Shown here: positions 1 through 64,000 of the stretch, piece after piece | Numbering within the stretch: position 1 is the stretch's first letter | Layout of the letters: each line of letters opens with the position of its first letter | Virus record (IMG/VR): IMGVR_UViG_3300025770_001492 | Coordinates: 1-64,000 of that record | DNA length: 64,000 nucleotides | Strand: one strand, 5' to 3' | Position numbers and translations under genes: made by a program | The notes under the pieces: generated by a model | The model's database searches: none | The model's input: only the letters and a program-made list of their open reading frames with translations | Told to the model about the DNA's origin: nothing

Positions 1-109
1 CCAAAACAGTGATACTATCGCCATCAAGAATAGATTTTTGGAGAGCCTCAATCGTGTCTAGGTTGAGTTCATAATAGATCAATCCAAAAAATGGTTTTTC
101 GTTAATCAT
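1..109 (-). CDS. hypothetical protein, partial (runs off the left window edge)
   Basis: ATG overlaps the stop of the upstream gene; frame stays open to the edge (MINEKPFFGLIYY...). Confidence 0.5.
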   Translation of the reverse strand, partial: MINEKPFFGLIYYELNLDTIEALQKSILDGDSITVL

Positions 110-468
110 TTGCTCTCCTTGATTGGCCAATGTGTAATTTCTTCCAAGTTGTCAACATCACCTTGGAAGATATATGTTAGCAAAACATCCTCGTCATCCG
201 TCTGATACAAAGAAACTGGCTGACGCTTGTAGAGGTGAGGATGGCCCTCAATGAGATCTAAATTTTTCAAGCACTCTTCGTTTACTGCCCAAAGCTCACC
301 CTCAATGCTTATTCCTTCTTTCCTATCTTCAATCAAAGCAGGGTAGCTGCCAACGTTGAACAGTTTGTACTGGGGCAAAGTTTTTCTGATCCCTAGAAAG
401 ACTCCACTAATGCACTCTTCACGGCACTCGCCCTTTTTCAATGTTCCATAAATAAAAATTTTAGGCAT
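106..468 (-). CDS. gamma-glutamylcyclotransferase (GGCT/AIG2-like)
   Basis: IFIYGTLKKG, YPAL, IEGELW, LDLIEGHP motifs. Confidence 0.85.
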   Translation of the reverse strand: MPKIFIYGTLKKGECREECISGVFLGIRKTLPQYKLFNVGSYPALIEDRKEGISIEGELWAVNEECLKNLDLIEGHPHLYKRQPVSLYQTDDEDVLLTYIFQGDVDNLEEITHWPIKESK

Positions 469-1453
469 CGTTTTTAACCAAATTCATATTTTCGTCAAAG
501 TGCAAAGAAGATAATTCATCCAAACACACAAATAGAGTTGATTCAATCTTTAAAGACACAGGAACTCCCTGAATATTCAAAGATCCCCCATCGTTGCACT
601 GGGTGCTTCTCATATCGTCAGAACAAGCAAGAATCTTTAGATCTGTATCGTTCAAATCGTACTTATTTTTAGCACAATCTAAAACTTGATCAATGTTCCA
701 TGAAAAATTGGTGATCTTGCCATCTTCTAATAGAAAATTAAGCTTGGCCATAAAGTCTCTGTGGTAATGTCCAAAAACCCAAAGCTTTGGTCGGTGCGAC
801 CAAAGCATTGCTTCCAAACCTTGGTTTGTACGAGTTTTGATCACTCGTCCAGATGGCAACATTCCTGCTGCTGAAAAATATTCAACAACACTCAAAGGAG
901 CAGAATGACTTGCCATGAAAAATGGACGCTGAATCACAAAGTCTTGAACTGCATTCTCCATTTCAGAGTGATTCAGTTCTTCTTCTGGAAACCAATCATA
1001 TCCAAGCTGCCTGTGATCTTGATCAATTGACCACGCACCTCTTGTGTAGAATAATTTGTTTGGCAGGTCGTCAGAAGGACTTGATTCTGGTATCTCCCAA
1101 GTTCCCCAATCTCCCAGATGATTTTTTGGAAGAAAAGGAAATCTGTGTTCGTTCCCGAATTCAGAATCAGAATAATAATTATCGTGATTTCCGCCAAAGA
1201 AAACATGACGACTATGATCTACATCGGATAGAAAATCATAATCAAAACCCATGTCTCCAACTTGCAGGGAATGTTTGGATTTTTCTATAACCTTTTTATA
1301 GAGATCGCCCTTGCCATGAACATCTCCTACTACACAAAAATGCGATTCTGGCAGATGGGTAAAATCCGTGACAGTGTCGTTCTGGCGTCTATTAAAACGT
1401 CCGTCTGACATTTTTGAAACATCACAAGGAAAAATAAAACCACTCACACTCAT
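461..1453 (-). CDS. calcineurin-like metallophosphoesterase
   Basis: GDVHG, QVGDMG, GNHD, SH and FGHYH metal-binding motifs. Confidence 0.85.
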   Translation of the reverse strand: MSVSGFIFPCDVSKMSDGRFNRRQNDTVTDFTHLPESHFCVVGDVHGKGDLYKKVIEKSKHSLQVGDMGFDYDFLSDVDHSRHVFFGGNHDNYYSDSEFGNEHRFPFLPKNHLGDWGTWEIPESSPSDDLPNKLFYTRGAWSIDQDHRQLGYDWFPEEELNHSEMENAVQDFVIQRPFFMASHSAPLSVVEYFSAAGMLPSGRVIKTRTNQGLEAMLWSHRPKLWVFGHYHRDFMAKLNFLLEDGKITNFSWNIDQVLDCAKNKYDLNDTDLKILACSDDMRSTQCNDGGSLNIQGVPVSLKIESTLFVCLDELSSLHFDENMNLVKNDA

Positions 1454-1494
1454 AAAAAGTCCTTAAAATAAATGCTGCCAGCAACTACAACACA

Positions 1495-1654
1495 TGCTGG
1501 TCCTCTCCAGAATTTGAAACCGGCTCTGGCCCTAAAATTAGGGGTCTGGTGGTCCATTCCATTCTCCGATACTTGGGTGGGTCTAGTTGTCGCCCTCGCA
1601 CGTACCCTTTCTCGTCAATCGCTAAATCAACGGATTTCTCAGTGGAATCCAGCA
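1495..1654 (-). ncRNA. candidate structured RNA downstream of clpX
   Basis: GC-richer intergenic tract closed by TGCTGG/CCAGCA with further nested helices. Confidence 0.3.
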
Positions 1655-1658
1655 ATTA

Positions 1659-2948
1659 TTACGCTGCTTTTCGCTTAACTTCCTTACGGACATATTTTGC
1701 ATCAATAGAAACACTTGTGTCTTTCATGTTAGGCAAGTCGAACATCATGTCGTTCATGACTTCTTCAACAACGCCCCTAAGAGCACGAGCACCTGTTTTT
1801 CTTTCTATTGCTTGTTGTGCAATTTCTTCTAATGCACCATTGGAAAACTTCAACTCTACGCCATCCATTTCAAACAATCTCTGGTACTGTTTTACGAGAG
1901 CATTTTTTGGCTTGGACAGAATTCTAACAAGAGCATCTTTTGTCATCGAATTCACATGAGTAAGAACAGGTAATCGACCAACCAACTCAGGAATCAAACC
2001 AAATTGCGTGATGTCGTCTGTAGTGATGAATGGCATCCATTCACTGTCATCTTTTTTAACATCTGACAAATTTTGTTGTCCAAATCCAATTGATTTTTTG
2101 TTTTTTCTCTTATTAACAATCTCTTCAAGACCAACAAATGTCCCTCCGCAAATAAACAGAATATTTGAAGTGTCAAGTCTAAGATATGACTGCTCTGGAT
2201 GCTTTCTGCCTCCTTGTGGAGGAACATTTGCAACTGTTCCCTCAAGCATTTTCAGCAAACTTTGCTGCACGCCTTCGCCAGAAACATCTCTAGTGATAGA
2301 AACATTACGACTGGTTGAGCCAATCTTATCGATCTCATCTAAATAAATAATCCCTCTTTGCGCAGCTTCAATATCGCCTTCTGCGTTGAATATCAACTTG
2401 AGCAAAAGATTTTCAACATCTTCACCTACGTATCCAGCTTCTGTCAAAGTAGTTGCGTCACCGATTGCAAACGGGACATGAATAAATTTAGCCAAGGTCT
2501 CAGCCATCAAAGTTTTACCGCAACCAGTTGGCCCAATCATGAGAATATTAGATTTGTCAATTTCCACATCTTTAAAACTCTTACTCGGAACAATAGAAGA
2601 AATTAGTCGTTTGTAGTGATTTACGACAGCAACAGCCATTGATTTTTTGGCATAATCCTGTCCGATGATATATTGATCAAGGTGAGTCACAATCTCGGCA
2701 GGAGCGGGAATCTCTTTGTCGAGGAATTTTGCGAAGCTGTTTGAGCTTTGCTCATCCTCTTTTTTCTCTGATTTATAAACCTGCTCTGCAAGCTTGATGC
2801 AGTCATTACAAATATATACAGTCGTATCTTCGTACTTGTCTGACTCTTTTGCTAGTCTGTTGGATGTGCCCTCTACCAAAGGTCCAACTTCTCTATAACT
2901 TTTGTTGCAAAAATCACACGCTTGATGTGGCCTCTTACTCTTCGGCAT
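1659..2948 (-). CDS. clpX: ATP-dependent Clp protease ATP-binding subunit ClpX
   Basis: N-terminal C4 zinc-binding domain, [47 protein letters not shown]; SD AAGGAG. Confidence 0.97.
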
Positions 2949-2986
2949 TGAAATCTCCTTTTATCAACAAGTTTCATTAACAACAT

Positions 2987-3015
2987 ATGATACTGTTAAG
3001 GCTCACATGTGTAAA
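2987..3015 (-). promoter_or_regulatory. sigma70-like promoter of clpX (TTTACA-N17-TATCAT)
   Basis: Hexamers read directly upstream of the clpX RBS. Confidence 0.6.
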
Positions 3016-3059
3016 CTTGGATCGAAAAAATTGTTCACAAGTCCTTACGAAACAGCATC

Positions 3060-3980
3060 TTATCTTGTTTTGGTTGGTTCTTCTAAATGTGTCAAACCAC
3101 TCTGCAATGCCTCAAAGTTTGACCATCTTTTTTTCAAATATTCATGGTTTTCATGAAAAGTTTTTTTCAAATCAATCTTTAAGCCACCTTTATCTGGCGA
3201 TTGATTTACTGCTTTAATCGTTTTGTTTTCGTGGTGAACCACCAAATCAAGATGAAGAGCATATATGTCAAAACCGTGTTCTTTAATTCTCAGGGATAAA
3301 TCAGCATCCTCTGCATATGCGAATTTAAGATTCTTCTGGTCGAATAACTTAAAAAATGGTTCTTCATCGAAAGTGCTTGGGAAAAACCTCTTTTTGTCAG
3401 GCAGAGGAGAGTGCAGCCGATCAAACCATCCGTCTAAAAGATCACGACGAACACACATGGACCAACCGCAGATATAATCTATGTTTGAACCAAAATTAAT
3501 TTTTCCACCTCTAAATTCATCATTCAATATTCCTCCCATATATCCAGTTTGTCCAACGTCTTCATTTTGTTGCAGCCAGCCTATCATTGCCTTGTCCCAA
3601 TCAGGCTTAACTTCTGTGTCTGAATTTAGAAGAATCACATAATCGGACAGACCAAGCTCAAACAATCTATTATTTGGTTCTATAAATCCAATATTCTCTT
3701 CGCTTCTCAAAACCATTATGCTGCTGTTAGAAATAGATTCCAAGTATTCTCTTGTTTCCTGATCAGATGCATTATCCCATATAAATATGTTGTAGTTTTT
3801 CGTGTTCTCTTTTATAGATTCTATACACTTTTTAATGTAATCAAGCTGATTGTGGACAACAATCAAAATATCTTTTTCTGCTTTTTCGTATTTTGCCAAA
3901 CACAAAAGTTCATCCTTCATGGAAGCTTGGCAATTTTCCATTTTATGCAAAGCAGTCATTTTTCTAAGATTTTCTTTCAT
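3060..3980 (-). CDS. glycosyltransferase family 2
   Basis: ILIVVHN, WDNASD, ENIGF, LLNSDTE, AEDADL. Confidence 0.85.
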   Translation of the reverse strand: MKENLRKMTALHKMENCQASMKDELLCLAKYEKAEKDILIVVHNQLDYIKKCIESIKENTKNYNIFIWDNASDQETREYLESISNSSIMVLRSEENIGFIEPNNRLFELGLSDYVILLNSDTEVKPDWDKAMIGWLQQNEDVGQTGYMGGILNDEFRGGKINFGSNIDYICGWSMCVRRDLLDGWFDRLHSPLPDKKRFFPSTFDEEPFFKLFDQKNLKFAYAEDADLSLRIKEHGFDIYALHLDLVVHHENKTIKAVNQSPDKGGLKIDLKKTFHENHEYLKKRWSNFEALQSGLTHLEEPTKTR

Positions 3981-4022
3981 GGAACTATTATAGTTATAAG
4001 GAATAATTTCAGGAGACAACAA

Positions 4023-4625
4023 ATGAGACTAGATCACATAGCCTATCGTGTGGCTGATAGAAATAAAACCGCTAAATTTTTCCAAGAATCATTTGGATAC
4101 ACAGTGCAAGAAGAGTTCGAAATCAAATTCGAAGACGGAAGCACCGCAAAGTGCATAGCTTTGAACCCGCCTGAAAAATTAGATCACAGGATGCCTTTCA
4201 AATTTGGAGTTCAAGTAGTTGAACAAACAAACAATGAATATAAAGATTTGATTGATCAGTCAAGAGATGCAACCCAAACAAACATTTATCCAACTTGCAA
4301 CTATCATCTATCGCCTGAAATATTTGTAAGTGATGGAGAATCAAACAGTATAGTTGGAAAATGGGTAGAAGAAAGAGGAAGAGTAGGAGGCATCCACCAT
4401 CTAGCGTATCAAGTTATCAATGTTGAAGCAACAATGAACGAATGGAAAGAAAAAGGCTATGCCGAATTCACCACAAAAGAGCCTATAAAGTGTGAAGGGG
4501 TCACGCAGGTTTTCACAAAGCCAAGCGAATTAACTGGTGTGATATATGAGTTCATAGAGAGATCAGAACAAGGATTTTGCAAAGACAATGTAAAAGACTT
4601 AATGGAATCTACAAAAAATCATTGA
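4023..4625 (+). CDS. VOC (glyoxalase/HPPD-like) family protein
   Basis: LDHIAYRV, GGIHHLAYQV, GVIYEFIER; SD AGGAG before ATG 4023. Confidence 0.75.
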   Translation: MRLDHIAYRVADRNKTAKFFQESFGYTVQEEFEIKFEDGSTAKCIALNPPEKLDHRMPFKFGVQVVEQTNNEYKDLIDQSRDATQTNIYPTCNYHLSPEIFVSDGESNSIVGKWVEERGRVGGIHHLAYQVINVEATMNEWKEKGYAEFTTKEPIKCEGVTQVFTKPSELTGVIYEFIERSEQGFCKDNVKDLMESTKNH

Positions 4626-4630
4626 TACGT

Positions 4631-4666
4631 AAAAAAATAGCCTCATAAAAATATGAGGCTATTTTT
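4631..4666. terminator. bidirectional rho-independent terminator
   Basis: AAAAATAGCCTCAT/ATGAGGCTATTTTT between convergent genes. Confidence 0.8.
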
Positions 4667-4691
4667 CTGACCAAACAAAGACGCCCAAGTC

Positions 4692-5171
4692 CTATGCCGC
4701 TTTAATGTTGAGCTTATAAAGCCCAGTTTCCTTTTCCCTTACCACGACTTTATTCTCTTCTTTTTTCAGACTCCAAAGAGCTTGAGAAACCATTTGAGCT
4801 ATCGGGGTTTTGGCTTCGGTTTTATATCCACTGGCGACAACATGCCTAACAACCTCTTTAAGTTTCATTCCACCCTCATCCTTACTGAGGACTTCACAAA
4901 CTAGCCGATGCAGCGGCATTGCATTTTTGGAACGCTTCTTCGGCTTCTTAGTAGAAGAACCATTCTTTGACCCAACAGGACGGCCTCGTTTGGCAGGCTT
5001 ATCAGTTCCGCCTCGTTTGGCAGGCTTTGATCCACCCATTTTCTCAATGGCCTGATTGAGGATTTCAATCCGGTCACGGATTTCCGCAACTTGACCTTCA
5101 CACTCCTTAAGACCTTGTGTTTCTTCAGCGACCATCGCACGAAGACTTTTAACATTTGAAGAATTACTCAT
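4692..5171 (-). CDS. nucleoid-associated-like DNA-binding protein (coiled coil, AT-hook-like repeats, winged HTH)
   Basis: N-terminal heptads, duplicated KPAKRG (18-nt direct repeat) with KRGRP, HARE-HTH-like C-terminus. Confidence 0.6.
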   Translation of the reverse strand: MSNSSNVKSLRAMVAEETQGLKECEGQVAEIRDRIEILNQAIEKMGGSKPAKRGGTDKPAKRGRPVGSKNGSSTKKPKKRSKNAMPLHRLVCEVLSKDEGGMKLKEVVRHVVASGYKTEAKTPIAQMVSQALWSLKKEENKVVVREKETGLYKLNIKAA

Positions 5172-5226
5172 AGCAGTACTTTCCTTCGAGCAGACCCTAA
5201 AATTACCAACAAACTTCTAACGGGCC

Positions 5227-5256
5227 TTTACAGGTCAAAAGCTTGCTTTTTATACT
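5227..5256 (+). promoter_or_regulatory. possible plus-strand promoter TTTACA-N18-TATACT toward csrA
   Basis: Hexamers seen; faces the minus-strand triple promoter. Confidence 0.4.
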
Positions 5257-5264
5257 CTAACTCT

Positions 5265-5424
5265 ACTATACGACCTTTTTTGAAGTTGTAAAGTAGAATC
5301 TTTTGTTGAATCCTTCCTGCATCTAACTATACGACCTTTTTTTAAGTTGTAAAGTAAGATTTTTAGTATTTGACTTCCGACATCTTTGTCACTTTAACTA
5401 TACGTCTTTTATCATGTTTGTAAA
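5265..5424 (-). promoter_or_regulatory. three tandem promoters TTTACA-N16-TATAGT (5265-5292, 5326-5353, 5397-5424)
   Basis: Three near-identical repeats ACTATACG...TGTAAAG upstream of the nucleoid-protein gene. Confidence 0.8.
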
Positions 5425-5528
5425 GCAAAAAAAACAAAACGCATAAATTACTCGATTTTAGCAATCGAAAAAAAGCAGTAAACACTAGCTTAAAGCTACA
5501 ACCAATCTTCATAAAAAGGAATTAAAAC

Positions 5529-5762
5529 ATGTTGGTACTGAGCAGAAAAAGAGATGAGAAAATAATTATTAAGGTCCCAAAAGAAAAACTAGTCGAACTT
5601 GAAAACGACGATTCTTGCGACATTGAAATCACAATCGTTAAGATTGACAACCACAACAAGGTTCGACTAGGAATCGAAGCCGACACAGATGTTGTCGTTC
5701 TTAGAGAGGAACTCGACCCAAAAAGAACATTCCCAATTGGGTCAATTGCCGCAACCAGATAA
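5529..5762 (+). CDS. csrA: CsrA/RsmA carbon storage regulator homologue with insertion
   Basis: MLVLSRK...KVRLGIEA...VLREEL; SD AAGGA. Confidence 0.85.
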   Translation: MLVLSRKRDEKIIIKVPKEKLVELENDDSCDIEITIVKIDNHNKVRLGIEADTDVVVLREELDPKRTFPIGSIAATR

Positions 5763-5804
5763 CTGTAGTTGCGTGTCAAGATTAAGCAAGCAAAAAAAAG
5801 ATTT

Positions 5805-5898
5805 ATCTTTCTGGACCTGCAAAGCTGGGAATGGTGTCCGGGACCACTCAGCGAGCATACCCGAATAAACACTGGGGATGGGTTCCAGCCAGAAAGAT
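5805..5898. ncRNA. candidate four-way-junction structured RNA
   Basis: 10-bp closing stem ATCTTTCTGG/CCAGAAAGAT with an inner stem and three hairpins; GC-rich. Confidence 0.5.
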
Positions 5899-5900
5899 TT

Positions 5901-6971
5901 TTAACTTCCAGATATTAACTCGCTAATTGAGCCATGTTCATGAGTCCTTCTGATTGACTGGGCAAATATTTTAGCTGTTTCGATAATGTGAGTATTCTTC
6001 AGAGTTGATTCATTTAATCTGAATGGAGGGATTGTGTCTGAAATAACTAATCGAGGGACTTCCTTCAAAAAATCATTCGCCTCGCCAACAAACAGTCCGT
6101 GAGTGGCGCATGCTGCCCACGGTTCTCCTCCGTGGCTTATAATCGCATCTATGCTTGACTTTATTGTTTTCCCGCTAGAAATCATATCGTCAAGTATGAT
6201 GACTCTCTTGTCTTTAACATCACCGATTATATCATCTCCAACAGTTACCGTTGAAGACATCTTTCCATTGTCGCCAGCGTTAGACACTCTTTCTTTATCG
6301 ACAGAAGCTAGGCCAATCTTAACGTCTTCACCCAATAAAGACTTTATTTTTTTTTCTAAAGAATTTCTAAATCTTCGGCACCTTCCTATGCCTCCAGAAT
6401 CGGGAGCAAGCACCACTAAGTTGTCTAAATCATTTTTCAAAGGATCTGGAATAGAATTCTTTTCATCAAAACCAAGCAAATAATCAACAAGAAGGTTTTT
6501 AATTTCTAGATTGTCAACAGTTAATGGCCGGTCACCAATTGGTGCAGAGTTTTGATAGGCTCCTAAATTATGAACATCCATCGTGATTGCACGCCTGACT
6601 CCCATGCTCTTAAGCAAATGACCAACATACTTTGTTGTAATTGGCGCACGACTCTCTGTTTTTCTGTCTTGTCTTGAAAATCCCCAATAAGGAGATATTA
6701 CGCTAATTTCCCCAGAGGACGCATCAATCAGCGAGCCAATAAAAGTAAGTAAATTCCAGTACTTTTCACCCACGCTCTGATCGTCATCTCCATAGGTAGA
6801 CTGAATGACGTAGCACTCAAAGCCTCTAACGTTTACATCGCTTTTTAGATAAGACTCAGTATCAGAAAAAAAGTTCTCAGTATGAGGAGAAACTGATAGG
6901 TCTAAATGGTCTGCAACTTTCTTCGCATAGTCGCCTGTTCCACTCAGGCCAAAGATTCGAACGTCTTTCAT
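5901..6971 (-). CDS. prs: ribose-phosphate pyrophosphokinase (PRPP synthetase)
   Basis: FSDTE, SRQDRK, MDVH, APDSGG, DKER, ILDDMISSGKT, ATHGLF. Confidence 0.93.
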   Translation of the reverse strand: MKDVRIFGLSGTGDYAKKVADHLDLSVSPHTENFFSDTESYLKSDVNVRGFECYVIQSTYGDDDQSVGEKYWNLLTFIGSLIDASSGEISVISPYWGFSRQDRKTESRAPITTKYVGHLLKSMGVRRAITMDVHNLGAYQNSAPIGDRPLTVDNLEIKNLLVDYLLGFDEKNSIPDPLKNDLDNLVVLAPDSGGIGRCRRFRNSLEKKIKSLLGEDVKIGLASVDKERVSNAGDNGKMSSTVTVGDDIIGDVKDKRVIILDDMISSGKTIKSSIDAIISHGGEPWAACATHGLFVGEANDFLKEVPRLVISDTIPPFRLNESTLKNTHIIETAKIFAQSIRRTHEHGSISELISGS

Positions 6972-7018
6972 ATGGATCTCTCCAGAACCCTTTTACTTAA
7001 GAAGACATATTAAACCAA

Positions 7019-7312
7019 TCAAGCAGACTTATCAACCAGAGAATTCAAAATAGAAACAAATTCATCATGTGAACATCCCTGATCGATTACATAACTTTCA
7101 ACATAGCTCACTTCTTCTTCTGAAAATCCAAATTTATGTTTAAGCATCTCTGGATCATCGATATGCCAACGCCTTGCTACCCAAGATGCTGATAATACTC
7201 TGTAATAAAAAGATGAATCAAAAAGACGACAACAATTGTCGCAAGATGTAATTCCATCCTTCAACTCTATACTTAATGTGCGACCACAAAAGGGGCATAA
7301 TTTAATCATCAA
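7019..7312 (-). CDS. small zinc-ribbon protein
   Basis: CPFCG...CDNC. Confidence 0.55.
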   Translation of the reverse strand: MMIKLCPFCGRTLSIELKDGITSCDNCCRLFDSSFYYRVLSASWVARRWHIDDPEMLKHKFGFSEEEVSYVESYVIDQGCSHDEFVSILNSLVDKSA

Positions 7313-7335
7313 GATTATATATTTAACATCAATGC

Positions 7336-7371
7336 AAAAAAAAAGCCACTTGGAAAAAATCCAAGTGGCTT
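7336..7371 (-). terminator. rho-independent terminator
   Basis: AAGCCACTTGGA/TCCAAGTGGCTT plus U-tract on the minus strand. Confidence 0.8.
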
Positions 7372-7388
7372 CAAATTAGCTTCAAGTG

Positions 7389-8702
7389 CTATTCTTCATA
7401 CTCTTCTGCCTCTGCATCCTCTTGAGCAGCAGCCTCCGCTGCCGCCGTTTCGTCTTCAACGTCTTCTTCAACGTCTTCTTCAACGTCTTCGTCAACGTCT
7501 TCGTCTTCTTCAACGTCTTCTTCAACGTCTTCTTCAACGTCTTCGTCTTCACAAACACACGCATAGTGATCTTGAAGTATTCCAACAATATCACGATTGC
7601 CGTCATCCCAAGCTTCTTTAAGACGAACTACCAAAGTTACGTCTTCCATGCGAATATTTTCGACTTCTTCGCCATTCAGATACCCATCTGAGTCATATAA
7701 CTCACGGCACGGATTAAAGTGATGCTTCTTGACCTTGGACATGGTCAGAGGAATAACAACATCGTCCCCTTCTTCCCTCGCTGCATTTCGCACATCCTTG
7801 ATGCCGACTTCGACATTTCTATTTTCGAGTTGATCTGACTTTTGTTTTTTAGACTCGACTTGCTTGACAGATATGTCAGCGTCAGCTTCTGCTTGTGAAA
7901 CGTCTTCCCCAGTCATTTCTGCTTCGACCACGTAAGCCTCAGCAACTTCGGCAGACAGTTCTGATTTTTCTAGGTCTTCCTTTGCACGCTGCCTTAGAGC
8001 ATCTAAATGTTTCTGAGCATACAATTTGGCTTTTTCCAATCTGCACAGCCGATCAGCAACATCCTCAATTTTTGACAAATCAACTGCTGCTGATCGATTT
8101 AACTCGCCTGCTGTAAACGCAGAAAAAGTATCGTCATCCAGTTCGATAATATGGTCTGTCTCCCTGAGCCATGTGATCGACTTGCCTGTCATTCTCAAGA
8201 GTGCCGCATCGTCCCAACCGAGATCACGCCACTTTTTGATCAAGGCGATAGTGGCATGGTCCCCAATGTCGATACTTGTTGAGTTTTCTTGGAAAGCAAT
8301 CTCCCAAGCTTCCTCATCTGAAATATCTTGATGCAGGCGAGCTTCAACATACTCGTACACTTCTTCAGCAGGCTTCCACTCAGAAGATGCAGGATCATAG
8401 CACTCTTCATTTGAAGAAACCAATGAATCTAATGCATTGTATCGACGGTCGCCTGCAATCACTTGCAAAGTTCCATCTTCGAATTTGCGAACCGAAAGGG
8501 GGTCGTTAAGACCTTGCTTTTTAATTGATTCAGCAAGTTCTGAAATATCTTGGTCTCCCAAGCCTTTTTGACACACGGTCCCATCTGGCAGCGGGGTCCG
8601 TCTTGGATTCCACCAATCGGTTGAAGAATCGCAAGCGAGTTGAAGTTCAGACAATTTTATTTCGTACAAATTGCCTTTGATTTGTTTGATTTTCGTGGAC
8701 AT
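7389..8702 (-). CDS. ParB/Srx-like N-terminal domain protein with coiled coil and acidic tail
   Basis: LAESIKKQGLNDPLSVR, IAGDRRYNA, IAFQEN; start re-set to MSTKIK after SD AAGGAA. Confidence 0.8.
   Translation of the reverse strand: MSTKIKQIKGNLYEIKLSELQLACDSSTDWWNPRRTPLPDGTVCQKGLGDQDISELAESIKKQGLNDPLSVRKFEDGTLQVIAGDRRYNALDSLVSSNEECYDPASSEWKPAEEVYEYVEARLHQDISDEEAWEIAFQENSTSIDIGDHATIALIKKWRDLGWDDAALLRMTGKSITWLRETDHIIELDDDTFSAFTAGELNRSAAVDLSKIEDVADRLCRLEKAKLYAQKHLDALRQRAKEDLEKSELSAEVAEAYVVEAEMTGEDVSQAEADADISVKQVESKKQKSDQLENRNVEVGIKDVRNAAREEGDDVVIPLTMSKVKKHHFNPCRELYDSDGYLNGEEVENIRMEDVTLVVRLKEAWDDGNRDIVGILQDHYACVCEDEDVEEDVEEDVEEDEDVDEDVEEDVEEDVEDETAAAEAAAQEDAEAEEYEE
7450..7550. repeat. 12-nt coding tandem repeat (AACGTCTTCTTC) encoding EEDV units
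   Basis: Repeats directly visible in the ParB-like acidic tail. Confidence 0.85.
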
Positions 8703-8781
8703 GATCAATTCCTTAACTAGGTAGAAGAAAAATACGCCGACTCCATTGGCAGAGAGCGTCCGCAAAAACAATAAGCCTCCT

Positions 8782-9414
8782 CTAAAAAGTGTAATTTTTG
8801 TTCGGTTTACGACAACGAATTTGCCACGAAACCGAGTATTCCCGCAATCCTTTATTTTCTAAGAAACTTGTTTTCTTTCTCAAAACAAGCCCTTCAATTT
8901 CATCTCGATCAATAAATTTTTTGAACTCTCCACAAAAATCAGAATCAAAAGTTTGAGCCAAAAATATGTTTTCTGTCACCCTTTTTGCCAGACCTCCTGA
9001 CTCTAAGTCTTTCGGTGAACGACAAATTTTATCCAACATGTCTAACCTCTCCAATTGGTTAGGCTTACGATACAGATATCGGTCAGCCTGTAAGAGATCA
9101 AACAAAACAATTCTGTTTTTGTAGTCAGCAGATTTTGTTTTAAAGGATAGAAGTTCACTGTCAATCCAGTATTCTTTTCCTTTAATTAAATTTAAAGAAA
9201 TAATTTCTTTCTTGATGGATTCCGTAGGACTGAATTGCTTGTGGCAATCACCATGGCGACTGAACATGCTTACACGCCCATCGCAATCAACATGTATTAA
9301 ATTTCGAGTTCCATTGAATTTTCTTTGCACAACCCACTGGCCTGAAGATTCGTATTTTCCCAAAGCATTAGGAGAAATTCGTCCTTTGGGTCTGGGTGGG
9401 AACAATATCTTCAT
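8782..9414 (-). CDS. ATP-dependent ligase-type nucleotidyltransferase, adenylation domain only
   Basis: QRKFNG (motif I), IDSEL, LFDL, IEGLVLRK; about 210 aa, no OB fold. Confidence 0.75.
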   Translation of the reverse strand: MKILFPPRPKGRISPNALGKYESSGQWVVQRKFNGTRNLIHVDCDGRVSMFSRHGDCHKQFSPTESIKKEIISLNLIKGKEYWIDSELLSFKTKSADYKNRIVLFDLLQADRYLYRKPNQLERLDMLDKICRSPKDLESGGLAKRVTENIFLAQTFDSDFCGEFKKFIDRDEIEGLVLRKKTSFLENKGLREYSVSWQIRCRKPNKNYTF

Positions 9415-9447
9415 TTCAAAATCTCCTATGATCCTTGGCACAGGAAA

Positions 9448-9475
9448 ATGATACTGATTTTTCTAAGCCTGTAAA
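9448..9475 (-). promoter_or_regulatory. promoter TTTACA-N16-TATCAT
   Basis: Same architecture as the 5265-5424 repeats, upstream of the ligase-like gene. Confidence 0.6.
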
Positions 9476-9500
9476 GCAAATTTTAAGGAAAATTCCACCT

Positions 9501-9974
9501 TTAGTCATTACAACGATTATCTTCCCTAGCCTTCGCACAAGCTTCGACAGCCAAGAAATCGCAACGCTCGTTCTCTGGATGCCCAGAATGGCCTTTCACT
9601 TTATGATAGCTGATTTCATGGATTTCTTTAAGCTCATCCAACTTCTTCCACAACTCAATATTTTTAACAGGCTCTTTCTTGTTTTTCACTCCTCTTCTCT
9701 GCCATCCCTGTACTTTCCATTTTGGCATCCATTCTTGCATTCCTTTTAGGACGTAGATGCTATCCGAATATAGAGAAACTTGACATGGTTCGATCAACTT
9801 TTCCAAGCCGCAAATAACAGCCATCATCTCCATTCGATTGTTGGTCGAATCGGGTTCTCCACCACTGCCCTCTAATTCTGCTTCGGACTTATCATGCCGC
9901 AAAACAAAGGCCCAACCACCCGGTCCTGGATTTCCACTGCATGCTCCGTCAGTGAATAAATCTACCTTCTTCAT
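9501..9974 (-). CDS. rnhA: ribonuclease HI
   Basis: FTDGACSGNPGPGGW, TNNRMEM, YSDSIYV, VKGHSGHPENERCD. Confidence 0.97.
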   Translation of the reverse strand: MKKVDLFTDGACSGNPGPGGWAFVLRHDKSEAELEGSGGEPDSTNNRMEMMAVICGLEKLIEPCQVSLYSDSIYVLKGMQEWMPKWKVQGWQRRGVKNKKEPVKNIELWKKLDELKEIHEISYHKVKGHSGHPENERCDFLAVEACAKAREDNRCND

Positions 9975-9975
9975 A

Positions 9976-10662
9976 TCAATACTCCTCTATACATTGAAAA
10001 TTAGACTTACACCTGTTGCATATGGCATCAATCGCATTTGGGCTGGTAGGTCGGATACCTGATCGAAAAGACGAACCGCATTCGCACTCGTATTTTAGAA
10101 AAAATTTCTTTTTCTTCTGAGGAGTGAATTTTAAAACAGCAGAAGATAGAGTCTGGATGTCAATAAAAATTTCTTCAGCGATCTCCTTGAGAATCTTATT
10201 GTCTGCATCCTTGGGAGCATAGACGCAAGTTTGATGACCATTGTGCGCCGAAGCTACTGATAATTTCGTGATAGAGTATCCTTGATTCTTTCTTCTCCCA
10301 ACATAAAAACCAGCGTTTATAGCAGTTTCTAAAAACTTCTTATTGTGATACTGATTCGATGTGCAATCCTCTTTTTTGTCCAGACAATTTTTCACATGGC
10401 ACATTTCATGGACGTACTCTTCTACCAAATTTTCCTTGAAACGTTTCATGTTATCATCGTTCTCTATATCCTCTGGGATCATTTTTATAAATCCAGTTCC
10501 AATTGACATATGAAACGATTCTGGGACGAAACGAAAAACATCTTTTTTCTTAGGCTGGAAAATATGCGTTGGCATTTTTAGATTTTTTCCAAAAACAACC
10601 TCGTTCAAGTTTTCAAACACAGCCTCAAGCTCTTGAACTAGAGCTATCTTCTTTATATTCAT
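9976..10662 (-). CDS. SprT-like zinc metalloprotease with C-terminal zinc ribbon
   Basis: HEMCH, YHNKKF, KYECECG...CNRC. Confidence 0.7.
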   Translation of the reverse strand: MNIKKIALVQELEAVFENLNEVVFGKNLKMPTHIFQPKKKDVFRFVPESFHMSIGTGFIKMIPEDIENDDNMKRFKENLVEEYVHEMCHVKNCLDKKEDCTSNQYHNKKFLETAINAGFYVGRRKNQGYSITKLSVASAHNGHQTCVYAPKDADNKILKEIAEEIFIDIQTLSSAVLKFTPQKKKKFFLKYECECGSSFRSGIRPTSPNAIDAICNRCKSNFQCIEEY

Positions 10663-10671
10663 CACTATCTC

Positions 10672-10703
10672 CAAAAAAAAATCCCACTTTTTCAAGTGGG
10701 ATT
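10672..10703 (-). terminator. rho-independent terminator
   Basis: AATCCCACT/AGTGGGATT with A-run. Confidence 0.7.
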
Positions 10704-10709
10704 TAGCGT

Positions 10710-10868
10710 TTAACCTTCGTCTTCAAATATTTCAGTCCTGACGATCTTGACTTCCTCTGGAGCCTCGATACCAAGACGAACAGTGTTTCCCTTGACAGAC
10801 AGCACCTTCACCACAATGTCCTTGCTGATTGCGATGCTCTCGTCTTTCTTCCTTGACAAAACAAGCAT
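10710..10868 (-). CDS. csrA: second CsrA homologue (52 aa, missing from the ORF track)
   Basis: Manual translation MLVLSRKKDESIAISKDIVVKVLSVKGNTVRLGIEAPEEVKIVRTEIFEDEG; SD GGAGGTG. Confidence 0.92.
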   Translation of the reverse strand: MLVLSRKKDESIAISKDIVVKVLSVKGNTVRLGIEAPEEVKIVRTEIFEDEG

Positions 10869-10912
10869 TTTTCACCTCCATGATTAGCTTGAACCTCTGA
10901 AACTAAAACGTA

Positions 10913-10941
10913 TCATATAGATAGTTACGAACTCAGTCAAC
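10913..10941 (-). promoter_or_regulatory. sigma70-like promoter TTGACT-N17-TATGAT for the second csrA
   Basis: Canonical hexamers and spacing (coordinates approximate). Confidence 0.55.
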
Positions 10942-11082
10942 ATCCTTTTCTTCGTCTTTCTTAGACCTTTTCTTCTTTGTTTTCTTTGACTTTTTCTTTT
11001 TTCTAAAAATCATCTCCCAATTTTCCTCATAGGTTTCCCTGTTTACCGAAGATGGTCTTCTTGCAGATCCTTTTCCGTTCAT
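10933..11082 (-). CDS. small basic phage protein (49 aa)
   Basis: Manual translation MNGKGSARRPSSVNRETYEENWEMIFRKKKK...; GKGS..RP...ENW..IF pattern is recurrent in phages. Confidence 0.7.
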   Translation of the reverse strand: MNGKGSARRPSSVNRETYEENWEMIFRKKKKSKKTKKKRSKKDEEKDVD

Positions 11083-11153
11083 TTATCCGTCCTTATTCGA
11101 GGTCTGCCGAAGAACTTACTTTAAAAAACCAGTTTTGTAAATTCCAATTTCAG

Positions 11154-11181
11154 TTTACAGCATTTTTCTATCGAGTATAAT
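11154..11181 (+). promoter_or_regulatory. promoter TTTACA-N16-TATAAT
   Basis: Hexamers upstream of the small lipoprotein gene. Confidence 0.7.
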
Positions 11182-11218
11182 AACGTGCATAACTCTTTTT
11201 TCCAAGAAAGGAATCACG

Positions 11219-11362
11219 ATGAGAAAAGTTTCTGTGGTCGCAATTCTAGTTACAGGGGTCTTGTTTTTATGCGGTTGCTCAACAACCATGAAAACAAAAA
11301 CTCAACTAGGAAAAGTAGGAGAATCAGAATATCATTTGCAAGTGCAGGCATTTGAGTGGTAG
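11219..11362 (+). CDS. small lipoprotein (47 aa)
   Basis: MRKVSVVAILVTGVLFLCGC signal peptide/lipobox; SD AAGGA. Confidence 0.7.
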   Translation: MRKVSVVAILVTGVLFLCGCSTTMKTKTQLGKVGESEYHLQVQAFEW

Positions 11363-11370
11363 AATCCGAA

Positions 11371-11407
11371 AGCAGGGACTAACTTAAATTAGTCCCTGCT
11401 TTTTTTT
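11371..11407 (+). terminator. rho-independent terminator
   Basis: AGCAGGGACTAA/TTAGTCCCTGCT plus T-run. Confidence 0.85.
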
Positions 11408-11417
11408 AAGGTCACAA

Positions 11418-11789
11418 GTGAATTCACAAAAAAACTATCTAATTGACATTGATGGAACGATTACAGATGACGTTCCAAACGAAGAGCCTGAGAGAATGGA
11501 AACATGTTTGCCGTATTCAGGAAGTGTAGAAAAAATAAACCAGTGGTATGAAGAAGGTCACATAATCACTTTTTTCACATCAAGAACAGATGAACATAGA
11601 GATGTGACAATAAACTGGCTAGAAAAACATGGATATAAATATCATCATTTGCTATTGAACAAGCCAAGAGGCGGAAACTATCATTGGATAGATAATCACA
11701 TTGTTAGAGCAACAAGATACGAAGGCGTATGGAACGATCTGATTAAGGTTCAAAAAGAAATTGAAGTGTTTGAAGATGTTTGCAAGTAG
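11418..11789 (+). CDS. HAD-superfamily phosphatase (small, capless type)
   Basis: DIDGT, FFTSR, LNKPRG, WIDN. Confidence 0.8.
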   Translation: MNSQKNYLIDIDGTITDDVPNEEPERMETCLPYSGSVEKINQWYEEGHIITFFTSRTDEHRDVTINWLEKHGYKYHHLLLNKPRGGNYHWIDNHIVRATRYEGVWNDLIKVQKEIEVFEDVCK

Positions 11790-11997
11790 AAAGCCCGTTG
11801 CCGGATGGCGGCTGTTTCACTGTGAAGAATGTAACGATAAACGCTGGATCGCAACAAGAGACTGCGACTCTCCAAGTGGAGAAGATTGTAGAAAATGCCA
11901 CGAATGGGTTCGTCCCATCCATTCCTTGCCTGATACGAGTTTGGAAACTGATCAATCAGGAAATTTGAAAAAGTATCCTCCAGATAGAGTTGAGTGA
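11776..11997 (+). CDS. zinc-finger protein
   Basis: CEEC and CRKC pairs. Confidence 0.5.
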   Translation: MFASRKPVAGWRLFHCEECNDKRWIATRDCDSPSGEDCRKCHEWVRPIHSLPDTSLETDQSGNLKKYPPDRVE

Positions 11998-12848
11998 TGG
12001 AACTAAACATTTGGAGACTTCACCCAAAGGGAATGAAGTTCGTAAAAGCAGAAAAAACACTCAATGGCACTGCGCATGCCGGTGGTGTTAAATTCTGCAA
12101 ACCATTTTCGTCAGTCAACTCTCTTGGATGGTGGATATTCCCCGCAGTAGATATGGACATCAAATGGGACGGAGAGAACTACGAACACAAATTGCTAGAA
12201 CCATATTCTAATTCTGACCATCAGTTGGTTCAATCTTTGTTGCATGAGGATGCAGAAGTAGAAAAATTCTGCCCCGCTAATGGCGGAAGATCTAAGTTTA
12301 CTTTTGGCTCTGTCGAACCAAGTATAGTGCAAATGTGGTCTGGTTGCATTCTGGAAACGCCGCCAGGATGGTGCTTACAGGTTCGAAGTCCCATCAATTT
12401 CGCTCCACAAAAGTATCATGTAATGGAAGGGATTATAGAAAGCGATTGGATGCAATATGATTTGTGGATAAATCTTTCGATAGATGTGAAGAACGAGTGG
12501 ATAAATATCAGGAAGGATTCATGGCCACCAATTGCCCAAATCATTCCCATCAGAAGGGAAAGTGTAGAAGGCGATTGGAAAATTGAAAAAGATAAAATCC
12601 TGAATCGGGAAGATGAAGACGCTAACAGAGTATTTGAATATTGGGTTCAATATAACAAGCAAAAGTTTTGTGAAGGCGGGAAACAATGGGCCAGTCAGGA
12701 TGGGTCAAGAACCAAAGATTCTACAACTTATTGGCGTGAAAGAATGAGGATGATTGGCCGTGAAATGGAGCCAAAAGAAAAAGAAGCTCCAAAAATTTGC
12801 AAGAAGAACACTAAACTAAAAACGAAGTATGTAAGGAAGAAAAAATGA
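11994..12848 (+). CDS. DUF6065-like beta-rich protein
   Basis: CKPF...GWWIFP, TPPGW, RSPIN, GIIESDW pattern. Confidence 0.45.
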   Translation: MMELNIWRLHPKGMKFVKAEKTLNGTAHAGGVKFCKPFSSVNSLGWWIFPAVDMDIKWDGENYEHKLLEPYSNSDHQLVQSLLHEDAEVEKFCPANGGRSKFTFGSVEPSIVQMWSGCILETPPGWCLQVRSPINFAPQKYHVMEGIIESDWMQYDLWINLSIDVKNEWINIRKDSWPPIAQIIPIRRESVEGDWKIEKDKILNREDEDANRVFEYWVQYNKQKFCEGGKQWASQDGSRTKDSTTYWRERMRMIGREMEPKEKEAPKICKKNTKLKTKYVRKKK

Positions 12849-13210
12849 GCTATACAGCATTAGTTTTAGATAATGAATCACACACCAAGTTGGCTTCTGC
12901 TTTTAAAACACCAGAAGGATGGGAAATACTATGTCACCATATGACGATAAACATGGGAAGACCAGACAAAGGTCCGGCAGAGGAACTAATTGGCCAAGAG
13001 GCACCGCTAACAGTTGTTTCTTTAGCAAAAGATGAACTGGTAATGGCTGTTGGCGTGGAGAGTCTAGTTCCTAGCAGCAACCAAATCAAACACATTACGG
13101 TAGCAGTAAATAGAGCGAACGGAGGCAAGCCATTTCTTAGTAACAAGCTAACAAATTGGCAATCAACAACCCCAATGACTTTAAAAGGTGTTGTTACACA
13201 TGTTGGATAA
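12845..13210 (+). CDS. 2H phosphoesterase (tRNA-ligase cyclic phosphodiesterase-like)
   Basis: Paired HxT motifs HMTI and HITV. Confidence 0.7.
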   Translation: MSYTALVLDNESHTKLASAFKTPEGWEILCHHMTINMGRPDKGPAEELIGQEAPLTVVSLAKDELVMAVGVESLVPSSNQIKHITVAVNRANGGKPFLSNKLTNWQSTTPMTLKGVVTHVG

Positions 13211-13267
13211 TCAGAAAGCGAAACGAAGGGGGTGAAAACCTATTTTGCTTGATAGCCCAACCTACTA

Positions 13268-13305
13268 AATGCAGTCATTGCCCGTAAGCAGTGGCTGCAT
13301 TTTTT
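13268..13305 (+). terminator. rho-independent terminator
   Basis: AATGCAGTCATTGC/GCAGTGGCTGCATT plus T-run. Confidence 0.7.
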
Positions 13306-13720
13306 AATTTCCCTCAATTCTTTTCAGGATATCGGTAGTTGAAATATCTTTCGTATATTGCAAATAAACTAAGAGTATATCATTTTCTTCTAGCCACTCT
13401 TGAGTAAAGTTCATTTGCTTCATGTAGTCTTTTTTTGCCCAGTCGTCGCCAATAGCTATTATGTCTGGCCCAACATCTAGAATCGCAGGTTTGCTATCAG
13501 AACATCCTGTGTTTGTAATTACACGATCTACATACTGACAACCTAACAAACTTATCTCACGCTCCTTGTAGGACAGTATTGGAGTTCTTTTAAACTCTGA
13601 TACGAATTCATCTGTATTTAGTGAAACCACCACCTCGCTGGATATCTTGGCGCAATTCTTTAAAAAATTCACATGACCGTAATGAAACAGATCAAATGTG
13701 CCACCTGTATAAAGTATCAT
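13304..13720 (-). CDS. cytidylyltransferase (TagD/glycerol-3-phosphate type)
   Basis: TGGTFDLFHYGH, IGDDW, DISTT. Confidence 0.88.
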   Translation of the reverse strand: MILYTGGTFDLFHYGHVNFLKNCAKISSEVVVSLNTDEFVSEFKRTPILSYKEREISLLGCQYVDRVITNTGCSDSKPAILDVGPDIIAIGDDWAKKDYMKQMNFTQEWLEENDILLVYLQYTKDISTTDILKRIEGN

Positions 13721-14628
13721 CCAAACATCTCCATATATCTCAACATTGTTTCTTCTGAATGTGGAGTCTGCAAATGAAAAAATATAGCATTTTTATAATC
13801 CTTGCAAAGCTGGGTAACATCACAGTGAAGTACATCTGATACTCGCCCTAAGTAGTCTTGATTAACTGATTTTCCATCGGTCTTATAAGAAATGTGGAAG
13901 GAATGGACAGCAAGATTTCTAAAAGAATTGTTCTGGCATAACTCAAGATTCTCTTTATCGCAAAAAGGAGTTGCAATCTCCATCATGTGTTCATCGTGTA
14001 TGTTAATGCCATTTCGAAGCAGCAACCAATCAGGAGAACCTTTTGCTGAGTTATTGACAGATAGTTGGAACTCCTTTAAGTTCTCTAAACCGCTGTTTTT
14101 ACTGAGATCGAAATCTAAATTTTCTATTCTAGCTAATAGCTGTTCTACAAAAGATCTACTCAGCAATGAAAATCCTGTGTTGAATTTCAAGCAATCTCTG
14201 TCTACAGGGTTTCTTTTCCAAAACTCATCTAGAATAAATTTCCTCGGCAAAAGCCAATTATCCCCAACTCTATGTTTGAATTTTTCTATAATCTCTCCAT
14301 CTTTAAACAAATTATGATAGGCTATGTAATTCTTCCCATCACAACGATCTCTGACATCCTTATCTTTGCTTAAAATGACGGTATCCAAATCAAGAAAAAG
14401 TCCGTAGTCACTACCGGAATCCAAGAAGTCATACCACCTTATGGCCTTTCTCAACAGGGGATTGAATTCCTCGTGTTTTATCATCTGCCTAACAAGATAG
14501 TGCCTATCATCAAGAACATTAATCTTGACATCAAACCTAGAAAAATATTCATAGAAGCTACTCATGGCTAAATTATGCCATCTGTGATTGGACGGCATCG
14601 TGTTCAGTATGTAAGTTTCTACTTTCAT
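13717..14628 (-). CDS. GT-A fold glycosyltransferase-like protein (paralogue of 50125-51063)
   Basis: FLDLD DxD motif, FNTGF. Confidence 0.55.
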   Translation of the reverse strand: MKVETYILNTMPSNHRWHNLAMSSFYEYFSRFDVKINVLDDRHYLVRQMIKHEEFNPLLRKAIRWYDFLDSGSDYGLFLDLDTVILSKDKDVRDRCDGKNYIAYHNLFKDGEIIEKFKHRVGDNWLLPRKFILDEFWKRNPVDRDCLKFNTGFSLLSRSFVEQLLARIENLDFDLSKNSGLENLKEFQLSVNNSAKGSPDWLLLRNGINIHDEHMMEIATPFCDKENLELCQNNSFRNLAVHSFHISYKTDGKSVNQDYLGRVSDVLHCDVTQLCKDYKNAIFFHLQTPHSEETMLRYMEMFG

Positions 14629-14732
14629 AACAATTAACGACTGCCTTTAATTTTTATCATAATAAACTATTAATGAGAAAAAGTCATGTTTTTACTAATC
14701 TAAATTAGATAGAAACAGGTGAGGGTGGTTTA

Positions 14733-15314
14733 ATGAGAAAAGCGGCAGTAATAATTGACAGCAGAAGCAAGAAGGAACTCAAAGAAACAATTAATAGGCA
14801 TATGGACTACTTGCCTAACTGGGATCTTGTGCATATCGGAGATACAAAGTTCGAGGTGATGCAAGAATACCAGATGTACATGATGACTCACAATTTTTGG
14901 AAACGCCTTGAAAAATATGACAAAGTATTAATCTTTCAATGCGATACTGAGATACTGAGATTGGGAGTAGATGAATTTCTAGAATATCCCTACACATATT
15001 ATGGTGCCCCATGGGGTCCAAATTTTCCTGGAAAAACCCACAAAAACTTCAAGCTTTCACTAGGAGGAAACGGAGGAATAAGCCTTAGAGATGTGCAGGC
15101 TCATTTAAAGGTTACAAAAAACAGAAAGCCTAGATCAATGCAATATGAAGACATTTGGTTTTGTCGAAATTTGCCAAACGTCGCACCATACGAAATATGC
15201 AAAAGCTTTTCCGTTGAAAGCATGTTTGAGCTAGGAACTGTGTGCGCACATAAAATAGATCAGTTTTTATCTAAAGAAGAATGTTCAAAAATCAGAAACC
15301 AATATAATGCTTAA
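14733..15314 (+). CDS. DUF5672-like glycosyltransferase-like protein
   Basis: LIFQCD, YGAPW, GGNGGISLR, EDIWF, FSVE. Confidence 0.65.
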   Translation: MRKAAVIIDSRSKKELKETINRHMDYLPNWDLVHIGDTKFEVMQEYQMYMMTHNFWKRLEKYDKVLIFQCDTEILRLGVDEFLEYPYTYYGAPWGPNFPGKTHKNFKLSLGGNGGISLRDVQAHLKVTKNRKPRSMQYEDIWFCRNLPNVAPYEICKSFSVESMFELGTVCAHKIDQFLSKEECSKIRNQYNA

Positions 15315-16146
15315 AATAAAAAACAACAAAAACAAATACACAAATATGAAAGCAACTTTAGAAGAGTCTTTCTGGCCTTGCGCTGTTCATCCTAATATGA
15401 TTTGTAAAAAAGGAGAAAAAAGCGATTTCGCCAGAGGTATTGTTGAACATATGATCGACGAAAAAATGTCTGGAAAGCGGATTCTAAACTTTGGATTTGA
15501 AGATTATCCTGTATCGAAAATAATAAGCAAGGAATACAACCCAGAAATTTCTGTTGGATTTAGCTTCTTCCGTTTGGGAAAAAAAAATAAAAAAAACCTT
15601 TTGTTGACTAACGATATTGAAGACGTTCAAGAAAACGGACCATACGATATAATTCTGATCTATGATGTCATAGATCACATTCAAGAAGACCCAGTAGATA
15701 TATTAAAAGAAGCTAAAGATCTACTAAAGAAAAATGGAACAATCTATGTTAGATTTCATCCGTTCTGCTCAAGGAATGCTCTCCACCTGCATCATGATCT
15801 AAACAAAGCGTACATCCACCTGTTGTTCACAGGAAAAGAGCTAGACATGATCGTTCCAAATAATAAAAAGAAATACAATAGAGGGATAATCAATCCTTCG
15901 TTATATGACGACTACATAAAGACCAGTGGGCTAAAAGTTAAATACAAAAGGGAAGTTTTAGAAGTTCGTAATTGGCCGTTTTATACTAGCAAAGAAAAAG
16001 TTTTGAATCCAAGAGTAGAATTAAATGAAATATTCAAAGAAAATAAAAGAAAAATAAGTCAAATAAATGAAGTAAAAAATTGGAAAAGATTTATAGGACT
16101 GATAGACAGGAACATAGAATATATTGATTATGCGTTGGTGAAGTAA
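15307..16146 (+). CDS. class I SAM-dependent methyltransferase
   Basis: YDIILIYDVIDH, LKKNGTIYVRFHP; paralogue of 30552 and 33226 genes. Confidence 0.7.
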   Translation: MLKIKNNKNKYTNMKATLEESFWPCAVHPNMICKKGEKSDFARGIVEHMIDEKMSGKRILNFGFEDYPVSKIISKEYNPEISVGFSFFRLGKKNKKNLLLTNDIEDVQENGPYDIILIYDVIDHIQEDPVDILKEAKDLLKKNGTIYVRFHPFCSRNALHLHHDLNKAYIHLLFTGKELDMIVPNNKKKYNRGIINPSLYDDYIKTSGLKVKYKREVLEVRNWPFYTSKEKVLNPRVELNEIFKENKRKISQINEVKNWKRFIGLIDRNIEYIDYALVK

Positions 16147-16186
16147 AATAAAAGTGTATGAACTCTGTGAGGGCAACTGCATTTTT

Positions 16187-17050
16187 TTAATTGCCTAATT
16201 CTTCCAAAACCTCATTCATGCGACCCTTTGCAGTATGATATTGCAAGGCATGGTTTTTCCCATTAGTTGCTATCAATTGAGAGTCATATGCGATGCGATT
16301 CAGGTAGTAATCGACACTCCTAAATAGGTGTTCAAAATTGTCAACATCATAATAGATCAAATGTTCCCCATCTATAAATTTATTTTTTACAGGAGTTATC
16401 ATTCTGTCAACCAGGACTAAAGGACAGCAGCTAAGAGCCTCAAACAACCTCCAGTCACCTTCCCAGCCTTGGGGATTGCATGTGACTACAATTTTAGAAT
16501 TTAACATTGCATTATAATAATCTTTTTGTATGCTTACCCTTCCAGCAGCCCCGCACTCACCTAAAATACCCGTATGCACTTTGTACTTTTTGCTAAAATT
16601 ATTTTTTATGGCATTTGAGATTTGATTTCTATAATGACGACCAGAAGGTTTAAAAAAAACTGACACATCGATTTCCCTTTTATCAAGAGGTTTGATATCC
16701 CATTTTGTAGCTTCATTTTTAACTATATAACTAATGGGGATTACATTTTTATCGCCATAGTCATGGAACCTGCTAGGAAACTTATCACACACGCTTCTCT
16801 TAAAATACATAAAAACTTTGTCATAAACACCTTTAAGGAGTTTCTGCGAGTCTGAATAGTCAATCATTATGGTTTTCTGTGGAAATTGCACATGATTTCC
16901 CGCATTGCGAAAATCAAAAAAAATGTAGTCTGATTCTTCTTCATTCTCAACTAACTCAAGTTGATCGTGGCTATTTACGCCATCCACTAATATTTTTAAC
17001 GAACCCATGGGGTTTCGATAGTCGCATGGTATATAAATTTTAGTTTTCAT
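16187..17050 (-). CDS. GT-B glycosyltransferase (exostosin/CgeB-like)
   Basis: YYNAMLNSKIVV, DWRLFEALS, EHLIYY. Confidence 0.65.
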   Translation of the reverse strand: MKTKIYIPCDYRNPMGSLKILVDGVNSHDQLELVENEEESDYIFFDFRNAGNHVQFPQKTIMIDYSDSQKLLKGVYDKVFMYFKRSVCDKFPSRFHDYGDKNVIPISYIVKNEATKWDIKPLDKREIDVSVFFKPSGRHYRNQISNAIKNNFSKKYKVHTGILGECGAAGRVSIQKDYYNAMLNSKIVVTCNPQGWEGDWRLFEALSCCPLVLVDRMITPVKNKFIDGEHLIYYDVDNFEHLFRSVDYYLNRIAYDSQLIATNGKNHALQYHTAKGRMNEVLEELGN

Positions 17051-17053
17051 AAT

Positions 17054-17731
17054 TTAAGATGTAATCAAAGGCCCAAACACCTGTTCTATTTCATCGATGT
17101 TCTTGATCAGCTTATAAGTTTCGTTGTTGTTTAGCTTGTGCTTGTTGTCAAGAATCTCCAGCATCTCGTCAGTAACCACAGGACTGTAGCCCAGATACTT
17201 CAGCATCTTTTTGAGTTGGCCTTCTTTGTCACCGAAGTACAAGTCTTCATAGAAAATTTGATGAGCATCTAACTCTTGCATTAGTTGATGTTGCCGCTTC
17301 TTTTTCTTGATCTGTTTGGCCAAGTCTTTAATGTCTATTGTGACTTCGCATTTTTTAAGATCTTCAAAGTATGTGCTTTTTCTCAGTCGGTTCCAATGGT
17401 TGGTGGCAACAGCCAATTGAAAAGACACTTCTGATTCCAATAAGTTTCTTCTTCTGAGTGTAACAAACTTGTAGCCATTCATGGCACATATTTTGTAGTT
17501 CGTTTGTTCGGTAACTTGCCCAAACAGGTGCTTAAATCCGCATCGATTTTTCATCAATTTTGTAATGTGCCCGATGGGTTCCGTGCCCGCTGGCGGTTTG
17601 TTTCTCCAGCCGAACGGCTCCCATAATATTTTGCCATCTATCCGTGGGTGTAAGCCAAGAGTTCGCAGCAGCGCAGACGACCCTGTTCTTGCGTGGGCGA
17701 TTATTCCAAATTTAGAAAAATTATGTAGCAT
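17054..17731 (-). CDS. sulfotransferase (Stf0-like)
   Basis: ARTGSSAL 5'-PSB motif, LRRRNLLES, FYEDL. Confidence 0.75.
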   Translation of the reverse strand: MLHNFSKFGIIAHARTGSSALLRTLGLHPRIDGKILWEPFGWRNKPPAGTEPIGHITKLMKNRCGFKHLFGQVTEQTNYKICAMNGYKFVTLRRRNLLESEVSFQLAVATNHWNRLRKSTYFEDLKKCEVTIDIKDLAKQIKKKKRQHQLMQELDAHQIFYEDLYFGDKEGQLKKMLKYLGYSPVVTDEMLEILDNKHKLNNNETYKLIKNIDEIEQVFGPLITS

Positions 17732-17815
17732 TAGAGGTGATTAATGTAAGGAGATATATGTTGTTTGAAGCCTAGCATTAGAATAGAATATATCAAAACA
17801 AAAGTCAAAATGAAA

Positions 17816-18709
17816 TCATAAAAATAATTCTATTCTACTTTTTTTATGAAATTTTTGAAATGTGATTTTGGTTACATCAATACCTAACATATCATCTACC
17901 GCCTGTTTCAGCCTGTCTCGGTGGTTCTTCAACTTTAAAAGAGTGGCCTCTCGAATGTAACTCCGATCATGATTACGATTAATTAGTTGACATACAGCTT
18001 CTTCAACTTTCTTCTCATTTGGAGGAACTGTGATGGCAAATGCATCATCATAAAACACATCTCGTCCTCCTTTATTCTGTACACTAACAACTGGAATGCC
18101 GCATAATAAATACTCAACGCTCACAAGATTACACCCTTCCACTTCTGACAGGCATAGCCCAACCCGTGATTTGTTGATAACTTTGGCCACTTGAGAAGGA
18201 GTTAGCCTTTGATATTCCCGATTTCGATTTAGTTCATTGATCCAAATTGATTCAGGCATTGCTATGCGTAGCTCTTTTTCGTAATATAAAATTTTTGGAT
18301 AATACACCATTCCCAAATTCGGCACTCCTTTGGCTAACAAGTGGTTTTTCCATCTCATCATTCCTGCGTTATAGATAGCGTTATATTGTAAGTTTTGATT
18401 TTTAATGCAAAATGTATCAATGCTTGTATTGATGGCACTTTCGGAACACAGTATTGCTTTACGTCCGAGATTACGAACAAAATTGACTTCTTCAAAAGAA
18501 TTGCAGCAATAGATTGTGCGATCATTGGGAAAATTTTTAATTTGATCGGCTACATAGGGAGCAAACCAAGAAAAACAAACAATGTAATAGTTTTTAGAAG
18601 TATTTTTAGGATTGTGTTTTTGATAAACAACATGTATAAACTTATCTCCCACTTGGGCCGAGCCACCAACCAATCCTGTAGAAGGAATTTTGTGTTTTTT
18701 CAATATCAT
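17816..18709 (-). CDS. GT-B glycosyltransferase (GT4-like)
   Basis: SEVEGCNLVSVEYLLCGIPVVS EX7E motif. Confidence 0.75.
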   Translation of the reverse strand: MILKKHKIPSTGLVGGSAQVGDKFIHVVYQKHNPKNTSKNYYIVCFSWFAPYVADQIKNFPNDRTIYCCNSFEEVNFVRNLGRKAILCSESAINTSIDTFCIKNQNLQYNAIYNAGMMRWKNHLLAKGVPNLGMVYYPKILYYEKELRIAMPESIWINELNRNREYQRLTPSQVAKVINKSRVGLCLSEVEGCNLVSVEYLLCGIPVVSVQNKGGRDVFYDDAFAITVPPNEKKVEEAVCQLINRNHDRSYIREATLLKLKNHRDRLKQAVDDMLGIDVTKITFQKFHKKSRIELFL

Positions 18710-18749
18710 ATTTCCAATCCCCAGAATAATTAACAAAAACCTGTGCTTT

Positions 18750-19433
18750 ATGGATGTTGTAATAGTTTCAAGAACAGACGATGACAGATTAAGAGCAATG
18801 ACTCAGAACTGCATCGACACCCTTATGAAGTCAGAAGAAATCGATTTCAGGGTATTTATGATCGAAGCCAATGAAAACGTATCATACGATTGTGAGATGC
18901 TTAGACAGAGCGGAGAGATTAACTACAACCGTTGTCTGAACATGGGCTTAGAACGATGCAACTCTGAATTCATAACCTTTTGCAATAACGATCTCATCTT
19001 TATGAAGGGCTGGCTATCATCCCATCTGGATGTATTCAAGCAACGTCCCGATATTCACTCTTTATCTCCAAAATGCCACTTCTGGCATGGGGAAGAATAC
19101 TCAAAGCACACCTCTTTCACGAATGGAATCTACGAAGGATACCGCACCAAATTTGAGTTCACCGGATGGTGTTTCACAGTCAGATCCTTGGTATTTGACA
19201 AGATTGGAAGGTTCGACGAATCAGTTTCGTTTTGGTACTCAGACACCATCTTCGCTACACAGTTGAAGCGATCCCGAATGAAGCATGCATTAAACGCAAA
19301 TTCGCACGTAATTCACCTGTTCAACCAGAGTCATCACTTGTGCAATGACACAGAATTGAAAAGTTTAACGACTGGTCAGAAAGAGAATTTCGAAATGAGA
19401 AAAAAATACTTAAACTCTCCAAAGCTAATATAA
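18750..19433 (+). CDS. glycosyltransferase family 2
   Basis: NYNRCLNMG, FCNNDL, IGRFDE, WYSD. Confidence 0.8.
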   Translation: MDVVIVSRTDDDRLRAMTQNCIDTLMKSEEIDFRVFMIEANENVSYDCEMLRQSGEINYNRCLNMGLERCNSEFITFCNNDLIFMKGWLSSHLDVFKQRPDIHSLSPKCHFWHGEEYSKHTSFTNGIYEGYRTKFEFTGWCFTVRSLVFDKIGRFDESVSFWYSDTIFATQLKRSRMKHALNANSHVIHLFNQSHHLCNDTELKSLTTGQKENFEMRKKYLNSPKLI

Positions 19434-19436
19434 ATA
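19429..19436 (+). promoter_or_regulatory. TATAAATA late-promoter-like box
   Basis: Exact T4-type late box 10 nt before the ATG. Confidence 0.4.
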
Positions 19437-19445
19437 CATTCACTC

Positions 19446-19970
19446 ATGTTTGAATCCATAAAGCAATACCAAAACATAATCGTCACCGGCCCGCAGAGGT
19501 CAGGAACACGCATTGGAGCCAACATCATCGCATGGGATCAAAGTCGAAAGTACGTTGACGAACAAGACATCGGAATACAGAGCATTTCAAAACTAACAGA
19601 TTTCATATATTCTACAGAAAAGACATGCATTCAAGCACCCCGACTGTCTTGTTGCTGTCATCTTTTGGACTTCCGATCAACAGCAGTCGTATTCATGATC
19701 AGAGACACATCAGAAATCGAGGCATCTCAGAAAAGGATTGATTGGAAGCATGAAGAACAGGAGTTGAATTGTTACTTTCGAAAAGAAGGCCCAATTGCTC
19801 CGATCAAGTACGAAGTGTGGAACCAATTTCAGAAGCCCATTATGAAGTTGCCATTTCTTGAAGTCGAATACGCATCCCTTTCAAACCATAGATTGTGGGC
19901 GAACAAGAGGGATCGCACAAACTTTCAGTGGAATCAAACGAAAACCAAAGCTACTAAGTTGTTGCAATGA
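19446..19970 (+). CDS. sulfotransferase-like P-loop protein
   Basis: TGPQRSGT, VFMIRD, EVEYASL. Confidence 0.65.
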   Translation: MFESIKQYQNIIVTGPQRSGTRIGANIIAWDQSRKYVDEQDIGIQSISKLTDFIYSTEKTCIQAPRLSCCCHLLDFRSTAVVFMIRDTSEIEASQKRIDWKHEEQELNCYFRKEGPIAPIKYEVWNQFQKPIMKLPFLEVEYASLSNHRLWANKRDRTNFQWNQTKTKATKLLQ

Positions 19971-20716
19971 TCAAGATATCGAAAAAAAACAAAAAAAACG
20001 GCTATTTCTACATAGCTCACGGAGAGAAACACGTCCTTGAAGCTGTCAAGTCACTCAAGAGCATCAAAAAGTTCGAGCCGGACAGTCACGCCACAATTGT
20101 CACAGATTCCAAAGACAGTCTCGATCCATTTGACCTGATAATCAACAGGCCAAATATGGGAGGGTATAAGAGCAAGGTGGAGTACATGAACCTGACTCCA
20201 TACGAGAAGACGTTGTTCCTCGATGCAGACACGTTCATCTGCGGCAGTTGCGATGAGCTATTCGAGATGCTTGATTACTTTGACATCTGCATGGCGCAGG
20301 CTCCCGCAGAAATTGAACTAAAGCACTTCAAGCCGCCTCATAAACCAATTGCTGGGTGTGTCCCATGCAACACTGGCGTGATCTTGTACTCGAAAAACAG
20401 AACCAAAGACTTCTTAGAACTCGTCTCAAAAAGCTACGCATGCGCACCAGATGGCTTCTACAAAAACCACCCGAACAAACACAAGTCAGAACAACTTTGC
20501 TTTCAATACGCACTGATGCATTCGTCAGTCAGATTTTACGTCATTCCAAGCATCTGGAATATGAGAACAGACTTCTTCGTAAACATCAAAGGGGCAGTGA
20601 AAATCGTTCATGGCCGAGGCCCAAAATTCGAAGCTGCGATCAAGAACGTAAATAGAAACACACGAAACAGATGCTGGCATCCGCAAAGAATGGATATAGT
20701 ACGAACAATGAAATGA
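19967..20716 (+). CDS. GT8-like nucleotide-diphospho-sugar transferase
   Basis: LFLDADT, NTGVILY, SEQ, WNMR. Confidence 0.7.
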   Translation: MIKISKKNKKNGYFYIAHGEKHVLEAVKSLKSIKKFEPDSHATIVTDSKDSLDPFDLIINRPNMGGYKSKVEYMNLTPYEKTLFLDADTFICGSCDELFEMLDYFDICMAQAPAEIELKHFKPPHKPIAGCVPCNTGVILYSKNRTKDFLELVSKSYACAPDGFYKNHPNKHKSEQLCFQYALMHSSVRFYVIPSIWNMRTDFFVNIKGAVKIVHGRGPKFEAAIKNVNRNTRNRCWHPQRMDIVRTMK

Positions 20717-20748
20717 TCAAATACGAAATATGGGATTTCCACAGTCGT

Positions 20749-21546
20749 TTAAATGAATGTCTTCCGCAAGGGGGCATGGCTTGAAACTGACTTCATCCAT
20801 AATTGATCTTCTATGTCGAAAATTATATTTTTTGTATTTTCATCTATTTCTGAGTTTGAAAAAATATCTAATGACCTTCCCATGTCTATCATTGTAATAT
20901 CTTTACCGAATAGCTTATAAATAAACCAAAATGACATCATTTCCCCACATTGAAAGATTATAATTGATTTTTCTTCTTCTTTTTTCAAATCAAAAAGTAT
21001 GTCATTTTTATATTTTTCTATGGTGTTCAATTCAACAACTATATGTTTAAAATTTCTAAACCCACAAAAGCTTCCAACATCAGAAAGATGCTTCATTCCA
21101 ACTAAAACAACACGTTTTCCGCCAATGCATTTCATGAAATTCATAAAACTTTTTTGAATACAAAATGATTTCCACATTTGTCCATAATATAATTTTTCGT
21201 TTATGTCAATATGTTTCTCCAATTGACTAATTACTGATTTTTCACTTCCTATTTTTACACCTTCTTTTACATTAGGCACAATTGGAGGCCCGTGACTAGA
21301 AATTCCTAACATAAAATTTTCATCATTAGGCAAATTTTTCAACATAGACACACATTCTTCGATTGTTTCAGCTTTGTGTATCTTTTCAAATATGCCCAAC
21401 CAAGGCTGATCTTTATTTAACATTTGCCAAAACGCATGATTTAATTTCGCAAAAGAAAAAGATGTATTAAGTTGTATTTTTTCAATAAAAAAATCAACTT
21501 CTGGTAACAGTAGTTCATAATTTGACAAGTTGAATCTAAACATCAT
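20749..21546 (-). CDS. hypothetical protein, possibly GT-D fold
   Basis: SFAKLN start and DMGRSLD end loosely resemble GT-D; glycan cluster context. Confidence 0.35.
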   Translation of the reverse strand: MMFRFNLSNYELLLPEVDFFIEKIQLNTSFSFAKLNHAFWQMLNKDQPWLGIFEKIHKAETIEECVSMLKNLPNDENFMLGISSHGPPIVPNVKEGVKIGSEKSVISQLEKHIDINEKLYYGQMWKSFCIQKSFMNFMKCIGGKRVVLVGMKHLSDVGSFCGFRNFKHIVVELNTIEKYKNDILFDLKKEEEKSIIIFQCGEMMSFWFIYKLFGKDITMIDMGRSLDIFSNSEIDENTKNIIFDIEDQLWMKSVSSHAPLRKTFI

Positions 21547-21589
21547 GGTCCTTATTTGCTTTTTGCCCTATAAAATAGTATATATTAAC

Positions 21590-22918
21590 ATGAAAATTGG
21601 AATTGGAATATCTTGCTACAACAGGAGCAACATCGTAAGAGAAAGTTGCCGCACATTGCTAAACTTTAAAAAAAAATACAAAATAATCGTTTCTGACGAT
21701 GGATCGAGTGAAAACCAACAAACATATGGCATTCCAATTATTCATGGCAAAAACATGGGAGTAGCAATTAACAAAAATCGCCTACTCTATCACTTAAGAG
21801 ATTGTGATTACATATTTTTGCTAGAAGATGATGTTCGTATTAAAAACATGGAATTCATTGAAAAATTCATAGAATTAAACAAAAAAAATGGATGTAGTTT
21901 CTTGTCTTATGGACCAATAGAAACTTGGAATTTTTGGAAAATTTTAAAAAAAGAAAAAGGATTCATAGAATATAAAACATCAAAAAACACAAATCCAAAA
22001 CTTTTCTACACACCAGGAAGTTTCACCGCTTTAACAAAACAATCATTAGAAAAAGTAGGTGGTCTTAATTCAAGATTCAAAGGATTGGGAATGGAACACA
22101 TGGAGTGGTCTATGAGGTTTGAAAGACAAAAAATGAGCATGGATTCAAAGCACATTTACAAAACACTAGACCTGAAGAATTCTTTAGAATTTTACAATGT
22201 AAAACGAAATAAAAGAGACATAAATCAATGTAAAAAAAATGAAAAACTATATTACGAATTAATTGAATCACCACATATTAAAAATACTGACTACCTAAGC
22301 AGGAAGGACCTATACTTTAAGCCAAGAGTATATGGAATAGGCATGTCCAAAACCGGCACCAATAGTTTAACAGAAGCATTAAGAATTTTGAACATACCTT
22401 GTGAACATTTTCCAATAGACCAAAGATTCTTGGAAAGCTTAAACAAACAAAATACTAATGCTTTTGACTTTCACCAAAGCATAACAGATATAACAACCAT
22501 ACCATTCATAGAAAAACTTTCGAATCATTACCCCGAATCTAAATTCATACTCACAACTAGAGAAGAAAAATCTTGGATTAGATCTATCAAACATCATTGG
22601 GAAAAAGGGCACGAGCTTTCTCCAATTGGAAAGAACTTTGAAAAAATGCACCCTTTAACTAAAAGGCTGCTGAAAGATGTTTATGGAAGAACTTCATTTG
22701 ATGAAGAGCACTTTCTTAAAAAGTATAGATTGCACACAAAAACCGTCAATGATTTATTCCAAGCAAAAATCCACAGTAAAAGATTAATCAACATGAATAT
22801 AGTCGAAGGAGATGGATGGGTGAAATTATGTAAATTTTTAGAAATTAAAACATTGCCAATTAAAAATTTTCCTTTCAAAGGATCGTCTAAAAAATCTTAT
22901 TTTAAAAAATTCATGTAA
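21590..22918 (+). CDS. GT2-sulfotransferase fusion
   Basis: SDDGS and LLEDD, then GIGMSKTGTNSL, ILTTRE, GDGWVKLCKFL. Confidence 0.82.
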   Translation: MKIGIGISCYNRSNIVRESCRTLLNFKKKYKIIVSDDGSSENQQTYGIPIIHGKNMGVAINKNRLLYHLRDCDYIFLLEDDVRIKNMEFIEKFIELNKKNGCSFLSYGPIETWNFWKILKKEKGFIEYKTSKNTNPKLFYTPGSFTALTKQSLEKVGGLNSRFKGLGMEHMEWSMRFERQKMSMDSKHIYKTLDLKNSLEFYNVKRNKRDINQCKKNEKLYYELIESPHIKNTDYLSRKDLYFKPRVYGIGMSKTGTNSLTEALRILNIPCEHFPIDQRFLESLNKQNTNAFDFHQSITDITTIPFIEKLSNHYPESKFILTTREEKSWIRSIKHHWEKGHELSPIGKNFEKMHPLTKRLLKDVYGRTSFDEEHFLKKYRLHTKTVNDLFQAKIHSKRLINMNIVEGDGWVKLCKFLEIKTLPIKNFPFKGSSKKSYFKKFM

Positions 22919-22933
22919 TTCTTCTATTTTAAT

Positions 22934-23704
22934 TCATATAAACTTAAACTTAGATTTAAACTTTATTTCCCTTAAACAAAGTTTTTTAAAATTAATATCT
23001 ATTCCCGTATAGTGAACTGATTGTTTCTTGACCACATCTAATTTAGAAATTGAAGCCCTTTGAACAGAAACATCAGTAAAAGTTTTCATTTTCATTTTAT
23101 TTTCAGAAATATAAACTGAAATTGGCAATTCATCGCTATCGGCCCACCTGTTTTGAGACATAATTAATTCTCTATCAGAGAAATACCTTTCATGAATTTC
23201 ACAAAGCCTTTCATAGAGTTCTTTAGAGGGCTTTTTCACCCAAATAATCCCAGCGTTGTAATGGCAATCAATCGGCACGGGTAGCTTTTCTTTTGCAAGA
23301 GATTGAACATCATATTTCCGAGACTTCTGATATAGATTAAATTCATGGTCTGTTTCAAGATGCAGCTTTCCAAATGGCTTAAAAAAAATTATATCATTAT
23401 CAACATACATGGCACTTTCAGACAATAAACCAAATACCTTCAACTTACTGACATGATTAGATTCCATGTCCGAAAAACAATGTATTTGCAGCCTATCGTC
23501 TTTTCGATTCTTGTCATTGGTTATAAGATGTATAGTCGCCAAAGGATACATGTTTTTAATTTGTTCAATCTGTTGTTGAAACAGAAGTTCTTGCACCTTG
23601 TCCCATTCATCCATGCACATCGAACTAAAATTATCTTTCACATGTTTTGGCATATTGTCAAAAACTTCCCTTTTATATCTTATTAAAATGAAATTGTCTA
23701 TCAT
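22934..23704 (-). CDS. GT8-like glycosyltransferase
   Basis: YVDND, YNAGII, DSDE. Confidence 0.6.
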   Translation of the reverse strand: MIDNFILIRYKREVFDNMPKHVKDNFSSMCMDEWDKVQELLFQQQIEQIKNMYPLATIHLITNDKNRKDDRLQIHCFSDMESNHVSKLKVFGLLSESAMYVDNDIIFFKPFGKLHLETDHEFNLYQKSRKYDVQSLAKEKLPVPIDCHYNAGIIWVKKPSKELYERLCEIHERYFSDRELIMSQNRWADSDELPISVYISENKMKMKTFTDVSVQRASISKLDVVKKQSVHYTGIDINFKKLCLREIKFKSKFKFI

Positions 23705-24467
23705 ATATTTCCTTTATAATAACTACTGCATCGTCAACATCGATTGAATCAATATCGCCAGAACTTATTCCTTCATCTATTATTTCGTAAGGATAACCAT
23801 CTCTTTCTATTTTAGAAATGCTTCCTTTGCCAAAAAATTTAATTATTGCTTCTGCCAAGATCATGCAATCAATAACTTTTTCATAAGAGCAATCTATGTT
23901 GCCTGACGGTTTAAGCTCTAAATCTGCACAAGCTTTTGCAGCTTCATCAATTGTAATGAAAAATTTCTTCTTAGGCTCACCAGAAAACAAAAATACTTCA
24001 ATTGGATCGCCACGAATTACAGAATTTATCCATTTTTCAACTATAGATTCCTCAGACCCCCAAACCGTTGGAAACCTAACAATATTAACAATTGTGTCGT
24101 TTACTTTTTCCAACCCCAATTGTTCCATCATGTATTTACTTGCCCCATATGGTTTGTGCCATGCAAGCAAAGCCTCTGTACTGCTAATCAGCTTTACAGG
24201 GATTCTAAGATTAGCAGCCTCTTCTAAAACAATTTTTGAACCAATGATGTTTGTTTCAACTATTTTTGAAATAGTACTTCCTCTTTTCTCAGCCGCCATA
24301 TGAATAACATAATCTGAGTTTTTAAAAACTTCTTTCACCTGCGGACGGTTTTCTACACTTAAGCCAACACTCTTAGAGAATGAAATTATTTCCTTTTTCT
24401 GTCCAGCTAATATTTCACAAACTTTTTTACCTATACTTCCTGTAGAACCAGTAATAACGATTTTCAT
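23673..24467 (-). CDS. NAD-dependent nucleotide-sugar epimerase/dehydratase (PseB/CapD-like)
   Basis: ITGSTGSIG, HMAAEK, YGASK, RFPTVWGS. Confidence 0.8.
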   Translation of the reverse strand: MKIVITGSTGSIGKKVCEILAGQKKEIISFSKSVGLSVENRPQVKEVFKNSDYVIHMAAEKRGSTISKIVETNIIGSKIVLEEAANLRIPVKLISSTEALLAWHKPYGASKYMMEQLGLEKVNDTIVNIVRFPTVWGSEESIVEKWINSVIRGDPIEVFLFSGEPKKKFFITIDEAAKACADLELKPSGNIDCSYEKVIDCMILAEAIIKFFGKGSISKIERDGYPYEIIDEGISSGDIDSIDVDDAVVIIKEIYDRQFHFNKI

Positions 24468-24495
24468 AAATTTTCCTTTTCTAAATTGGCAAAAA

Positions 24496-25446
24496 CTATA
24501 TTAATGAATTTTCCGCCAGAAAGCATCGCCGTAAAAAATCGAGGGCATCCTGATCTTTTTCAGTAGTTGATGTACACAGAAGCCAATCGTTAATGACTTT
24601 AGTGATCGACCTCATATCATCTTCGTCATATCGGTAGTCGCACACAACTGAGAGTATCACCGATGAAAGCGGGTGGCCATTGTCCCAGTGAATCGGGAAG
24701 TACATTTTCTCTTCAAACAATCGACGTTGCAGTTCATCTCTGTTGTTTACAATGATCGGGAATGCCAGCGGAACAACCCCATCGGTCAGCGGACCCATCA
24801 GCGATATAGAACTTAGCTCTTCGTACAGGACTTCGTAATTTCTTCTTTGTTTCTCTGTGTCAAATTTCTGCAACCTAATTTTTGAGTCTTCACTCATTGA
24901 GTACATCCCAATCGGCTGCATTTTTTTCCACGATTGGAAAAAGGGCCTCCAATTCTCGACCGTTCGCATTTGATATCCAACTGAAGACACTTCTTCGCAT
25001 GGCTCTAAATCAAGCGAATCACAATTCTGCAACACGCCTCCATCTGGAAGCCCAAGTTGTTTTGTTAAGCTGAAGAACCTATAGTCAACTTTGTCGTTGC
25101 GCACGGAAAAAATTCCATGACTCACATCTTCTACCACAATGGCTCTACGATCCTTTGCCCAGTCAACCATCTTGTCGTTAATGGGAAATCCAAAGTAAGA
25201 AATCAAGATGAAAACATCTCCAGGCAGGACATGATCTTGAACAAGCGGTTTCACCTTTGACGAAACACGCATGCTCGGACAGTGGTATGGTGGAAGCCAG
25301 ATGTTTCGTGGCTTTAACATCTTATCAAGAGCGTAAATGCACGATCTTCCGTTGACCATGTAGATCGCATTTTCGAATTCGATTGGATCTCTGGCCACCT
25401 CGGCTAGGCGATGAATGCCGCCTATAAATTTGGAATATCTCGACAT
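24496..25446 (-). CDS. DegT/DnrJ/EryC1/StrS-like PLP aminotransferase
   Basis: EDVSH, SLTKQLGLPDGG. Confidence 0.7.
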   Translation of the reverse strand: MSRYSKFIGGIHRLAEVARDPIEFENAIYMVNGRSCIYALDKMLKPRNIWLPPYHCPSMRVSSKVKPLVQDHVLPGDVFILISYFGFPINDKMVDWAKDRRAIVVEDVSHGIFSVRNDKVDYRFFSLTKQLGLPDGGVLQNCDSLDLEPCEEVSSVGYQMRTVENWRPFFQSWKKMQPIGMYSMSEDSKIRLQKFDTEKQRRNYEVLYEELSSISLMGPLTDGVVPLAFPIIVNNRDELQRRLFEEKMYFPIHWDNGHPLSSVILSVVCDYRYDEDDMRSITKVINDWLLCTSTTEKDQDALDFLRRCFLAENSLI

Positions 25447-26585
25447 GGTGATCGACCTTTAATGTCTTCAACAAGCTTCGACAAATTTGATCGGTTTTCA
25501 GCAAGTGCTATTAAGTAACTGTGACGAAGGTTGTCTGGGTTGTGGTGAAAATCTTGAGAAACGTGACTTATCCACTCAAAAATTCCTGGAACTTCGAATT
25601 CAGGCATCGAGGTCGGATATTCGTGCTCTTGAAAAAATTGCAACAACGCACTTCTCTTATGTACAAGCTCTGGCAGTGACACTACTTCGCCTTTGAGTGA
25701 TCGGTGAAGAGCATCATACAGATTAATTCCGCTAACCCACGGAACAATGTGAGAAGAGATTTTGAACCCACCACCTCTGCATCCGATCTCTAACAACTTG
25801 AATTTGCCGTCGTCCAGTACGTACTCTGCATGGGTTATTCCAAATTTCAATCCAGAATTCTCAACGAACTTATTATTAGCCTCAATTAGACCTTCAGGAG
25901 GATCATGCGGCCACAGTATATAAGGAAGCATTGGAACCTGTCGGGCGGTCCATGATCTATGAATAAGCCCGCAAGAAACGCTAGAGTGTTTTCCATTGGA
26001 ACACAATCCCTCTACAACCAATTGCCATTCACCCTTTGCATACTCTTGCAATATCAACTTTTTATTCCGAGAACGTGCTAAGGACCGTGCGAAAAAGCTT
26101 CTTAGTTCATCTTCCGAATTAACCAAGAATACTCCCTTGCTCGCTGATGAATCAACAGGCTTCAGCACAGCAGGGTATCCCAATTTTTCTGCCGCTTTGA
26201 CCGCTTCTTCGAGCGAGTATGCAACTTTCGATCTCAAGCACGGTATGCCTAGTGAGTTTGCAAGTTCCCAGCATTTGAATTTATCAGAAAAACGAATGAC
26301 TGCCTCAATGTCATTGCACGGAAGGCCAAGCTCTTTAGACAGCATGGTTGCAGGAACGACAGCAACGTCTGATTGGTCAGTCACAACAAATTCTAGATCG
26401 AGGCCAGAAATGCTTTCCTTGATTCCCTCAATATCAAAGATGTCCTTTTGAATGTGATGAGCTAGTTTCGTTGTTTCTGTTTCGACAGGGTTGACGACAT
26501 GAACACTATAGTGCTTCAACATGTATTCAACCAGTGGCTTTTGCCACAAGCTGCCTGCAATTACTAATACGTCCTTCATAATCAC
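25422..26585 (-). CDS. ATP-grasp ligase
   Basis: DKFKC, GYPAVLKPVDSSASKGV, LQEY, HAEY, LEIGCRGGG. Confidence 0.85.
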   Translation of the reverse strand: MIMKDVLVIAGSLWQKPLVEYMLKHYSVHVVNPVETETTKLAHHIQKDIFDIEGIKESISGLDLEFVVTDQSDVAVVPATMLSKELGLPCNDIEAVIRFSDKFKCWELANSLGIPCLRSKVAYSLEEAVKAAEKLGYPAVLKPVDSSASKGVFLVNSEDELRSFFARSLARSRNKKLILQEYAKGEWQLVVEGLCSNGKHSSVSCGLIHRSWTARQVPMLPYILWPHDPPEGLIEANNKFVENSGLKFGITHAEYVLDDGKFKLLEIGCRGGGFKISSHIVPWVSGINLYDALHRSLKGEVVSLPELVHKRSALLQFFQEHEYPTSMPEFEVPGIFEWISHVSQDFHHNPDNLRHSYLIALAENRSNLSKLVEDIKGRSPCRDIPNL

Positions 26586-26599
26586 AACCTCAATGTGTT

Positions 26600-27370
26600 C
26601 TACAAATTATATTGTCCCGACTGCCACTTGGAAGGATCATCTTCTGTGTTATTCATGCTGCGACAATTCCATCCAAATCTACCATTGATCAAATCGGACG
26701 ATGTGGGCAAGTACTTAGAGTATGCCCTGCACAGATCAATTGGCTGCTTCAAAAAAGCCAATTGAAATCGCATCACCATCATTGGGCGTGAATCCAAAGT
26801 TGATTTGCCAGCACGATGAATTACAGATGAATCCATCACAAATACACTCCCTGCAACTCCTGTCATAGAGACCGCATGCTTCTCACAGAACTCTTGACTT
26901 GGATGAGATTCAAACAAATGCGTTCCAGGAACCACCTCTGTTGCGCCGCTCTTCACTGTGGCGTCTACCAAAGGAATCATGATGTGAATTGAGCAACGCC
27001 TTCTTTCGAGTGACGGGAAATCCCTATGAAATTTATTTCTGACAAGGTTTGAATCTTGATTGGCAGTGTTGAGCATGCCGAAAAAGTCGTGAATGATCGC
27101 TTGTTCGTTGAGACTTGCGTTGACGATGTCGTTTAACCAGTCAGATTTGATGAGATCTAGATATGGCTGCTTGAAACTAATTAAGTTGCGAACAATGTCG
27201 TACCGACCTATACGTCTCAACTCCTCTTCTCCAAAACGATCTATTTCTTGATTTTTTCGAAAAATCATATCGTTCTTGAACCATGCAATTTCTTCATCCG
27301 ACAGCCGAAAATCATCGATTATCGAATAGCCTCGGACATTTAGTTCTTCGATCAGAAATGTGTTTTCCAT
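26600..27370 (-). CDS. phytanoyl-CoA dioxygenase (PhyH)-like 2OG-Fe(II) oxygenase
   Basis: FHRD, GATEVVPGTH, IHRAG, R. Confidence 0.82.
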   Translation of the reverse strand: MENTFLIEELNVRGYSIIDDFRLSDEEIAWFKNDMIFRKNQEIDRFGEEELRRIGRYDIVRNLISFKQPYLDLIKSDWLNDIVNASLNEQAIIHDFFGMLNTANQDSNLVRNKFHRDFPSLERRRCSIHIMIPLVDATVKSGATEVVPGTHLFESHPSQEFCEKHAVSMTGVAGSVFVMDSSVIHRAGKSTLDSRPMMVMRFQLAFLKQPIDLCRAYSKYLPTSSDLINGRFGWNCRSMNNTEDDPSKWQSGQYNL

Positions 27371-27450
27371 AATGAGAATAGAGTATGCCAAATTTTAAAA
27401 CAAATTTTAAAACAAGTTTTTCATTTCGTTCTCTTACGCAACTACAATAT

Positions 27451-28083
27451 TCATTTGTAAACCTCATACTTTGAAAGATCTGGATAATCTGGAATTAGAG
27501 TTTTCTTTAATCCTTTAATATCGTGCATCAACAGCAGTCCTCTTGCTGCTTGCTCTGGAGTCATATACATGTTCCAGCCAAGCATGTCGAAGCTATCTTC
27601 CATAATAGGCTTATTGTTTCTTCCGCAGTAACGAGCTTTTCTGAACCAATCAACGGAATTTTCATCGTTCGTTAAGATCATCCCTCCTTTGCCGATATTG
27701 ATTGGCTTAGTTGCGCTAAAAGAAATGCACATATATTTTCTGGACAAATCGTCTCCACGGCATAGTGGCGACGGGTGGTTAAACATGTCTTTTAAAAAAT
27801 AATGGGCGGCATCATATATTGGATAAGGTTTCAACCTGTAATAACCGCCAAATCTCCACTCGACATCTTCAAAACCAACCTTTCCTCCTGCATTAATAAT
27901 AGCACACGGCACAGAAGGATACGTTCTACTTGGAATTGTGACTTCGCCAATTTTTAAGTATTTACAACTTAGGAACAGCGCATTAGTACAGTTGTCCACA
28001 GCCACAGCAAATTTACTCCCAGCAAATTCTGCGACTCTTTTTTCAAATTCTTCAACTATTTTATAGGCGTTTAATGAGTTCAT
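27451..28083 (-). CDS. short DegT/DnrJ family aminotransferase
   Basis: AVAVDNCTNAL, YDAAH, SFSATKPINIGKGG; only 210 aa. Confidence 0.8.
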   Translation of the reverse strand: MNSLNAYKIVEEFEKRVAEFAGSKFAVAVDNCTNALFLSCKYLKIGEVTIPSRTYPSVPCAIINAGGKVGFEDVEWRFGGYYRLKPYPIYDAAHYFLKDMFNHPSPLCRGDDLSRKYMCISFSATKPINIGKGGMILTNDENSVDWFRKARYCGRNNKPIMEDSFDMLGWNMYMTPEQAARGLLLMHDIKGLKKTLIPDYPDLSKYEVYK

Positions 28084-28118
28084 TTGTGTCCTTCAACGCA
28101 TTGTACAAGAGCAAACAT

Positions 28119-28149
28119 AAAAAAACAACCTGCCTTGCGGCAGGTTGTT
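28119..28149 (-). terminator. rho-independent terminator
   Basis: AACAACCTGCC/GGCAGGTTGTT with A-run. Confidence 0.75.
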
Positions 28150-28200
28150 CGTCTCAAATCATATGTAATCATTCTCAGAAAGTATCTGAGGTAAGCAAGA

Positions 28201-28353
28201 TTAGAATAATCGTTGTTTACAAACGGTAATGGCAGCAACATAAGCTCCGCCGAGTGGATTACACTGTTGATTCAGCTTTGGGCAATTTGGATAAAACAAT
28301 CTCCAAGTAACATTGGCATAAGTTCCATCAGCCTTTTTACATTTAAGTGTCAT
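28201..28353 (-). CDS. small Cys-containing peptide (50 aa)
   Basis: Manual translation MTLKCKKADGTYANVTWRLFYPNCPKLNQQCNPLGGAYVAAITVCKQRLF; SD AAGGAG. Confidence 0.6.
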   Translation of the reverse strand: MTLKCKKADGTYANVTWRLFYPNCPKLNQQCNPLGGAYVAAITVCKQRLF

Positions 28354-28395
28354 AATCTTTTCTCCTTAAAAGAGTTAAACTATATTATTTAGAGT

Positions 28396-29166
28396 TCATA
28401 ATGAAGAAATGTCAGCAATACATTTGTCTCTATTAGAAATCATAATTTCCTTAGCCTTAAGATCGTTTTTCAAAACGGTTTTAACCGTAACACTTCCTTC
28501 ATGATGCACCCAACTTTTCCCAGAAATAGCCTGTTTGAATCCGTAGTGTCTCATGCGATACGCAAGTTCTTCGTCCTCATACCAACCATAAGGATAAGGC
28601 TTAATAAATCCCCCTATATGGTTAAACAAATCTCTGTGGCACATAGAGCAATAAAGAGGAAGATATGTGTCCTCAAGGATTACATCATTTATAAAGTCGC
28701 CCTTTTTTCCTTTAAGCCTCTTGTCTCCTAGATTCCCTGGATTGTTTGTCCTGGAGGACACCATTCTGACACCTTGTTCCTTCAAATCAAGCAACGACTG
28801 ACCCATCGCAATGAGCCAATTAACATCTTTAATTTCACAGTCAGAGTTTAAAAAACAAACCCAAGGCTGCTCAGTTCGATCAAACCCATACTTCAAAGCC
28901 CCTCCAAAACCAAGCCTCTCAGGAGTCCTTAGATTAGTAACTTGCGGTTGGTCTTTCATCGAAGCAATAAAATCAGAATTTGGCGAACAATCGTCAACCA
29001 AACAGATTTCATATGGATTACTACGAGTTGCGTTCCATATGCTTGACACAAGTCTTCCAACTCGTTCGTATTCTCCATGAAATGGAATTATAATTGATAC
29101 GGGCGACCTAGAAAAAGGAACGAGCCGCATCGCTCTAGCTTTGTTTGTCTTGTTTGCTTTTTTCAT
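28396..29166 (-). CDS. glycosyltransferase family 2
   Basis: SIIIPFH, VDDCS, RLGFGGA, FLNSD, YEDEE. Confidence 0.85.
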   Translation of the reverse strand: MKKANKTNKARAMRLVPFSRSPVSIIIPFHGEYERVGRLVSSIWNATRSNPYEICLVDDCSPNSDFIASMKDQPQVTNLRTPERLGFGGALKYGFDRTEQPWVCFLNSDCEIKDVNWLIAMGQSLLDLKEQGVRMVSSRTNNPGNLGDKRLKGKKGDFINDVILEDTYLPLYCSMCHRDLFNHIGGFIKPYPYGWYEDEELAYRMRHYGFKQAISGKSWVHHEGSVTVKTVLKNDLKAKEIMISNRDKCIADISSL

Positions 29167-29689
29167 CGTTCCTAAACTTGCTCACTATAAAATTGTGTAA
29201 TTTTTTAGACTCATCAAATTGGTTATAACTTGCATCCTTAAAATCAGACACAATCTCTTTCAAAGGTTTAAAAGGCTTTTTAGACATATTGCAAAAATGA
29301 AATTTTATCCCACATCCCAGCTTTACATTCATGTTCAACGATTTAGAAACATCATGGTCCCATTCTGACTGATAATTGTCTAAAACGACAAACATATGTT
29401 TTACTAACTCTTCACTTTCATTAGCGAGAACTATCATTGTTTGTTGCATGTCTTTGCCAAGATTCAACAAATGCCCAGCAGTTGGTCTCCAATCAGCAAT
29501 GCTTTTAACTGCATTTCCTGCTGAAGTTAAAATAAAGTCACTGCGTTGATGATGCATGTAGCATCTATCGTCTGACTCTAGGTTCCTAACACTAGAAACC
29601 AACTGATCTTTGACATCCCCGTTCTGCAAAGGGTCAATCACCAACACGAATCCAATTATTGTTGGATCATAAAAATCTTCATCTATCAT
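29135..29689 (-). CDS. hypothetical protein
   Basis: ORF coupled to both neighbours. Confidence 0.6.
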   Translation of the reverse strand: MIDEDFYDPTIIGFVLVIDPLQNGDVKDQLVSSVRNLESDDRCYMHHQRSDFILTSAGNAVKSIADWRPTAGHLLNLGKDMQQTMIVLANESEELVKHMFVVLDNYQSEWDHDVSKSLNMNVKLGCGIKFHFCNMSKKPFKPLKEIVSDFKDASYNQFDESKKLHNFIVSKFRNDEKSKQDKQS

Positions 29690-30477
29690 AAAACACTTCT
29701 TCTCCGTTTGTGGTACAACCTTATGGGGTGATCTACAGTTTTCAAAGGATGCATAATAACTGCCTCTGGGAAGTTTTCATGCAAGTCTAGCTCTGGTTTC
29801 CACCGCATAGGGTATTGTTTATAACTGCCTTCCCACTCTTTCTTGATTTGATTCCAATTAGCAAAGTGCGCCACCTTACCGCCCATGTGATGAGCCAATG
29901 TGGGATAAAGATGTTCTGCCAAATCATACCCATCATAATTTGGGAAAAATCCTTTTGAAAAATCATTTGTATAATAGAGAAACTTCTCAAAAAAATTAAT
30001 TTCTTGCAACCGTCTGATAAACTCGCCTCTATGAAAAATACAACAACCTAGTAAATATTTTGTACAATCAAATTTCATATTGACAATTGATTCAATCAAG
30101 GGAAGATCATATTTGTTTGAAATATGTCTGGAATCGTTTCCAATACACCAAATATCTTTATCAATGTTTTCTAAATGTTGTTTGATTCTATCAGATGTAA
30201 AAAGAACATCATACTCCATATAGCAATACCAATCTGAATCAGGCCACTTTTTGACAGCCTCCATTAATCCTAATGTAATATTTCTATATGGACTCTTTGG
30301 ACAAGCATGCCAAAAACCACTTATTTTATGAGCAGGAATGTCTTTTTCGTACCATTCTTTAGAAGCACCATCGACAACTACTAAAACATTACTACCAACC
30401 CACTTCTGAACCGCCTCAATAGTATCTGTAACGAGCGGCGTGTCTCCATGAGCGTTTAGAACTACAGAAATTTCCAT
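29686..30477 (-). CDS. GT-A-like glycosyltransferase
   Basis: VVVDGA, YMEYDV. Confidence 0.55.
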   Translation of the reverse strand: MEISVVLNAHGDTPLVTDTIEAVQKWVGSNVLVVVDGASKEWYEKDIPAHKISGFWHACPKSPYRNITLGLMEAVKKWPDSDWYCYMEYDVLFTSDRIKQHLENIDKDIWCIGNDSRHISNKYDLPLIESIVNMKFDCTKYLLGCCIFHRGEFIRRLQEINFFEKFLYYTNDFSKGFFPNYDGYDLAEHLYPTLAHHMGGKVAHFANWNQIKKEWEGSYKQYPMRWKPELDLHENFPEAVIMHPLKTVDHPIRLYHKRRRSVL

Positions 30478-30551
30478 GTATTTTTCTCTGAATGGCTACT
30501 ATATTAGAGTTATCATAACGATAGTATTTTGAAAATTCTAGAGGAAATAAA

Positions 30552-31478
30552 ATGGACGTGTCAAAAGAGCTACAAACTCTAAGAAAACTAGTCGAAACCT
30601 GCATGGAAAAGCTTGAAAAGCTTGAAAACCATCAGCAAACAGAGACCGTTCGAGCAGAAGAGCCTGTCGAATCAGAAGTAACAAATCCAGAATTCAAAAA
30701 TCTAAAAGATCTTTTAAACAGCGACCAGTGGCCACATGCAGTTCCACCTGATCTGATTTGTGACATTGCATCCGAAGAAGACAAAATGGAGCGAGCAGAA
30801 GGCGTTCTGTCGATAGTTTTAGACCAAAGCCTTAATGGGTCAAAGTTCTTGGACTTCGGATGCGGAGAAGGCCATATGGCGGTTCAGGCGAAAAAAGAAG
30901 GTGCTGAAGTTTCTGTTGGATATGACATAAAAGAACAATTTTGGGATAAGCCATCCGTAGCAAATGTTACAATTTTAACCACTGAATTTGAAAAAGTAAA
31001 AGAAAATGGACCCTATGACACCATTTTAATTTACGATTTATTAGATCATGTTGAAGACCAAGAATTGGTTCTTGAGCAAATAAAACAAGTATCTAAACCT
31101 GAAACGAGAATATTTGCAAGAGTTCACCCGTGGGCGGGACGGCATGCGTCTCACTTGTACAAAAAAATCAACAAAGCTTTTGTACATCTGGTATTCAGCG
31201 AAGAAGAATTAGACGAAATGGGATTCGAGTTAAAAGAAGATTCTAAAAAACCAAACAATCCAGCATTACTGCCTTTGCACACTTATGCAAAATTATTCAA
31301 GTCTAAATTTGAAATTATAAGCCAAGATATAGATCGTGACCCAATCGAAGGTTTTTTCAAAAATAATCAGTTGGTCAAATCAAGAATTATGAAAAATTTT
31401 GCTGGAAAAGATGTCGGAAATTTCCCAAACTATCAAATGGGACAGTCATTCATAGATTACAAACTTAAAATATCTTAG
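30552..31478 (+). CDS. class I SAM methyltransferase with N-terminal coiled coil
   Basis: LDFGCGEG, YDTILIYDLLDH. Confidence 0.85.
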   Translation: MDVSKELQTLRKLVETCMEKLEKLENHQQTETVRAEEPVESEVTNPEFKNLKDLLNSDQWPHAVPPDLICDIASEEDKMERAEGVLSIVLDQSLNGSKFLDFGCGEGHMAVQAKKEGAEVSVGYDIKEQFWDKPSVANVTILTTEFEKVKENGPYDTILIYDLLDHVEDQELVLEQIKQVSKPETRIFARVHPWAGRHASHLYKKINKAFVHLVFSEEELDEMGFELKEDSKKPNNPALLPLHTYAKLFKSKFEIISQDIDRDPIEGFFKNNQLVKSRIMKNFAGKDVGNFPNYQMGQSFIDYKLKIS

Positions 31479-32199
31479 AGTTTTTTTCGCTAGTGTCGTA
31501 TCCGTGTTCAATTGCAAATTTAACAATCTCCTCTTTTAGAGGAGATTCTGGTATATCTTTGTATGACCTTTTATCACCTTTTTTATTGTTCGTATTTGAA
31601 TGCTTGTTAGAAAAGGAATCTGTTTTATCTTCTATATTCAAAAATCCAAGAAATCCATTACCATCTTCGATCCGATGCTTGAAGTATAAACTTTCATCTG
31701 CATTCAACTCAATCAATTTATTCCAAGCAAGATAATAATAACAGGCTCTTTCTATTGGGTTATCATAATGCCATATTTCAGGAATCTCAATAGAGATGTT
31801 ATCTTCCCACGGCTTCAGGAGTTTATGAGTTTTGTTTTGAAAATATCCAAATCTAATCCAAGAAAAAATAACTTTAGCGGGGTCTCTTATCAAATGTACT
31901 ATTTTAACACCATTTAATATTTTATGACCTAAAAAATTAGCAGCCATATAGCTGCTTTCGCCAACAGGCAAAACGCCCTCTGGATACCAATTTGAATTTT
32001 CTTTTTTTGAGCACTTGCTATTTTTTAAACTTCCAGAACCAAGTGTCTTTAAAGCATAAAAAATTCCCTCTGGTGTAAATATTGATTCATGAGTGCAAGG
32101 GTGTCCCAAACTGGTCAGCAGTTTCGCTGCGTACACAGTTCCGCATCTTCCTGTTCCCGTTATTACGAAATCTAAATGAATTTTGTTGTTTTGTTGCAA
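31465..32199 (-). CDS. sulfotransferase-like protein
   Basis: TGTGRCGT, HLIRDP. Confidence 0.7.
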   Translation of the reverse strand: MQQNNKIHLDFVITGTGRCGTVYAAKLLTSLGHPCTHESIFTPEGIFYALKTLGSGSLKNSKCSKKENSNWYPEGVLPVGESSYMAANFLGHKILNGVKIVHLIRDPAKVIFSWIRFGYFQNKTHKLLKPWEDNISIEIPEIWHYDNPIERACYYYLAWNKLIELNADESLYFKHRIEDGNGFLGFLNIEDKTDSFSNKHSNTNNKKGDKRSYKDIPESPLKEEIVKFAIEHGYDTSEKNSKIF

Positions 32200-33236
32200 C
32201 CTTTTTCCTCTTTAGCTATATCTTGGGAGATTTCAGATCCATCAACTTCTTCTTCACAACCTGTGCAGTTTTTAGACTTAATAAATTTCGTATGGACAAC
32301 CACAGCAGGCGGGATTGCCAAAGTTTTTTCTACATTTACATCTTTTTCAACAAACTCTTCTCTTGCTTTTCCCTTTGCAATCTGTATCCGTATATATTTC
32401 AGATAGGACCTAGTGTCCTTCTCTAAATTGTATTTTTTTTCTTCATCTTCAAGAGATTCATCTCCTGTAGGGTGGAACACTCTTGCATCACATATTATAG
32501 GAACTTTTCCAAAGTCTTCATGAACTTTATGTTTAACGCCAGATCGACTAATTTTACAACAAAGCATTTCATCAGTTATTTTTAAATAACTGCATTTTTT
32601 GGACGACTTCATATAGGTGCTAATTTGATCATGCGGAAAAAATAAATGATCATAAAATTTGTCAAAATTTTCTAATGAAAACCAACCATAAGATCTCATG
32701 AATTCTAAACAGGATTCTGTCCACAACATACATGGTCCAGCAATTACTTGACTTTGTGGTTCGAAATTCTTAGAAAAAGGCATTCCTACTTCATTGTGAA
32801 AATAATGATGCATTTGCAAGTCTATTTCTGGAAACGGCCAAATAGTTCCCCCAAAGAATATTTTTTTATCCCTTCTGCACTTGTTAGAAAACTCCGACAA
32901 GAATGGTCCGGTACATATACAATCTGAGTCAAGGGTGATTAAGTCATTGAATATATGGTGCTTTTCAAAATACTCAATACCACCAACGAAACTTCTTAAG
33001 CATCCTCGTCCCCATCCGTTTTTTGTTCCTGTGAAGAATACGAATTCTTCTCCATAAATGTCTGATAATTGGTTGGCCATTAATTCATTGTTGTCAACAA
33101 TGAATGTAAAAATATAATCATCAACATTAGGATGAAAGAACCTAAACGCTTCTTCATTGTCGATCATGAATTCAGGATGTTTGTGTCCCAGAACTATTAC
33201 TAACGTTTTGTGTTCACCTGAATTTTCAAGAATCAT
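32172..33236 (-). CDS. glycosyltransferase-like protein
   Basis: TLDSD DxD motif; cluster context. Confidence 0.5.
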   Translation of the reverse strand: MILENSGEHKTLVIVLGHKHPEFMIDNEEAFRFFHPNVDDYIFTFIVDNNELMANQLSDIYGEEFVFFTGTKNGWGRGCLRSFVGGIEYFEKHHIFNDLITLDSDCICTGPFLSEFSNKCRRDKKIFFGGTIWPFPEIDLQMHHYFHNEVGMPFSKNFEPQSQVIAGPCMLWTESCLEFMRSYGWFSLENFDKFYDHLFFPHDQISTYMKSSKKCSYLKITDEMLCCKISRSGVKHKVHEDFGKVPIICDARVFHPTGDESLEDEEKKYNLEKDTRSYLKYIRIQIAKGKAREEFVEKDVNVEKTLAIPPAVVVHTKFIKSKNCTGCEEEVDGSEISQDIAKEEKGCNKTTKFI

Positions 33237-34908
33237 TATTCAAACCACAAATATAAAATGCCGACTGTATTTTCAGTATATCTATTAGCTTTCCGCTAAT
33301 GTTTCCTCTGCAACAATACTCCCATTCTGCCTCTGTAGGAAGTCTGTATTTTTTATTTTCTTTAGAAGATAAGACATCACAAAATTCAACACTATCAATC
33401 CAAGAAACATCAGTAACCGGAAATTCATCAACTTCTTTAATTGGGTTTTTTATCTTTATTTTGTAATTTTTGTAAACACTTGAATTTGAAATATTTTTTA
33501 ATGGTATTTTTTTTACACCTGTTAATTCAGCATACTGAGAAGTTGTAACTGGAGCGTCTGCCATATAGAAAGAATTCTCAATACAAACAATTTTAGAATT
33601 TGCATTCTTACCAGCCATCATAAATTCTCCAATAGGTATTTTCACCATATTTATCCCTAAAGAATTGACCCATTCAATGCCCATGTCTAATTCAGATTCC
33701 ATCAATAATCTAAACCCCAAATCATCCATGCTTTGGTCATGTCTTTTTGAATAGCGGGAAGACGATGAAATCATTGTTGGTTTAGACCTATAAGACCCTC
33801 CTCTAATTATTCTGTGTTTTTGTTTGTAGTCTAGACCGCAGCGTTCAGCTACATCTTTTACTTTATCACCTTCTTGCCGTAAGCATCTTGGCGGATCATT
33901 AGTCCACTCAGCATCAAGGCACCATTCCCAAATATTGCCATGCATGTCATATAGCCCAAACCCATTGGCCTGAAGGGATTTAACTTGTTCTGTAGACCAC
34001 CTGTCTGCAATAATTTTACGACTATCATAATTATCAGAACCATAATTAAAATTTGTATGAGAGAAAATATTTTTATACAAAAAGGCTTTAGTTTCACATT
34101 TCCAATTAGAACATATTTTTTCCCATATTAAATCATTTTCCCTAAAAAATTCTGGCAACTCTTTTTCAACAAGTTCTTCTTCTAAAATTTTAAATCCTGA
34201 AGATGATATGCAGTCTTCATAGGAAAAAACAGGATCTTTTAACCTGCGGATATTTTTATCTGACCTAGTCTGAGAATCATCAAAACACAAATGAATGTAA
34301 GCCAAATTATACTCACTCTTACATCCATATCTTGAAGACCATGGAAAACATTTTATGTATATTTTCCCTTCAGGAGAAAGCATTTCTTTTATTTTAGACA
34401 ATTCTTCGGTTGGGTTCTCCATATAATCCAAAACATCCCACAATAGAACAACATCATATGGAGCATGTTGTTTAACGAACTCAAAGTCGTCTGAAAGGTT
34501 TATTTCGCCAGGTTTCCACTGTTTCTCTATATCGTAACCAATTGAAGTTTTAGCATTCTTTTTTGACTCAAAAACAACATGCCCTTCTCCGCATCCATAA
34601 TCTAAGAAATTTAAATCTTCCAAAATAAGCTTTTCACAGATTTGACCTGCTCTGGTTTTTTTATCATTTTCTGTTTTAACTAAAAGATTTGTAGGAACAG
34701 CAAGAGGCCAAAACCCAAACACAGGCCATTCAAGTTTTTTGTAGATCCTCTTATTTTTGAATTCAAAATTTGAATCCTCTTTCAGCTTTTTAATTACGAA
34801 CTCGAAAGATCCATGCGAACTACAAATTTCAACAATTTCAGACAACTCTATAAAACCTTTATTCCTTAAAAAAGTTAAAATGGTTCGATATGAGTATTCA
34901 GAATTCAT
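33226..34908 (-). CDS. SAM methyltransferase with an inserted, circularly permuted FGE-sulfatase (SUMF1) domain
   Basis: LDYGCGEG, then GLYDMHGNIWEW...RGGS...GFRL ahead of MVKIPIGEF...LPTEAEWEY. Confidence 0.8.
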   Translation of the reverse strand: MNSEYSYRTILTFLRNKGFIELSEIVEICSSHGSFEFVIKKLKEDSNFEFKNKRIYKKLEWPVFGFWPLAVPTNLLVKTENDKKTRAGQICEKLILEDLNFLDYGCGEGHVVFESKKNAKTSIGYDIEKQWKPGEINLSDDFEFVKQHAPYDVVLLWDVLDYMENPTEELSKIKEMLSPEGKIYIKCFPWSSRYGCKSEYNLAYIHLCFDDSQTRSDKNIRRLKDPVFSYEDCISSSGFKILEEELVEKELPEFFRENDLIWEKICSNWKCETKAFLYKNIFSHTNFNYGSDNYDSRKIIADRWSTEQVKSLQANGFGLYDMHGNIWEWCLDAEWTNDPPRCLRQEGDKVKDVAERCGLDYKQKHRIIRGGSYRSKPTMISSSSRYSKRHDQSMDDLGFRLLMESELDMGIEWVNSLGINMVKIPIGEFMMAGKNANSKIVCIENSFYMADAPVTTSQYAELTGVKKIPLKNISNSSVYKNYKIKIKNPIKEVDEFPVTDVSWIDSVEFCDVLSSKENKKYRLPTEAEWEYCCRGNISGKLIDILKIQSAFYICGLNNDS

Positions 34909-35153
34909 ATGGATAAAGCTCTCAAAATACAGAGAACACTAAGAACCATAAAAATCGTCAAGAGACCAAAAAACAAAATTCCTTTATTTATTTCATTATT
35001 TATATGGTCTACTGCGTCGTACAACTGATCTTCATCTATTTTGTTTGATTGAACCAAATAGTCAAATTGAGTTTGGGTAATTTCTTCTTTTGCTATCTTG
35101 TTCGCCAAGGAGACAACCTCGGAAGGCAAAGAGTAAAAATCTAATTTCTTCAT
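34905..35153 (-). CDS. small C-terminally anchored membrane protein
   Basis: Hydrophobic C-terminal helix. Confidence 0.55.
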   Translation of the reverse strand: MKKLDFYSLPSEVVSLANKIAKEEITQTQFDYLVQSNKIDEDQLYDAVDHINNEINKGILFFGLLTIFMVLSVLCILRALSI

Positions 35154-35156
35154 ATT

Positions 35157-35324
35157 TCAACTTTTATTATAATTTTTTCTAATAGGCGCAGGATGAAGCT
35201 TTCTTTTCCTAAACTTAGCAAAACCAACTCTCAACTGAGAAACATCTTGATTGGTTAGCAAAGCATGATTTTTTAAAAAAGTCTCATACTCTTTGTCTGT
35301 GAGATCTGATAAAGTCCTTCTCAT
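35157..35324 (-). CDS. small basic protein (55 aa)
   Basis: Manual translation MRRTLSDLTDKEY...; SD AAGGAG. Confidence 0.55.
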   Translation of the reverse strand: MRRTLSDLTDKEYETFLKNHALLTNQDVSQLRVGFAKFRKRKLHPAPIRKNYNKS

Positions 35325-35370
35325 TTTGAACTCCTTGTTTAAAATAGTAATCTTTGTTCTAATTTATAAT

Positions 35371-36081
35371 ATGAGATCTTGCGTATATTATTTAAACGAA
35401 AGCAAACAACATGTAAAGATGGCGTTAAACAGCCTCAAGATGCTTCGCTTCCATAACAAGAACATACCTGTAAGGGTATTTATTCTGTCGAACGAATTCA
35501 TTCCAAAATATAAGTTCACAAAAAATTTGTTAGAATTCTGTAGTTCAAACGACATTGAAACAGTAAAAAAACCAATAAAATACGACTATTTTTGTTCAAA
35601 CAAATACCTCATAAAAGACTGCCCCGAAGAACGAATTCTCTTCATAGACTCAGATACATTTATTTTCGGGGATGTGGAAAATATATTTAAAAAATATGAA
35701 AACTGCGACTTTGCAGGATGCAAAAACAAATGGGTTGAAGGAAGAAACTGGAGATTCCTGAATGGAAACATCCCTTTTAATGGAGGCGTTCAACTTTACA
35801 ATAACAACTCGCATAAAAAAATACTAAAAAAACTACCAACTACCTGCAACAACCTAGGGGAGGATCTCGAAAAATGGATAGAAGGAAGAATGGATTGGAA
35901 CAGAGAAGAGATGGCGATATCAAAAATTGTAATTGAAGATAAGTATTCTTTTAAATATTTCGAAAAAGAAGACTGTATGATTCCTCTGGTCGAGGATGAT
36001 TTAGAAAATTTCAAAAAAACAACCATATTCCACTCATTCACACATCTTTGGGAACGAGTATACAAAAAGGTAGTAGTATGA
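35371..36081 (+). CDS. GT8-like glycosyltransferase
   Basis: FIDSDT, FNGGV, REE, FHSF. Confidence 0.65.
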   Translation: MRSCVYYLNESKQHVKMALNSLKMLRFHNKNIPVRVFILSNEFIPKYKFTKNLLEFCSSNDIETVKKPIKYDYFCSNKYLIKDCPEERILFIDSDTFIFGDVENIFKKYENCDFAGCKNKWVEGRNWRFLNGNIPFNGGVQLYNNNSHKKILKKLPTTCNNLGEDLEKWIEGRMDWNREEMAISKIVIEDKYSFKYFEKEDCMIPLVEDDLENFKKTTIFHSFTHLWERVYKKVVV

Positions 36082-37193
36082 AAAAAGTAATAGTATTTGG
36101 TGGCGGAGGAGACATGGGACTCGCAGCAAGTTATGCCATGTCCAAACTGGGATACAAGGTTCAAGTGGTAGACCCAAATTCGGAATCGAGAGACAAAGCC
36201 TATAAGCATTTAAAAGAAACAAAGCTTATATCAAACTTAGAAATAAAAAGTGAAGCAAATTTTTCAGATGTTGATGTGGCGATCTCAACTGCACCATACG
36301 CTTACAATGAAAAAATAGCGTGGAACTGTTTCCAAGAAAAAGTTCCCTATTGTGATCTGGGCGGTAACCCTCAAGTTTCAGAAAAAATTCAAAGACTAGC
36401 TACACAAAACGATGGATGTGCATTTACAGATTTAGGCGTAGCTCCTGGTTTGATCAACATACTAGGCGAGTCAGCTTGGAATAACTTCACTGCCGATGGG
36501 TCAAAAATAAAATCAATTGATATGATGGTCGGAGGATTACCTAACAACCCTCAAAACAAATTAAAATATTCACTAGTGTTCAACATGGGAGGACTCTACA
36601 ACGAATTAACAGGAGATTGCGAAGTATTAGAAGATGGAAAAGTAGTAACCAAAAAAGCATTAAGCACTGATTTGAAAAAATTCAAATGGAGAAGATTGGA
36701 AGAATATGAAGCGACAATCACAAAGGGAGGATTATCGCATAGTTTAGAACTAATGAAAAATAGAGGAGTTGAAAATTGCACGTACCAAACAATAAGATTT
36801 TGCGGTCATTTTGAATTTATTAAATTTCTTTTAGAAGAATGTGAAATGGATTTCAAGGAGTTTAGTAAATTTATCAAAAGGGCATGTTCAGAAACAAAAG
36901 ATGATTTCATACTGATGGCGATAGAGGTTGACGGAAAAGTGTTCACTCATAAAATTAATTCTGACGAAACATGGACAGCCATGCAAAAAGCAACAGCATT
37001 CCCGACTGCTGCTGCTGCAAGCATAATGGCAGAGTCCTCTGATTTACCAAGCGTAATGAATTATTCTCATATACCACTAAAAACATATTCTAATAAACTA
37101 GAATTGATTGGCGGCATAGGAAATCCTTTATCAGAAATGTGGAGTTTTGAAAATGACGAAAAAATATGGCAAACTGATCGGAACGATCATTAA
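36078..37193 (+). CDS. saccharopine/lysine-6-dehydrogenase family oxidoreductase
   Basis: VFGGGGDMG, YCDLGG, GVAPG, VGGLP, TIRFCGH, AMQKATAFP. Confidence 0.85.
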   Translation: MKKVIVFGGGGDMGLAASYAMSKLGYKVQVVDPNSESRDKAYKHLKETKLISNLEIKSEANFSDVDVAISTAPYAYNEKIAWNCFQEKVPYCDLGGNPQVSEKIQRLATQNDGCAFTDLGVAPGLINILGESAWNNFTADGSKIKSIDMMVGGLPNNPQNKLKYSLVFNMGGLYNELTGDCEVLEDGKVVTKKALSTDLKKFKWRRLEEYEATITKGGLSHSLELMKNRGVENCTYQTIRFCGHFEFIKFLLEECEMDFKEFSKFIKRACSETKDDFILMAIEVDGKVFTHKINSDETWTAMQKATAFPTAAAASIMAESSDLPSVMNYSHIPLKTYSNKLELIGGIGNPLSEMWSFENDEKIWQTDRNDH

Positions 37194-37222
37194 AAATTCC
37201 TCAGCCCTTGAATAAATAAGGC

Positions 37223-37507
37223 ATGAGTAAAATATTAAAAATTTCGGCAATACTTCTTTTGGTTTCTGGATGTTCGACTGCTCCAAAACAAGAATTTGAG
37301 CAGCCTTTACAACAACCAGAGATATCTAGTCCTAAAGACATCCCTAGCTCTGCTACAGAAGATTGGATTCGTGGTTATAGAGACGCATACAGCGGAAACT
37401 GGTTAGCACCTGCTCAGTGGCTTGCAGGCAAGGGCGGCGAATATAGAGCAGGATGGAACGCAGGAGAAAGAGATAAAGAAGAAGGGCTTCCACCTAGAGC
37501 AGAGTAA
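37223..37507 (+). CDS. lipoprotein
   Basis: LLVSGC lipobox. Confidence 0.7.
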   Translation: MSKILKISAILLLVSGCSTAPKQEFEQPLQQPEISSPKDIPSSATEDWIRGYRDAYSGNWLAPAQWLAGKGGEYRAGWNAGERDKEEGLPPRAE

Positions 37508-37522
37508 CTCGGAGTATAGCAA

Positions 37523-38329
37523 ATGATAAAATGGTTGGCATGGAAAGTAATTTCAAATTACGTGGCTGGCGAAACTGCTGAAGAGGCTGTTCAACTGGCG
37601 AAAAACTTGGAAGAAAGAGGCTTTTCGTCAACCATATCTCTCTTGGGCGAAGGATGCACAATTAATGAATCGAATCTGGCCTTTTGGGAATACATTCTAC
37701 TCATTGGATTGCTTGAGAAAAAAGAATTGAATGATTGTGGAATATCCATGAAATATACCCATCTGGGGGAATATAACATAACTAGAATGTTTGAGTTGAT
37801 TGGGCGTACAAGAGTCAATTTTCCAATATGCCTAGACATGGAAAACTACAAAAACAAGAGATACATAATAGACTTATATAACAAATTAAAAAAACAAAAA
37901 AAAACATCAACAGTTCTCCAGTCTAGAATAAGGGACTCAATAGAAGATATAAAACAAATTGATAATGTTAGAATTTGCAAGGGAATTTACAAAGAGAGCA
38001 AAGACGTTAGTTTGTTTGGAGAAGACGTAAATTCAAACTTTAAAAAACTAGTGGAACACTGTGTAGAAGAAAACAAATATGTCTCTATAGCGACACACGA
38101 CCTAGATCTAATTAAAGATTGTGAAAAAATACTAAAAGAACATAAAAAATGTGAATTCCAGTTTTTGTACGGAGTTCCAATAGAAGAAGAAGCAAACAGA
38201 TTGAAAGAATCAGGTCAAAAAGTAAGATACTACATACCATATGGAAAAAATTGGTTCCAATATTGTTGGCGAAGAGCAAAAGAAAATCCAAACATAGTCA
38301 AACATGTTATTAAGAACATGTTTGGATAG
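37523..38329 (+). CDS. monofunctional proline dehydrogenase
   Basis: YVAGET, LDME, RICKGIYKE, IATHD, FQFLYG, YIPYG, RRAKENP. Confidence 0.9.
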   Translation: MIKWLAWKVISNYVAGETAEEAVQLAKNLEERGFSSTISLLGEGCTINESNLAFWEYILLIGLLEKKELNDCGISMKYTHLGEYNITRMFELIGRTRVNFPICLDMENYKNKRYIIDLYNKLKKQKKTSTVLQSRIRDSIEDIKQIDNVRICKGIYKESKDVSLFGEDVNSNFKKLVEHCVEENKYVSIATHDLDLIKDCEKILKEHKKCEFQFLYGVPIEEEANRLKESGQKVRYYIPYGKNWFQYCWRRAKENPNIVKHVIKNMFG

Positions 38330-39608
38330 CGATAATTTCATCTATAAACTTGTTCAGAGAGTCACAGCAAACTTTTGAGGACGAATCTATATTGACCGGC
38401 TCTAAAACAGTTCCATTTGAAAAACTAAAAGAATTTGTTTCAAATTTATCTGTTATTACATGTTTAATAGATCTTCTTGTAAAGTCTAAATCAAATCTTT
38501 CACCATTACTGTCCATGCCGGTATTCACCAAAAATACTTTACAATCGTGCTGATTAATTTTTTTTACCAACATATCACTATACTTCTCAACTGGAAGCGG
38601 CATAAATGGTCCTCCATAACATGGAGAAAACACCTTCTTTATTTCGTTAACTCCATCTTCCGTTCCCGGCATCTTGCTTGTATATCCAGTCTCAAAAAAC
38701 AGCTTAATTGCATCTCCCTTTATTCGACTAATTGGAGGCACAACTCCTGTTACGTCCATAGTTAAGAAAAATATGTTATTTGGATGGTCGAAAACATGAT
38801 CGCACTCATTCAGATCCGACAACCATGAATTTTTAATCAATTTTGCTGGATAACTGCTTCTGGCGTTATCGTGACCGATATTTTCCTCAATTAGGACATC
38901 GTTCTCTCTAGCGGCCTCCATAGCTTCGTAAATCGCCTCATGGGTCTTTGGATGAAGTCCCTGTGTCTTTGCATAGCACCCCGTCTCGATCAATTCTAGG
39001 CCATTATCAGACCAAGATAGCTCATCGTCCCCAATTAACTTGAAATCAGGATCACTACTTAGTGTAGTTTTTCCTGTGCCACTCAACCCAAACATCAGAT
39101 TTGTTGTGCATTTGTATGTGAAACTGCCGCAATGCATTGGCAATTTGTCCTCAAGTGGAAGCTCAAATCCCATTGCTGTGAATACTGATTTTTTAATTTC
39201 TCCAAGATAACTCGTGCCAGCTATTAAAATCAAATTTGTATCAAGATTAATCCAAATTGTTGGATCAACGTCTATATCAAGATTGTGAAGAATTAACCAA
39301 TCTGCACTTTTTATCAAAGGTCTATTAGTGTAAGCGTCAGACATCGCATCAAACATGTTCTGAACAAACTTCGCATGCCAATCACTTGTTGTTCGAACAT
39401 TGAAATTCTTACTATTCGATCTGAAGTGCAAACTGTGACTGTATGAATCTAAATCGTTAAATAAAGAGAACATATTTTCAAAATCTTCGATTTTTCCAAT
39501 TTGAACATCCTCATTACGACTTTTATCCAAGAGTCTTGTCGCATCTCCAAAGAAAAATTTTCCTTTAGGAGATCTTCCTGTCGGTGTTGTTTTTATTTTA
39601 ACATTCAT
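38310..39608 (-). CDS. pckA: phosphoenolpyruvate carboxykinase (ATP), shortened
   Basis: TGRSPK, FGLSGTGKTTLS, IGDDE, GCYAK, GVVPPIS, FSPCYGGPF, LVNTG. Confidence 0.92.
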   Translation of the reverse strand: MNVKIKTTPTGRSPKGKFFFGDATRLLDKSRNEDVQIGKIEDFENMFSLFNDLDSYSHSLHFRSNSKNFNVRTTSDWHAKFVQNMFDAMSDAYTNRPLIKSADWLILHNLDIDVDPTIWINLDTNLILIAGTSYLGEIKKSVFTAMGFELPLEDKLPMHCGSFTYKCTTNLMFGLSGTGKTTLSSDPDFKLIGDDELSWSDNGLELIETGCYAKTQGLHPKTHEAIYEAMEAARENDVLIEENIGHDNARSSYPAKLIKNSWLSDLNECDHVFDHPNNIFFLTMDVTGVVPPISRIKGDAIKLFFETGYTSKMPGTEDGVNEIKKVFSPCYGGPFMPLPVEKYSDMLVKKINQHDCKVFLVNTGMDSNGERFDLDFTRRSIKHVITDKFETNSFSFSNGTVLEPVNIDSSSKVCCDSLNKFIDEIIAIQTCS

Positions 39609-39614
39609 TATCAA

Positions 39615-39950
39615 TCACTCAAAAGGATCAAACTGACCCTCGTGAGGCCCTTCAATCATGCCCACGTTAGGATTATCTCTGTGCCACTTTCTCATCAAGC
39701 CCTCGCCAGATTGACTTGTGACGCCCCAAGAAATGGTGGAAGATGGATGTTGCTTCATCATTAAGTTCACCAACTCAGAACCATGCCCCTTTTGGCGACT
39801 TTCGACCCACCAAACCTCATTAACATCCTCAATTTCATCGTGTCTATAATCAATGTATCCGTGAGGCGTATCAATTCTCCATCCGTCTCCTTGACTTGGA
39901 CGTATTTTATACTCTACTTGCTCTAACCAAGATTTAAATTTCATTATCAT
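39615..39950 (-). CDS. small GNAT-like protein with MKFKSWLE leader
   Basis: QKGHGSEL acetyl-CoA-loop-like motif. Confidence 0.45.
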   Translation of the reverse strand: MIMKFKSWLEQVEYKIRPSQGDGWRIDTPHGYIDYRHDEIEDVNEVWWVESRQKGHGSELVNLMMKQHPSSTISWGVTSQSGEGLMRKWHRDNPNVGMIEGPHEGQFDPFE

Positions 39951-40614
39951 TCTCCATCTCTGTTTCCCAATACGCTTCAGATATAAAATGACTCCAACTA
40001 TTAGGAATGCGAGACTTATAAGCCCCCAGCAAAGAGTATTTAGGCTTTTTAGGGGCTTTTATTAAACACATAGGAGACGGACCTCTCCAATATTTTGCGT
40101 TTTCTTTAGAGAGCATTCCTTTGAACGCTTCCTCTGGAAGTTTGTCGGCTTTTTGACTGTTGCACTGAGTACATGCTAAAACACAATTTTCCCAGGTAGT
40201 CTTTCCATTCCTAGACTTTGGCACAACGTGATCAATAGAGACTTCACCAGAGCCTGGTTTTATTCCGCAATATTGGCACTTATTGCCATCTCTCTTATAT
40301 AAAATTCTGCGACAAAACCTAATCTTTTGATTTGGCATCTTGTCATATCTTGTTAATAGCAAAACTTCTGGAAGTTTGAACTTCATATCAGAAGAATGAA
40401 TGCAGAGGTCGTTTTCGTTTGGCTTTAGATTTGACCAATCCGACCAAGTGAATGTTTGGAAGTCTAAAGAAGGATCAATAATCTTGGCTTTTGGCTCGCC
40501 ATCAATATATTCACCAAACAAAAGAGAAACGGCACGTTGTATAGAACAAGTTCCAACAGGGGTCCAAAGCTTATTCAAAACTAGAACCCGATTGCTTAAA
40601 ACTCCAACAGCCAT
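39934..40614 (-). CDS. HNH endonuclease (McrA-like)
   Basis: CQYCG, IDHVVPKSRNG, WENCVLACTQCNSQK. Confidence 0.9.
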   Translation of the reverse strand: MAVGVLSNRVLVLNKLWTPVGTCSIQRAVSLLFGEYIDGEPKAKIIDPSLDFQTFTWSDWSNLKPNENDLCIHSSDMKFKLPEVLLLTRYDKMPNQKIRFCRRILYKRDGNKCQYCGIKPGSGEVSIDHVVPKSRNGKTTWENCVLACTQCNSQKADKLPEEAFKGMLSKENAKYWRGPSPMCLIKAPKKPKYSLLGAYKSRIPNSWSHFISEAYWETEMENDNEI

Positions 40615-40671
40615 ATAAAATCTCCTTCTCCATATTTATGTCTAATAATAGAAGAAGGAATTAATAAGTTT

Positions 40672-40911
40672 TTACTCTAATTTCTTATTCCTTCTACTGC
40701 CGTACAAAGGATATTTATTCACTTTCCTAACTTCTTCCACTTTATCTAATAGTTTAATATATTTTTCTTCTTGTCCAACAGGAACTTCTACAGTCCATTG
40801 GCCTAAAAAATTAGAAACTTGTGTTCCTCTTAACTTTAAATCGTCTAAAATAGACTTAGCGCAACAATTAAAATTTACAATTATTGTTGAGCTTGGTCCT
40901 CTATATGCCAT
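40672..40911 (-). CDS. hypothetical protein
   Basis: 79-aa ORF with SD. Confidence 0.55.
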   Translation of the reverse strand: MAYRGPSSTIIVNFNCCAKSILDDLKLRGTQVSNFLGQWTVEVPVGQEEKYIKLLDKVEEVRKVNKYPLYGSRRNKKLE

Positions 40912-41371
40912 TTTCCTTTTCTTTCTAAGTTTATTAAACTAAATATTTTTACGGAAACAAGAATGGATGTATTATTTTTGTGGGCTGCAAGAACTCTTCT
41001 GTGCTTGTTCTTTGCAATGGCGTAACCGCAGCACTAGTATATAAGAAAAAAAATAAAATTTCTTCAGGAAACCCGACAAAAGAACTTTAAAAGAAACTTA
41101 TGATTACACCAAGGGCAAGCGACATCGCATGAACCGCTACGTGGCTTTTTTCGAACTCTTATATCATAGTCTTTATTGCATTTTTCGCAAGTAATTTTCA
41201 TTTATAATCATCCAGCATGAGCGTCCAGATAGTCTTCTAAGTCTCGTTTGCTTTCAAAATAAGACAGTGTCTCCGTTTTACAGTTAAAAAGAGTCCACTG
41301 ATTTTTCTCTTTGTCATAACCTACTGTAAACATAACCATTCCTTGAAGTTTCGTAAATTAAAAATTAAAAG

Positions 41372-41445
41372 TACACCCAGTAGGACTCGAACCTACAATA
41401 TTTTGCTTAGAAGGCAAATGGATTATCCAATTATCCTATGGGTGC
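41372..41445 (-). tRNA. trnR: tRNA-Arg(UCU)
   Basis: Cloverleaf GCACCCA/TGGGTGT, anticodon loop CTTCTAA, T loop TTCGAGT; no encoded CCA. Confidence 0.93.
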
Positions 41446-41472
41446 ATCTTGAACCATCTGTGTTTTTAGTCT

Positions 41473-41922
41473 CTATTTCGAACCTGTCAACTTGTTTTTT
41501 TGTCTTTTTAACATAGTTTCCAATTTGGAAATTTGATTCAAGTTACCGAACCGCAAGCTGTCTATGGATTTTTCTATCTCTATAAGATCTAGCATTACTT
41601 GTTTATGTGTTTCTTCTACCTCTTCCACTTCTTCAATTTTAAGTTCTTCGAATTCAAGCTCACTTCCTGAGCACTCTGGGCACATGTGCTCGCCCTTTTT
41701 GTGGTTTTCTGCATAGTGTGCTACCCGAACCAGCAGATCACTAACCACATATTGTGTCTTAGCAACCTCAGAAATAGACTCAATAATCTCAGTATTTTGT
41801 TTTATAATATCAATACGTTCTTCTCTTGATGTGTTAATTCTATTTGGAAGCAGAATAACTAACAAGATAATTAATATTGACACCACAACAAAAGCAAACT
41901 TAAACATGGTAGGCAGCTTCAC
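41473..41922 (-). CDS. membrane-anchored coiled-coil protein
   Basis: N-terminal TM helix, CPEC. Confidence 0.6.
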   Translation of the reverse strand: MKLPTMFKFAFVVVSILIILLVILLPNRINTSREERIDIIKQNTEIIESISEVAKTQYVVSDLLVRVAHYAENHKKGEHMCPECSGSELEFEELKIEEVEEVEETHKQVMLDLIEIEKSIDSLRFGNLNQISKLETMLKRQKNKLTGSK

Positions 41923-43021
41923 CTTTTACTCCAATTCTCTCACGCTTGATGTACCTATAATCATCTTTTGGAGACATTTCCAAAAGTGAATGATAGATGA
42001 GGTTTGTTGTATTTTTAACATCCTTTTTCATCACCATTTCTACAGAAGTATGCATATATTTTAATGGCAAGCTAATCAAGCACGAAGGAATACCGCCGCT
42101 TGATTTGAAAAACGCAGATGTATCGGTTCCACTATTTCCATTATAAGTACCAAGCTGATACTTTATTTTATTCTTCTTTGCTACTCCTAGAACTTGATCT
42201 AACAAGTTTCTTTGAATATCTGGCCCATAATACAAAGTTGGACCATTCCCGCAGGACACATCTCCACACAATCTGGCATTGTACATAGGAGAGTGACTGT
42301 CATGTGTGACATCAGTTATTATCGCAACATCAGGCTGTATTGAGTTTGCGATCATTTCAGCACCATGAAGCCCAACTTCCTCTTGAACAGCATTTACAAT
42401 GTAAAGATCGAAAGGAAGTTCAATGTCATTTTCTTCAAGCTTTCTAGCAACGTTGGCGACCATGTATCCGCCAATTCGGTTGTCTAATGCACGACAAAGG
42501 TAGTAGTCGCCCATCTTCTCAAAAGGAGCATCATAAGTCATTGTGGCACCAACATGAATGCCCATTTTTTCTACTTCCTTTTTTGAACTTGCTCCAACAT
42601 CGACATAAAGATTTTTAACTTCTGGCGTTTCTTTGTCTCGTTCATGGATGGCGATCCACCCAAACACGCCACGAACATTCCCCTTTTTGCCTAAGATGTT
42701 CACCCTTTGGCCAGGAGCAACCATTTCGTCCGATCCGCCATTCCGAACGACAGAAATATATCCTTTTTCGTCGATATGACTTATGTTCCAACCTATTTCA
42801 TCCGCATGAGCTTCTATTACTACTTTATATTTGGATGACTGACCTGTGTACTTTACGCCTACAGCATTCCCATAAGCGTCTGTCTGTACCTTGTCCACAT
42901 AGTCTTGAATATAGTCTATCCAAACTTCTTGACCCGCCATCTCCCATCCTGTTGGAGATTGGGTGTTAAGGTATTTTTCTAAAAATTCTTCTTTTTTCAT
43001 TTGAGGCTTATTCTTTTTCAT
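41900..43021 (-). CDS. M42 family metallo-aminopeptidase
   Basis: AHADEIG, ALDNRIG, QEEVGLHGA, DVTH, KYMHT. Confidence 0.92.
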   Translation of the reverse strand: MKKNKPQMKKEEFLEKYLNTQSPTGWEMAGQEVWIDYIQDYVDKVQTDAYGNAVGVKYTGQSSKYKVVIEAHADEIGWNISHIDEKGYISVVRNGGSDEMVAPGQRVNILGKKGNVRGVFGWIAIHERDKETPEVKNLYVDVGASSKKEVEKMGIHVGATMTYDAPFEKMGDYYLCRALDNRIGGYMVANVARKLEENDIELPFDLYIVNAVQEEVGLHGAEMIANSIQPDVAIITDVTHDSHSPMYNARLCGDVSCGNGPTLYYGPDIQRNLLDQVLGVAKKNKIKYQLGTYNGNSGTDTSAFFKSSGGIPSCLISLPLKYMHTSVEMVMKKDVKNTTNLIYHSLLEMSPKDDYRYIKRERIGVKGEAAYHV

Positions 43022-43233
43022 GTGACTGCTGTACTGTGAATTTCAAAACCAGGAAAATTAGAATCAACCCAGTGATTTAAAAAGTGACAAAAATCTTCTG
43101 GCTGAGGGAAATCTGAGATTTGCACAGCATCTTCTAGCCAATTAGAATGACGATGATACCTGACCAATACATTTTTTATCATGCTTCCTGTAGATGGTCT
43201 AAAAATATCTAAATGAATCATTAATCTTTCCAA
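43018..43233 (-). CDS. hypothetical protein
   Basis: Translationally coupled ORF. Confidence 0.5.
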   Translation of the reverse strand: MERLMIHLDIFRPSTGSMIKNVLVRYHRHSNWLEDAVQISDFPQPEDFCHFLNHWVDSNFPGFEIHSTAVT

Positions 43234-43715
43234 AAATTTATAACATGTATATTCATCTCTTTAGCTTTTTGAACAGTGAAGTAAGTTCCACCAGACTTAA
43301 CTTCGGGATTCAGCAAAGACACAACTTTGTCTGATCCGGTAATCATCTCAATATCTCGTTGGTGAAATGCTTTAGGATGATATTTATCGGAAACATAGTT
43401 AACGACATCTGCGTTTTCTTTTATTCTTTCACATTCTAAAAAAGACTCAGCAGGCCACTTTTTACCTTGGTCTGGAAAGGGCAAGTATAAATGGAGTTCC
43501 AAATCTAAATCTAACGCCACTTGAGCAATCCAAGTGTCCCAACCGATTGCGCCGCCAGAACGAATGATTCGACGGGCGTCTCCAAATCCCATCTCAATAA
43601 GATAGTTTTCCAATCTTTTTTTAAGATTTATCAACCAAGGATGAGAACGATCATACTGGCACGGGCAGTATTTTGGCCTGTGTCCGGTTCCTGCAATTAT
43701 AATTTTTTTATCCAT
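43221..43715 (-). CDS. SLOG-family (YpsA/DUF1273-like) protein
   Basis: GTGHRP, SGGAIGWD, RDIEM, GGTYFTV. Confidence 0.8.
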   Translation of the reverse strand: MDKKIIIAGTGHRPKYCPCQYDRSHPWLINLKKRLENYLIEMGFGDARRIIRSGGAIGWDTWIAQVALDLDLELHLYLPFPDQGKKWPAESFLECERIKENADVVNYVSDKYHPKAFHQRDIEMITGSDKVVSLLNPEVKSGGTYFTVQKAKEMNIHVINFWKD

Positions 43716-43929
43716 CCTTGCCCAACTTATTTTCTGACAACCACTCCGAAACTATACAAACAACTTCTTTAGAATCGACATCAGACAAGTTAAACTTCAT
43801 CCTCAATTCTTTGATAAGTTCAAAATACGAATTAACAAACTTTGATTCCGAACTTGCCATCCTATAGATTTCCAAACCACAACTCCGTTTGAGAAAAGCA
43901 TCCTTACACAGTTCAACAATTCGCCACAA
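43708..43929 (-). CDS. hypothetical protein
   Basis: Coupled ORF. Confidence 0.45.
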   Translation of the reverse strand: MWRIVELCKDAFLKRSCGLEIYRMASSESKFVNSYFELIKELRMKFNLSDVDSKEVVCIVSEWLSENKLGKDG

Positions 43930-44548
43930 ATGGTGCCTGCTGGGCGAAAGAATACCTTAAAACATTGATTACATCAATAGCATCGCTCAAGGCATGATGA
44001 GTTACTTCTTTATCAATTCCCGAACGACGTAAACACTCTTCTAAAGAGGGCGGAACATCATCAATTTCTGGATCAAAAAATAAAGTAGCAGGATCTAAGC
44101 ACCGATGATGAAAACGAGTTTTAGAATCTTTATTTCCCACACCAATCGACTTCAAAAAAGGAAGATCAAATCCACTAAAATTCTTGCCTGCGGCAAGAAT
44201 TTTCCCCGAAAGGGAAATCTGATCTGGCTCAGAGGCAAAGCTTGCAAGCCACTCATGCATATAGCGGTCAACCATGTCCACAGGCACAAACGTCTCGTCT
44301 TTGCTGATCAATCTGGATGGGTGATTGTGCCTATTTGCGATGATCCCTATAATTTCAGAATTCATTGCCATCGCATAGGCATTTCCTTTGTAATTGTCAT
44401 CAGGATAAGTCACATAAAAGTGAAGAGACGGCAAACTCTCAACTGGAGACTTGAAATCTTCCAAAACAATTCCAACTTCTAAAACATCGCATGTTTCAGG
44501 GTCGAGTCCGAGCGTTTCTGTGTCAATAGATGCATATTTGTATTTCAT
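43913..44548 (-). CDS. DEDDh 3'-5' exonuclease (oligoribonuclease-like)
   Basis: IDTETLG, GKNFSGFD, HHALSDA. Confidence 0.88.
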   Translation of the reverse strand: MKYKYASIDTETLGLDPETCDVLEVGIVLEDFKSPVESLPSLHFYVTYPDDNYKGNAYAMAMNSEIIGIIANRHNHPSRLISKDETFVPVDMVDRYMHEWLASFASEPDQISLSGKILAAGKNFSGFDLPFLKSIGVGNKDSKTRFHHRCLDPATLFFDPEIDDVPPSLEECLRRSGIDKEVTHHALSDAIDVINVLRYSFAQQAPFVANC

Positions 44549-44553
44549 TTCAT

Positions 44554-44862
44554 TTATCCTAAAAAATTAGCGACAGCAACAGCAAAAACTACCACAAGAA
44601 TAGACCAAAACCAACACATCATTGTTCGAACTGAAAAAAGATAATCATCCAGATCTTTAATAGACTCAGTTATTACAGACTTATCAATTTCTTCTTGAGA
44701 ACAAAGAAAAGTTAGCTGCGTCTCATTAATATCTTCAGAATGAAACTTTAAAAGAAGTTCCAATTCTTTTCGAGAAAGTTTTCTTAAATTTCTAGAGCAC
44801 CGCATTCCAATTGCCCTTTTTGAAAAAGCTGTTTCCTGAAAGGATTGTACCAATTTTTTCAA
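44554..44862 (-). CDS. small membrane protein
   Basis: C-terminal TM helix. Confidence 0.5.
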   Translation of the reverse strand: MKKLVQSFQETAFSKRAIGMRCSRNLRKLSRKELELLLKFHSEDINETQLTFLCSQEEIDKSVITESIKDLDDYLFSVRTMMCWFWSILVVVFAVAVANFLG

Positions 44863-44874
44863 TTATGTAAAGCA

Positions 44875-45780
44875 CTAACAGTAGAATTCTGGCAACTCTT
44901 CGCTTCTTTCTAATTTAGAAAGAAGTGAATTGAGGGGAGAATACTCCTCGCTAAAATCTATTTCAAATTTTCTGTATTCAAGATGTCTAGAATTCAGTGG
45001 ATTTGTATTTTTCCAAATATTTGGAAACCAAGGACTTTCTACTTCAAAGACTTTTTCAGACGGCCAGCAAATAATATTAAGAGAAACAATGTGTCTCTCA
45101 AAAACATTCTCCTTGTTGTTCTGAAAGTTATCTGGATTAAACAAGGGCGGCTCAAACACTTTGTAATTGTATCCCATATTTTTTAAGGAATGAAGAATTG
45201 CAATCTGGTTCCCAGTAAATTCTAGGTCGATGCAAGGTCTCGCCCAATTTATAAGTTCTTTTGCGCCCAAAAGAACTTCGTCTTCCATTCCTTCAACATC
45301 TATCTTAATCAAGGATGGCTTTGATATTTTTTCTACCAGATCATCCAAGCAAACAGTTTTAGCAGGAACTCCATCAGATGAAGAATTTACCATGGAAACG
45401 CTTCCAAAATTAAAATCTGAATCGTAGTCCACTTGTGGTATGCGAACCGTTAAGCCACTTTTTCTGCCTACTGGTGAGTTTCTAGTTTCAATGTTGTCTA
45501 ATGTATTTAATTCAACATTTTTAGACAACAAATTAAAAAGACCTATTTGAGGCTCAAAAGAAATAACTTTTCCAGATTTTCCAACATGCTTGGCCATTGG
45601 TATAGATATGGTTCCTATATTTGCGCCAACATCTATTACTGTATCTCCTTCTTTGACCAACTGAAACAAAACCTGAAGCTCCGTTTCATGTTGTTCGCCA
45701 TAAGCCTCTAACGAACCACCAATATAGGTATCATTTGGCAAATATGCCATTTTACCATACTTGCATTCTTTTATTTTCAT
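44875..45780 (-). CDS. FkbM family methyltransferase
   Basis: IDVGANIG, FEPQ, IKIDVEGME. Confidence 0.9.
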   Translation of the reverse strand: MKIKECKYGKMAYLPNDTYIGGSLEAYGEQHETELQVLFQLVKEGDTVIDVGANIGTISIPMAKHVGKSGKVISFEPQIGLFNLLSKNVELNTLDNIETRNSPVGRKSGLTVRIPQVDYDSDFNFGSVSMVNSSSDGVPAKTVCLDDLVEKISKPSLIKIDVEGMEDEVLLGAKELINWARPCIDLEFTGNQIAILHSLKNMGYNYKVFEPPLFNPDNFQNNKENVFERHIVSLNIICWPSEKVFEVESPWFPNIWKNTNPLNSRHLEYRKFEIDFSEEYSPLNSLLSKLERSEELPEFYC

Positions 45781-46008
45781 TTAGCTGCAAACTCTTATAC
45801 TAGATGATGATCCAACTTTAACATTAGCCGTATTGCATGATTTAACTCGTGTCAGACAGCCTATCTTCTTTTTTGCGGGTTTATCTTCTTCTGGTGTTCC
45901 ACACCCACATCCACAATGATTTTCTGGCTTCTGAACTCCGTGAGACATTCCCTGCCCTGTTCCTGTTGCTGACGTTGCTCCCATTTTTCCTCCTTGTAAG
46001 TCCAACAC
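45781..46008 (-). CDS. small Gly/Cys-rich protein
   Basis: MGATSATGTG, HCGCGCG. Confidence 0.45.
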   Translation of the reverse strand: MLDLQGGKMGATSATGTGQGMSHGVQKPENHCGCGCGTPEEDKPAKKKIGCLTRVKSCNTANVKVGSSSSIRVCS

Positions 46009-46032
46009 CTTATATATGAATAATAGTATTAG

Positions 46033-46395
46033 TTATATCTTTTTTATCTTAGAAGGCTTCGATGAGACATATGCGTAGAAAACATATTGAGGAGTAAGCC
46101 CAGAATTTTTAGATTCGATCTGTCTGTATTCAACTTCTAACTTGGTGCCAGGAGACTTGTCATACATCAACATATCTTTCAAACGACTAATTACAGAACT
46201 GATAAACTGTGGAGAGCCAGTTATTCTTAATCCATCTTCTCTAAACTTGCTTCCCTTGTGGTTTGGGTCAACCGGCTTTGGGCGCACAGGCAAATTTGGA
46301 CGTACTTTTTCCCACATGTCGAGAACATCGGCACGCTTGCCTTTCCAAGGTTTAATAGAGGATGAGTCTGATTCTAGAAAGTCTTTAAATTCCAT
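46033..46395 (-). CDS. hypothetical protein with MEFKDFLE leader (putative virion head protein)
   Basis: FKxFLE leader; AATAAATA box just upstream. Confidence 0.55.
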   Translation of the reverse strand: MEFKDFLESDSSSIKPWKGKRADVLDMWEKVRPNLPVRPKPVDPNHKGSKFREDGLRITGSPQFISSVISRLKDMLMYDKSPGTKLEVEYRQIESKNSGLTPQYVFYAYVSSKPSKIKKI

Positions 46396-46637
46396 GAACT
46401 TATTTATTCATTCGCTTGTTAAATTTCCAAAAGAAACAATGCAATCTGATTTTTCTTGAATTCCATCAAGCTCTTCTTGAGAATTGGCTTTTTTACATTT
46501 GTCTTTTATCTTTTTTATATGCTTCTTTAGGTCCTTTATCTGTATGCAGGGCTTTTCCTCTGCGCCTTCTTTAAATTCGCTCATTTTAGCCTTTCTTGGT
46601 AGTTTGAATTATTTATCGAAAAAAATACAATTTTAAG

Positions 46638-46645
46638 TATAAATA
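46638..46645 (+). promoter_or_regulatory. TATAAATA late-promoter-like box
   Basis: Upstream of the duplicated small genes; CATAAATA recurs at 46981. Confidence 0.45.
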
Positions 46646-46689
46646 ATTGTGTCATAAGTGACAATTTAACTTTGCAAAGGAGATATAAT

Positions 46690-46911
46690 ATGGCAACTTT
46701 TACAGTAAATCTTTCACCTGCGTTGGTGAATTTAGGAAGTGAAGGCGGATTAGATTCCAGCCTTGACGCAAACGGCAACTCTCTTCAGAGAAAATTACAC
46801 GCCGTAATGGTAGATAGCGGAGAAAAAATCGTCGGCAATTTGGCTGATGGTGCAACATTTGATGACAGCACTGATGGATTAGCATCCATTGACGGAATCG
46901 ATGCTGCATAA
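46690..46911 (+). CDS. small acidic protein, copy 1 of a tandem pair (putative virion protein)
   Basis: VNLSPALVNLG...LDANGNS.QRKLH...VGNLADGA; SD AAGGAG. Confidence 0.75.
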   Translation: MATFTVNLSPALVNLGSEGGLDSSLDANGNSLQRKLHAVMVDSGEKIVGNLADGATFDDSTDGLASIDGIDAA

Positions 46912-46932
46912 CTTGAAATACAAATGCTAACT

Positions 46933-46971
46933 AAAAAAAGAGGCTGGAAGCTTTTCCAGTCTTTTTTTTTT
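46933..46971 (+). terminator. rho-independent terminator
   Basis: GGCTGGAA/TTCCAGTC plus T-run. Confidence 0.7.
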
Positions 46972-47019
46972 GTCCAAAAGCATAAATAAATTGAATCTTT
47001 ACTTTGCAAAGGAGATATT

Positions 47020-47244
47020 ATGGCGAATTATGTAGTTAATCTTTCACCTGCGTTGGTGAATTTAGGAACTGAAGGTTCACTTGATACTAGTCTTGATGCT
47101 AACGGAAACTCTGCACAGAGAAAACTCCATAGCACAATAGTTCCAAACGGAACTGACCTTAAAGTGGTCGGAAATCTAGCTGACGGTGCTTCGTTCAACG
47201 ACACAATCGAAGTCATTTCTGATATCGATGGAATTGACGCTTAA
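47020..47244 (+). CDS. small acidic protein, copy 2 of the tandem pair
   Basis: Clear paralogue of 46690-46911. Confidence 0.75.
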   Translation: MANYVVNLSPALVNLGTEGSLDTSLDANGNSAQRKLHSTIVPNGTDLKVVGNLADGASFNDTIEVISDIDGIDA

Positions 47245-47270
47245 TCAAAAAAGATTATAGCTTAAACAAG

Positions 47271-47309
47271 AAAAGGTTCCCGAAACGAATTTCGGGAACC
47301 TTTTTTTGT
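47271..47309. terminator. bidirectional terminator
   Basis: AAAAGGTTCCCGAAA/TTTCGGGAACCTTTT. Confidence 0.85.
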
Positions 47310-47342
47310 TTACTTGTTGCAACTGCAACTAGATTATTTGTT

Positions 47343-47855
47343 TCACATGTGGCTGGTATCAATATTCTTGTTCGAACCACTAACTTTTCTGCTATCTTCT
47401 GGATGGTCACGCTTATCACCACGGTCTCCATATCTTGGATTGCCGCCAAGGTAGCCTCTTTTTTGGTGTTTGCCGTCCTTTCTCCCTTTTCTCTTTTCGT
47501 ATTTTTCTATACGTTCTTCCTTGCTCTCTAGCCAGTTCTGAAAGCTTTCAAATCTACTTTGAATTCCATTGCCAATCATTGGCATATCGTCGCCTTCTGA
47601 GCCGATTGAGTGCTGTGTCTTTGGACGTGTCTCCCAAATATGCTTGATTGCATTTTTTATGTCACCCATTTGATTGTCAAATGTGTCAGGAAACCCTTTA
47701 TAATAATTTTCCTTAAGTTCAATTGCAGTATCATGAATAGCATTTTGCAAGGCTGATGGATCTTGATGGTTTGCTCCATGTCTTATTAAAATATCTAAGA
47801 TCTTAGAAGTTTCTGGAAAATCAAAGTCATTCGCAATGCTGTTAAAATTATTCAT
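47343..47855 (-). CDS. hypothetical protein with basic C-terminus
   Basis: 170-aa ORF, internal FQNWLE motif. Confidence 0.6.
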   Translation of the reverse strand: MNNFNSIANDFDFPETSKILDILIRHGANHQDPSALQNAIHDTAIELKENYYKGFPDTFDNQMGDIKNAIKHIWETRPKTQHSIGSEGDDMPMIGNGIQSRFESFQNWLESKEERIEKYEKRKGRKDGKHQKRGYLGGNPRYGDRGDKRDHPEDSRKVSGSNKNIDTSHM

Positions 47856-47876
47856 AATTATTATTACCCTTTAGGT

Positions 47877-48290
47877 TTAACTTATATACGTTTCAAAGCC
47901 TTTTTTCGTAGAATGCCAAACTCTTCGTATGCCGATTTTATCAAGAACAACCTGACAACTCTCACAAGGCTTGCTTTCCCATAATTCTCTATTTTCATTT
48001 AATCTAAGAACTACCATTTGGTAATTTTTATCTAAAAAAACTTTGCCCCAACACCTAGAAATTGCGTCCGTTTCAGCATGTGGATAGTAGTATTTTTTGT
48101 ATTGATCTATGTTGAATCTATTGCCAAAATATAAGATCTTTGGACAGAGGCATGTGGGGCGATTTACGCCGAAACTTATCAACTTTGTTCTTCTGTAAAT
48201 GAAAGCGAAATGATATGGAGGCTTATGCCGTCCATAATATTCTGGAAATAATTCATTCGATATTCTAAGAGACTTTTCTATTATTTTCAT
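47877..48290 (-). CDS. cytidine/dCMP deaminase-fold protein
   Basis: HAE and SKPCESC zinc motifs. Confidence 0.75.
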   Translation of the reverse strand: MKIIEKSLRISNELFPEYYGRHKPPYHFAFIYRRTKLISFGVNRPTCLCPKILYFGNRFNIDQYKKYYYPHAETDAISRCWGKVFLDKNYQMVVLRLNENRELWESKPCESCQVVLDKIGIRRVWHSTKKGFETYIS

Positions 48291-48338
48291 GATTAAGAAA
48301 TCATATATACTTTAAACAATTCTTTTCAAGGAGGATTT

Positions 48339-48503
48339 ATGGATCTTTTAAGAATTATTGGCTCAGTGCTGCTCCCGCCTGTGGGAGTTTTCATGCAAGT
48401 AGGACTAGGATTCCATTTCTGGTTGAATATTCTGTTAACTTTGTTTGGATATATTCCCGGTTTGTTGCATGCTTTATGGATCATTTTAAAAGAAAATGAT
48501 TAA
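48339..48503 (+). CDS. YqaE/Pmp3 family small membrane protein (54 aa, missing from the ORF track)
   Basis: Manual translation ...LLPPVGVFMQVG...FWLNILLTLFGYIPGLLHALW; SD AAGGAGG. Confidence 0.9.
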   Translation: MDLLRIIGSVLLPPVGVFMQVGLGFHFWLNILLTLFGYIPGLLHALWIILKEND

Positions 48504-48532
48504 ACAAAAAACCCGCCAGAGGCGGGTTTTTT
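48504..48532. terminator. bidirectional terminator
   Basis: AAAAAACCCGCC/GGCGGGTTTTTT. Confidence 0.88.
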
Positions 48533-48770
48533 ATTTCTCATGTTCAAGCCACTCTACCGAGTAAAGACCATCCTCGTATGTTCCATATCCATCAGCCTTG
48601 CAATTAGAACATGTCACAGATTCGCCTGTTCTAGGATATTCCGATTCAAAATTTGAATAGCAACAACCGCACCTTATCATGTTTTTCGAATCAATTCGCC
48701 CTACGCTTGCTTCGCCTTCCTCTTTTTTACTTTGTCTTTCGAACCATTCTTTACTCAATCTTAATTTCAT
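48531..48770 (-). CDS. zinc-ribbon protein
   Basis: CGCC...CSNC. Confidence 0.5.
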   Translation of the reverse strand: MKLRLSKEWFERQSKKEEGEASVGRIDSKNMIRCGCCYSNFESEYPRTGESVTCSNCKADGYGTYEDGLYSVEWLEHEK

Positions 48771-48821
48771 AATAAAATCCTGACATCTATACCAAAATAG
48801 TATTTAGATTTTTAGGTTTAA

Positions 48822-49886
48822 TTAGTTTCCAGTTTTATCCAAGTAAATCGGGTCACGTTGCTTGATCATAAGACGACCAATGAGACCATGACTAGATTCA
48901 GTCATAGGTCGAATTACAATTCCCTCACGCAAACGATCTTTGTTAATTTTAGACTTCCCATTAGACATTTCAACAATAGTCTTATCACCCAACCATTCAC
49001 GTAGAGTAACGTTCTCTCCAAGAATAGGTGCCATGCGATCCTCTAGCTTCTTATCACGAAGAATAGAAACTAGCCTATTAGCATCTGTCCATTTACCATC
49101 GATTTTAAGATCAAAGAACCTCACAGTCTTTTCACTGAGTTTGTAATAGTTACCTTGAATGGCAGTGCCATGAGCTTCACCATAAAGAGTTACAGATACT
49201 GCACTCTCATCAGAAAGAATCTCTTTCGCAAGATCAATGATCTTCTCACGACGAGCAACTTCCCACAGATAGTGTTCTCCACCATCTTTTTCAAGGATGG
49301 AATGATTGCGTTGGTTTACATGTACGCTTCCACTAACAGTTACAGTTACAGAAAAATTTTGACCTTCTACTTTTTCAGTAACAATAATTGACACACCACT
49401 GTCAAGAATACTTTGCACAACAACTGGATAGTTTTCACAACCCTCAATGTCGTATTTTGATACACCATCTGGCAATGGCACAAGATCACAATTCTGACAA
49501 GAGATAGGCTCTGGTTCATATTTGGTAATGCCGAGAGCATCAGTAAGGTCCATGCCATGCATATCATCTACATCAACGTTCAGATGACTAGCAACTGATG
49601 CTACGTCAGCGATGAATCCCTGAGAGATTTCTTTGCGCAGCTTGACAGTTTTTACACGGTTGTGCTCTTTACCCGCCAACATGGTGCCAAGCCCAAATAA
49701 TTCGATTAACTCTGGAGTCATCACAGACTCTACAGGGAAATAAACTACTTTATCTCCAATGTCATAAGGAACATTTGAGATAAACTGATAACCAAGATCG
49801 TTTAACTTATAGATAGTCAAACGATCTGCGTTCGGATGTTGGATAACTTGATCAATAGTTTTGACTTCGACTTCAAATTTGCTCAT
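48822..49886 (-). CDS. RNA ligase, DRB0094 (Rnl2-like) family
   Basis: HPNADRL N-terminal domain, RVKTVKLRKEISQG, TEKVEGQN, YGE, FFD, REGIVIR. Confidence 0.9.
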   Translation of the reverse strand: MSKFEVEVKTIDQVIQHPNADRLTIYKLNDLGYQFISNVPYDIGDKVVYFPVESVMTPELIELFGLGTMLAGKEHNRVKTVKLRKEISQGFIADVASVASHLNVDVDDMHGMDLTDALGITKYEPEPISCQNCDLVPLPDGVSKYDIEGCENYPVVVQSILDSGVSIIVTEKVEGQNFSVTVTVSGSVHVNQRNHSILEKDGGEHYLWEVARREKIIDLAKEILSDESAVSVTLYGEAHGTAIQGNYYKLSEKTVRFFDLKIDGKWTDANRLVSILRDKKLEDRMAPILGENVTLREWLGDKTIVEMSNGKSKINKDRLREGIVIRPMTESSHGLIGRLMIKQRDPIYLDKTGN

Positions 49887-50119
49887 TTCATTCCTCTTTT
49901 AGACGAATCTAAATTTCGCATGGCACTCAATATGGAAAGAGTAAATATTCCAGAAGTTGCCAAATGGAGTCCAATATATACAAAAATTGCTGGTCCGTGA
50001 AACACAGCACAAGTGATTGCCCAAATAGCAATCACAATTATAAGCATGTATTTAAGTTCTAAGTTTTTCACCACATTAATCGCTTCAAATGTTCCGCCTG
50101 TGTATAAGATTGACGACAT
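49883..50119 (-). CDS. small membrane protein starting with a cytidylyltransferase remnant
   Basis: ILYTGGTFE matches the N-terminus of the 13304-13720 gene, followed by two TM-like segments. Confidence 0.5.
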   Translation of the reverse strand: MSSILYTGGTFEAINVVKNLELKYMLIIVIAIWAITCAVFHGPAIFVYIGLHLATSGIFTLSILSAMRNLDSSKRGMK

Positions 50120-50124
50120 TATAG

Positions 50125-51063
50125 TTAACCTCCAACTATTTTGAATATACCATTTAAATCGTCATCTCTAGAACAGGAAGTAGTGTGTAAGAATATAGAA
50201 TCGTTATCAAAAATTTTACTAAAATTAAACCTACAAGGATCGTCGTATGTAAACTCTCTAAAATCTTTTATGTCCCAACCGTGAGAACAAATTTCTAAAC
50301 CACTTTTTATTTTTTTCTGATCGTTGTTTGCAGTGTTTATCGCCAACTCAATTAAATGCTCGTCTTGTATCCACCTTGTGCTACGACCTATTTTTTTTGA
50401 AACAATCTTTTGTACTTCTAAGATATTGTCTAGCCCCTGTTTACTGCTTAGTGAAAGATTACATTTCTCAAGTCTAGTAACCAAAAGCTCGCAAAACTCT
50501 CTTGTTAGTAGTGCAAATCCAGTATTAAATACGGTGTCTTGATTTAACGTAATATCTAAGTGTTCAACGAAAGCTTTTCGTATAAAAAATCTAGCTTTTA
50601 GATACCAAGGGAAAGGTAAAGCGTCCCAATCTGGAATCGGCTCCACCGTTTCCAAAGCCTGTAAACCATTTTTTTCTTGTTCGGGGAAATCTTTATGCTG
50701 AATATAGCTAATGCCATCACGACACCAATCTCTGATATTATTGATGTGTCTTTTTTTATTTATAATAAATGTATCTAGATCCATAAATAATCCATAATCA
50801 TCTCCAGAATCTAAAAAATCATATATTCTAACAAACTTCCTCAAGAGAGGGCAAAGGGGTAAATTGATTAATTGTCTAACTAGATAGTGCTTATCGTCTA
50901 AAACGTTTAGCTTTATGCCATCTTGAGAAAAATAACTAAACTGAGAAGCCAAAGATGTCAAATGCCACTGTTCAACGACTGGCATCGTATTTAATAAATA
51001 GGCCGATATTTTAACCATCTTCTTTCCTGTCTGTAAAAAATTTATAAAGTCTTCCCGCCGCAT
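50125..51063 (-). CDS. GT-A-like protein, paralogue of 13717-14628
   Basis: Shared LNTMP, NVLDD.HYLVRQ, PLLRK, YDFLDSG.DYGLF.DLDT. Confidence 0.6.
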   Translation of the reverse strand: MRREDFINFLQTGKKMVKISAYLLNTMPVVEQWHLTSLASQFSYFSQDGIKLNVLDDKHYLVRQLINLPLCPLLRKFVRIYDFLDSGDDYGLFMDLDTFIINKKRHINNIRDWCRDGISYIQHKDFPEQEKNGLQALETVEPIPDWDALPFPWYLKARFFIRKAFVEHLDITLNQDTVFNTGFALLTREFCELLVTRLEKCNLSLSSKQGLDNILEVQKIVSKKIGRSTRWIQDEHLIELAINTANNDQKKIKSGLEICSHGWDIKDFREFTYDDPCRFNFSKIFDNDSIFLHTTSCSRDDDLNGIFKIVGG

Positions 51064-51166
51064 CTAGTTTATGCTCTTTAAATTCTAATAAGCCGTTATC
51101 ATTTATAAAAACATCCTCATCAATATTAATTTTACACTCTGGGAGGGAAGCAGCAAAATCTGTAGT

Positions 51167-52921
51167 TCAAGAAAAGATTTTTAAGAAGCTAGACTTGTCC
51201 AGATTGTCCAAAGAGAAGTCGTAATCTGCATCTTCAGGGCAGCTAACAATCTCTGCTCCCAAGATCATCACAATCTCTTTAAAAGACAAAGGATTCGTCC
51301 ATTGTTGCTTCAACGCCTCAATGCCCTCTGTGCCTCTGGAAACCCTAGCGTTTCCTTTGCCGAAGTTAAGCAGCACAAAGCATTGGCGTTCTGGGACCGA
51401 TGGTAAAAGCATCCCCAAGATGGTTTGTTGCTGAACCGAGTTGGTTACACACTCAAAAGCAACCTTGTTTGGGTCCATCATGTATTCATGAGAAACTTTT
51501 GGAGCATATCCAACAACAATTTTATATTTGCAATCTGGTTCGCCAGAATAGACATTGTTAACCATCAAATACTCTGAATCGCAACTCTCTCCTACGTGCA
51601 TGTATTCCACAGCACCGTTTGGAGCATCAGTAATGTCCCCAGAGTAAGTAAGATCGCCATCGTGAAAGCTGGCGTTCCAGCCAACCTTTGATCCGCTAAT
51701 GTTCATTGCAGAAAGATCCAAGTCGTTCGCTCCCCAAGAATTTTCCCAATAAATTCCTACAGCAATTCTTTCGCCATAAAATTTAGTTCCAGTGGGAATA
51801 TTTCCAACAAACATTTTTTCTGAAGTGGGGAGAGCATATTCGACTTCTTTGGGGAAATAGAATTTTTTACCACTCAAATTGTATCGGTTCTTAAGACTCT
51901 GGATGATCAGGGAAACATTTGCGGTCATCACATTGTTTTGCCCCTCACTCAATGGATTTTGCTTTGTCCAACTTTTACCGTTTCTAATACGGTATACAAA
52001 GTTGTCCTGCCCATTCTGCCTGCTGTGGCAGGCAGAAAGTGCCTTAAACATCGCAAATGGAGTTGCGTTCTCAAGCCAGTGCAACTCACTCTCATCGAGA
52101 AGACGATGAGTCACCATATTCAATGGATTTTGCACCAAAGGCTTGTGGTTGCTTTTTGAAAGCTTTGAGATCTTGTTGACAACAGATGAGCACTTTGCCT
52201 TGTATGCCAAAAACAAAGGCTTGAATCGATTAAAAACTTCAGCAAGATTTTCCAGACCAAAACTAACAAACAGTTTTTCTGGATTGAAACCACTGGCCTT
52301 GATTGCAGCAATTGTTTCATTGTTCTTAATCAAAAGAGTTTCGCCTGTAGTCTTGAAAAGAACGTACCGCAAAAACTCCGCAGTATCCTTGGGCAGAACT
52401 CCGCAATCATCTGCAATCTTTATGATTGCCTCTTTATTCCTGATTCCTTCATCGCCAGAAAACTTGTATTCCAATTCTTCTGTCAAAACAGAAAGAATGC
52501 AGTCAACAGTTTCCTCTTTCATTGCGATGCCAGAACGAAGCATATTAAGACACTTCTCAGTCATTTCTTTGACTGAATATGCCTTGATGACCTTGAACGT
52601 CAGCTTAACATCAGGTACTTCTGCAATTCCTTCTGGATAGTATGCCTCTGCCTGAAAGTCAGAGCCATACGTGCTGAAATAGTGACTGATCTGGTCAAGG
52701 TACAATTCGTACCTTGAGCTATTTTGAACCTTTTCCCAAGACTTATAAAAAGTCTTGTTCAAATCGTTCCCACTCAGCTTCTGGGCATCGTAGTAGCTTA
52801 CAATCTGATCCTTTGCCCAAAGCGCATTAGGTTCGATGATGTAACCATCGTCACTGAGGTGAACCAAAGGATTGTTAGATTCTTTTGCTACAACTGCGTT
52901 AAAAAGCTCAAGGGTTTTCAT
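51167..52921 (-). CDS. large protein with helical N-terminal region and C-terminal TerD-like domain
   Basis: GIYWEN...DLDLSAM...YSGDITDAPNGAVEY TerD-like motifs. Confidence 0.65.
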   Translation of the reverse strand: MKTLELFNAVVAKESNNPLVHLSDDGYIIEPNALWAKDQIVSYYDAQKLSGNDLNKTFYKSWEKVQNSSRYELYLDQISHYFSTYGSDFQAEAYYPEGIAEVPDVKLTFKVIKAYSVKEMTEKCLNMLRSGIAMKEETVDCILSVLTEELEYKFSGDEGIRNKEAIIKIADDCGVLPKDTAEFLRYVLFKTTGETLLIKNNETIAAIKASGFNPEKLFVSFGLENLAEVFNRFKPLFLAYKAKCSSVVNKISKLSKSNHKPLVQNPLNMVTHRLLDESELHWLENATPFAMFKALSACHSRQNGQDNFVYRIRNGKSWTKQNPLSEGQNNVMTANVSLIIQSLKNRYNLSGKKFYFPKEVEYALPTSEKMFVGNIPTGTKFYGERIAVGIYWENSWGANDLDLSAMNISGSKVGWNASFHDGDLTYSGDITDAPNGAVEYMHVGESCDSEYLMVNNVYSGEPDCKYKIVVGYAPKVSHEYMMDPNKVAFECVTNSVQQQTILGMLLPSVPERQCFVLLNFGKGNARVSRGTEGIEALKQQWTNPLSFKEIVMILGAEIVSCPEDADYDFSLDNLDKSSFLKIFS

Positions 52922-52939
52922 AATTAAAATCCTGAAAAA

Positions 52940-52987
52940 GGCGAAGAGTAAAAATTCATTGGTATTTTTATAGGAACTCTTTATGCC
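52940..52987 (-). ncRNA. bulged hairpin RNA motif, copy A
   Basis: GGC-AUA-AAGAGU-UCCUAU-AAAAA...UUUUU-ACUCUU-CGCC followed by a U-tract. Confidence 0.7.
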
Positions 52988-53002
52988 TATGATTCAAAAA
53001 GA

Positions 53003-53055
53003 CGGCGAGCAGTAAAACTATCATTTATAAGATTTTATAGGAACTGCTTTTGCCG
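53003..53055 (-). ncRNA. bulged hairpin RNA motif, copy B
   Basis: CGGC-AAA-AGCAGU-UCCUAU-AAAA...UUUU-ACUGCU-CGCCG; compensatory pairs relative to copy A. Confidence 0.7.
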
Positions 53056-53064
53056 AACACTCAT

Positions 53065-53092
53065 ACTATACGACTTTGATTTCAGATGTAAA
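53065..53092 (-). promoter_or_regulatory. promoter TTTACA-N16-GTCG-containing-TATAGT
   Basis: Same motif as the 5265-5424 repeats; predicted start just before hairpin B. Confidence 0.8.
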
Positions 53093-53116
53093 CCTACATT
53101 TGTGAAAAGTTTGTAG

Positions 53117-53347
53117 CTAATAACTCCAAACTTTTCTTATATGAGACAAACTGTCCCCGTATTTTTCTTTTAACTTATTCATTAACTTTGACCTATCGTC
53201 AGAGACAAAAGACTCTTCTGAGACTGGATAGCCTTCAGGATACACAGAAGGCGGAACAATTCTCAAGGACTCCTCGACATGTGTTAAACGCTTGTCTTTC
53301 CAAATGAAAAAAGACACACGCCTGATCGTAACATCACTCATAACCAT
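53117..53347 (-). CDS. hypothetical protein
   Basis: Coupled ORF. Confidence 0.5.
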   Translation of the reverse strand: MVMSDVTIRRVSFFIWKDKRLTHVEESLRIVPPSVYPEGYPVSEESFVSDDRSKLMNKLKEKYGDSLSHIRKVWSY

Positions 53348-53720
53348 CGTCCTGATTGGCGTCTATGCAAAGTTGAATTATATCATCCAATTCCTGTACA
53401 TCCATTTCCTGTCCCGTTTCTTCCATGTATGCTTGAAGAATATCTATTTTGTCAGAAATAGTCAAACTCTTAAGCTGTCGGATCTGATCAAGATCCATAT
53501 TTCTCATTTCCTCAAGAAAATTGTCCAAACATTCTTTAGCAGTTTTTGCCTGTTCGGGTGTATACTCAACCCCTCTTTCGGCCATTGCGTTTCTAAAATA
53601 AAGAACTTCATCGTTCGGCAGTGAAGGACGCATGGGAAATCTCCTAAAAACAAAATATTTAAGAACAGTATCTTTGCTCATGAAATAAGTCAACAGCAAA
53701 ACCTGTTTCTCAATCTCCAA
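53334..53720 (-). CDS. hypothetical protein
   Basis: Coupled ORF. Confidence 0.55.
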   Translation of the reverse strand: MEIEKQVLLLTYFMSKDTVLKYFVFRRFPMRPSLPNDEVLYFRNAMAERGVEYTPEQAKTAKECLDNFLEEMRNMDLDQIRQLKSLTISDKIDILQAYMEETGQEMDVQELDDIIQLCIDANQDDGYE

Positions 53721-54306
53721 AACTATATTTAAACAAATCTATGTCCTTCTCAAAGAGATTAGAAACCAAATCTCTTGTCTCTGAATCGTAATAATCCTCA
53801 TATGAAATAGATCTCTGAGTCCTGTTTTTAAAATCAAGCTTAAACTTGGGAATTCCTATCTTTTCACACACTCTATCAAAATCATGTTGGAGACTTTCAA
53901 ACCTACCAACAAAGTCCATCACCAAATCGCCCTGAGCATCACATAGAAATTTATATTGTGGAACAAGAGGCTGATAACAGCACCGCACAGTCTCGGGAAT
54001 CCACGCTTCGTTACAGTTGTTGTCTTTGTAAAGCCATGTCTTGAGAGACATGTGATCACGCACAGGACGCTCAAACTCGTCTGTAGCGTAGAAGTACCAT
54101 GAAATAACCCAGTCCCAAGGATTTCTCACAAATCCAAATTTGAAACAATCAAAATACTTCTCATCATGAAAATAAATCGGGGTGTGCTTCTTGTGACAAT
54201 GCGGGATTATTTTGTATTTCGTCTTAATATAGGACTCAATTGATGTTGTTCCTGTTTTTGGAACTCCAACATATATGAATTTGTATTGTTTGTTGATCAT
54301 TCTCAA
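53710..54306 (-). CDS. sulfotransferase family 2
   Basis: VPKTGTTSI, FVRNPWDWVISWY, FVGRFESL. Confidence 0.88.
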   Translation of the reverse strand: MRMINKQYKFIYVGVPKTGTTSIESYIKTKYKIIPHCHKKHTPIYFHDEKYFDCFKFGFVRNPWDWVISWYFYATDEFERPVRDHMSLKTWLYKDNNCNEAWIPETVRCCYQPLVPQYKFLCDAQGDLVMDFVGRFESLQHDFDRVCEKIGIPKFKLDFKNRTQRSISYEDYYDSETRDLVSNLFEKDIDLFKYSFGD

Positions 54307-54341
54307 CCATATATGAATACTGTTATGTTTGGATCGCTAAA

Positions 54342-54524
54342 TTAAATAGGTACTTTAGCAACAATCTTCGTACCTTGACCCACTGGAACAAGCAGCGGAA
54401 TGACCCATTCAGTGGTTTCCATAGAAATCATCCTTGGGCCAACGATAAGATTCTCCCCAAAAAGTGCAATTATGGAATCCAAAAAGTCAGATGGGTGGCA
54501 ATCTTGTAACTCTTGGAGAGTCAT
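54342..54524 (-). CDS. hypothetical protein
   Basis: 60-aa ORF. Confidence 0.4.
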   Translation of the reverse strand: MTLQELQDCHPSDFLDSIIALFGENLIVGPRMISMETTEWVIPLLVPVGQGTKIVAKVPI

Positions 54525-54759
54525 TGCAGTCCTCAGTTTTCTGCACAGGTACTACTTGATGATCATGTCGCTTGCAGTTATGCACATGCTTGCGACGACA
54601 CCAATTGTTGTATGCGTTGGCTATGGGAATTGAAATTAAAGATAGCCCAAGGCCGCCAAATAAAATCAATCCCTCAACTATAAACCCACAAACACAAGCT
54701 AACATCAGCAACAATCCGTTCCAGAACAACAATCGTTTTGTATTACAGGAATCCCACAC
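54487..54759 (-). CDS. small membrane protein
   Basis: Two hydrophobic segments; start uncertain. Confidence 0.4.
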   Translation of the reverse strand: MWDSCNTKRLLFWNGLLLMLACVCGFIVEGLILFGGLGLSLISIPIANAYNNWCRRKHVHNCKRHDHQVVPVQKTEDCNDSPRVTRLPPI

Positions 54760-55136
54760 TTGTCCTTAGCCAAACAATCTGTCTTTGTAGGCGTCAGATA
54801 AAATACTCCGTCCTTAAACTCTACACCCCATATGCCAATCGTCTCTGCTTGGTATTCCACCTGAACGAGCCAATCGCCGGGTTTTAAGCTTTTTTCTGCG
54901 GCTTCAATTATAGATGAAAGTTTCTTAGGCGACAAGCGATGATCATAATCATCAGCAGTCCAAAGTTGAAAACAAATATAAGTTGATTGACGCTGATAGC
55001 CGCCACAATCAACAAAACACTTATCGGACACACCAACCTCTGTGATGTGAAAATGCTCTGGAACATGGCCGTTGGGCAACTTGAATCTTAAAACGTCAAG
55101 ATTGCCAACGTGCTTTTTGAATTCTGATAGTATCAT
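54705..55136 (-). CDS. DUF6428-like protein
   Basis: VPEHFHITEVG, FVDCGG, FQLW, VEYQAETI, TDCLAKDKCG. Confidence 0.75.
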   Translation of the reverse strand: MILSEFKKHVGNLDVLRFKLPNGHVPEHFHITEVGVSDKCFVDCGGYQRQSTYICFQLWTADDYDHRLSPKKLSSIIEAAEKSLKPGDWLVQVEYQAETIGIWGVEFKDGVFYLTPTKTDCLAKDKCGIPVIQNDCCSGTDCC

Positions 55137-55258
55137 TCGTTTTCCTTTTTCAAGTTTTTCAATCTTTTTCTTACAGCATTGTCAGAAACTTTGTAAAATC
55201 TTCCAGTAGCACAGAAGTTGTTTTTAAATTCTTTAAGCTTGCTTTCAAGTTCTTCTAA

Positions 55259-55330
55259 TACCGCATGGGAGTTTCGATCTCCCTCCTGCTGTTAGAAAGA
55301 CAGCCGACCTAGCCAGTAGTCGAATGCGGC
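55259..55330 (-). tRNA. trnE: tRNA-Glu(UUC)
   Basis: GCCGCAT/ATGCGGT acceptor, GCTGT-CTTTCTA-ACAGC anticodon arm, atypical T loop ATCGAAA. Confidence 0.82.
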
Positions 55331-55338
55331 ATTCTAAG

Positions 55339-55411
55339 CTCTCCGAGTAGGACTTGAACCTACAACCTAGCGGTTAACAGCCGCTCGCTCTACCAATTGA
55401 GCTATCGGAGA
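55339..55411 (-). tRNA. trnN: tRNA-Asn(GUU)
   Basis: TCTCCGA/TCGGAGA acceptor, CTGTTAA loop, canonical D and T arms. Confidence 0.95.
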
Positions 55412-55417
55412 TTAAAG

Positions 55418-55455
55418 AGCCAACCGTGAGACTCGAACTCACAACCTGTTGATTA
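55418..55455 (-). tRNA. trnT: 3' half of split tRNA-Thr(UGU)
   Basis: TAA-TCAAC-AGGTT-GTGAG-TTCGAGT-CTCAC-GGTTGGC-T; complements the 5' half at 55614-55648. Confidence 0.85.
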
Positions 55456-55456
55456 G

Positions 55457-55530
55457 AGCGAATGACGAGATTCGAACTCGCAATACTTCTGGGTGGAAAC
55501 CAGACGCTTTACCTAATAAGCTTCATTCGC
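55457..55530 (-). tRNA. trnG: tRNA-Gly(UCC), nested inside split tRNA-Thr
   Basis: GCGAATG/CATTCGC, TCTGG-TTTCCAC-CCAGA, U73. Confidence 0.9.
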
Positions 55531-55537
55531 AACTGAG

Positions 55538-55613
55538 TCGGGGAGACAGGATTTGAACCTGCGATAACTCCCGGCCCCAAACCGGGCGGACGACCAGACT
55601 GTCCAACTCCCCG
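55538..55613 (-). tRNA. trnP: tRNA-Pro(UGG), nested inside split tRNA-Thr
   Basis: CGGGGAG/CTCCCCG, CCCGG-TTTGGGG-CCGGG, C1-G72 and A73. Confidence 0.92.
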
Positions 55614-55648
55614 CAAATCAACTGCTCTGCCAATTGAGCTAGGTTGGC
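55614..55648 (-). tRNA. trnT: 5' half of split tRNA-Thr(UGU)
   Basis: GCCAACC-TA-GCTC-AATTGGCA-GAGC-A-GTTGA-TTTG. Confidence 0.85.
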
Positions 55649-55655
55649 ATTTCTA

Positions 55656-56057
55656 CTAACCAACCCCCGTTCCGGGAGGTTGGTATTTCCCAGTTATACC
55701 AAAATATTCCCAATCGCATTCTGTACAAATAAAGTTATCATATGAACTATCTCTTTCGTGTTCGCTGTATCGAACAAGTTGTTCTGTATCTTTTTCGCAA
55801 TTCGGGCAATGCATCTCATCTCTTTCCCATCCGTCTGCCAGCCAACGATGTACTTCCGAAGTCAGGTCGGATTTCTTCTTTTTCTTTTTGAGTTTTTTGA
55901 AAAGTCGTTTAATTTGTTCATACGCAACTTCAGCGGTCAGATCTGTAGACTTATTGGACTCTAGATCCACTATGATATCGACTTTATTTGCGAACATCCG
56001 TAGATCACCTTCAAATTCTGAGTGACCTCCAGTTATTAAATACTTATTTTCTTCCAT
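55656..56057 (-). CDS. hypothetical protein with zinc ribbon
   Basis: HCPNC...CTEC. Confidence 0.55.
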   Translation of the reverse strand: MEENKYLITGGHSEFEGDLRMFANKVDIIVDLESNKSTDLTAEVAYEQIKRLFKKLKKKKKKSDLTSEVHRWLADGWERDEMHCPNCEKDTEQLVRYSEHERDSSYDNFICTECDWEYFGITGKYQPPGTGVG

Positions 56058-56071
56058 TTCATTACTCCATT

Positions 56072-56107
56072 AAAAAAACCCACTTAGGCGTTGCCTAAGT
56101 GGGTTTT
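56072..56107. terminator. rho-independent terminator
   Basis: AAAACCCACTTAGGC/GCCTAAGTGGGTTTT. Confidence 0.88.
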
Positions 56108-56152
56108 CTTCCTCTTTGTCCAACTCAGGCACTCCTGAGTTCGACAGGAGAG

Positions 56153-56242
56153 TTACATATTTCTAACGGCACCACGTTCCCAGAAAACGGGTGGATAAGT
56201 TCCATTTGGAACTGTATTTCTGGTTGTTGTGCAATTTGTCAT
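56153..56242 (-). CDS. 29-aa peptide ORF enclosed by a long stem
   Basis: MTNCTTTRNTVPNGTYPPVFWERGAVRNM; flanked by inverted repeat 56143-56155/56250-56262. Confidence 0.35.
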   Translation of the reverse strand: MTNCTTTRNTVPNGTYPPVFWERGAVRNM

Positions 56243-56316
56243 AATATTTTAACTCTTCTGTTCGGACGTTACTAGCCCGAATTAATAATTGTGTAGCTTT
56301 ATATAGAGTGTTGTTA

Positions 56317-56574
56317 TTATTTTTTCAAATTAAAAAAATCGAGCCTCCCAATTGCCTTATCAAAACCTTTTGCCCAAATGTCTAGATATCCACTATTTGA
56401 CGGCGACTCTCTGATTGTGTTTGGAATATTTTCAAAATATACTGAGACAGAATTTTCGATCTGACTTTTCCAGCCAATAGCAGGATACCTTTTAGGACCA
56501 GTAGCGACTCCATCTGAAAAAGTTGCCCACTCTTCCTTGTTCTCAATTATGTAAATGTTTTCTAACTTGATCAT
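56317..56574 (-). CDS. hypothetical protein
   Basis: Coupled ORF. Confidence 0.5.
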   Translation of the reverse strand: MIKLENIYIIENKEEWATFSDGVATGPKRYPAIGWKSQIENSVSVYFENIPNTIRESPSNSGYLDIWAKGFDKAIGRLDFFNLKK

Positions 56575-56771
56575 TCGTTTATCCTTTTGTGGAATTTGAG
56601 CATGATTTCTGCTACAGCTTCGGTATCATTGCTCCAAGACTCACCTTCTTCTGCGTCTTTTTGACGAATCATGTCTAAGGCCAACGATTTCAAACTATCG
56701 TCTTCGTCTGGAAGGTAGCCTTTGTTGTATAAATCTTTCCATTCATGAAGAGCTAGTGCATTTCGTTTCAT
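56571..56771 (-). CDS. hypothetical protein
   Basis: Coupled ORF. Confidence 0.5.
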   Translation of the reverse strand: MKRNALALHEWKDLYNKGYLPDEDDSLKSLALDMIRQKDAEEGESWSNDTEAVAEIMLKFHKRINE

Positions 56772-56813
56772 TAAACTATCCTTTAAGATTTTCTTTAACT
56801 CGTTTGTCTTTCA

Positions 56814-57350
56814 CTACAAAAAATCCTTTGAATTTTCAGGAGAGTAATACAATGGAAAAGTCAAAGGAAACAATGTTTCTTCAGGTTCTTTTTGAAGCAA
56901 ATTGTTCAAAATATTATGCAATGCTTCATTTTGAAATAAGTTATTGCTTGCTGCTGCTCTGATACCTGTATCTACCTCTCTTTGGTCTTTAGCCAACTGT
57001 TCAAATGTGATGGGAACATCGGACAATTCGATTTCAGGATTGTTTAAATCTCCAAGAGGTATCTCTTTCGGAACAGACTTAACTTCATTGCCTTCAAGCA
57101 CGTTAAGTATTTGAATCAGCAATTCTGAGTTCTGCATTTCAACAGCGGAGTTTACTCCAAGGCTGTTGATTTGCTTGGTGTTCCATTGAATCGCACTTTC
57201 GAGGTTCTTGTTGACCACTAACTCTCGTTTATCACGTTCCGCACTGTTTGCGTTTTCTTTTAGCCAAAAAGTAAAGCTAATTCCAATCCCAAGAATTAAG
57301 ACAACAGAAAACACTTTTAGGTTTAAAAATTTCATAACAATTCCTTTCAT
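56814..57350 (-). CDS. membrane-anchored hypothetical protein
   Basis: N-terminal TM helix. Confidence 0.55.
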   Translation of the reverse strand: MKGIVMKFLNLKVFSVVLILGIGISFTFWLKENANSAERDKRELVVNKNLESAIQWNTKQINSLGVNSAVEMQNSELLIQILNVLEGNEVKSVPKEIPLGDLNNPEIELSDVPITFEQLAKDQREVDTGIRAAASNNLFQNEALHNILNNLLQKEPEETLFPLTFPLYYSPENSKDFL

Positions 57351-57697
57351 ATCTTTCCGAGTTCTTTTTTGATTTCATCTAACTCTGCTTCCATTCGCTC
57401 GATCTTCTTGAGGCAAACGGCAACAATTGCTTTTTCTCGTGTCCATGCAAATAAGTTATCAGCTTGCTCCTGTGTGGGGCACCAAGCAAGCATTTCTTCT
57501 AGTTCTTCTGGCGACAACGGTTTAACTTTTTTTGGGAGATCAGTCATTTCCTTTTTCTTTTCATCATCAGGATACCTAGCTATTTTGTGATCGCACTTGG
57601 TACACGCTAGAGGCTCATCTCCTCGATCACAGTAAAAAGACCATTCATAATATTTTCCCTTTTTACATTTTACACATTTTTTATCAAGCATGTCCAT
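57347..57697 (-). CDS. zinc-ribbon and coiled-coil protein
   Basis: CVKC...CTKC; start re-set to MDML. Confidence 0.55.
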   Translation of the reverse strand: MDMLDKKCVKCKKGKYYEWSFYCDRGDEPLACTKCDHKIARYPDDEKKKEMTDLPKKVKPLSPEELEEMLAWCPTQEQADNLFAWTREKAIVAVCLKKIERMEAELDEIKKELGKI

Positions 57698-57699
57698 AG

Positions 57700-58230
57700 T
57701 TACCAAGCCTCTGCCCATAGTTGTTCGTCGTCCCACTCCCATGCTACACGGCGGTTTCCGCAAGCACATCTTCGTTCGATTCCGTCCCAGCCTGCGCAAT
57801 CTTCGTCGAAATCGTGGCAGTTCCATCCTTGAAAATCAATAAACACTTCGTTGTGAATCCTAACAGAGAATTGCTTGTCGAAGGATTGTAAGATTTTTGA
57901 CAAATCAGGGTGACACTTATAGACATTCTCAATGTGCTTCCGAACTTCCGGCACATCAGAGCACGGTTTAACTTTTATTTCTTCTATTCTTGATCTCGTG
58001 GAGTTTGCATATCGAACAAAACATTCATAATGAACATCTGTGTCTAGGCGTTCCTCAAGCGGATCAAACTTTTTAAATTCAAAATCAAAGAAAACGTATG
58101 AATCACTTTCCTCAATTGGAAACTTATGCTCGTAAGAGTGGAAAGCTCCTATCTCTTTGATAATTAAAGTTCTATCTTTTTCTAAACGTTTGGCAGATGG
58201 CTTAGGAACCACAACGTGATAGTTCTTCAT
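57700..58230 (-). CDS. hypothetical phage protein
   Basis: C-terminal DCAGWDG...RCACGNRRVAWE Cys-rich module. Confidence 0.6.
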   Translation of the reverse strand: MKNYHVVVPKPSAKRLEKDRTLIIKEIGAFHSYEHKFPIEESDSYVFFDFEFKKFDPLEERLDTDVHYECFVRYANSTRSRIEEIKVKPCSDVPEVRKHIENVYKCHPDLSKILQSFDKQFSVRIHNEVFIDFQGWNCHDFDEDCAGWDGIERRCACGNRRVAWEWDDEQLWAEAW

Positions 58231-58412
58231 TTTGGTTGAATCCCATGCGGATTTTGAGAAAGAATATAAGTCTTCAACAGTTCCATAGACTCTGCTTCTG
58301 TGAAGCCTTCTCTTTTACATCCATTAAAAACTTCTCGCCAAGTTCGGGGGAAAATTTCTCCCGCCTGTGTTATGGCTTGCTCAAGATTGTGTCTTTCAGG
58401 TCCATCTAACAT
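58227..58412 (-). CDS. hypothetical protein
   Basis: Coupled ORF. Confidence 0.5.
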   Translation of the reverse strand: MLDGPERHNLEQAITQAGEIFPRTWREVFNGCKREGFTEAESMELLKTYILSQNPHGIQPK

Positions 58413-58615
58413 GGATAAATGCTCACAATTGTGGAAATTTCGATATCGCTGAATTTGTTATCAGTCAAATTCCAAACTAATATCTTATCAGATTCTTGTT
58501 GGTTTTTCTTCTCTACAGTGCATTTTTTTTTGTGAATTTTGCTTGATGTAAGCGATTCGTATTCAACGATCATCTCTTTTTCAAACAAAGCATCTTGCAC
58601 ATATTCAAATTTCAT
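58406..58615 (-). CDS. small beta-barrel (WYL/SH3-like) protein
   Basis: Pattern VEYE...CT...LVWNL...FSDIEISTI. Confidence 0.35.
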   Translation of the reverse strand: MKFEYVQDALFEKEMIVEYESLTSSKIHKKKCTVEKKNQQESDKILVWNLTDNKFSDIEISTIVSIYPC

Positions 58616-58647
58616 TGTACTAATTTGTCCATTTGAGTAAACTGCAA

Positions 58648-59367
58648 TTAACTAAAAAATCTCACATCCTCTGGATAAGCTTTTTTGATTAGTTCTATTG
58701 CTTTTTCATCTAGGTAGTCATCGTATTTCCAGCCCCTTTTTCTTAGACTATGTCCTTCTACAGATCTATTTTTAAAATTGAGGTCATACTTTTTGTTCAA
58801 CCTCTCTAACTCTTGATCCAAGTTGACGATATTAACCTTCTCATCGATTTTGGTTTCCACAAATTGCTTAATAGTGTGAACCCTGCATTGATGGCAGGCT
58901 GCAACCGAACCCTTTATCAACCCTTCCAAGAATTGGTGAATTGAGTCACACTTAAAACGACATTCGATTGCCATGTATCCGTCTTTTTGAATCAACTTTT
59001 GACCATTGGTTGGCTTGTAGAAAACAGGGTGCTCTTTGTATTCTTGATTCCAAGCAAAGCAACATGCGGCCCTTTGAAAAGGGTCTCTATAGAATTGAAT
59101 TTTTAAATATTCATCAAAGTCGATTCCTCTTTTTATTTCGTGAAAATGTTTAACCTTTTCATAAAAAGAAGGAGTATGGATGTCAAATTTTTTCTCAGGT
59201 AGTTCAACTCCCACATGATCATAAAAAATACTTTTAGCCGTCGTGCATCCACATTTTGGAGTGTAGATGAAAACGATTTTTCTTTCATGGTCAAACAAAG
59301 CTTGACGACTACCGCCCGGTTTTTTAAACACCTCTTCCCATCTATCGGGAACTAAGCTTTCACCCAC
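58648..59367 (-). CDS. sulfotransferase family 2
   Basis: YTPKCGCTT, FYRDPFQR. Confidence 0.8.
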   Translation of the reverse strand: MGESLVPDRWEEVFKKPGGSRQALFDHERKIVFIYTPKCGCTTAKSIFYDHVGVELPEKKFDIHTPSFYEKVKHFHEIKRGIDFDEYLKIQFYRDPFQRAACCFAWNQEYKEHPVFYKPTNGQKLIQKDGYMAIECRFKCDSIHQFLEGLIKGSVAACHQCRVHTIKQFVETKIDEKVNIVNLDQELERLNKKYDLNFKNRSVEGHSLRKRGWKYDDYLDEKAIELIKKAYPEDVRFFS

Positions 59368-59785
59368 AAGATAGCCCTTCTAAAAAGTCATTATCAAATT
59401 GGTTTTTCTCACCAATTTCTTCAGAAGGAGGGTCTGTAACATCTGAAAGAAGATAATCGTACAAAATTTCAACATCGTCGCTGCAATCGTCTATTTGCTC
59501 AGAAGGAGGGATGCTTGACTCCGCTGGAATTCCCGATCTATCGACTTTCATAACATATCGAGCGAATAAAGGGTTGACACCTATTTGCTTCCATACCGTG
59601 AATACTATATTAGGTTCACCCGCTGGAGGCAGAGATGTAAGCTTATATCCTGGATCGGAATAACTTATATAGGGATCTGGATCAGGGGAAACGGCAGGGC
59701 CTTGATATTCAGAATCCCAACTAATACACCTATCTCTTGTTTTTTGCGTTACTGCTAAAACTAAATCTTTATTACTACATGCCAT
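59360..59785 (-). CDS. hypothetical Pro/Asp-rich protein (possibly late/structural)
   Basis: GATAAATA box just upstream of the MACSN start. Confidence 0.5.
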   Translation of the reverse strand: MACSNKDLVLAVTQKTRDRCISWDSEYQGPAVSPDPDPYISYSDPGYKLTSLPPAGEPNIVFTVWKQIGVNPLFARYVMKVDRSGIPAESSIPPSEQIDDCSDDVEILYDYLLSDVTDPPSEEIGEKNQFDNDFLEGLSCG

Positions 59786-59796
59786 GAAATTATTTA

Positions 59797-60411
59797 TCAC
59801 TCACAGGTATAAATCGCATCGCAAAAATTATCATTTATTGCGTACCTTAAAACCTGATTATATCCGAATGATTTTAGAAACTCATTTATTGTTTCTTCGG
59901 ATGGAATGATGTCTCTGGCAGGTTTTGGGCGAACTTCCAAGTTAATCCACTTAATCCTTTTTTCTCTGAGCATATTGGAAGCACCCATCAACGCCTTCAA
60001 CTCAGCACCCTCTATATCCATCCAAAGAATGACTTTGTCCAAACATCCTAGTTGCTGATCGAACCAGTCTATAGTTTTAGCAGTTACTTTTTCAGATACT
60101 GCGAGCTTATTTTTTCTTCCTTGATTGAATACCGTTGGAGCATCTCCAAACTTAGCTTGCTTTGTTTTTCTGTGAAGAGTTAATTGAGTGTTTTCATCCC
60201 ACGCCGCATATGGAAGCAAAAGGCCGGGGAACTTAGGAATCAATCGCCTATATCTTACCCAACAAGGCTCAAATCCATACAGTGCCATATCGGGGTATCT
60301 TTTCCCAAGTGTAATATATTCCGACTTAGGCCCGACTCCAATGTCGTACATTGCTTTTGGTGCTTCATCAACAAACTGACAAATGACTGCCTCTTTTTTT
60401 TTCTGATCCAT
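59797..60411 (-). CDS. FkbM family methyltransferase
   Basis: YDIGVG, FEP, LWMDIEGAEL. Confidence 0.82.
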   Translation of the reverse strand: MDQKKKEAVICQFVDEAPKAMYDIGVGPKSEYITLGKRYPDMALYGFEPCWVRYRRLIPKFPGLLLPYAAWDENTQLTLHRKTKQAKFGDAPTVFNQGRKNKLAVSEKVTAKTIDWFDQQLGCLDKVILWMDIEGAELKALMGASNMLREKRIKWINLEVRPKPARDIIPSEETINEFLKSFGYNQVLRYAINDNFCDAIYTCE

Positions 60412-61622
60412 CAGTAACGCTCCAAAAATATGGTTGGATCTTCTACATCTTTCATTTCATCCAACCAATCGAAATTTACAGGTTTACCAATGGGGTTTTT
60501 AGGGTTATCCGTCGTGAACTCATAAAAGCATGGATATCCTTTGCAATGAAGCCAAACTAAAAAAGGAATATGATCGTTTATAGCGTGGTCTAATCCTTGA
60601 TAAATTCTTTTTTCCTTATCACTATCTAGTCCTCGATATGCAAAACTTTCAGGGGTGTTTCGCATCCCTGTAACAAGAAATGTTTTTGCAACCCAGTTAT
60701 TCGAGGCAACTTTGTCCCTGTAAAAGGATAAAGGACAATATCCTGTTCGGACTACATATTTAAGATTCTTCAGGTTAGATGTATCGTCCCAGTGAAAAAA
60801 CTTGCGATCTCGCCCACAAGCACTTGCAATTTCTACGGACGAACACATAAAGTATAACTCTAAAGTTTCATTCTTCACCTCGTAGTGCATTTTTCCAGAG
60901 ACAACCCCATGAAGAAGAGACAAGTCATAGTGCGACTTTGGCTTGTCCCCCAAAAGACACCTCTGGATAATTCTGTCATACGCATGTGATGCAAATGCTA
61001 AATTTGCTGGGAGCCTGTTCACAATTAATTTGTTGTCTGAGTCTGGAAAATACAACCTTCCGAGATCTGTGGACTTCGTGAGAATTTCAGTAAATGAAAC
61101 CCTTATCTTATTGTTCCCGCCCAAACCTAGCTGAAACATGTTTTCAGGACAATATTCTTTCAACTTGTCCTTGGAAATCATTTCAAAGACGATTTCTCCA
61201 AGCCTTTTAACAACTCCGTCAATCATCACATCACAAAGTATGCTTACCCTATGATTATATTCAGATTCCGACTTAGCTTTTTTGCCATCCCAAAAAGCAT
61301 TAAAAGCGTTCTCGAAAAGAGCGTGAACACGATCTGTGTATTCAGTTCTTCGGATAGTGTTTTTCGAGTAATTGCTGTGATTGTGTAGGATGTTTAAAAG
61401 ATAAAAGCAACGAAGAACTCTTACTTGAGCAGAGTTGAAATAGTTATCTAAGTTTCCCAATATCTTTTCAAGATTGGAAACCACAATATTCTTAAATTCA
61501 GAATGGCGACAATCAAAAGCCTCAATGCCGAACTTTGTTCGGAGTGTGTTGTTCTTTTTCCGAAGATTTTGCTTTTGCTTCTTTCGCTTCTTATCCGCCT
61601 TTCTAATCTTTTTACTAGACAT
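60411..61622 (-). CDS. hypothetical protein with basic N-terminus
   Basis: 403-aa ORF with upstream promoter. Confidence 0.65.
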   Translation of the reverse strand: MSSKKIRKADKKRKKQKQNLRKKNNTLRTKFGIEAFDCRHSEFKNIVVSNLEKILGNLDNYFNSAQVRVLRCFYLLNILHNHSNYSKNTIRRTEYTDRVHALFENAFNAFWDGKKAKSESEYNHRVSILCDVMIDGVVKRLGEIVFEMISKDKLKEYCPENMFQLGLGGNNKIRVSFTEILTKSTDLGRLYFPDSDNKLIVNRLPANLAFASHAYDRIIQRCLLGDKPKSHYDLSLLHGVVSGKMHYEVKNETLELYFMCSSVEIASACGRDRKFFHWDDTSNLKNLKYVVRTGYCPLSFYRDKVASNNWVAKTFLVTGMRNTPESFAYRGLDSDKEKRIYQGLDHAINDHIPFLVWLHCKGYPCFYEFTTDNPKNPIGKPVNFDWLDEMKDVEDPTIFLERY

Positions 61623-61666
61623 TGTGAAAACCTTTAAAAGCGAGAAATAAATTCCTTCCTACTTAC

Positions 61667-61694
61667 ATTCTACTGTTTTTTCTACGTCTGTAAA
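61667..61694 (-). promoter_or_regulatory. promoter TTTACA-N16-TAGAAT
   Basis: Same spacing as the other N16 promoters. Confidence 0.65.
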
Positions 61695-61757
61695 CAAAAA
61701 AAAAGACAGGCTGAGATTAACCTGTCTTCGAAGCATCCTTGTTACCGTACCGCACTC

Positions 61758-61943
61758 TTAAACTTGGCTCACAGACTTTTGGAAACCTGTACCAGAGCAT
61801 CTGGGGCATTTTATCATTCGTTTTCCTACGTTGCTATTGTGCCAACCTCCGCCGCCACAATACTTACAAGGCTTCTTGTCTGTAGTTGTTATACAATTTT
61901 TAGTTTCGTTGTAAACTATAGTTTTGAAAATTTTTTCTAACAC
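61758..61943 (-). CDS. DnaJ-type zinc-finger small protein
   Basis: CKYCGGGG...CPRCSGTG. Confidence 0.6.
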   Translation of the reverse strand: MLEKIFKTIVYNETKNCITTTDKKPCKYCGGGGWHNSNVGKRMIKCPRCSGTGFQKSVSQV

Positions 61944-62146
61944 TTAATTTTCACCCTTCTCTTTCGCAGAGAGGTATGGACAACTTTTTTTCAGTTTTAA
62001 CTTTTTTTGGCGTTGTTTTGTTGATTCCGACATCAGAAAATGCCAAAAGCATGTTTTCGCCTTTTCTGGATCGCCTAACTGCTGCCTCGTTCAAAGCTTT
62101 AATAGTTTCCAAGCACCACATAGTTAACTTTCTGTAAATGATGAAG

Positions 62147-62206
62147 GATTCGAACTTGCGGCCTCAAGGTTATGAGCCTTGCGAGATACCCCTTCTCCAT
62201 CCTGCG
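62147..62206 (-). pseudogene. 3'-truncated initiator-like tRNA-Met(CAU)
   Basis: CGCAGGA start, GAGA/TCTC D stem, CAAGG-CTCATAA-CCTTG arm, TTCGAAT loop; 3' T-stem and acceptor strand do not pair. Confidence 0.7.
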
Positions 62207-62241
62207 TCATTGTAATTTTATTGTAGTCAGAACAATTCAAA

Positions 62242-62341
62242 AAAATGAAAAAACGGGAAACCACACCTGAACTTGCGGGGGATCAAGTTTGGATTAAACA
62301 TTAGAATGCGGGGTCTAATGCCTAACCCGTTTTTTCATTTT
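62242..62341. ncRNA. candidate three-way-junction RNA
   Basis: 16-bp perfect closing stem plus two hairpins whose loop regions both carry GCGGGG. Confidence 0.5.
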
Positions 62342-62497
62342 GAGTGTAACAGTGGCCGACTATTACACTAAGTGTTTCAAAAAGAATGCAGGAGCCTAAT
62401 CACTCCCAAGGAATTGAAGCCCTCTCAGAAAACAATTATTCTGGTACTTGCCACCTAAGTGCTATGCATCGCACAATTACATTCTATGTTTCAAATG

Positions 62498-62860
62498 TTA
62501 CTTGGTTTCTTTTTCGTTGACAAGCTCAATTTTCTTTTCAACTTTCGAAGCCATAATTTGAACCTCAGTACCTCTGTCATATCCATCATGCCAAATTTGC
62601 TCATAATGTTCTGGGCGGCTCAATGTCTCGACCACCCCAGAAACATAGTTTCTGGTGCCAACCATTTCACTTTCGGACTTAGCGATTTTCAACTCATACA
62701 TAAGGTCACGAATTTGATCGTCAGCTATCTCTCTAGCTCTATCTGAATACTCGACAATACTTTCGAGTCTTTCGACCTTATTTTCAGAATAAATGTAATA
62801 ATGAATCGCCACAGATGCTAAACAAATTCCAAGCAGCGAATAAACAGGTTTCTTGTCCAT
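62498..62860 (-). CDS. membrane-anchored coiled-coil protein
   Basis: N-terminal TM helix; start re-set to MDKKP. Confidence 0.55.
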   Translation of the reverse strand: MDKKPVYSLLGICLASVAIHYYIYSENKVERLESIVEYSDRAREIADDQIRDLMYELKIAKSESEMVGTRNYVSGVVETLSRPEHYEQIWHDGYDRGTEVQIMASKVEKKIELVNEKETK

Positions 62861-62909
62861 TTGTATCTCCTTAAGATAGGACGCCAGAAATAAAACACTT
62901 GAGTGCTTT

Positions 62910-62937
62910 ATCATACAGAAATTATTATTTCTGTAAA
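62910..62937 (-). promoter_or_regulatory. promoter TTTACA-N16-TATGAT overlapped by a 9-bp inverted repeat
   Basis: TACAGAAAT-TATT-ATTTCTGTA at 62914-62935. Confidence 0.6.
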
Positions 62938-62939
62938 GT

Positions 62940-63575
62940 CTAATCCTCTATCTCGGCTCGAATTTTTTCTATTGCGTTAAACGCACAGTGTCTTGCCCCC
63001 GCCCGTGTCATGTCGAAGCAATCACCTATTTCTTGCCAAGATTTATTCTCTAGAAATCTCATTTTCAGCATTTGTTTGTCTCTTTGATGTTTCTCTCCTT
63101 CAGAATCATCACAACTGAAAATTTTATCAAAATCCAAATCTGGGAGTTTTTCCTCTGCTTGTTCTTCAGGAAAATCAAGATTGTCTAACTCTGAAATTCT
63201 AACCAAAGGAATGTTTCTCTTTTTCCTCTGATTGAACTTAAACGAATCTAAGATTCTATTTCTCATGCATTTCCATGCGTAAGTCGAGAAGGCATCATTT
63301 ATGTGTGGATCATACGTTGACGCCGCATCCCATAAGCCAATCAAGGCAATTGAATATTCTTCTGAATCTCGAACCTCAATCGAATTTTTGACATAACGAG
63401 ACGCACATTTGAGAGCCAACCCAATGTGGTCTTCAACCGAAATAGGAACAATCTTTTCTTCTAGAAAAATTGTTTCTACAGGAATTTCAGATTTTAAAGG
63501 AGCAGAAATCAGATCTAACATAAACCAGTCTTTGGCGTTTAAAAGTAAATCATCCCTGATTCTGTTGTTGTTCAA
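62940..63575 (-). CDS. sigma-70 family RNA polymerase sigma factor (regions 2 and 4)
   Basis: IGLWDAASTYDP...AFSTYAWKCMRNRILD; MRFLENKSWQEIG HTH. Confidence 0.88.
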   Translation of the reverse strand: MNNNRIRDDLLLNAKDWFMLDLISAPLKSEIPVETIFLEEKIVPISVEDHIGLALKCASRYVKNSIEVRDSEEYSIALIGLWDAASTYDPHINDAFSTYAWKCMRNRILDSFKFNQRKKRNIPLVRISELDNLDFPEEQAEEKLPDLDFDKIFSCDDSEGEKHQRDKQMLKMRFLENKSWQEIGDCFDMTRAGARHCAFNAIEKIRAEIED

Positions 63576-63661
63576 CCCCTCCTACTTGGTGGCATGCGGA
63601 AGGCCCGCATCGAGTAAAAATTATAGTAGCCAACAAAATTGGTGTTGTAAAGTCTTAAAAA

Positions 63662-64000
63662 TCAATTTTTTCTCTTGTTCGCAATCGACATATGAAAAGT
63701 TTTTTGAAATCCTTCGGGAAGAATCGAGAAATTTTCTTCGCAAGAAAGCCCCAACTCTGTTCGGATTTCTTCAAATCTTTTAGAAAAAGCATTGATCCAA
63801 AAATAAACTTCACCTTCCCTTATAATCCCATCGTAAAAGAATTCAACCGCTTCTCCCTCGTATTGTCCCCAATTAGACATATCCGTGGGCTTATCGTATT
63901 CTAACCCGTTCTTTTCACGCACAATTGTAATGTGTGCAGGATATCGTAAACCATTTACATTCTTGTACTTAGGAACCAATTTTCGATAATAATCGGCTAT
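63662..64000 (-). CDS. 2H phosphoesterase-like protein, partial (frame continues past the right edge)
   Basis: HITI and HMSI motifs; frame open to the window end. Confidence 0.55.
   Translation of the reverse strand: MADYYRKLVPKYKNVNGLRYPAHITIVREKNGLEYDKPTDMSNWGQYEGEAVEFFYDGIIREGEVYFWINAFSKRFEEIRTELGLSCEENFSILPEGFQKTFHMSIANKRKN

Follow-up and report, generated by a model that had tools for sequence, protein, structure and literature searches.

Two hairpins encoded on the minus strand of the window (the whole 64,000-nt stretch of viral DNA analyzed here), directly upstream of the gene for a 584-aa protein (X), were supported as structures under selection at the RNA level. They belong to a large, widespread structured-RNA family that is absent from Rfam 15. 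The hairpins are probably the partner RNAs of X in a particle resembling that of Ro60 and Y RNA, which would serve the repair of tRNA or other RNA.

The two hairpins followed a common plan (Table 1), comprising an outer helix, an A-N-A loop facing a lone C, a 6-bp helix ending in G-U/A-C, the unpaired UCCUAU, and a variable apical part. Hairpin B was made up of CGGC / AAA / AGCAGU / UCCUAU / 23-nt apical part / ACUGCU / C / GCCG, with the outer helix CGGC/GCCG, UCCUAU at 53039–53034, the lone C at C53007, and GUCUUUUU after the GCCG. Hairpin A was made up of AGGC / AUA / AAGAGU / UCCUAU / AAAAAU-loop-AUUUUU / ACUCUU / C / GCCU, with UCCUAU at 52975–52970, the lone C at C52943, and an apical 6-bp A/U helix with an 8-nt loop. 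The initial annotation had described two hairpins of common architecture with two compensatory changes in the 6-bp helix, and all of these were present. Folded singly, both hairpins adopted the structure given above (z = −3.1 for B and −2.6 for A). Covariance model R1, described below, scored 56.2 bits on hairpin A (E 4.7e-13) and 55.4 bits on hairpin B (E 8e-13); it found only these two hairpins in the 64-kb window, and the next-best match reached 14 bits. In relatives whose X was 91–93% identical, the stems and conserved loops were unchanged; only the apical loops and the middle base of the 3-nt loop carried substitutions. A megablast search of the hairpin region against phage records gave no match. 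The same phage sequence was seen in many seawater metagenomes and in one run bearing an organism name.

Table 1. Features of the window around the hairpins and protein X.
Feature	Position	Strand	Basis or remark
Promoter candidate, sigma-70-like	53092–53065	−	TTTACA-16-TATAGT; consensus scan
Hairpin B, distal copy of the GUUCCUAU stem motif	53055–53003	−	Direct reading, folding, model R1
U run (five U) 3′ of hairpin B	53000–52996	−	Direct reading
Hairpin A, proximal copy	52988–52939	−	Direct reading, folding, model R1
U run (five U) 3′ of hairpin A	52939–52935	−	Direct reading
AGGA, ribosome-binding candidate	52933–52930	−	8 nt 5′ of the ATG at 52921
Protein X, 584 aa	51167–52921	−	ORF, homologue searches, predicted structure
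RNA ligase (Pfam RNA_ligase plus PHA02142 OB domain)	48822–49886	−	Two genes downstream of X
Four tRNA genes (Pro, Gly, Asn, Glu)	55258–55613	−	2.2 kb upstream

A promoter ahead of hairpin B had also been proposed, and this claim held in part. The site was present, and in relative L262 (X 91% identical), the sole close relative of the window phage whose sequence was read far enough upstream, sequence conservation began exactly at the −35 hexamer, with unrelated sequence beyond it. However, the window contained 39 promoter-like matches against 37.4 expected from shuffled sequence, which is no enrichment. A transcript started ~7–10 nt 3′ of this candidate would begin a few nt ahead of hairpin B. 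An inverted repeat (AAAAGUUUGGAG / CUACAAACUUUU, window 53101–53131) adjoined the promoter-like site on its 5′ side and overlapped the end of the upstream 76-aa ORF; this repeat may terminate the upstream transcript. A 225-nt contig of a marine metatranscriptome was identical to window 50845–51069, where the 312-aa ORF downstream of X begins; this metatranscriptome, the one in which the phage was detected, gave no other contig of it and nothing over the hairpins, and short RNAs would in any case escape assembly.

The family to which the hairpins belong was defined on 133 loci, each encoding a homologue of X, with the upstream region taken as the 600 nt before X (79.8 kb in all). The string GUUCCUNU had 379 occurrences in these upstream regions, compared with 84 elsewhere on the gene strand and 119 on the entire opposite strand of the loci (1.19 Mb). 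Of the upstream copies, 74% showed the complete architecture; with the downstream sequence shuffled, the share was 7.6%. The hairpin pattern is far beyond chance. Forty-three diverse copies formed the seed alignment A4, from which R1 was built. The pair cells of A4 were standard pairs in 97.3% of cases, nine of the 11 pairs changed on both sides, and the covariation score was 0.83, compared with 0.27 for shuffles and 0.09–0.21 for slid partners. Two of the outer pairs lay outside the selection filter, yet they covaried. In an independent set of 37 R1 hits from 13 non-seed contigs, 97.1% of the cells were paired and ten of the 11 pairs covaried, in agreement with the selection on RNA structure that the initial annotation had put forward from two copies. 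G-U was tolerated, at one pair in 11 of the 43 seed copies.

The invariant columns of A4 were GUUCCU, the U two positions on, and the UAC that opened the 3′ strand; near-invariance extended to the lone C and to the first and third bases of the 3-nt loop, both A. The search pattern prescribed the UCCU-N-U core but left its fifth base free, and this base was A in 183 of 211 copies. Among the other unpaired bases that the filter left free, the lone C was kept in 206 and the A-N-A in 200 of the 211 copies, and the U before AC was invariant in the seed. An apical GGA (mostly UGGA) was a minority trait, observed in 46 of the 182 unique short copies where shuffles would give 6.7. Pairing of this GGA with the UCC of UCCUAU is feasible and occurs in the minimum-energy folds of copies from L005 and L001, which hints at an alternative conformation or a subclass; both window copies were without the GGA.

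The motif was tied to the X family from both directions, as had been predicted. Across the 133 loci, R1 found 239 + 98 = 337 sites, and all 337 were on the gene strand; loci gathered later, with homologues 33–36% identical, carried two to four copies each. In the reverse test, 80 viral stretches were chosen by an 18-nt degenerate pattern alone. True R1 hits were present in 16 of them, and X was encoded within 13 of these 16 stretches and within none of the other 64. In one of the three hit-bearing stretches without X, the copies lay inside a cluster of 20 tRNA genes. Three loci with X (L096, L100, and L129) had no motif directly upstream of the gene, and L096 had one weak model match ~1.8 kb upstream of X.

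The copies formed tandem arrays of two to six on the strand of X, usually directly upstream of it, and their apical parts were usually 11–30 nt long. In 54 of 103 loci, the distance from the end of the proximal copy to the start codon was 10–30 nt. A proximal copy of the GGU/ACU type was nearly identical across genera of Bacteroidota. Arrays were also found downstream of X, apart from X, or within tRNA clusters (L003, L107, L127, L132, L130, and L218). The annotated hypothetical CDS L003:5995–6294 of phage Phass-1 overlapped an array of six hairpin copies (5986–6454) and is probably a mis-called ORF. The Rfam comparison called for in the initial annotation gave only chance-level matches for window 52800–53250 (E 0.7–4.5), with nothing at the gathering threshold. 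A literature search on the motif and protein X found no description of them, and the gene neighborhood of X may have been described in an earlier account.

An ordinary terminator family, the outcome that had been named as speaking against a specialized RNA, was ruled out as the explanation of the family. Each window hairpin was followed by a run of five U, as in a Rho-independent terminator. However, the stems of the motif were broken by the conserved 3x1 loop and the 6-nt bulge, only three or four G-C pairs adjoined the U run, and the invariant unpaired nucleotides set the motif apart from terminators. A U run followed 75% of the Bacteroidota copies but only 36% of the viral copies, being absent from the remaining 64%. 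A terminator scan of the window called neither hairpin.

A minority of the copies, some of them in phages, were long and contained pieces of tRNA. Some of the long copies were ordered as in YrlA (T arm, closed acceptor stem, D arm), and others carried a T arm and one small hairpin. The Rfam YrlA model (RF02553) matched five elements in four related loci (35.9, 40.8, 38.3, 37.0, and 31.2 bits); these matches covered the tRNA-like part only, and owing to the different stem none of them reached the gathering score of 69. In Chryseobacterium, the first array element contained a tRNA body in normal order, with 49 bits to the tRNA model RF00005. Its path ran from the D arm to the 3′ strand of the motif, through a terminal helix capped by a small loop, to the 5′ strand with UCCUAU and on to the T arm; ARAGORN called no tRNA at this element. 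Judging from the order of their parts, the two layouts represent a single architecture in circularly permuted forms, namely a tRNA-like body in which the motif stem replaces the anticodon arm. By tRNA numbering, the 6-bp helix would correspond to the anticodon stem and UCCUAU to the first part of the variable region, with the lone C and A-N-A as the flanks of the anticodon loop at positions 32 and 36–38. The window copies represented the minimal form, with an A/U-rich apical part of 20–23 nt and no tRNA body; they gave no match to RF00005 (>29 bits) and none to RF02553 even at E ≤ 10. In L119:2708–2830, a complete tRNA-Ile (GAU) gene occupied the apical position of one copy, with the stem strands on both sides.

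Homologues of X were first met in cyanophages S-CRM01 and S-CBWM1 and in gut phage Phass-1, and further ones were found in many Bacteroidota chromosomes and viral contigs. The genomes were scanned with a 12-sequence alignment. Clustering at 50% identity divided the family into at least 1,378 clusters, almost all of them full length. The AlphaFold model of X was confident (pLDDT 93.9, pTM 0.91) and divided the protein into a helical N-terminal domain (about residues 1–348) and an all-beta C-terminal domain (about 350–584). X matched nothing in Pfam, PHROGs, NCBIfam, or PADLOC. In sequence searches of the PDB, X alone gave nothing meaningful and the family profile gave nothing at E ≤ 10. Foldseek found no significant match to the whole model in the PDB, and for the N-terminal domain model (pLDDT 90.8) the best E was 0.14 with TM ≤ 0.21; ESM Atlas likewise returned nothing for this domain. 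Neither a recognized RNA-binding domain (Pfam and fold search) nor a catalytic fold or family (domain and fold searches) was detected in X. Invariant residues marked both halves of the protein, namely the polar N162, E164, R232, N249, and R313 in the N-terminal domain and the acidic positions D400, D402, S427-G428-D429, and E439 in the C-terminal domain.

The suggestion in the initial annotation that the N-terminal region is TROVE-like found no support in these searches. None of 64 family members matched Pfam TROVE (PF05731) at E ≤ 1, no Ro60 entry was among the best 50 of the 307 listed Foldseek matches of the N-terminal domain, and residues 350–530 were predicted to be all-beta, not the alpha/beta fold of vWA. 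The C-terminal domain gave a different lead. In ESM Atlas it led to TerD clusters with scores of 0.87–0.88 and 172–181 shared features (74 of 100 named hits), and the model of a look-alike gave TM 0.5–0.66. Among predicted viral structures (BFVD), the full-length matches were uncharacterized phage proteins, of which the best bore the name "tellurium resistant like protein". Pfam TerD (PF02342) matched none of 64 full-length members and none of ten isolated C-terminal domains at E ≤ 10, and no TerD structure was among the best 50 PDB matches of the X model. The label TerD-like is thus a reasonable but unproven lead.

The gene neighborhood linked X and the motif to RNA repair, as the initial annotation had supposed. 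In Chryseobacterium lactis, the order was a WYL regulator and HopJ (divergent), RtcB, a 350-nt gap with the RNA array, X, and, further on, RlaP. In Marivirga it was Hen1, Pnkp, DUF5677, the array, X, DUF5677, RlaP, one other gene, and RlaP. By tblastn of 81 genome loci, RtcB was located in 73 (70 with the gene upstream on the same strand as X, three with it in another place), WYL was divergent in 65, and RlaP was downstream in about 41; these bacterial data came mostly from Chryseobacterium, and the loci were not independent because most of them belonged to this one genus. The gene tables of L005 and L006 contained no TROVE gene. The Bacteroidota arrays occurred without neighboring tRNA genes. 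In phages and prophage-like regions, X was found in or beside clusters of tRNA and tmRNA genes on the same strand, and the window itself carried an RNA ligase gene and tRNA genes around X. The arrays of L218 and S-CRM01 were non-tRNA structured RNAs standing among phage tRNA genes on the same strand.

Several further features were noted in these neighborhoods. In six phage loci, tmRNA genes on the same strand were separated from X or the arrays by a few hundred to ~3,700 bases (L003:6461–6899, L101:5732–5986, L127:5843–6241, L134:2915–3191, L149:84–522, and L094:3530–3806). A near-threshold GOLLD RNA (136.9 bits against a gathering score of 150) was located at L083:2626–3105 (Winogradskyella), ~0.9 kb upstream of the array. 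The tRNA callers differed in the window: Rfam gave a weak tRNA at 62139–62201 (31.7 bits) that ARAGORN did not call, and the ARAGORN tRNA-Glu at 55258–55331 was not found by Rfam at the gathering score. Tandem repeats of ~130 nt were present at 46666–46799 and 46998–47129 (79% identical, 330 nt apart), both opening with TT(A/T)ACTTTGCAAAGGAGATAT(A/T)AT. Strong bidirectional terminator-like hairpins, with 15–20 bp stems and U/A runs on both sides, were found at 47265–47310 and 48502–48536, and a phage-encoded sigma-70-type factor was found at 62940–63575. The viral contig of the window (245.5 kb, IMG/VR) was rich in cell-like genes, including a ClpX-like ATPase, PRPP synthetase, PEP carboxykinase, an M42 peptidase, several sulfotransferases and glycosyltransferases, and an FGE-sulfatase-domain protein.

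Here, we propose that the arrays encode the RNA part of a particle with X, a reading that starts from the structure, the conservation, and the genomic association of the motif. The array would be transcribed from the promoter candidate just upstream and would give discrete short RNAs of ~55–60 nt, or else a structured leader. X would bind these RNAs through their invariant unpaired nucleotides, and the particle, like those of Ro60 and Y RNA, would join RNA ligases in dealing with damaged tRNA or other RNA. The motif would stand as a module in place of the tRNA anticodon arm, and in the window copies the body would have shrunk to a short A/U helix. For the phage, the particle, together with its own tRNAs, tmRNA, and ligase, might sustain translation when the host attacks with ribotoxins. 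The analogy with Ro60 and Y RNA was drawn because the RNAs are encoded beside X, the stem takes the position of the anticodon arm, a tRNA-like body is sometimes present, and RNA ligases are operon partners. The role like that of Y RNA, already suspected in the initial annotation, fits because relatives carry tRNA-like modules of the YrlA type. Several points count against partner RNAs: X lacks a recognized RNA-binding domain, no Ro60 entry is among its best 50 fold matches, three X loci have no motif directly upstream of the gene, the bacterial context is drawn mainly from one genus, and the position of the proximal copy in about half of the loci would suit a cis-acting operator too.

The main rival is a cis-acting leader, in which X or another factor would bind the hairpins of its own 5′ UTR and control termination or translation by autoregulation or attenuation, a possibility raised in the initial annotation too. 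The motif lies on the same strand as X and mostly upstream of it, its proximal copy is often close to the start codon and nearly identical in Bacteroidota when of the GGU/ACU type, and U runs follow both window hairpins and most Bacteroidota copies. However, arrays are also located downstream of X, apart from X, or in tRNA clusters, and therefore separate RNA genes are favored over a pure 5′ leader. A leader, moreover, would have no need of tRNA-like bodies, most viral copies lack the U run, and the terminator scan passed over the window hairpins. We consider a leader function unlikely as the explanation of the family, but it is compatible with the role of partner RNA, and the two may coexist.

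It is less probable still that the hairpins are substrates, which X would cut or modify, or signals for the stability or processing of polycistronic tRNA-cluster transcripts. Copies interspersed with tRNA genes, and the copy that encloses the tRNA-Ile gene, are consistent with such punctuation, and the invariant polar residues of the N-terminal domain could form an active site. However, the searches of X returned no catalytic fold or family, and the Bacteroidota arrays stand without adjoining tRNA genes. Loops whose sequence is invariant from cyanophages to Bacteroidota are also easier to reconcile with a dedicated ligand than with generic punctuation.

There is only a slight chance that the hairpins are decoys that mimic the anticodon stem and variable region of tRNA and soak up host anticodon nucleases during infection. 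The module does replace the anticodon arm in the tRNA-like versions, its lone C and A-N-A would fall at the equivalents of positions 32 and 36–38, and the phage context includes tRNAs and a ligase. However, the same arrays occur beside RtcB in bacterial chromosomes, which points to a shared cellular function, and a decoy would have no anticodon-like 7-nt loop here and would leave the strict linkage to X unexplained. Sites acting as DNA, either operators for the divergent WYL regulator or a mobile repeat, as the tandem repeats between the regulator-controlled RtcB gene and X in Chryseobacterium might suggest, are close to refuted, because the hits are strand-specific and G-U pairs are tolerated on the gene strand only; compensatory changes also preserve the pairing while the sequence varies freely, and phage loci carry the motif without WYL.

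If the hairpins are the partner RNAs of X, they would constitute an independent analogue of the Ro60/Y RNA system, in which the protein and the binding stem differ but the tRNA-like addition and the ligase partners are shared, and the design would then be a general solution. Chryseobacterium would offer a second genetically tractable system for asking what such particles do, and a large unnamed protein family would gain a likely class of function. Rfam lacks this strongly covarying RNA motif, which is now named and which accounts for recurrent "empty" intergenic stretches, and likely for some mis-called small ORFs, in phage tRNA islands.

Compared with known systems, the C-terminal half of X resembles TerD (PF02342), known from stress systems of the tellurite-resistance type, in being all-beta. 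It differs in its fusion to a 350-aa helical domain without a known fold, and no other Ter-system genes were among the annotated neighbors of X. The species 1 and species 2 RNAs of phage T4 are small stable RNAs of unknown function in a phage tRNA cluster. The motif, set beside them by description only, is similar in consisting of non-tRNA structured RNAs among phage tRNA genes, but it has a defined partner protein family and is also found in bacterial repair operons.

The closest likeness is to the particle of Ro60 (Rsr) and YrlA, whose RNA (RF02553) is encoded beside rsr and rtcB. In both systems, one to several small structured RNAs adjoin the gene of a two-domain protein of roughly 550–600 aa, a stem formed by the 5′ and 3′ ends of the RNA replaces the anticodon arm, and some copies carry the tRNA-like arms in the order of YrlA. 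Both have RtcB and a ligand-sensing regulator as operon partners, WYL here and the CARF-type RtcR in Salmonella (PMC7790460), and both occur in phages (PMC4201824, PMC7824862 for Ro60/Y RNA). However, neither Pfam nor the fold search identified X as a TROVE plus vWA protein, and most copies of the motif, including both in the window, have no tRNA-like body. The binding stem is also different, and its resemblance to Ro-binding stems, which the initial annotation had drawn from the bulged C, proved loose. The bacterial Ro-binding motif is GNCGAAN0-1G, and the vertebrate one is GGUCCGA with a bulged C (PMC4201824). In the present motif, GGC-ANA-NNNNGU-UCCUAU takes its place, the 5′ strand reads GGC-ANA-(N)G (GGCAAA(N)G in hairpin B), and the lone C is on the 3′ strand, not on the 5′ strand.

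We speculated that X represents a second, non-TROVE lineage of Ro-like particles, which we put forward tentatively. This family, with its novel-fold helical domain and its TerD-like domain, might bind Y-like RNAs of its own, ranging from bare hairpins to full tRNA mimics with the binding stem in place of the anticodon arm. In Bacteroidota and in many phages, among them cyanophages, gut phages, and marine jumbo phages, the particle might repair or survey tRNA together with RtcB, Pnkp/Hen1, or Rnl ligases. To our knowledge, Ro60/Y RNA has been the only family of protein-plus-tRNA-mimic particles tied to bacterial RNA repair. Viewed as an analogy, the logic of the present system matches that of Ro60 and Y RNA, and its protein and RNA-binding module are different.

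What the first reader, a model, noticed from the sequence alone, without database searches (positions are those of the whole stretch)
55418..55648. Nested tRNA genes: a tRNA-Thr(UGU) split in its anticodon by an insert made of two complete tRNA genes
Seen in sequence (minus strand): a tRNA 5' half (55648-55614, ending ...GTTGA-TTTG) runs with no spacer into a complete tRNA-Pro(UGG). Then come CTCAGTT, a complete tRNA-Gly(UCC), one C, and a tRNA 3' half (55455-55418, TAA-TCAAC...GGTTGGC-T). Joining the halves gives a 73-nt cloverleaf with 7/7 acceptor, 4/4 D, 5/5 anticodon and 5/5 T stem pairs and loop UU-UGU-AA. G1-C72/C2-G71 fits Thr identity. The 158-nt insert is not a group I intron. Established knowledge: RNase P cleavage at the Pro 5' end would leave a 3'-OH exactly at the end of the Thr 5' half, and 3' processing of Gly would free the Thr 3' half. 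Inference: tRNA-Thr matures by tRNA-guided excision plus ligation, possibly by the phage DRB0094 ligase, making Thr(UGU) supply depend on a phage enzyme. If cleavage occurs right after the Gly discriminator, an 8-nt loop (UUUG-C-UAA) results, a possible frameshift suppressor. Intron-containing tRNA predictions exist for some megaphages, but I know of no characterised system with two nested tRNAs acting as the intron.
Basis: partly seen in the sequence, partly recalled or inferred. Interest (0 to 1): 0.95.

Follow-up and report, generated by a model that had tools for sequence, protein, structure and literature searches.

The report
Phage tRNA-Thr gene split by rearrangement
A marine jumbo phage really does carry a threonine tRNA gene cut in two around two complete tRNA genes, but close relatives with an uninterrupted copy and tell-tale short repeats at the joints show it arose by recent DNA shuffling, and it is most likely a broken gene rather than a new way of making a tRNA.

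Summary
On the minus strand a 35-nt tRNA-Thr(UGU) 5' piece runs straight into tRNA-Pro. Then come CTCAGTT, tRNA-Gly, one C and the 38-nt Thr 3' piece. ARAGORN calls the joined pieces tRNA-Thr. At least six independent assemblies carry the arrangement, but all are one clone.

Relatives change the interpretation. Between the same two flanking genes they carry: (B) Pro-CTAAT-intact Thr; (C) Thr 5' piece|Pro-CTAAT-intact Thr; or another cassette with permuted Asn halves, a Val gene with a 4-nt deletion or a 37-nt insertion, and other tRNA stumps.

Both junctions in the window carry rearrangement scars. The TG ending the 5' piece is the Pro leader of variant B. The "extra C" plus TAAT is the CTAAT spacer fused to loop nucleotides 36-39. 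The split is therefore best explained by duplication and deletion in a hypervariable tRNA cluster, leaving a probably dead Thr gene.

An Rnl5-type ligase is encoded 5.5 kb away. But there is no evidence of constraint, the C would give an 8-nt loop, and a relative with split Asn lacks the ligase gene at the syntenic position. I give the functional reading about 12%.

The parts
55614..55648 (-). tRNA-Thr(UGU) 5' fragment, positions 1-35, ending UUUG
   Evidence: Sequence. Joins with 55418-55455 to give an ARAGORN tRNA-Thr. Identical to the 5' part of the intact Thr in L035, L039 and L042. The last two bases, TG, match the Pro leader of variant B.
55538..55613 (-). tRNA-Pro(UGG), complete
   Evidence: ARAGORN; Rfam 46.8 bits. 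Shows compensatory D-stem and anticodon-stem changes in L034, L036 and L039.
55531..55537 (-). Pro-Gly spacer CTCAGTT
   Evidence: Sequence. Conserved in L034 and L036.
55457..55530 (-). tRNA-Gly(UCC), complete
   Evidence: ARAGORN; Rfam 63.9 bits.
55456..55456 (-). Single C after the Gly discriminator. Read here as the first base of the usual trailer and spacer (CTAAT).
   Evidence: By my reading of the printed sequences, 9 of 11 tRNA trailers in this locus and its variants start with CT. Variants B and C have the spacer CTAAT in front of the intact Thr.
55418..55455 (-). tRNA-Thr(UGU) 3' fragment, positions 36-73. Its first four bases, TAAT, match the end of the CTAAT spacer.
   Evidence: Sequence; ARAGORN on the joined pieces.
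55339..55411 (-). tRNA-Asn(GUU), complete
   Evidence: ARAGORN; Rfam 72.5 bits.
55259..55330 (-). tRNA-Glu(UUC), with an atypical T loop (ATCGAAA)
   Evidence: ARAGORN. Rfam 43.9 bits, found only in the permissive search.
55656..56057 (-). DUF7219 gene, the left anchor of the variable tRNA cassette
   Evidence: Pfam. Homologues P0001-P0019 were used to fetch relatives.
54705..55136 (-). DUF6428 gene, the right anchor of the cassette. Its ribosome-binding and start region is duplicated around the other cassette type in L029.
   Evidence: Pfam.
48822..49886 (-). Rnl5-family ATP-dependent RNA ligase. An accessory gene, and only a candidate partner for the split tRNA.
   Evidence: PF09414 plus PF21189; PDB 5cot/6vt* at E = 3e-15; phrog_968. 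The gene is cleanly absent from relative L029.

Best explanation
The split tRNA-Thr is a genuine genomic arrangement. It was produced at the DNA level by recent illegitimate recombination in a hypervariable tRNA cassette of a jumbo phage. The source contig is 245.5 kb, and the host is probably a member of Bacteroidota.

The inferred ancestral array is ..AAAT-TG-Pro-(CTCAGTT-Gly)-CTAAT-Thr-CTTTAA-Asn-Glu.

Step 1: a duplication joined Thr position 35 to Pro position +1, at the TTG shared by the Thr anticodon loop (..GATTTG) and the Pro leader (..AAATTG). This is a tandem-amplification junction. It left a 35-nt Thr 5' fragment in front of Pro, as still seen next to an intact Thr in variant C.

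Step 2: a 39-nt deletion between the TAAT of the CTAAT spacer and the TAAT at Thr positions 36-39 removed the 5' part of the full copy. This left Gly-C-TAATCAAC..., which is what the window shows.

A one-step templated insertion of TG|Pro-Gly-C|TAAT into a break in the anticodon loop gives the same product and is equally allowed. In that case variant C would be an A x B recombinant that crossed over at the shared CCCCGACT.

Shown: the three variants, the 33-nt indel, the 38-nt exact repeat in C, and the abundance of other tRNA debris in the same locus. Inferred: the order of events, the Gly-CTAAT-Thr intermediate, and that the two Thr pieces are no longer made into a working tRNA. On that reading the phage relies on the host for tRNA-Thr(UGU), while Pro, Gly, Asn and Glu are processed normally.
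For: (1) Variants between the same flanking genes. Variant B (L035, L040, L042) is AAAT-TG-Pro-CTAAT-intact Thr. Variant C (L039) is Thr 5' piece|Pro-CTAAT-intact Thr. A-like contigs (L034, L036) match the window arrangement as far as they reach.

(2) B, C and A-like contigs share the same upstream flank, with the same differences from the window. The rearrangements are therefore recent and lie within one lineage.

(3) B and A differ by a clean 33-nt indel covering Thr 1-33. The next two bases, TG, are common to both.

(4) In C, the repeat AAT plus Thr 1-35 is 38 nt and exact.

(5) The window's 3' junction C-TAAT-CAAC equals the CTAAT spacer fused to loop TAAT.

(6) The same locus in relatives is littered with other tRNA fragments:
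- permuted Asn halves;
- Val(UAC), intact in L060, with a 4-nt deletion in L029 (no longer called by ARAGORN), and with a 37-nt insertion in L067-L072;
- a 10-nt stump of another Thr gene fused to the ORF stop (L046, L067, L068);
- a hybrid gene in L031.

(7) Many assemblies break inside the Thr 5' repeat (L037, L038, L046).

(8) An HNH endonuclease gene passes the Pfam cut-off about 0.8 kb from the cassette in some lineages. SegB-driven tandem amplification of a phage tRNA locus with microhomology at a tRNA 5' end is documented (PMC13096335; PMC2330249).

(9) There is no signal of constraint on the pieces. All variant-A contigs are one clone with 0-1 differences in 3.2 kb. The 0/35 changes against L034 are compatible with the local 4-8% divergence.
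Against: Both Thr pieces are flawless and abut exactly (1-35 and 36-73), with nothing lost or duplicated. The permuted Asn pieces of the other cassette also abut exactly (1-34 and 35-73). Two exact abutments are a mild coincidence under pure neutrality. The coincidence is weakened because the AT-rich anticodon loop is the part of a tRNA gene most likely to share microhomology with AT-rich spacers.

Variant A is the most widely sampled genotype. Its flanking protein is indexed in 67 blocks of the collection, against 32 for the B/C lineage.

ACA is the phage's most used Thr codon at 40%, and every other phage tRNA matches the top codon of its family. Losing Thr(UGU) should therefore cost something.

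The postulated intermediate Gly-CTAAT-Thr was not observed. The downstream part of the B and C contigs could not be retrieved.
Confidence: 0.72

Rival explanations
1. Functional split tRNA. The cluster is transcribed as one RNA. Host RNase P cutting at Pro +1 leaves the Thr 5' half with a 3'-OH at G35. 3' processing of Gly frees the Thr 3' half with a 5'-phosphate. The halves stay paired through the acceptor and anticodon stems, and the phage Rnl5 ligase seals the loop. The rearrangement origin described above would still hold, but the product would be tolerated or selected because it can be repaired at the RNA level.
For: The minimum-free-energy fold is three nested cloverleaves. The end chemistry matches an ATP-dependent ligase without any need for a kinase-phosphatase (established knowledge). 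An Rnl5 ligase is encoded 5.5 kb away. Exact abutment of halves is seen twice, for Thr here and for Asn in the other cassette. The halves are intact in the most abundant clone. ACA is the top Thr codon. The physiological role of Rnl5 ligases is unknown (PMC5397189).
Against: RNase Z cuts directly after the discriminator and is inhibited by a following C (PMC7479834). The C would therefore stay and give an 8-nt loop.

Characterised Rnl5 enzymes seal nicks in duplexes, not loop breaks (PMC4408790, PMC7261155).

Relative L029 has split Asn halves but lacks the ligase gene at the syntenic position.

Variant C carries the 5' half next to an intact Thr, so the junction does not need a function to exist.

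Clearly dead tRNAs are tolerated in the same locus.

No covariation or excess conservation was found.

Four full-text searches for nested, interrupted, split or permuted tRNA genes found no precedent for tRNA genes nested in a tRNA gene, or for phage tRNA halves matured this way.
Confidence: 0.12
2. The halves are ligated with the extra C retained. This would give a tRNA-Thr with an 8-nt anticodon loop (UUUGCUAA) that reads four-base codons or promotes frameshifting.
For: Canonical RNase Z cleavage would leave the C. The same single C precedes the Asn 3' half in the other cassette.
Against: The C is simply the first base of the trailer that follows most tRNAs in this locus. No frameshift-requiring genes were noticed among the ORFs examined. 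All the objections to ligation listed above apply here too.
Confidence: 0.03
3. The fragments have a role other than as a tRNA. For example, the 5' piece could act as a structured leader that affects RNase P processing of Pro, or free tRNA halves could act as decoys for host anticodon nucleases.
For: The 5' piece|Pro junction occurs in several backgrounds (window, L034, L036, L039).
Against: Variant B makes Pro without the 5' piece. Nothing specific points to such a role.
Confidence: 0.05
4. Assembly artefact or chimera.
For: The locus is repeat-rich, and many contigs break in it.
Against: The sequence is identical in at least six independent assemblies made with different assemblers and from different samples.
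Confidence: 0.01

Closest known systems
Tandem amplification and rearrangement of phage tRNA clusters stimulated by homing endonucleases (T4/T6 SegB; PMC2330249, PMC13096335)
   Same: A phage tRNA cluster acts as a recombination hot spot. A novel junction forms at microhomology right at a tRNA 5' end. Variants coexist in populations. An HNH endonuclease gene lies near the cassette in some relatives.
   Different: No endonuclease gene was identified next to the cluster in the window itself. Here the outcome is fragmentation of a tRNA gene rather than copy-number gain. The cleavage site and enzyme are unknown.
Split and permuted tRNA genes of Archaea and red algae (Nanoarchaeum, Caldivirga, Cyanidioschyzon; PMC3218864, PMC3978253)
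   Same: Complementary 5' and 3' tRNA pieces are broken in the anticodon loop. In the second cassette, the 3' half of Asn lies upstream of its 5' half.
   Different: Those systems use a bulge-helix-bulge motif, a splicing endonuclease and an RtcB-type ligase. No such motif is present in the fold here. Neither the host splicing machinery nor expression of a joined product could be examined here.
Phage T4 Pnkp/Rnl1 repair of tRNA-Lys nicked in the anticodon loop
   Same: A phage-encoded ATP-dependent RNA ligase, and a tRNA with a broken anticodon loop held together by its stems.
   Different: The ligase here is Rnl5-type, not Rnl1. No Pnkp was seen among the ORFs scanned. The break would be genomic, not inflicted by a nuclease.
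Group I introns in bacterial and phage tRNA anticodon loops (PMC3984707)
   Same: An intervening sequence inside the anticodon loop of a tRNA gene.
   Different: The insert is two tRNA genes with no ribozyme core, and there is no Rfam intron match.

Membership tests
tRNA gene fragments (pseudogene pieces) made by illegitimate recombination | An uninterrupted copy of the same gene at the same locus in close relatives | tested here: met
   L035, L042 (variant B) and L039 (variant C) carry an intact Thr(UGU) with an identical 5' half, and their flanks are about 92% identical to the window.
tRNA gene fragments (pseudogene pieces) made by illegitimate recombination | Short sequence identities (microhomology) or spacer remnants at the novel junctions | tested here: met
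   The TG/TTG at the 5' junction equals the Pro leader of variant B. C-TAAT at the 3' junction equals the CTAAT spacer. In variant C the repeat starts at AAT.
tRNA gene fragments (pseudogene pieces) made by illegitimate recombination | Sequence decay of the pieces, or loss of complementarity | tested here: not met
   Both pieces are perfect, with 21/21 stem pairs. However, all variant-A contigs are one clone, so there has been little time for decay.
tRNA gene fragments (pseudogene pieces) made by illegitimate recombination | No mature joined RNA is produced | not testable with these tools
   This needs tRNA-seq or metatranscriptome reads.
Intron-containing tRNA: group I self-splicing intron | A ribozyme core (P3-P9) in the intervening sequence | tested here: not met
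   No Rfam intron family matches, at gathering or at permissive thresholds. The insert is fully accounted for by two tRNAs.
Split or permuted tRNA: archaeal/eukaryal type | A bulge-helix-bulge motif at the exon boundaries | tested here: not met
   In the minimum-free-energy fold, the junction nucleotides lie in a three-way multiloop. There are no 3-nt bulges separated by a 4-bp helix.
Split or permuted tRNA: archaeal/eukaryal type | Complementary halves that rebuild a canonical cloverleaf | tested here: met
   ARAGORN calls joined Thr and joined Asn from L029/L060.
Rnl5 (DraRnl/NgrRnl) RNA ligase, for ORF 48822-49886 | An N-terminal OB domain plus an adenylyltransferase domain with the motif I lysine | tested here: met
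   PF21189 at residues 7-92 and PF09414 at residues 167-331. The ORF aligns with NgrRnl over residues 40-328, and the lysine aligns (query KVEG, NgrRnl KLDG).
Rnl5 (DraRnl/NgrRnl) RNA ligase, for ORF 48822-49886 | Sealing activity on a tRNA anticodon-loop break | not testable with these tools
   Characterised members seal duplex nicks (PMC4408790, PMC5397189). Activity on loop breaks is unknown.
T4-type tRNA repair (Pnkp + Rnl1) | A polynucleotide kinase-phosphatase partner gene | tested here: inconclusive
   None was found among about 45 ORFs of the window scanned with Pfam or PHROGs. The other 180 kb of the genome was not seen.

The most novel reading that the evidence does not exclude
This phage group tolerates, and perhaps exploits, fragmented tRNA genes. 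Thr is nested around Pro-Gly, and Asn is circularly permuted between Gly and Val. Host RNase P and 3' processing of the abutting complete tRNAs would cut out halves with 3'-OH and 5'-phosphate ends, which an ATP-dependent RNA ligase reseals. That would be protein-only, tRNA-guided 'splicing' in a bacterial system, and it would give the orphan Rnl5 ligase family its first physiological substrate.
Probability: 0.12. Interest if true: 0.9.

Novelty: new member of a known kind. Interest (0 to 1): 0.42.

Why it matters
If the pieces are dead, which is my best reading, the locus is still a clean natural snapshot of how split and permuted tRNA gene arrangements arise de novo. Duplication, microhomology-mediated deletion and cassette exchange are all caught as coexisting variants (B, C, A and the permuted Asn cassette) in one phage population. 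That bears on the old debate over whether split tRNA genes are ancestral or derived.

The case also warns annotators. tRNA finders miss such pieces, and exact complementarity of halves is not evidence of function.

If the minority reading is true, it would be a new tRNA maturation pathway and a first function for Rnl5 ligases. That is cheaply testable.

Tried and rejected
- Chance resemblance: rejected. ARAGORN calls the joined pieces, and they are identical to an intact Thr in relatives.
- Misassembly: rejected. At least six independent assemblies agree.
- Group I intron or another known RNA in the insert: rejected.
- Bulge-helix-bulge splicing: rejected on the fold.
- Integrase-type insertion into the anticodon loop: rejected. 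There is no duplicated core at the two junctions, and the insert is only 158 nt.
- Retro-insertion of a processed Pro-Gly dimer, which the mature-looking 5' end and the discriminator+C had suggested: set aside. The internal CTCAGTT spacer is genomic, and the C and TG are explained by neighbouring spacers.
- Purifying selection on the halves: no power. Variant A is clonal, and 0/35 changes against L034 is compatible with 4-8% local divergence.

Searches that gave nothing useful:
- GenBank phages by DNA and by flanking proteins.
- IMG/VR scans with Gly and Pro words, the junction pattern and the DUF7219 alignment. These returned only the source contig or unrelated phages.
- GTDB genomes.
- More distant DUF6428 genes, which are not next to tRNAs.
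- The ligase's 312-aa neighbour. Four of 18 family members match Glyco_transf_34 (best E = 5.8e-06), so it looks like a glycosyltransferase, not an RNA enzyme.

Full report
**1. The observation**

The window is bases 1-64000 of a 245,522-bp viral contig, IMGVR_UViG_3300025770_001492, also known as Ga0209362_1000007.

- a 35-nt tRNA 5' piece, 55648-55614, ending GTTGA-TTTG;
- tRNA-Pro(UGG), 55613-55538, with no spacer in between;
- CTCAGTT;
- tRNA-Gly(UCC), 55530-55457;
- one C, 55456;
- a 38-nt tRNA 3' piece, 55455-55418.

tRNA-Asn(GUU) and tRNA-Glu(UUC) follow.

ARAGORN and Rfam call Pro, Gly and Asn, and Rfam calls Glu in the permissive search. ARAGORN calls the joined pieces tRNA-Thr(tgt) with all 21 stem pairs intact and a canonical 7-nt loop. 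The 231-nt transcript folds, as its minimum-free-energy structure, into three nested cloverleaves. No intron or other Rfam family lies in the insert.

The same sequence occurs in at least six independent assemblies from different samples and assemblers. It is therefore neither chance nor a misassembly. These assemblies are one clone, with 0-1 differences in 3.2 kb, so they say nothing about selection.

**2. Context**

Most ORFs of 150 aa or more run on the minus strand. The part of the genome in the window is rich in auxiliary genes: glycosyl-, sulfo- and methyltransferases, PEPCK, PRPP synthetase, a ClpX-like ATPase, ParB and a sigma-70-like factor.

The tRNA cluster sits between a DUF7219 gene (55656-56057) and a DUF6428 gene (54705-55136). 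The named cellular homologues of the DUF6428 gene, at 50-60% identity, are all from Bacteroidota, which hints at the host.

ORF 48822-49886 is an Rnl5-family RNA ligase. The ORFs of the window that I scanned contain no Pnkp, RtcB or CCA-adding enzyme. The ligase's 312-aa neighbour belongs to a small family in which 4 of 18 members match a glycosyltransferase family.

Every tRNA the phage encodes matches the most used codon of its family: ACA 40%, CCA 43%, GGA 43%, GAA 72% and AGA 41%.

**3. Relatives**

GenBank phages, IMG/VR and GTDB genomes hold no diverged relative. The large protein collection does. The DUF7219 protein has homologues at 98% and 81-86% identity on many metagenomic contigs. 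I fetched those contigs and contigs carrying the DUF6428 protein. Together they show that the DNA between these two genes is hypervariable.

Variants of the window-type cassette:
- **A**: the window arrangement. It is also seen, as far as their contigs reach, in the diverged L034 and L036.
- **B** (L035, L040, L042): ..GTAGAAAT-TG-Pro-CTAAT-intact Thr(UGU).
- **C** (L039): ..GTAGAAAT-Thr 5' piece|Pro-CTAAT-intact Thr(UGU).

The intact Thr of B and C has the same first 48 nt as the joined window gene. B, C and the A-like L036/L037 share the same upstream flank, with the same differences from the window. These rearrangements therefore happened recently, within one lineage.

A second cassette type (L029, L030, L032, L033, L060, L067-L072) holds the following:
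- a different intact Thr;
- a different Gly;
- then C plus the 3' half of an Asn (from U35), a 12-nt spacer, and the 5' half of the same Asn (to G34), which runs with no spacer into tRNA-Val(UAC).

Joined, these halves are called tRNA-Asn by ARAGORN.

The Val gene is intact in L060. It has a 4-nt deletion in L029, L030 and L033, where it is no longer callable. It has a 37-nt insertion at the same site in L067-L072.

Other contigs show a 10-nt stump of a Thr gene fused to the ORF stop (L046, L067, L068) and a hybrid gene (L031). Many assemblies break inside the repeated Thr 5' piece (L037, L038).

In L029 the second cassette is bracketed by a 20-nt direct repeat of the DUF6428 start region. An HNH endonuclease gene passes the Pfam threshold about 0.8 kb away in some lineages.

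**4. How the split arose**

Aligned to variant B, variant A has a clean 33-nt insertion that equals Thr 1-33.

In variant C the repeated unit is AAT plus Thr 1-35, 38 nt and exact.

At the other end, the window's Gly-T-C-TAAT-CAAC is what remains if a full Thr preceded by the CTAAT spacer, as in B and C, loses the 39 nt between the spacer's TAAT and the TAAT at Thr 36-39.

The "extra C" is thus the first base of the standard trailer. By my reading of the printed sequences, 9 of 11 trailers in this locus start with CT.

The simplest history has three stages:
1. An array Pro-(Gly)-CTAAT-Thr-Asn-Glu.
2. A duplication whose junction joins Thr 35 to Pro +1 at the shared TTG.
3. Microhomology-mediated deletions.

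A single templated insertion into a break in the anticodon loop would give the same product.

Tandem amplification of a phage tRNA locus with microhomology at a tRNA 5' end, stimulated by the SegB homing endonuclease, has been shown experimentally in T6 (PMC13096335; see also PMC2330249).

The variants, indels and repeats are shown. The order of events and the Gly-CTAAT-Thr intermediate are inferred.

**5. Does it still make a tRNA?**

RNase P leaves a 3'-OH, RNase Z leaves a 5'-phosphate, and ATP-dependent ligases join exactly such ends.

Several facts keep the scheme alive:
- The halves abut exactly, in two independent cases (Thr and Asn).
- Variant A is the most widely sampled genotype.
- ACA is the top Thr codon.
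- The role of Rnl5 ligases is unknown (PMC5397189).

Against it:
- RNase Z cuts directly after the discriminator and is inhibited by a following C (PMC7479834). The C would remain and give an 8-nt loop.
- Characterised Rnl5 enzymes seal nicks in duplexes, not loop breaks (PMC4408790, PMC7261155).
- The ligase gene is an accessory gene. It is cleanly absent, at the syntenic position, from L029, which carries the split Asn.
- Variant C shows that the 5' piece|Pro junction exists beside an intact Thr.
- Unmistakably broken tRNAs persist in the same locus.
- There is no covariation or excess conservation. The 5' piece shows 0/35 changes against L034, where neighbouring sequence differs by 4-8%, which gives P of roughly 0.05-0.24.
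- Four full-text searches for nested, interrupted, split or permuted tRNA genes turned up no precedent.

Exact abutment is less surprising than it looks. The AT-rich anticodon loop is the part of a tRNA gene most likely to share microhomology with AT-rich spacers, so breakpoints concentrate there.

I put the functional reading at about 12% and the "rearrangement scar, Thr inactive" reading at about 72%.

**6. Comparison, novelty and verdict**

The closest known process is endonuclease-stimulated rearrangement of phage tRNA clusters.

The arrangement only resembles archaeal and algal split or permuted tRNA genes. There is no bulge-helix-bulge motif. The host splicing machinery and expression of a joined product could not be examined.

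It resembles T4 tRNA repair only in having a phage ligase.

As a scar it is a new example of a known kind of event. It is of moderate interest as a natural series showing how split and permuted tRNA genes are born. The minority reading would be categorically new, and it is cheap to test with tRNA-seq or a four-enzyme in vitro reaction.

Noticed in passing
L029:6599-6683 (also L060, L032, L067-L072): Circularly permuted tRNA-Asn(GUU) in the alternative cassette. The order is Gly-A-C, then the Asn 3' half (U35-73), CTTTTTTAATCAT, the Asn 5' half (1-G34), then directly tRNA-Val. The halves are identical in all contigs, even though the adjacent Gly differs at many positions between lineages. ARAGORN calls the joined halves Asn.
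   Followed up: partly
L060:178-252; L029 about 6684-6755; L067 about 405-516: tRNA-Val(UAC) exists in three states at one site in the anticodon stem. It is intact in L060. It has a 4-nt deletion in L029, L030 and L033, where it is not callable. It has a 37-nt insertion containing a small hairpin in L067-L072, which ARAGORN reads as a 36-nt 'intron'. This looks like a break hot spot or the footprint of a tiny mobile insert.
   Followed up: partly
window 62139-62201 (-): A degenerate tRNA-like sequence with a CAU anticodon, a truncated acceptor stem and mismatched T stem. Rfam scores it at 31.7 bits and ARAGORN does not call it. It is probably another tRNA remnant.
   Followed up: partly
window 48829-49905 and 50081-51161 versus L029:10575-10932: The Rnl5 ligase gene and the neighbouring 312-aa gene (its family matches Glyco_transf_34) are cleanly absent from relative L029, while the 78-aa gene between them is kept. 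This is an accessory-gene indel.
   Followed up: yes
L029:6415-6441 and 6844-6870: The alternative tRNA cassette is bracketed by a direct repeat, about 20 nt long (AAGGAAAACGAATGATACTA), of the ribosome-binding and start region of the DUF6428 gene. It looks as if the cassette was inserted or exchanged by recombination there.
   Followed up: partly
L066:1318-1674 (-): A free-standing HNH endonuclease gene (PF01844, 25.4 bits against a cut-off of 21.4), with a 186-aa gene beside it, is inserted just downstream of the DUF6428 gene in some lineages. It is a candidate driver of the local rearrangements.
   Followed up: partly
window 54705-55136 (-): The named cellular homologues of the DUF6428 protein, at 50-60% identity, are all from Bacteroidota (Tenacibaculum, Nonlabens, Algibacter, Crocinitomicaceae). 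This suggests a Bacteroidota host.
   Followed up: no
window 55259-55330 (-): tRNA-Glu(UUC) has an atypical T loop (ATCGAAA instead of TTCRANY). It scores only 43.9 bits, and the default-filter gathering-threshold Rfam scan of the whole window missed it.
   Followed up: no
window cluster and relatives (trailers after each tRNA): By my reading of the printed sequences, 9 of 11 tRNA 3' trailers begin with CT (CTCAGTT, CTAAT, CTTTAA, CTTAGAA, CTTAGAC and so on). No CCA is encoded. A conserved C74 is odd, given that C after the discriminator inhibits RNase Z.
   Followed up: no
L028:367-2543 (IMGVR_UViG_3300025924_000017, 225 kb): An unrelated jumbo phage with many unusually long tRNA calls (82-94 nt). 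Next to tRNA-Pro it has an exact tandem duplication of a tRNA T-arm, acceptor 3' strand and spacer segment. This is another case of tRNA-fragment duplication in a phage cluster.
   Followed up: no
window 56075-56107: A strong 15-bp hairpin with U-tracts on both sides, a bidirectional terminator-like element, lies just upstream of the DUF7219 gene. It produced a partial match to the Rfam trpB motif below threshold.
   Followed up: no
window 38310-39614, 5901-6971, 62940-63575, 33226-34908: Auxiliary genes that are unusual for a phage: PEP carboxykinase, PRPP synthetase, a sigma-70-like factor, and a methyltransferase fused to an FGE-sulfatase domain. They sit among many sulfo- and glycosyltransferases.
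   Followed up: no
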